Shown piece after piece: positions 1 through 58,495 of a DNA stretch of 58,495 nucleotides. A program made the translations under genes and the position numbers. Every line of letters begins with the position of its first letter. Positions within the stretch are counted from its first letter, which is position 1. Source of the stretch: Octopus bimaculoides (Eukaryota). The notes beneath the pieces were generated by a model that worked only from the letters and a program-made list of their open reading frames with translations, made no database searches and was not told the DNA's origin. The stretch is from contig NC_068987.1 in assembly GCF_001194135.2 (NCBI RefSeq), forward strand, positions 19,828,132 through 19,886,626, in the 5' to 3' direction.

Positions 1-295
1 ATATATATATATATACACATATATATATACATATACATATATATATATACACATATATATATATATATATATACACATATATATATACATATACATATAT
101 ATATATACATATACATATATATATATACATATACATATATACATATATATATACATATACATATATATATATACATATATATATACATATACATATATAT
201 ATACATATACATATATATATACATATATATATACATATATATATACATATACATATATATATATACATATACATATACATATACATATATATACT
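1..295. repeat. Compound (TA)n/(TACA) microsatellite
   Basis: Continuous ATATATAC/ATAC repeats from the window start. Confidence 0.95.
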
Positions 296-690
296 TGTGC
301 ATATAGATGTACATGCGTATATATGTGCATGCATATATATGTGCATGCATATATATGTGCATATATACATGCAAGTGTGTGTGTATATATATGTATGCAT
401 GTGTGTAAGCAGGAAAGCATTTACAAATGACAAATTTGATCAAGACATGATATGGGTTGTTAAGGAAATTTACTTCCAGTAAATTGTCCTGTTTTCAACA
501 TGTAACCTTATCTACTTCAACAGTTTTTAAGTGTTTTGGAAGATTTGTATAGTAGTTTTTTTGTTTTTCCCCAACCGAAAAGACAGGAAGTTTTGTATAT
601 TTCTATTTGGCTCAAGCTGAAATTTATGACAATTTATGACACTTCAGACACATTGTCAGAGACAGTGACAATCACATTGTAAAATAGGGA

Positions 691-845
691 AAGCAGGAAC
701 AGGTGTGTGGTTGAGAAATTTACTTCCTGACCATGTGGCTTTGGGTTCAGTCCCACTATGTGAATCCTAGGGCAAGAAGCCTTTTACTATAGCCCTGAAC
801 TAACTAAAGGCTTGTGAGAAGATTTTGTAGATTCACAAAGAAGCA
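691..845 (+). mobile_element. SINE family A, decayed 5' half
   Basis: GTGTGTGGTTGAGAA...GGGTTCAGTCCCACT...GGGCAAG...ACTATAGCCC matches the intact copy at 4061-4469. Confidence 0.65.
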
Positions 846-1243
846 GGATCTGAAAGTGTGTGTGAGAGAGAGAGAGAGAGCATAGACGTGTACATGTTTG
901 TATGGCCTTGTCTAGACACAATATAATAGTTGTAAATGAGTGTCATTATTATACAAACAATGTTGTTTGTTTCCAATCTGCTATGACAAGTGAGAGTTGG
1001 TAACAGGATGGACATCTGGTCGTAGAAAATCTGCCTCCAGGAGTCCCCGTTCTTTAAGTCACTTTGTAACTTCTGCTGATTAAAGATAAAGAAATATTCA
1101 CATATATTGTATTCCATTTATCGTCTTTGTTCTTCCAAGCCTGTTCTACGCTCCTTAATTGAAGAACTCTATTTACAAACTCAGACACTATGAAACCATA
1201 TGTAACAACCTGTTCTACATTCCATGATTTTATACACACTGAC

Positions 1244-1282
<39 letters not shown>

Positions 1283-1294
1283 GGTGTGTGCATG

Positions 1295-1613
1295 TGAAGG
1301 GATGTGACTCAGTGGTTAGGGTATTCAGCTCACGATCGTAAGGTTATGAGTTCAATTCCTGGTGGCACATTGTGTCCTTGAGCAAGATGCTTTATTTCAT
1401 GTTGCTCCAGTTCACTCAACTGGCAAAAATGAGTAGTACCTTTATCTCAAAGGGCCAGCCTGTCACATTCTGTGTCACACTGAATCTCCCTGAGAACAAC
1501 ATTAAGAGTACACATGTTTGAGAACTCAGTTACTTGCACATTAATTTCATGAGCAGGCTGTTCCGTTGATCAGATCAACTGGAATCCTTATCATTGTAAC
1601 CAACAGAGTGACA
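1295..1613 (+). mobile_element. SINE family B (tRNA-like head, CORE/Meta-like GTCCTTGAGCAAG, shared 3' tail)
   Basis: A box TGACTCAGTGG and B box GAGTTCAATTCC; 3' half GCAGGCTGTTCCGTTGATCAGATCAACTGG is shared with 5252-5638 and 34883-35205. Confidence 0.8.
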
Positions 1614-1620
1614 ATTAGTT

Positions 1621-1853
<233 letters not shown>

Positions 1854-2059
1854 AAACTTTTATTTTTTAATTAGCAGAAAATTAATGAAGTGACTCAAAG
1901 GATGAGAGTTATGTGTATGCCAGCTTAAAGTTTTAAAAAAGAATATATATATATGAACACAAACATATGCACACATCCAGACACACACAGTCGTGTTTAG
2001 AGTTCTCTCTCTTCTTTTCTTCTATCAAACACACACAGTTTGATTAATATATGTACGTA

Positions 2060-2600
2060 AAACATTACAGAGAAGCATATGAAGCATCTAAAACACGATA
2101 GGAAGCCAGAAAGGTTTTCATAAATATCAATTATCTTGCACATGACACTCCACATGCTGCTGCGTACTGCCTTAATTTAGTGGGTGTATATATGCTGTGG
2201 AAAGCTGCATTAGAGCATTTTTCTTTCTCTAGTCTTATGCAAAAACTTAACAATTGCTTAACTGGTTCAGCTGAATATTGGTCAGTAATGGTTCACTGCT
2301 TTAAAGCTGAAAAAGTGGAAGTAAATCTAGAATGGTAGTTTAAAAGAGAGAATCAGATATTGATGGTTTTCACAAAGGCTGATACTGCCACAAAGGCCTT
2401 GTTGAAAGGGCTACAGGTGTTTTCGAGAAGCTCTGAAACTAATTTCAGATGATATAAATCAGAAAGCTGACATATGTTATGAAGCAAACGCCATACTCAA
2501 ACAGCTATAAAAGACAGAACTAATTCTGTTGTCGGATTTCTCGGCTGTCATATTTAGACAGGTTCATTCAAGTCAGCAAATCGTTTTTGAAATGAAATAC
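2060..2600 (+). pseudogene. Degenerate hAT-superfamily transposase fragment (ZMYM1-like type)
   Basis: Frameshifted translation gives N..AH..P.AAAYCLNLVGVY / AVESCIRA..FS.LMQKL..C.TGSAEYW / ADTATKALLKG / ALKLISDDINQKADICYEANAILKQL / KTELILL. This follows the CxxHxLNL...RW...ATKAL region of hAT transposases as I recall it; several stops and frameshifts. Confidence 0.7.
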
Positions 2601-2779
2601 CAGAGTTTTCAATCAGTTATTAAAATTTCGTAAAATTTGTATGGAATTTTTAAATATTTTTTTTTTTTATATATATTGCAACATGTTCAGTGTTGAAAAT
2701 CAAAGAAAAGGATAAAGTAGAAAATACAGAACATTGTAACATAAATTGATAAATATAATTATAAAAAAATTTTTTTTAA

Positions 2780-2955
2780 AGGCATAAGCATGGCTGTGTG
2801 ATTAAGAAGCTTGCCTTGGAGCCACATGGTTTTAGGTTCAGTTTCACTGCATGGCACCTTGGACAAGTGTCTTCTGTCATAACTCTGAGCCAACTAATAC
2901 CTTGTGAGTCAATCTGGTAGACAGAAACTGAAAGAAGCTTCTTGTGTGTGTGTGT
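2780..2955 (+). mobile_element. SINE family A, 5' half
   Basis: GGCATAAGCATGGCTGTGTG...GGTTCAGTTTCACTGCATGGCACCTTGGACAAGTGTCTTC...AGAAACTGAAAGAAGC. Confidence 0.8.
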
Positions 2956-2994
2956 ATTTATTTTAGAAGGTTGTTTGTTATTGCCAGTCAGAGA

Positions 2995-3193
2995 GTGACC
3001 ATTGATTTCATACCTGTAAAGTGCTCAGCTGTACAGGAAACTTGTCAGACTCAAATGGCCAGAGGCACATAACCTCTCTACAATTGGAGAGAGGAAAATG
3101 TCAGCTGCAGAGAGGTTATGTGCTTCTGGCCATTTGAGTCTGACAATTTGCCAACAGAACTAAGCACTTTATAGGTGCAAAAGCAATGGTCAC
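2995..3193. repeat. Long imperfect inverted repeat (hairpin) with a near-perfect 38-bp core
   Basis: 3042-3079 is the reverse complement of 3109-3146 except one G.U pair; weaker pairing extends to 2995/3193 (GTGACCATTG...CAATGGTCAC). Confidence 0.9.
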
Positions 3194-3290
3194 TATCACC
3201 AGCCATTATGAACAACCTAAATATACTACTGCTCTAATGTTTTAGAGTGTGCTTCTCTTTTGGATATGTGAACTACTGACCAATGTATAT

Positions 3291-3364
<74 letters not shown>

Positions 3365-3420
3365 TACATACATAAAAGTCTGATGCTCTACCAAATAATG
3401 TATGTGGGCAGACCTACTTT

Positions 3421-3563
3421 GGCATTAGGAAGGATATCCAGCCATAGAAACCATGCCACAACAGACAGTTTGAGTGCGGACAGCTCCCTGCTAGCTAGCT
3501 CTATGTCAAAACCATCCAACCCATGCCATCATGGAGAGCAGACATTAAATGATGATGATGATA
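3421..3563 (+). mobile_element. SINE family D 3' end with (ATG)n tail
   Basis: TTAGGAAGGATATCCAGCCATAGAAAC...AACCCATGCCATCATGGAGAGCAGACATTAAATGATGATG. Confidence 0.75.
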
Positions 3564-3969
3564 TATGATGTGTTGGCTAGTCTGCATCCCCATAACTTAG
3601 CAGTTCAGCAAACAAAACATTAGGATAAGTATAAGACTTTAAAAAAAATAAATTAAGTACCAGTGTTGATTTGATTGACTAAAATATGTTGATGTGGTAC
3701 TCCAGTATGGCCACAACTCAATGACTGAAATGAGTAAAAGGTGAAAGAGCATTGTACAAGAAAATGAATCAATGATGGCAATGCTGAAGATCCTGCTTTG
3801 TGAGGAAGACAGAAGTTTAATATGGCAACATCTAAACATCTACCTGCCATTGATATGTTATACTTAGCTCTTGGTGTATCATTTCAAAGCATAGAAAAAA
3901 AGGTTTGTACATTTTTTTTTTTACTGCTCACATTTTCAACAACAAAATTAATGAATAATGACATTTTAA

Positions 3970-4581
3970 CCCTTTCGTTACCATATTTCTGTTCAAATAC
4001 ACCCTCTTTATTTAAATAAATTTTAAAAATAAAGAATTTACTAAAATATCTTGGTCAATATGAGCACAGGAGTGGCTGTGTGGTAAGTAGCTTGCTTACC
4101 AACCACATGGTTCCGGGTTCAGTCCCACTGCGGAGTATCTTGGGCAAGTGTCTTCTACTATAGCCTAGGGCCGACCAATGCCTTGTGAGTGGATCTGGTA
4201 GACGGAAACTGAAGGAAGTCCGTCATATATATGTATATATATATATGTATTGTGTGTATATGTTTGTGTGTCTGTGTTTGTCCCCCCCACCATTGCTTGA
4301 CAACTGACGGTGGTGTGTTTACGTCCCCGTAACTTAGTGGTTCGGCAAAAGAGACCGATTGAATAAGTACTGGGCTGACGAAGAATAAGTCCTGGGTGCG
4401 ATTTGCTTGACTAAAGGCGGTGCTCCAGCATGGCCGCAGTCAAATGACTGAAACAAGTAAAAGAGTAAATTACTAGGCTGGTAATTGGGGCATAAATTAA
4501 CATGTAAGCTTAATGGGAAATTTTCATTTAGATCACCTTAATATAAGAAGTTTGTATCATAGAAGATTGGCATCAAAAGAA
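3970..4581 (+). mobile_element. piggyBac-type MITE (TTAA-flanked), split by a SINE A insertion
   Basis: TTAA|CCCTTTCGTTACCATATTTCTG at 3966; body resumes at 4470 and ends ...ATCAAAAGAA|TTAA at 4582-4585; collinear with the copy at 4650-5197. Confidence 0.7.
4061..4469 (+). mobile_element. SINE family A, full length (about 410 bp)
   Basis: tRNA-like A box TGGCTGTGTGG and B box GGTTCAGTCC, CORE-like CTTGGGCAAGTG, internal (TA)n/(TG)n, 3' tail GACTGAAACAAGTAAAAGAGTAAA. Confidence 0.92.
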
Positions 4582-4649
4582 TTAATAGTAGCAAGCCAAG
4601 CTTTTGAAGATTTTAGGTTTGAATTTGTGCCAGAAATTCTTTACTTTAG

Positions 4650-5197
4650 CCCTTTTGTTACCCATATTTTTGTTGGCATACACTAGCTTTGCTTCAATTA
4701 ATTTTGAAAATAATGAAGAATTTAGTCAAAAGCTGTGATTGAAAAGTTCAATTCATAAACACGTGGTTTCAGGTTCAGTCTCAATGTGCAGCACCTTGGG
4801 TAAGTGTCTTCTATACGCATGAGACAACCAATACCCTGTGAGAGAATTTGGCCAAAAGAAACTGTGTGGAAGTTCATCAAATGAGCATGTGTGTGAATGT
4901 TTGTTCACCCACCACTGCCTGACAAAGTTTGGCAAGAGAGAATGACACAATAAGTGCCAGACGAACAAAAAAAATATGTGCTAGGATCATTTTGTTTGAC
5001 TAAACCCAACAAAACAGTGCCCAAGTGTGTCTTCAGTTCAGTGACTGAAACAAGTAAAAGATACAAGATAATTAAACTGGTGTTCGGAACATAAATTAAC
5101 TTGAAAATTTGACAGGTTATAATTTAGATTACTTTAAAGAAAGTTTGTCTCATACATCCACGGGTAATTTCAGGCAGGCTGGTTGGTATCAGAAGGG
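4650..5197 (+). mobile_element. Second piggyBac-type MITE copy, split by a decayed SINE A (4732-5070)
   Basis: TTAG|CCCTTTTGTTACCCATATTT... and ...GGTTGGTATCAGAAGGG|TAA; the inner segment has SINE A head and tail motifs. Confidence 0.7.
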
Positions 5198-5251
5198 TAA
5201 AGCACTTCCTTGGTTAATTTGATGACTTTAGCTTAAGTATATAAATTCACT

Positions 5252-5638
5252 GAGGAGGCGCAATGGCCCAGTGGTTAGGGCAGCAGACTCGTAGTCATAG
5301 GATCGCGGTTTCGATTCCCAGACCGGGCGTTGTGAGTGTTTATTGAGCGAAAACACCTGAAAGTTCCACGAGGCTCCGGCAGGGGATGGTGGCGAACCCT
5401 GCTGTACTCTTTCACCACAACTTTCTCTCACTCTTACTTCCTCTTTCTGTTGTGCCTGTAATTCAAAGGGTCAGCCTTGTCACACTCTGTGTCACGCTGA
5501 ATTTCCCCAAGAACTACGTTAAGGGTACACGTGTCTGTGGAGTGCTCAGTCACTTGCACGTTAATTTCACAAGCAGGCTATTCCGTTGATCGGATCAACT
5601 GGAAACCTCGACGTCGTAAGCGACGGAGTGCCAACAAC
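5252..5638 (+). mobile_element. Young SINE family B with an 11-bp target-site duplication
   Basis: tRNA-like head GGCGCAATGGCCCAGTGGTTAGGGCAGCAGACTC...GGTTTCGATTCCC; TSD ATAAATTCACT at 5241-5251 and 5639-5649; CpGs retained. Confidence 0.92.
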
Positions 5639-6230
5639 ATAAATTCACTACCAATGCCTGATAACCAAGAGCCTTGCAGCAAACAATAGAGTAACATTTA
5701 TTCCTTGATGTTAAAATACCACTATAAATTGGTGTCTAAGTGAGTGGAGAGAAGTGTTTTCTCTTCAAGATGAAGTACCTTATGTAAGTACAAGGATTTA
5801 CAATGGTACAAGAACGGCTAAACAGACTTGCTCTAATGGCAATTGGAAACAATGTTCTCATGGAATTGCATGAAACAATTACATTTTAATTGTTTTTAAC
5901 CTTGTAAAAATAAATTGAATTTTGTTTTTTTAGACTGATTTAAAAAAAAAAATTTTTTTTACGTTTTAAAAATATTAATGAGGACCTCAAAGCACCGATA
6001 GACCATGTCATACAATATCTTAACCTGGCAGTGTGTGTGTGTGTGTGTGTGTAATACACCTGCATGGAAATTCAAACAGCCACACATGTATCTACGTCCA
6101 AGTGTATACACACACACCCATACCAGCATGGAAAACGAACGTTCACACACACGTACATATATTTTTATGGTGATCGAAATTTAACCATTTTTATTTATCA
6201 TACACACACGTATATACATACACGCGCGCG

Positions 6231-6277
<47 letters not shown>

Positions 6278-7102
6278 GATTATATACACCACACGTACAT
6301 ATGTTTATAAATACACGCATTCACATGTATATACACAAACACACAAAGCCATATGGATAAAGCCCAGTCTTCGTGAAATTTCGAAGTCACTTTCAGCATA
6401 TTTGACAACGTTTCTATCGAGCTCTTTCCTTAATCAGTGCTCGTTGACTGAATGAACATATATCTAAAACACCTAATTTTAACCACACACACACACGTAT
6501 GTATACACACGCAGAGGTACATACATACATGTGTTAGTGACCATCTAATGTCGAAGCGAAAACGAAAGACATCCGCGAAAGGAAGAAATAAAACAGATGA
6601 CGACAGTAGAGACATTGAGGAATGGAAGACTTGCAGACGAGAATAAAAACCACTTGCAATATATAATATACACACAGGAGTTGGCGTGTGTGTATACATA
6701 TATCAGTCGCTATGTACATACGTACTATATTGAATATGTGTGTATATATATATTATACACATACACACGCACACAGAAAGAAATACAACATATTATAGAA
6801 CCAGACACACGGAGAAATACAGAACCCACCCCTCGTACATATATGTGGGTATGTATATGCGTGTGTGTGTGTGTGTGTACACACGCACCGAAATGAAATG
6901 AAGAATTATAGACGACAAAAAAGAATCACACACACATACGTAATCCAGACGTGTGTACACAGATGCAATTGTTTGTGTATGTACGCGTATGTGTGCATGC
7001 ATTGTGGGGGTGTGTGGATATATATATATATATATTTCACGGTGGAGCTCCAGCATGACCACAGCCACTTGGCTGAAACCCATAAATAAATATATATATA
7101 TA

Positions 7103-7140
<38 letters not shown>

Positions 7141-7277
7141 TACATATACACAAGCGCGCGCGCGCTCAAAGAAAGATTATGTATGTATGAGTATATATTT
7201 TATAATACACCTACACATTTACATGCATGCGCTTAATTGCAATACAGACATAATATACATAATATAGAGTGTGTATG

Positions 7278-7325
<48 letters not shown>

Positions 7326-7742
7326 NNNNNNNNNNNNNNNNNNNNNNNNNNNNNNNNNNNNNNNNNNNNNNNNNNNNNNNNNNNNNNNNNNNNNNNNNNN
7401 NNNNNNNNNNNNNNNNNNNNNNNNNNNNNNNNNNNNNNNNNNNNNNNNNNNNNNNNNNNNNNNNNNNNNNNNNNNNNNNNNNNNNNNNNNNNNNNNNNNN
7501 NNNNNNNNNNNNNNNNNNNNNNNNATATATATATATATATATATACATACATGTATTCAATGTACGTCTAACTAGCTTTTACTGGTTTCCTTGCTTTCTT
7601 TTTTTTTTTTTCAGTTTGGATTTACCGAAATACATTCATACATACATACATACAGAGACCCACACATACACATCTTAAAGAAAAAGACAATAAGATTAAC
7701 ATTAAAAGGGGGCAAGGGAGAAAGCGAAAGTTTCATATTTAC

Positions 7743-7785
7743 CGTCTAGACGTCCCAAGTCAGAGTAGTCAGGTCGTACAGACAT
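7743..7785 (-). CDS. Candidate first coding exon (whole exon 7743-7815), peptide MSVRPDYSDLGRLD plus a phase-1 base; product not recognised
   Basis: Minus strand: acceptor GTGTTGTCTTTTCGGTTCACAG|, 73-nt exon, donor ACG|GTAAAT; ATG in ACAATGT context with an in-frame TGA just upstream; CpG-rich, non-repetitive. No partner exon identified. Confidence 0.45.
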
Positions 7786-7969
7786 TGTTCATGGAGATGA
7801 TTTCGCGAGTAGATCCTGTGAACCGAAAAGACAACACACTGTCAACAACAACAACCCCTCATAAAAAAAAAATATATAAAGGTGTCAGTGGAATATAAAA
7901 AGCCGTAAGTGGTTTTTATTCATACATAAGCGCCATTGCTGGGGCTGTCAGCCTCGCTTTGGAGCTGAG

Positions 7970-8283
7970 ATACATCTTTCTCTTATATCCCTCGATCTCT
8001 CTTACTCTCCCTCAATCTTTCTCTTTCCTACTCTCCCTTGCTCTCCCTATCTCTCTCATTCCCACTCTCTCTCTCCTTCTCGTTCTTCAAATCTTTGTTT
8101 CTTTCTCCCAATGTTTCCATTCTCATTCTCTTGTTCATGCTATCTCTCTCCCTCTCTATTTTGCACTTTCTATCTGTCTTTCTTCTCTTTCTCTTTTGGT
8201 TTTCTATTCCAATCTTCCCATTCCTATCTCTCCATCTCTCCCCTATTTCTGGTACTTTCTCTATCTCTCACTTTCTTTCTAAT

Positions 8284-8343
<60 letters not shown>

Positions 8344-8790
8344 CAGTTTTCCCTTTATCTCTCTCTCCATTCTCACTCACTGCTTCTTTCTCTCACTTTC
8401 TTTTTCTCCTACCCCTTTTCCTTCCTTACTCTCTCTAATTTCATTCTTACCTCTCTCTTTCTCTTCCACCACACTTTTCTGTCTTTACCTCACCATTCCA
8501 ATCTTCCTCATCCTCTCTTTTTTTGATCTTCTTGTCTCATTTGTCTGTCTCCCATCTCACTAACTTTCTCTCTTCTGCTTTCTGCCTTACTCTTCTACTT
8601 TCAATCTGTCTTCTTTTTCTCACTACATTTCTCTGTCTTTCTCCATTTCTCTGTATCTCTCTAACCATAATCTCCCTCCCTTGTTCTTCCCATTCCTTTC
8701 AATTTTTCTCTTTATCTCACTTCAGCTCACTTTCTCATGCTCTCTCTCTCTCTCTCTCCCTAGGTCTTTCTATGTCTCCTAAATTGCCCA
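7970..8790. repeat. About 820-bp polypyrimidine (CT-rich) low-complexity tract including (CT)n
   Basis: Strongly C/T-dominated on the plus strand; the L/S/F-rich ORFs here are artefacts. Confidence 0.9.
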
Positions 8791-8815
8791 CTTATCTTTC
8801 TGCTGTGTGGTAAGT

Positions 8816-9339
8816 AGGTGCAGGAGTGGCTGTGTGGTAAGTAGCTTGCTTACCAGCCACATGGTTCTGGTTTCAGTCCCACTGCGTCGCACCTTGGGCA
8901 AGTGTCTTCTACTATAGCCTCGGGCCGACCAAAGCCTTGTGAGTGGATTTGGTGGACGGAAACTGAAAGAAGCTTGTCATANNNNNNNNNNNNNNNNNNN
9001 NNNNNNNNNNNNNNNNNNNNNNNNNNNNNNNNNNNNNNNNNNNNNNNNNNNNNNNNNNNNNNNNNNNNNNNNNNNNNNNNNNNNNNNNNNNNNNNNNNNN
9101 NNNNNNNNNNNAAAGAGTATATACATATATATGTATGTGTGTATATGTTTGTGTGTCTGTGTTTGTCCCCCCAACATCGCTTGACAACCGATGCTGGTGT
9201 GTTTACGTCCCCATAACTTAGCAGTTCGGCAAAAGAGACCGATAGAATAAGTCCTGGGGTCGATTTGCTCGACTAAAGGAGGTGCTCCAGCATGGCCACA
9301 GTCAAATGACTGAAACAAGTAAAAGAGTAAAAAAAGAGT
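8816..9339 (+). mobile_element. SINE family A, full length, with an N gap at the internal microsatellite
   Basis: Head, CORE-like motif and tail all match 4061-4469. Confidence 0.92.
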
Positions 9340-9615
9340 ATATACATATATATGTATGTATGTCTTTTCCACCTTCTTTTCATCATGTTCTTCATTTCTA
9401 CTTTTTATCTCAGCTTATCTCATTCGCTATCTATTTATTCCTCTACCTTTCACTCTTACTATTTCTCCTTCTCACCCTCTCTCTCTCTTACTATTCTATC
9501 TTGCCCCCCCCCCTCCGCCCTCCCTCTTATTCTTTCAATGTCTCTCACTCTTTCACTTTTGCATTTACACACACACACACACACACACTCTCTCTCTCTA
9601 TTGATCTATCTAATC

Positions 9616-9810
9616 CAGGGGTTTTCAAACTGTGGTCCGCGGACCACAGGGGGTCCGTAGGTAGCAAATACTTTTTATGGGCAATTTGATTTTATATGTT
9701 TTTTAATCGAAATCTTTTAATTGACAATAAACCTATTTGTTAAATACTGTTAAATAAACAAATGTAAAAATATATGTTATTTTAAGCAAATATTTATATA
9801 TAAATTTCAT
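9616..9810 (+). mobile_element. hAT-like (Charlie-type) non-autonomous element, left end only
   Basis: Begins CAGGGGTTTTCAAACT with a subterminal 20-bp perfect palindrome CTGTGGTCCGCGGACCACAG (9630-9649); no right TIR seen. Confidence 0.6.
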
Positions 9811-10479
9811 AAGCATTTAGCGGTTCAGCAAAAGAGACCGATAGAATAAGTACTAGGCATCCAAAGAATAAGTCCTGGGGTCGATTTGGTCGACTAAAGG
9901 CAGTGCTCCAGCATGGCCACAGACAAATGACTGAAACAAGTAAAAGAGTAACACNNNNNNNNNNNNNNNNNNNNNNNNNNNNNNNNNNNNNNNNNNNNNN
10001 NNNNNNNNNNNNNNNNNNNNNNNNNNNNNNNNNNNNNNNNNNNNNNNNNNNNNNNNNNNNNNNNNNNNNNNNNNNNNNNNNNNNNNNTAGCAAATACTTT
10101 TTATGGGCAATTTGATTTTATATGTTTTTTAATCGAAATCTTTTAATTGACAATAAACCTATTTGTTAAATACTGTTAAATAAACAAATGTAAAAATATA
10201 TGTTATTTTAAGCAAATATTTATATATAAATTTCATAAGCATTTAGCGGTTCAGCAAAAGAGACCGATAGAATAAGTACTAGGCATCCAAAGAATAAGTC
10301 CTGGGGTCGATTTGGTCGACTAAAGGCAGTGCTCCAGCATGGCCACAGACAAATGACTGAAACAAGTAAAAGAGTAACACGGAGATAAACCGGTCAACAT
10401 ATACATTTGTACATACCTGGTTCAATGGTATGTTGCACATATATGCATACATAATATACAGACAGATAGGTTGATAGAT

Positions 10480-10489
10480 ATAAACATAG

Positions 10490-10544
<55 letters not shown>

Positions 10545-10760
10545 TAGATAGATAGATAGATATAAACATAGAGATAGATAGACAGATAGATAGATAGATA
10601 GATAGACAGACAGATAGATATTTAGACATAGATAGCTAGCTAGCTAGCTAGATAGATAGACAGATAGATATTTAGACAGATAGATAGATAGCTAGATAGA
10701 TAGACAGATAGATAGATAGATAGATATTTAGACATAGATAGATAGATAGATAGATAGAAT
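10480..10760. repeat. (GACA)n/(GATA)n compound microsatellite
   Basis: Direct reading. Confidence 0.95.
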
Positions 10761-10808
10761 TTTGTAAATTCATAAATTTAAATCTATAGCTATTCCGTTC
10801 TAAACTGT

Positions 10809-10842
<34 letters not shown>

Positions 10843-10886
10843 GATAACTATATAGAAAGTGAAGACACATGGCTCAGTGGTTTGAG

Positions 10887-11236
10887 CAGTGGTTCTTCAC
10901 CTGGGGGGTACCTCCCCCCCCCCCCCCCCCGGGTGAGCATCAGTAATTTCCAATGGGGGCACGAGCCCTTGAGAAAAAGCAGGAATTTCTCTATATTTGT
11001 TATTCTCTTAAGGAGAGAATGGTCAAATAATGAGAAGTTTATGAGAAAATGCAAAAGTATCGCCTTATACCTTTAGTTTTCTTATTCTATCTTAGCGCCA
11101 CTTACCGTTTTCTGTACTTATTGACCCTGTTTCATATCCCTCAAAACCCTCACTAATTCTGAATCGTGGATTTAACATTTGCATTTATTTTGTAATTTTT
11201 TTTTTGTTACAACAAGACTCAGGTTAAGAACCACTA
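10887..11236. mobile_element. hAT-type MITE
   Basis: TIRs CAGTGGTTCTTCACCTG (10887-10903) and CAGGTTAAGAACCACTA (11220-11236); flanking 8-mers GGTTTGAG and GTATAGAG match at 5 of 8, consistent with a decayed TSD. Confidence 0.7.
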
Positions 11237-37453: not shown

Positions 37454-37589
37454 TTAATAGGGCATTAAAACAGCATGTCTCTCCCCCAGACATAACAAAT
37501 TCACATAAAGAATCTTGCAAACCAAATACAAACACACACATACACACACACACACACACACCCATATATATATATATATATATATATAA

Positions 37590-37621
<32 letters not shown>

Positions 37622-38233
37622 AAGGGAGTGAGAGAGACAGACAGAGATCAGTACTGATGGTAATGGTGGTGGTTGGGGGACTGTTGTTATCGGAGGATGG
37701 GTGGTGTGGACAAGTGTATGAGAGGAGAAAGGGTGGGTAAGCTTGGGATTAATTAAATACTAAATGATAAAAAAAAGAAAACATGAGGTGGATTATCTCA
37801 AATTGTATTAGATGAAGATGATAAAGATGGGATTTAGAATANNNNNNNNNNNNNNNNNNNNNNNNNNNNNNNNNNNNNNNNNNNNNNNNNNNNNNNNNNN
37901 NNNNNNNNNNNNNNNNNNNNNNNNNNNNNNNNNNNNNNNNNNNNNNNNNNNNNNNNNNNNNNNNNNNNNNNNNNNNNNNNNNNNNNNNNNNNNNNNNNNN
38001 NNNNNNNNNNNNNNNNNNNNNNNNNNNNNNNNNNNNNNNNNNNNNNNNNNNNNNNNNNNNNNNNNNNNNNNNNNNNNNNNNNNNNNNNNNNNNNNNNNNN
38101 NNNNNNNNNNNNNNNNNNNNNNNNNNNNNNNNNNNNNNNNNNNNNNNNNNNNNNNNNNNNNNNNNNNNNNNNNNNNNNNNNNNNNNNNNNNNNNNNNNNN
38201 NNNATATATATATATATATATATGTATGTATAT

Positions 38234-38443
38234 CTTTTATCTTCTACTTTGTTCCTGTCATTAGACTGTAGCCAGGCTGCGGCACTGCCTTGAAGAACTT
38301 TTAGTTGGATGAATTGTCCCCAGTAAATATATTTTTTAAAGTCTGGTACATATTCCAATAGTCCCCTAACTACTAAGCTCATGGAGACATAAACAAACCA
38401 ACAGCGGTTGTCAAGTGATGGTGTGGGGACAAACAGGAAGAGA

Positions 38444-38477
<34 letters not shown>

Positions 38478-38574
38478 ACACATATATGATGATGATGATG
38501 AAGATACATATTCAATGGGCTTCTTTCAGTTTCTGCCAACCAAAGCCACTCACAATGCTTTAGTTCATCTAGGG
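38234..38574 (-). mobile_element. Decayed SINE A truncated by a hAT-like end (CAGAAGTTCTCAAACT at 38575)
   Basis: Tail, (CA)n core and part of the 5' half on the minus strand. Confidence 0.7.
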
Positions 38575-38691
38575 CAGAAGTTCTCAAACTTCTTGGGCCA
38601 CTGCCCCGCTCATGGCCACATAATAGCCTCAGTGCCTCCACCCCAATTTTTATGTATAAATAAATATTTTATATTTTACTAATTTATATAT

Positions 38692-38863
38692 AGGCGTAGG
38701 AGTGGCTGTGTGGTAAGTAGCTTGCTTACCAACCACATGGTTCCGGGTTCAGTCCTACTGCGTGGCATCTTGGGCAAGTGTCTTCTACTATAGCCTCGGG
38801 CTGACTAAAGCCTTGTGAGTGGATTTGGTAGGCGGAAACTGAAAGAAGCCCGTCGTATATATG

Positions 38864-38894
<31 letters not shown>

Positions 38895-39087
38895 TTGTCC
38901 CCCCCAACATCGCTTACCAACCGATGCTGGTGTGTTCATGTCCCCGTAACTTAGCAGTTCGGCAAAAGAGACCAATAGAATAAGTACTAGGCTTCCAAAG
39001 AATAAGTCCTGGGGTCGATTTGCTCGACTAAAGGCAGTGCTCCAGCATGGCCACAGTCAAAAGACTGAAACAAGTAAAGAGTAAAGG
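38692..39087 (+). mobile_element. Young SINE family A, full length
   Basis: Near-identical to 19866-20320. Confidence 0.93.
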
Positions 39088-39777
39088 GTATATACTATAA
39101 ATCATTTGATATTTAATGTAATATCATAAAGGTAATTCTTGCCTTAGGTGCCACACAGTGGGACTGAATCTAAAACCGCGTTGCTGATAAGCACACTTCT
39201 CCCGACACAGCTGCGTGCATGCATGCATGCATACATGCAATACATACATATATATACATGTATATCTGGCTGTCCCAAAATCCCTTGTGCTAACGAACTG
39301 TGCTATGAACATTCATTGTAAAGGACAAGTTGATCTCCTGTGATGGAACACAACAGCGATTAGTATATTTTTGGTTCAGATCTGCTCGAACAGATTAAAG
39401 AATAAATATGGAAATCATCTTGACTCTGTTCAACACACACACACACAAACATACATAATTTATGCATTAGCATTAACAGTGAAGAATTTGATTATCAATT
39501 ATAATTGATGCCAGCATGGAAGATAGACAATTAAAGATGATGATGATGATGATGATGATGATGTTGATGATGATGCTGCTGCTGATGATGATGATTTACA
39601 AGTACAATGCGAGACCAGGAAAATTGAAGCTCTCCCACGCAGCGCAAACATTGGATCTAAAACATTCCAGGTGACCGTGGGAGAGCCAGTGTTTTTTTTT
39701 CTGTTCTTGATAAGTGTTCAAAAGATCTTTTTTTATATAATGTGTGTGTGTGTGTGTGTACATGTCTATATATATAC

Positions 39778-40074
39778 TCTCTTTATTCTTTTACCCTTTT
39801 ACTTGTTTCAGTCATTTGACTGCGGCCATGCTGGAGCACCGCCTTTAGTCGAGCAAATCGACCCCAGGACTTATTCTTTGTAAGCCTAGTACTTATTCTA
39901 TTGGTCTCTTTTGCCGAACCGCTAAGTTACGGGGACGTAAACACACTACCATCGGTTATCAAGCGATGTTGGGGGGACAAACACAGACACACAAACATAT
40001 ACACACACATACATATATATATATACATATATACAACGGGCTTCTTTCAGTTTCCGTCTACCAAATCCACTCAC
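39778..40074 (-). mobile_element. Young SINE family A running into a gap
   Basis: Reverse complement of tail and core. Confidence 0.9.
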
Positions 40075-40714
40075 NNNNNNNNNNNNNNNNNNNNNNNNNN
40101 NNNNNNNNNNNNNNNNNNNNNNNNNNNNNNNNNNNNNNNNNNNNNNNNNNNNNNNNNNNNNNNNNNNNNNNNNNNNNNNNNNNNNNNNNNNNNNNNNNNN
40201 NNNNNNNNNNNNNNNNNNNNNNNNNNNNNNNNNNNNNNNNNNNNNNNNNNNNNNNNNNNNNNNNNNNNNNNNNNNNNNNNNNNNNNNNNNNNNNNNNNNN
40301 NNNNNNNNNNNNNNNNNNNNNNNNNNNNNNNNNNNNNNNNNNNNNNNNNNNNNNNNNNNNNNNNNNNNNNNNNNNNNNNNNNNNNNNNNNNNNNNNNNNN
40401 NNNNNNNNNNNNNNNNNNNNNNNNNNNNNNNNNNNNNNNNNNNNNNNNNNNNNNNNNNNNNNNNNNNNNNNNNNNNNNNNNNNNNNNNNNNNNNNNNNNN
40501 NNNNNNNNNNNNNNNNNNNNNNNNNNNNNNNNNNNNNNNNNNNNNNNNNNNNNNNNNNNNNNNNNNNNNNNNNNNNNNNNNNNNNNNNNNNNNNNNNNNN
40601 NNNNNNNNNNNNNNNNNNNNNNNNNNNNNNNNNNNNNNNNNNNNNNNNNNNNNNNNNNNNNNNNNNNNNNNNNNNNNNNNNNNNNNNNNNNNNNNNNNNN
40701 NNNNNNNNNNNNNN

Positions 40715-41040
40715 TGGTTTGGCATCTGCAGACTAGACTAGTTTCAGGGTGTTGCCCCTTGTCAATGCAGAGCAGCCAAGCCTTAGCCAGGCGGCGCTGC
40801 TGACTATCTGCTCGAAGGTTATTTATCTAATTTCAGTGGAATCTATCCACTGGTTTTCAGAAATAGAGTTATTAATATTTCTGTGTGTTTAAGACACTGC
40901 TGACCTCCCCTGTTCGAAGGTTATAAAGGACACAGGTTTCGTGTGTCACATAGCTAGCTAGAGGCGATGGCTTCTTGGAGCTAATTCACGGCAGCTTTCG
41001 TCCTAATTTTGGGACTGCCATGTTGGCTTGGCGATAACTA
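40715..41040 (-). mobile_element. Hammerhead-bearing short element related to the 30273-30701 foldback
   Basis: Starts at the (TA)n edge with TAGTTATCGCCAAGCCAACATGGCAGTCCCAA versus TAGTTGTATACTGCCAACTTAACATGACAGTCCCAA at 30273. Confidence 0.7.
40725..40771 (-). ncRNA. Type I hammerhead-like motif with a U3-A8 core variant
   Basis: Minus strand: TCTGCA TTGACAA GGGG CAACA CCCT GAAA CTA GTC TAG TC TGCAGA; perfect 6-bp stem I, 4-bp stem II (G.U at 10.1/11.1), 4-bp stem III with a 3-nt loop, GUC triplet ending 40731. Confidence 0.8.
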
Positions 41041-41064
41041 TTAATATATATATATATTTGTATA

Positions 41065-41120
<56 letters not shown>

Positions 41121-41489
41121 TATATCTGTGAACATGAGTATGTTTAGGTATGTGTTTGGTTAGCTGTATGAAGTTGTATACATATGTCTATGTGTATGCT
41201 GTGGCGTATATTTGCATATAATTTATAATCGTTCTTTCGTGTGTGTTTGCATGTGTGCACGTCTATTCTTTAGCTCCAGGGCAACATTGACACTGGCAGA
41301 GCACAGTTATGACCTATCAAGGCTGACTTGTGGTTAAACACCAGCGCAGATGCACCCATACACACACACACACAACATACACATACACACACACACATTA
41401 ATGTTTGTTTTATGTCAAGTTATATATAAAGAATAATTTAGCATTAAACTGAAAGATTGATCTATACTTTTTAGTAAAATAACATTCTT

Positions 41490-42299
41490 TTATTCTTCTA
41501 CTTGTTTCAATCATTAGACTGTGGCCATGCTGGGGCACCACCTTGTGGAATTTTTTAATCAAACGAATCGACCTCAGAATTTTTGTTTTTTTAAGCCTTA
41601 CTCTATAGGTTTCTTTTGCTGAACCGCTCAGTTACATGGGCATAAACACATCGACACTGGTTGTCAAGCAATGGTGGGGGACAAACACACACACACATTG
41701 GTATTAAGAAGGGCATCCAGCCATAGAAACCGTGCCAAATCAGACTGGAACCTGGTGCAGCATACCAGTTCCAGTCAAACTTTTTAACCCATGCCAGCAT
41801 GGANNNNNNNNNNNNNNNNNNNNNNNNNNNNNNNNNNNNNNNNNNNNNNNNNNNNNNNNNNNNNNNNNNNNNNNNNNNNNNNNNNNNNNNNNNNNNNNNA
41901 TATATATACAATAGTCTTCTTTCCATTTACCAAATCTACTCATAAGGCTTTGGTCAGTCTGAGGTTATAGTAGAAGATACTTGCCCAAGGTGCCATGCAG
42001 AGGGACTGAACCCAGAACCATGTGACTGAGAAGAAACTTCTTATTTCTTTATTGCCCACAAGGGGCTAAACATAGAGGGGACAAACAAGGACAGACAAAA
42101 GGATTAAATCGATGACATCGACTACAGTACGCAACTGGTACTTAATTTATTGACCCCGAAAAGATGAAAGGCAAAGTCGACCTCAGCGGAATTTGAACTC
42201 GGAATATAAAGACAGATGAAATACCGCTAAGCATTTCGCCCGGCATGCTAACATTTCTGCCAGCTCGCCGCCATACCACACAGCTGTATCTGTGCCTAT
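41490..42299. mobile_element. Nested set: SINE A (-) interrupted by SINE D tail (+, 41700-41803) and SINE C (-, 42045-42275)
   Basis: The family A head resumes at 42276 (ACCACACAGCTG...GTGCCTA) after the C insertion. Confidence 0.8.
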
Positions 42300-42327
42300 T
42301 CAAAGAATTTTACAAAAAGCAAGGCTG

Positions 42328-42374
42328 AAAGTAACTTCGAAGTTTCAGCTTGCTTTTTGCCTTCATCAGACTCT
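42328..42374 (-). ncRNA. Type I hammerhead-like motif with complete core and weak stem II
   Basis: Minus strand: AGAGT CTGATGA AGGCAAAAAGCAAGCT GAAA CTTCGAAG TT ACTTT; 5-bp stem I (one G.U), 10-nt palindrome ACTTCGAAGT as stem III, GUU triplet. Confidence 0.62.
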
Positions 42375-43041
42375 TGCACATGTGTGTGTGTGTGCATATG
42401 TGTGCATGTGTGCACATGTGTGTGTGCATATGCCTGCAGGTGTGTGCATGCATGCATATGTTTGCGTGTGTTTGTGTGTGTGTGTGTAGGCATGGCTGTG
42501 TGTTTAAGACATTTGCTTCACAACCACTTGGTTTCAGGTTCAATCCTACAGTGTAGCTAAGTGCCTTTTCTTCTGATCCCAGGCTGACCAAAGATTTAAT
42601 AGATTTAATAAACAGAAACTGTAAGAAGCCCATCGTGTGTGTGTGTGTGTGTGTGTGTGAGTTTGGTGAGAGAGGGAGAGAAGAAGAAAGTGAATGATGT
42701 GTATGAACGTGCCTGTATTTTTAAATACTCATGCAAAAAAATTAAAAAGTTTATACATACATCTAAATATATATATACAATTCTCCCCAGACACAATGAT
42801 ATATATATTATATATATATATATATATTGGGATATTCATATGGTGACACAAGTACAGCTATATCTATGTGGATAATTGTACACACAATCATTAAACACAA
42901 ATACATGCACAAACACATAAATGTACACAGATACATACATATATATCTATACCACAATACACATATATACGTATACAAACACATAGGGATATTTGTGTAT
43001 ACACACACACACACACATATACATGTGCATGCAGATATATA

Positions 43042-43045
<4 letters not shown>

Positions 43046-43124
<79 letters not shown>
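43046..43124. repeat. (TG)n, about 40 units
   Basis: Direct reading. Confidence 0.95.
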
Positions 43125-43127
<3 letters not shown>

Positions 43128-44374
43128 AACATACCAGTATGTTTGATTATCTATACATGCAAACATATTCTTATGTTTATAGGTCCCTGCCTAAGTGAAT
43201 ACGCATATGAGTGTGTGTACATAAGTGTGTATGTGTACATGTGTGTGTGTGTGTGTGTGTGTGTGAGTTTCCCTCCCACCTCTACATGTCATATTGATAT
43301 CCCAATATCAATAAATGATTTAATTTCCTTCTGAACTGATCTTTTATTAGATATCCCATATCACCACCACCATATTCAACCACCATATTCACACACACCA
43401 CCGTCTGCTTATTCTTTTGATATCTCGAAAAATCAATCCTGCACTTCGCCCATCCCACTACCTGCACCCTCCCCCCCCCCTTGCATCCAACACTATTCAC
43501 CTCCACCTGACCCCCCCCCCCCCCNNNNNNNNNNNNNNNNNNNNNNNNNNNNNNNNNNNNNNNNNNCTCAGAACACATATTTTATAATCACTAGCCATCA
43601 TCATCATTGCAATCACCATCAACACTATCATCACTATCAACAACTGAAACACTACCGCTATCATTATCAACAACATCATCGTTTTTAGTTTGCAAATGTC
43701 AGTTTTTATATCTAATATTATATGTACATTTTTTTTATGCACGTAATAAGACCTCCTCCATTGTGAAAGGGTCTGCCTCACTTGATTGGAGGATAATTTG
43801 GAATATTAAGAACTCTGTCTAAAAACGAAGGCTACGTGAATGTTGTGTGTTTTTTTGTTTTGTTTTTTTTTTGTTTTTTTTTATTTTCATCTTACGTTTG
43901 TTTTCCCATGCTAGCATGGGTTAGATGAAAACATATTAGTGAAATATTGTTTTTACAGCTGGATGCCTTCCTTTTGCTAACCGTTACCTGTTTTTCCAAA
44001 TAAGGGAGTTTCCATTCTACTTGTCTTTGAAAGTATGGAGATACCAGATAGTCAGCTGGCAGGGAAATATCAACAAACATTGCCTATTGATCAATGATCT
44101 TTGTTTTTTTTTTAGAGCAATGCAGAGTTTAAACATTCATAGAGACACATATATGCACACTGTCCCAGGGTACCATGCAGTGGGACTGAACCTGAAAACC
44201 ATTTGGTTGTGAAGTGAACAACTTGACCATGCAGTCATACCTGTGCTTGATTATAATTTCTTTTTTTTAATTCCATAAAAGTATTTTTAATCCATTTAAG
44301 TTACATAAAATAATTACACGAAATAATTAAGATGATTATGTAAAGTACAAATATAACTTAAAAAAATACAATTG

Positions 44375-44740
44375 AAAAGCTTGCTTCCTAACCACATGGT
44401 TCCAAGTTCAGTCTCAGTGCATGGTACCTTGGGCAAGTGTCTTCTACTATAGCCTCAGACTGACCTGTGAGCCTTGTGAGTGGATGTGGTAGATGGAAAC
44501 TGAAAGAAGATTATCGCGCGTGTGTGTGTGTTTGTCCCCCACCACTGCTTGACAACCAGTATTGATATGTTTAAGTGCTTGTAACTAAGCAATTCAGCAA
44601 AAGAGGCCAATAAAATAAGTACCAAGCTTAACAAAAAAAAAAGTACTGGGGTCAATTCATTTGACTAAAAATTCTTCAAGGCAGTGCCCCAGTATGGTCA
44701 CAGTTTAATGACTGAAGCAAGTAAAAGATAAAAGATGAAA
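44375..44740 (+). mobile_element. SINE family A, decayed, near full length
   Basis: Head from AAGCTTGCTTCCTAACCACATGG to tail GACTGAAGCAAGTAAAAGATAAAAG. Confidence 0.85.
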
Positions 44741-46616
44741 ACAAAAAGGGAAACCCATCCACACATGAGTAGTCTTCACTTTGGTTAAACAAGGCCCCTT
44801 ACAACTCGACTCTCTTTCAGCTTGTATGTCCATGTCCAGGATACTCAAAATGTCTCATAGCAAATTACCCTGAGAGTTTTGGTTCCTGAATAGGTAAAAA
44901 AGGGTCCACATACTTCAGGTACAGCAGCCAATAATTCTGTTGGTATGGTGTTAACCGTCAATCTAACCTTCAAATGTTCTTCATTCTTTTCCTTTACCTT
45001 TTCACAAACCAACACCTTTTACAATTCCATTTTCCTTCTGTGTGTTATTCAAGAAGTCCATCAGGTTTTCATTGAATGTTCTCACTACTGTAAAACCTAT
45101 GACTTCCAAGGAGAATATGGTCTTCTTGGTTGCTTTCTTCAAGAAGAGGAGTGGAATTCTCTTTGGTTGATTAACAGAGCTACTGATAGAGGTTGAAAGA
45201 ATTACAACTCTACTCAGTGAAGCAAAGACAAGAGAGATATGCAGTGATATGCATAGGAAAAATACTTTAGTTTTGAAAGATATACCAACCCCCAAAGAGG
45301 GTATTATTGCACAAGCCAAAGACCCAACCACCTATCTTGAGTAAGGACCAAGTACTGCAATAGCTTTGGTTTCACAGCTAACCACACCTGTTTAATATCT
45401 AGCTGAAAAACCTGAGAGATCTACATGCAGTGGGGGTAGATCCCAGATAAGCCTATATCACAGCAAGAAACTCAAATGAAGGCAGCAATACTAAACTCCC
45501 TCATTCATCAAAAGCTAACGACCTAAGAATGGCCATTGAAAAGGTAATGAAAATGGTGGTGGCCCAGCATGGCCACAGCCTCTGGGCTGGAACACATAAA
45601 GGAAAGTAAAGTTCTTCATTTTATCATTCTCTTTCCTCCTTTTGTTCTTACTGTCTCCTGTTAATTTCCCTTCCGTTCCTCATTATTGCAATCATGCTAC
45701 TGCTGAAGGAGAAAAGGGGCCTCGGCTTCCTTATCCTTGCTTTCCTGGACAGCTTTCTATTTGTCAGTTCCTGGGATCAAGAATGAAGCAATTTCTTTAG
45801 TCCTTTCCAGACTTTTGACTGGTGGAGCCCTGAAAAAGCAGCTTCTGTGATCTGTTGCTGCCATTGCAATCCCAAGTGATCTCTTCTCTGTCTTTCGAAC
45901 TCTTCCAAGCAGAAAATCCTCAAATGGTCTTACTGCTACATGTATACTATCTGGATTTTCTACCCTACATGCAGCTTCTAACACCTGTATCTGCTTTTTG
46001 TTGATTTGGTTTTACTATTGTTTAATCATATTGGAATGTTTTTATAGGGTTATCATTTTTATTTCTATTATTGCTACTTTAATATCAGGGGTTCTGTGCT
46101 ATTTATGAATACGGTAGTAAGAAGGTTATTGCAGTATCTGCTTTGAGGAAGTTAGGTGTGATGATAATACCATTGGAAATAAAAATACCTATATTAGCTT
46201 AACTTCATTTATACTCTCATGCTATGTTTAAAGCTTTGTTGTTTTTATGTGGGGAGAAATATTATTCATTGTTATAATGGGGCTACACAGCCAATCTCAT
46301 AACTTTTCTCTCTGTTCCCATGATGGAAAACACAGCTCCCAAATGGTTTTTCTGGATTTTTCAGGAATCTTTTGGATTTGTATACTCATAGAGCTGATCA
46401 ATGGAACAGCCTGCCAACAAAGAAAGATAAGCTCCACATCAAAGATATCCCCCCCCCCCCCAGTTTCCTCACTCTCTACGATTTCTGTTACAGCTACAAG
46501 TACCTCTGTTTCTATGATTTACCCATCTGTATATCTCTTACACTCAGGTTAACTCAATCCATCTCAATCTCTCATTCACAATTAATTCAGATTTACAAGC
46601 TCATAGGGACACAACT

Positions 46617-47126
46617 GGCACTCCGTTGGTTATGGCAATGAGGGTTCCAATTAATCCAATCAATGGAATAGCCTGATCATGAAACTAATGCGCAAGGGGC
46701 TGACCACTCCACAAACATGTGTACCCTGAACATAGTTCTTGGCGAGAACTTATTAATATTCTAATAACAGAAAAACCTAAAGGAAAAAATACTATCAATA
46801 CCATATCAAAAAATAAAACATTAATTTTAATCTATAACTTCTAATGTTATTATTTTAATTAAATTATCTTTTGTAATCTATAAATAAAATATCATCTTTC
46901 TAAACACCCTAACAAAAATTTAAATTATCAATACACATGGATTCAGTGTCACACAAAATGTGACAAGACTGGCCCTTCGAAATATAGGTACTACTTATTT
47001 TTACCAGCTGAGTGGACAACATGAAATAAAGTGCCTTGCTCAAGGACACAACACACCACCAGAAATTGAACTCACGATCTTATACTCATAAGCCAAATAC
47101 CCTAACCACCAAGCCACGTGCCTTCA
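46617..47126 (-). mobile_element. SINE family B split by about 190 bp of AT-rich sequence
   Basis: Tail at 46617-46750 and head at 46940-47126 on the minus strand. Confidence 0.75.
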
Positions 47127-48019
47127 CTCTGTACACCTATATAAACCTCAGTGACCACATATAATTCTTGGTTTCAGCAATGTTTACCACTGCTAAACTT
47201 CTCCGCAAAAGTATAAATGTAAGCTTCCAGTTAGGTGGACCGTCCTGGTCTATTTTTATAATTTCATTCTTAGTTCTGAATACAGCATATATGGTTCTGT
47301 AGGCTGCTGGCATTCATATTGCATAACTCCATTTATATATATATTGTTGAATTGATATATTCATTTGAAAAACATTATCATTTAATATCAACACAGATGC
47401 AGTTGACTTGTACCATTTTTTAATACCATACTTTAAGGTTTAATCTAATGACCATCATCTCTAACAAAAATATTTAACATATTACGTTAGACTTATTGAG
47501 AATAAAAAATTTCTGTGCTTCATATTCAGAACTGCATGGAAGTGAAAGCATTTACTTTCTCAAAAGAGTTGATTTCCTGGTTCAAAAGAGAAAGTATTTT
47601 CTTACAAAATGAAAGTGATAAAGAATGAAAGTAGAAGAGTTAACCGTACCATAAAGGTCATTGGAAGAGATAGTGTTCCACTCATTGGCCAAAACTGTCT
47701 GTAATTGCTTTTTCATAGGCATCAGAAAGACCTGTGTGGCTTTTGAAATGCAGAAATGTTATTTTCTTTTTTCCTTATAGTTCAATAAAGGACTTAAATA
47801 TGGATGTACCAGCCTTTGTCCTGTAGCTCTGCCAAACAGACCTTTTCACTACCAGATAATTCATCTGGGGCCTGTCTTTTGCAAGCTAGACTTAGCCAAG
47901 GAAGGAAAGACGGAATTATCTTCTTCATTGCTTGAATCAATTTCTCCATTTTTTATTTTTTTCACTTGACATGTGTGTGAGTATTGTTGTTGCTCTTGTT
48001 GTTATTTGTACTATACTAA

Positions 48020-49034
48020 GCATGTCAGGGCGAAATGCTTAGCAGTATTTCATCTGTCTTTATGCTCTGAGTTCAAATTCTGCCGAGGTCGACTTTGCCT
48101 TTCATCCTTTCGAGGTCAATATAAATTAAGTACCAGTTATGTACTAGGGTCAATCTAATTGACAGCCCTCCACAAAAAAAAAATCTTGGGCCTTATGCCT
48201 AGAGTAGAAAAGATTATTTGTACCATACTCAATGAAATAATGCTAGTGTCTATTGCAAACTTGTTTTTTTTTGCTGTAAAATATATTCTATAGAGAAACT
48301 GATGTTAATTTTTTTTTTTTTTTCCATTTATAGGCACAGGCAAGGCTGTGTGGTAAGAAGGGGACAGTCAATTAGATCTACCCCAGTACACAACTGGTAC
48401 TTAGTTTATCAACCCCGAAAGGATGAAAGGCAAAGTCAACTTTAGCAGAATTTGAACTCAGAATGTAAAAGCGGACAAAATGCTGCTAAGCATTTCGCCT
48501 GGCATGCTAATGTTTCTGCCAGTTTGCCACCTTTCGATATTCATAATATTGAGAGAACAAGACAAGACATACCTGACCAAAACATACCTCAAATTCAAGA
48601 ATAATAAATTCTAACACAAAGCACAAAGCCAGAAATTTTGGTTGGAATTGGGTGGGGAAGAATAGGACCAATTATAACTTTATTTAACCAATTTTGATGA
48701 GATGAAAAACAAAGTTCACTTTGGCTGGGGGTGAACTCAGAACTTAAGGAGACAAGACTGCAAGGTATTTTTCTGACACTAATAATTCTGCCAACAATCC
48801 ATGACATTAATAATAATAATAATCCTTTCTACTATAGGCACAAGGCCTGAAATTTTGGGGGAGGGGACCAGTCAACTACATTGACCACAGTGTTTCACTG
48901 GTACGTAATTTATCAACCCCGAACAGATGAAAGGCAAAGTTGACCTCATTGGAATTTGAGCTCAGAACATAGCAGGAGACGAAATACCACTAAGCATTTG
49001 CCCGATGTGCTAACGATTCTACCAGCTCACCACC

Positions 49035-49072
<38 letters not shown>

Positions 49073-49772
49073 CAGGGACCTTTTGAGCAGGATGGGCTAC
49101 TCGACCTGATGAAAATTCTAACTGGGCCCCATCTGCGAGGCCATGCGCTGTTTATCTTGATATGAGATCACCATGTCGTGCACATATGGTTGTGATGCAT
49201 GTGCCTGGTGTACCCTTATCAGACGGGTAGTCATGATGGGTATACTAGGCTTCGTATATTTTACCCCAGTGTCACTTTGATGGCATGCACTGCTCTCTCA
49301 CTCAATAATAATAATAATAATAGTAATANNNNNNNNNNNNNNNNNNNNNNNNNNNNNNNNNNNNNNNNNNNNNNNNNNNNNNNNNNNNNNNNNNNNNNNN
49401 NNNNNNNNNNNNNNNNNNNNNNNNNNNNNNNNNNNNNNNNNNNNNNNNNNNNNNNNNNNNNNNNNNNNNNNNNNNNNNNNTAATAATAATGCTTTCCAGT
49501 ATAGGCACAAGGCCTGAAATTTGGGGGAATCGGGTATAGTCAATTATGAAAGGCAAAGTCCACCTCGGCTGAAAACTAGAACTTGGAATATAAGGACAAA
49601 CGAAATGCTACTAAGCATTTTTTCTGGTATTGAAACAATTCTGTCAGCTTTCTGCCCTAATAATAGTAATAATACTTAACATTTCTCTTTTCCAATAATA
49701 ACGATTTATTTTCCAATAGTAATGATTTCTGACAATAATAATAATAATCATAAAAATAACATTAGTAGTGAT

Positions 49773-49845
<73 letters not shown>

Positions 49846-50455
49846 GAACCTGCTCAATATACTAACATGGCTTACCCTTCACACATTTTGTGAAATTGCC
49901 TATCATTCAATAAACGGTTTTATATCAAACAAGAGAATGGCATTCCATCGGTTACGACGATGAGGGTTCCAGTTGATCCGATCAATGGAACAGCCTGCTC
50001 ATGAAATTAACATGCAAGTGGCTGAGCATTCCACAGACACATGTACTCTTAACGAAGAATCTCAAAGAGATTCAGCATGACAGAGAATGTGACAAGGCTC
50101 GATTTTGCCAGCTGAATGAACTGGAGCAAAGTGAAGTAAAGTGTTTTGCTCAAGGACGTAATGCAATACTAGGAACTGAACTTGCGACCTTACAATCAAG
50201 AGCAGGATAACCTAACCACTTAAGCCACATGCCTTCAGAACAAGACAGGAGCAATTCTAAAACAACGCAGCAAAACCAAAGCAACCCCCACCTTACACCA
50301 TATGCAAATTAGATTACCCAACCCTCACCTCATATTAACCACTGTAATACTAAACAAATCTCAGAAACATGGAAGTATAGAATTATTGCTTGTGCTATAG
50401 AAGATGGTGATGATGTTGTGAAAAAAAGACTAATAAGAATCTACAAAAAAAAAAC

Positions 50456-50504
<49 letters not shown>

Positions 50505-58495: not shown

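What the first reader, a model, noticed from the sequence alone, without database searches (positions are those of the whole stretch)
40725..40771. Hammerhead with a covarying U3-A8 core and a duplication that may make it self-sufficient
Seen: the minus strand folds as TCTGCA-TTGACAA-GGGG(CAACA)CCCT-GAAA-CTA(GTC)TAG-TC|TGCAGA, with every invariant core base present except that C3 and G8 are jointly replaced by U3 and A8. Established: positions 3 and 8 form a Watson-Crick pair in the active hammerhead, and U3-A8 is a known tolerated swap. Penelope-associated minimal hammerheads have short palindromic stem III and cleave as dimers. Inference: stem III looks like an ancestral palindrome ACTAGT plus a 5-nt tandem duplication (CTAGT x2), giving 4 bp and a triloop that could fold as a monomer. 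Stem I is perfect only with the second GUC.
Basis: partly seen in the sequence, partly recalled or inferred. Interest (0 to 1): 0.85.

Follow-up and report, generated by a model that had tools for sequence, protein, structure and literature searches.

The report
Lone hammerhead ribozyme motif, known U3-A8 variant
The minus strand at 40719-40779 really does carry a complete type-I hammerhead self-cleaving RNA motif of the kind that animal retroelements scatter through genomes, but its unusual U3-A8 core pair is already documented in nature, and nothing here shows that it is active or that its small duplication lets it work alone.

Summary
On the minus strand, 40771-40725 reads UCUGCA/UUGACAA/GGGG(CAACA)CCCU/GAAA/CUA(GUC)UAG/UC|UGCAGA. 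The cut site would lie between 40731 and 40730. An extra outer helix (40775-40779 with 40719-40723) extends the motif to about 61 nt.

A strict descriptor is expected about 0.002-0.003 times per window by chance, before stem III and the outer helix are counted. The motif is therefore very probably hammerhead-derived.

Several points count against a strong reading:
- No Rfam hammerhead model reports it, even at E<=10 on an 81-nt query.
- No paralog could be found, so "covariation" cannot be shown from this one copy.
- A 640-N assembly gap starts 5 nt beyond the motif's outer helix (11 nt past the cut site).

Natural U3-A8 hammerheads were reported in 2011, and in 2014 (about 1,300 copies) in Schistosoma Penelope-like elements.

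The 5-nt duplication is plausible. In nearest-neighbour energies, however, stem III adds only -0.4 kcal/mol to the monomer, while the duplication improves the dimer gain from -6.4 to -10.3 kcal/mol.

The architecture (6-bp helix I, 4-bp helix II) resembles canonical or retrozyme-type hammerheads more than Penelope minimal ones. No retroelement ORF is nearby.

Verdict: a new member of a known kind, of modest interest.

The parts
40775..40779 (-). Outer helix of stem I, 5' strand (UUGGC)
   Evidence: Pairs with 40719-40723 in the MFE and in the hammerhead fold.
40772..40774 (-). Internal loop in stem I, 5' side (UGC); opposite a single U at 40724
   Evidence: It sits where the Rfam HH9 consensus has UAC/UAC and motif B has UAC/UGC. 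A role in tertiary contact is inference.
40766..40771 (-). Stem I, 5' strand (UCUGCA)
   Evidence: 6/6 Watson-Crick pairs with 40725-40730; pair probabilities 0.84-1.0.
40759..40765 (-). Core box U3 U4 G5 A6 C7 A8 A9 (UUGACAA instead of CUGANGA)
   Evidence: U3 (40765) and A8 (40760) replace C3 and G8.
40746..40758 (-). Stem II GGGG/CCCU with loop CAACA; the 10.1-11.1 pair is G.U
   Evidence: A competing register (AGGG/CCCU) is preferred in the MFE.
40743..40745 (-). Core G12 A13 A14
40732..40742 (-). Stem III A15.1-CUA (GUC) UAG-U16.1; contains the 5-nt direct repeat CTAGT x2
   Evidence: Adds -0.4 kcal/mol and has about 10% occupancy. In a dimer it forms 5+5 bp around a U.U mismatch.
40731..40731 (-). 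C17; predicted scissile bond is 3' of this base (40731|40730)
   Evidence: Position follows from the fold. Cleavage was not tested.
40725..40730 (-). Stem I, 3' strand (UGCAGA)
40719..40723 (-). Outer helix of stem I, 3' strand (GCCAA)
40075..40714 (.). 640-N assembly gap immediately downstream of the motif on the minus strand
   Evidence: It hides whatever follows the ribozyme, for example a tandem copy.

Best explanation
A solitary genomic copy of a metazoan type-I hammerhead ribozyme motif, left by a hammerhead-bearing retroelement (a non-LTR retrozyme or Penelope-related lineage). It carries the already documented U3-A8 version of the C3-G8 core pair. If the minus strand is transcribed, the RNA would fold into helices I (6 bp plus an outer helix), II (4 bp) and III, and would cut itself 3' of C17 (40731|40730) by the usual internal transesterification. 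Helix III is thermodynamically marginal in one molecule but strong between two. Cleavage, if any, is therefore more likely slow or dimer-dependent (two transcripts or tandem copies) than efficient in a lone monomer. Shown: the sequence, the fold and its improbability by chance. Inferred: the retroelement origin, transcription and catalytic activity.
For: The full core and three helices are at the stated coordinates. Chance expectation is 0.002-0.003 per window for stems I and II plus the core alone. There are further unforced features: 4-bp stem III, an outer helix and a loop II beginning CAA. The layout is the same as the Rfam HH9 consensus and as a second motif in this window, B at 30418-30491(-), which scores 24.5 bits on HH9. 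The genome therefore carries canonical type-I hammerheads. All stems are intact, unlike B, which has mismatches in stem I. Natural U3-A8 hammerheads exist, and such cores cleave in vitro (PMC3088659; PMC4209133). A weak base of helix II is tolerated in axolotl HHR_Amex2 (PMC7229834). A related large genome (giant squid) has 235 Rfam Hammerhead_1 hits (PMC6962438). Dimer prediction: -51.1 versus 2 x -20.4 kcal/mol.
Against: No Rfam hammerhead model reports it at E<=10, even on 81 nt. G10.1.U11.1 departs from a highly conserved pair. The hammerhead fold is 4.3 kcal/mol above the MFE, and the folding z-score is only -1.2. It is a single copy in the window, with no flanking retroelement ORF by eye. 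No second hammerhead is visible that could release a unit-length RNA. Primary-sequence similarity to the HH9 consensus is weak (z = 2.0). There are no expression or cleavage data.
Confidence: 0.6

Rival explanations
1. Dead relic: a copy of an ordinary C3-G8 hammerhead that picked up independent transitions (C3>U, G8>A at what would have been a C7pG8 CpG, C11.1>U) plus a slippage duplication. It no longer cleaves, and the apparent compensation is luck plus ascertainment.
For: All three departures from the consensus are transitions, and G8>A fits CpG decay (inference). Rfam models give nothing. It is a solitary copy beside SINEs and microsatellites. With thousands of decaying copies per genome, a few would hit positions 3 and 8 together by chance (my estimate: about 0.3% of copies with three hits).
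Against: Every change preserves pairing, and stems I, II, III and the outer helix have no mismatch. The neighbouring motif B shows what decay looks like (mismatches in stem I). Given three random hits in about 46 constrained positions, the 3+8 double is expected in about 0.3% of cases (analytic estimate).
Confidence: 0.22
2. One reading: the 5-nt duplication lengthened helix III so that this copy cleaves efficiently as a monomer, freeing it from the need for a tandem partner.
For: Deleting one CUAGU unit leaves ACUAGU, which cannot form an intramolecular hairpin. The present sequence can form 4 bp plus a triloop. Invertebrate retrozyme hammerheads with 2 bp plus a tetraloop do cleave as monomers (PMC7229834).
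Against: Stem III adds only -0.4 kcal/mol and is about 10% occupied. The same duplication strengthens the dimer more (ddG -10.3 versus -6.4 kcal/mol). Because CUAG is its own reverse complement, the two arms of such a hairpin are necessarily identical, so part of the 'duplication' signal follows from the hairpin itself.
Confidence: 0.1
3. Chance resemblance: an AT-rich eukaryotic scaffold happens to contain a hammerhead-like pattern with no evolutionary link to ribozymes.
For: The descriptor had to be relaxed (U3-A8, G.U). A strict descriptor would still give roughly 100 chance hits in a 2-3 Gb genome (extrapolated). Motif C at 42328-42374 shows that such chance-like hits occur here. No CM support.
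Against: The per-window expectation is 0.002-0.003 before stem III and the outer helix, and about 1e-5 after them (plus my analytic factor). The architecture parallels HH9 and B beyond what the descriptor forces.
Confidence: 0.08

Closest known systems
Canonical metazoan type-I hammerheads of non-LTR retrozymes / satellite repeats (newt, Schistosoma, coral, mussel, axolotl; Rfam HH9-like layout)
   Same: Type-I topology; 6-bp helix I followed by an internal loop and an outer helix; 4-bp helix II with an A-rich loop starting CAA; GAAAC; GUC cleavage triplet; helix III built on a short palindrome (ACUAGU). Local GC is 46% in the 329-bp unique segment. Sources: PMC4209133, PMC7229834, HH9 consensus.
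   Different: U3-A8 instead of C3-G8; G.U at 10.1-11.1; loop II one base shorter; the 3' side of the stem I internal loop is reduced to one U; no tandem repeat is visible (a gap follows); below every Rfam threshold.
Minimal hammerheads of Penelope-like elements (Cervera & de la Pena 2014; Lunse et al. 2017)
   Same: Dispersed single copies are common. The U3-A8 core covariation was described in this group (about 1,300 hits in S. mansoni). Helix III is palindromic and cleavage is as dimers.
   Different: [quoted passage not shown] This motif has none of these. No PLE ORF or pLTR context is seen.
Natural U3-A8 core variants reported by Perreault et al. 2011
   Same: The same compensatory replacement of the C3-G8 core pair. 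Such cores were reported active in vitro.
   Different: Most hammerheads in that collection come from bacteria, phages and metagenomes and have other architectures. Here the context is an animal genome and a type-I canonical layout.

Membership tests
Hammerhead ribozyme (type I) | Invariant core U4 G5 A6 A9, G12 A13 A14, A15.1-U16.1, H17 | tested here: met
   All present at 40764-40762, 40759, 40745-40743, 40742/40732, 40731.
Hammerhead ribozyme (type I) | C3-G8 core pair | tested here: not met
   U3 (40765) and A8 (40760). This is isosteric and is a documented natural covariation (PMC3088659; PMC4209133), but it is not the consensus.
Hammerhead ribozyme (type I) | Three helices around the core, helix I open, helices II and III capped | tested here: met
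   Helix I 6 bp plus 4-5 bp outer helix; helix II 4 bp; helix III 4 bp with triloop.
Hammerhead ribozyme (type I) | G10.1-C11.1 closing pair of helix II | tested here: not met
   G10.1 (40758) faces U11.1 (40746), a wobble.
Hammerhead ribozyme (type I) | Score at or above the gathering threshold of an Rfam hammerhead covariance model | tested here: not met
   No hit at gathering score. No hammerhead hit at E<=10 on 301 nt or 81 nt. Motif B in the same window reaches 24.5 bits on HH9, against a gathering score of 52.
Hammerhead ribozyme (type I) | Site-specific self-cleavage giving 2',3'-cyclic phosphate and 5'-OH ends | not testable with these tools
   Needs in vitro transcription or end mapping.
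Hammerhead ribozyme (type I) | Loop II / stem I tertiary contact elements | tested here: inconclusive
   Loop II is CAACA (consensus CAAAAA). The stem I internal loop is UGC/U (consensus UAC/UAC), so the match is only partial.
Penelope-like element minimal hammerhead | Lies in a pLTR next to an RT + GIY-YIG ORF, or in recognisable PLE remnants | tested here: inconclusive
   No ORF of 70 aa or more looked like a retroelement protein by eye. They were not searched against any protein library. One flank is a 640-N gap, and truncated solo copies are common in the literature.
Penelope-like element minimal hammerhead | [quoted passage not shown] | tested here: not met
   No bulge is needed; helix II is 4 bp; helix III is 4 bp plus triloop.
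Metazoan non-LTR retrozyme | Tandem repeats of about 150-450 bp, each with a type-I hammerhead | tested here: inconclusive
   Only one copy is visible. The 329-bp unique segment 40715-41043 ends at the gap, where a collapsed repeat could lie. There is a hammerhead-like fragment 40996-41015, about 250 nt upstream, but it lacks the CUGANGA box.
Metazoan non-LTR retrozyme | Expressed as small circular RNA | not testable with these tools
   No transcriptome data are available.

The most novel reading that the evidence does not exclude
A 5-nt slippage duplication inside the palindromic helix III acted as a natural switch that changed how this hammerhead assembles. It either made a dimer-obligate ribozyme monomer-competent or, as the energies suggest, locked two copies into a much tighter double hammerhead. 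This happened in a lineage that runs on the rare U3-A8 core and is invisible to standard Rfam annotation.
Probability: 0.1. Interest if true: 0.45.

Novelty: new member of a known kind. Interest (0 to 1): 0.25.

Why it matters
If the motif is active, it adds an animal example of the U3-A8 hammerhead core in a canonical type-I frame. It also shows that standard covariance-model annotation misses such copies, since no Rfam hit appears even at E<=10. The duplication offers a simple natural test of how helix III length sets the monomer/dimer requirement. None of this changes current understanding of hammerheads or their retroelement hosts.

Tried and rejected
- Rfam at gathering score and at E<=10 on the whole window, 301 nt and 81 nt found no hammerhead hit for this motif.
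- Paralog hunt inside the window (3-mismatch pattern, blastn, blastn-short) found only the motif itself.
- A protein-word search with the 51-aa frame across the flank found no candidate. The 37-aa frame across the motif itself was too short for the tool.
- An attempt to identify the source record through a window ORF returned 'not on record', so the organism stays unidentified. My impression of a cephalopod-like draft scaffold, from the SINE and microsatellite content, is memory only.
- I considered building my own covariance model from the HH9 consensus plus B. MAFFT mis-aligned the 3' half, and a 1-2 sequence model would add nothing beyond Rfam's own HH9, so I dropped it.
- Motif C (42328-42374) as a partner hammerhead is rejected, because a 17-bp hairpin swallows its stem II, GAAA and stem I.
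- Fragment 40996-41015 as an upstream tandem hammerhead is rejected, because it has no CUGANGA box and no stem I.
- tRNA or SINE-head origin: ARAGORN found no tRNA.
- Lunse et al. 2017 could not be read.

Full report
**Setting**

The window is a draft eukaryotic scaffold. It has 18 runs of N (10-640 nt), about 35% G+C, abundant TA/CA microsatellites and many copies of a roughly 200-nt SINE-like repeat. No ORF of 70 aa or more looked like a real protein or a retroelement enzyme by eye; these ORFs were not searched against any protein library. I could not identify the organism. A look-up of a window ORF was not on record, and the prokaryote, virus and metagenome collections hold nothing related.

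**Check of the observation**

The minus strand reads ...UUGGC UGC UCUGCA UUGACAA GGGG CAACA CCCU GAAA CUA GUC UAG U C|UGCAGA U GCCAA ACCA, followed by a 640-N gap.

U3 is 40765, A8 is 40760, C17 is 40731, and the predicted cut is 40731|40730.
- Stem I is a perfect 6 bp only in the register of the second GUC.
- Stem I continues beyond a small asymmetric internal loop (UGC opposite U) into a 4-5 bp outer helix (40775-40779 with 40719-40723). The whole element is therefore about 61 nt.

**Is it more than chance?**

I wrote a type-I descriptor that accepts C3-G8 or U3-A8, G.U pairs and any helix III up to 14 nt.

| Descriptor | Expected hits per window | Source |
|---|---|---|
| Relaxed | 0.05 | 300 dinucleotide shuffles |
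| Medium | 0.02 | 300 dinucleotide shuffles |
| Strict (stem I >= 6, stem II >= 4) | 0.003 | 300 dinucleotide shuffles |
| Strict | 0.002 (1 hit in 50 Mb) | Markov-random sequence |

The candidate also has three further helix III pairs and the outer helix. My analytic estimate for requiring these is a factor of about 0.0035. That gives roughly 1e-5 per window, or on the order of one chance hit or fewer in a 2-3 Gb genome.

The candidate also shares the layout of the Rfam HH9 consensus: outer helix, 3-nt internal loop, 6-bp helix I, core, 4-bp helix II with a CAA-rich loop, GAAAC, capped helix III, UC. I conclude that the motif is very probably derived from a real hammerhead. The primary-sequence similarity to the HH9 consensus alone is weak (z = 2.0; z = 3.0 against motif B).

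**Negative evidence**

- No Rfam family is matched at gathering score.
- No hammerhead family is reported at E<=10 on 301 nt or on an 81-nt query centred on the motif. From motif B's score and E-value, that corresponds to roughly less than 8-9 bits. This is understandable, because the models penalise U3, A8 and U11.1 independently. It still means that library-based membership fails.
- Thermodynamically the motif is unremarkable. The MFE is -19.3 kcal/mol with z = -1.2.
- The hammerhead fold is -16.1 against an MFE of -20.4 kcal/mol. The MFE uses a GAC/GUC extension of stem I and a shifted helix II.

**The U3-A8 pair**

Natural covariation of C3-G8 to U3-A8 was reported by Perreault et al. 2011, who also state that such cores had been shown active in vitro (PMC3088659). 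Cervera and de la Pena 2014 found about 1,300 U3-A8 minimal hammerheads in Schistosoma mansoni, starting from the Cercyon Penelope-like element (PMC4209133). The feature is therefore known.

Whether it "covaries" here cannot be decided from one sequence.

- For selection, or descent from a functional U3-A8 lineage: all three departures from consensus (C3U, G8A, C11.1U) preserve pairing. No stem has a mismatch, whereas the canonical-core motif B in the same window has mismatches in stem I. Given three random hits among about 46 constrained positions, the 3+8 double is expected in about 0.3% of cases (my estimate).
- Against: all three changes are transitions, and G8>A would be a CpG decay if the ancestor had C7-G8. 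In addition, ascertainment favours noticing exactly the compensated copies.

**The duplication**

CTAGTCTAGTCT is 12 nt of period 5. Removing one unit gives GAAACUAGUC|UGCAGA, that is helix III = ACUAGU. This is the short palindromic helix III described as typical of metazoan type-I hammerheads, so a slippage duplication is a reasonable reading. One caveat applies. CUAG is its own reverse complement, so the two arms of such a hairpin are necessarily identical, and part of the direct-repeat signal follows from the hairpin.

The functional claim is not supported by the energy model.

| Quantity | Value |
|---|---|
| Contribution of intramolecular stem III | -0.4 kcal/mol (-16.1 vs -15.7) |
| Occupancy of stem III | about 10% |
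| Dimer gain with the duplication | -10.3 kcal/mol (-51.1 vs 2 x -20.4) |
| Dimer gain with one unit deleted | -6.4 kcal/mol; does not use helix III |

Two copies form the classical double hammerhead, with an intermolecular helix III of 5+5 bp around one U.U mismatch. The duplication therefore helps the dimer at least as much as the monomer. Invertebrate retrozyme hammerheads with 2 bp plus a tetraloop already cleave well as monomers (PMC7229834), so monomer competence would not be unusual anyway.

**Context**

The 329 bp between the gap and a (TA)n tract (40715-41043) are unique in the window. They have 46% G+C and fold somewhat better than shuffles (z = -3.7), but the fold is not rod-like.

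No second hammerhead is visible that could excise a unit-length RNA.

- A fragment at 40996-41015 (GUCC-CAAAAUUA-GGAC-GAAA) looks like helix II plus GAAA of a canonical hammerhead, but it lacks the CUGANGA box and stem I.
- The descriptor hit C at 42328-42374 is absorbed by a 17-bp hairpin.

The gap starts 11 nt after the cut site and could hide tandem copies. Assignment to a retrozyme array or to a Penelope pLTR therefore remains inference. The 6-bp helix I / 4-bp helix II architecture fits the canonical/retrozyme type better than the PLE minimal type, which has an extra nucleotide after A9, a helix II of about 6 bp and a G10.1-C11.1 pair.

**Mechanism proposed**

A minus-strand transcript folds into the three-way junction. 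U3-A8 replaces the C3-G8 pair that positions G8 near the scissile phosphate. G12 and the 2'-OH of residue 8 would act as in other hammerheads (established chemistry, not tested here). Cleavage occurs 3' of C17. Given the marginal helix III, the G.U pair at the base of helix II and the reduced stem I loop, I expect slow cleavage and/or a need for a second copy.

| Reading | Confidence |
|---|---|
| Hammerhead-derived retroelement motif that may still cleave | about 0.6 |
| Dead relic | about 0.22 |
| Pure chance | about 0.08 |

**Verdict**

This is a genuine-looking but ordinary hammerhead copy carrying a known core variant. It is a new member of a known kind and of modest interest. The useful by-product is the observation that this window holds at least one further hammerhead (B) inside a striking 430-bp quasi-palindrome.

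Noticed in passing
window 30418-30491 (-), within 30273-30701: A second type-I hammerhead with a canonical core (CUGAUGA, helix II UGAG/CUCA, loop CAAAGA, GAAAC, palindromic helix III ACAUGU, UAC stem I loop). It scores 24.5 bits on Rfam HH9 (gathering 52; E = 2.7e-4 on 161 nt) and has mismatches in stem I. It sits at the apex of a 430-bp quasi-palindrome whose roughly 150-bp arms are almost perfectly complementary (MFE -333 kcal/mol, z = -36). The centre holds a decayed mirror copy on the other strand. It could be a foldback or inverted-duplicate retroelement fragment.
   Followed up: partly
window 42328-42374 (-): A hammerhead-like descriptor hit: CUGAUGA plus a bulged A, weak helix II, fully palindromic helix III CUUCGAAG, U17. 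It lies 1.6 kb from the finding on the same strand. A 17-bp hairpin (CAAAAAGCAAGCUGAAA / UUUCAGCCUUGCUUUUUG) competes with the fold, so it is probably coincidental.
   Followed up: yes
window 40996-41015 (-): GUCC-CAAAAUUA-GGAC-GAAA closely resembles helix II, loop II and GAAA of canonical animal hammerheads. It lies about 250 nt upstream of the finding on the same strand, but has no CUGANGA box or stem I. It may be a remnant or a coincidence.
   Followed up: partly
window 40808-40822 and 40910-40924: A 15-nt direct repeat (14/15 identical), which extends to about 33 nt of similarity, spaced 102 nt apart just upstream of the hammerhead on the minus strand. This hints at an internal partial duplication in the 329-bp unique segment.
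   Followed up: no
window 41484-41700 and at least 12 other sites (e.g. 44520-44735, 39785-39993, 4265-4469, 9150-9335, 38881-39085): A dispersed SINE-like repeat of about 200 nt, 66-81% identical between copies and in both orientations. Two inverted copies at 18588-18803 produce a spurious 90-bit sub-threshold match to plant MIR841.
   Followed up: partly
window 26860-27446, 29368-29749, 32762-33213: A repeated unit whose translation recurs (…PPAQEPVQR.WQR.RSN…), seen in several frames and places. It is likely a minisatellite or another interspersed repeat rather than a gene.
   Followed up: no
window 40075-40714 and 17 other N runs: The scaffold has 18 assembly gaps, many flanked by microsatellites. 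One begins 5 nt past the hammerhead's outer helix, so the downstream context of the finding is unknown.
   Followed up: yes
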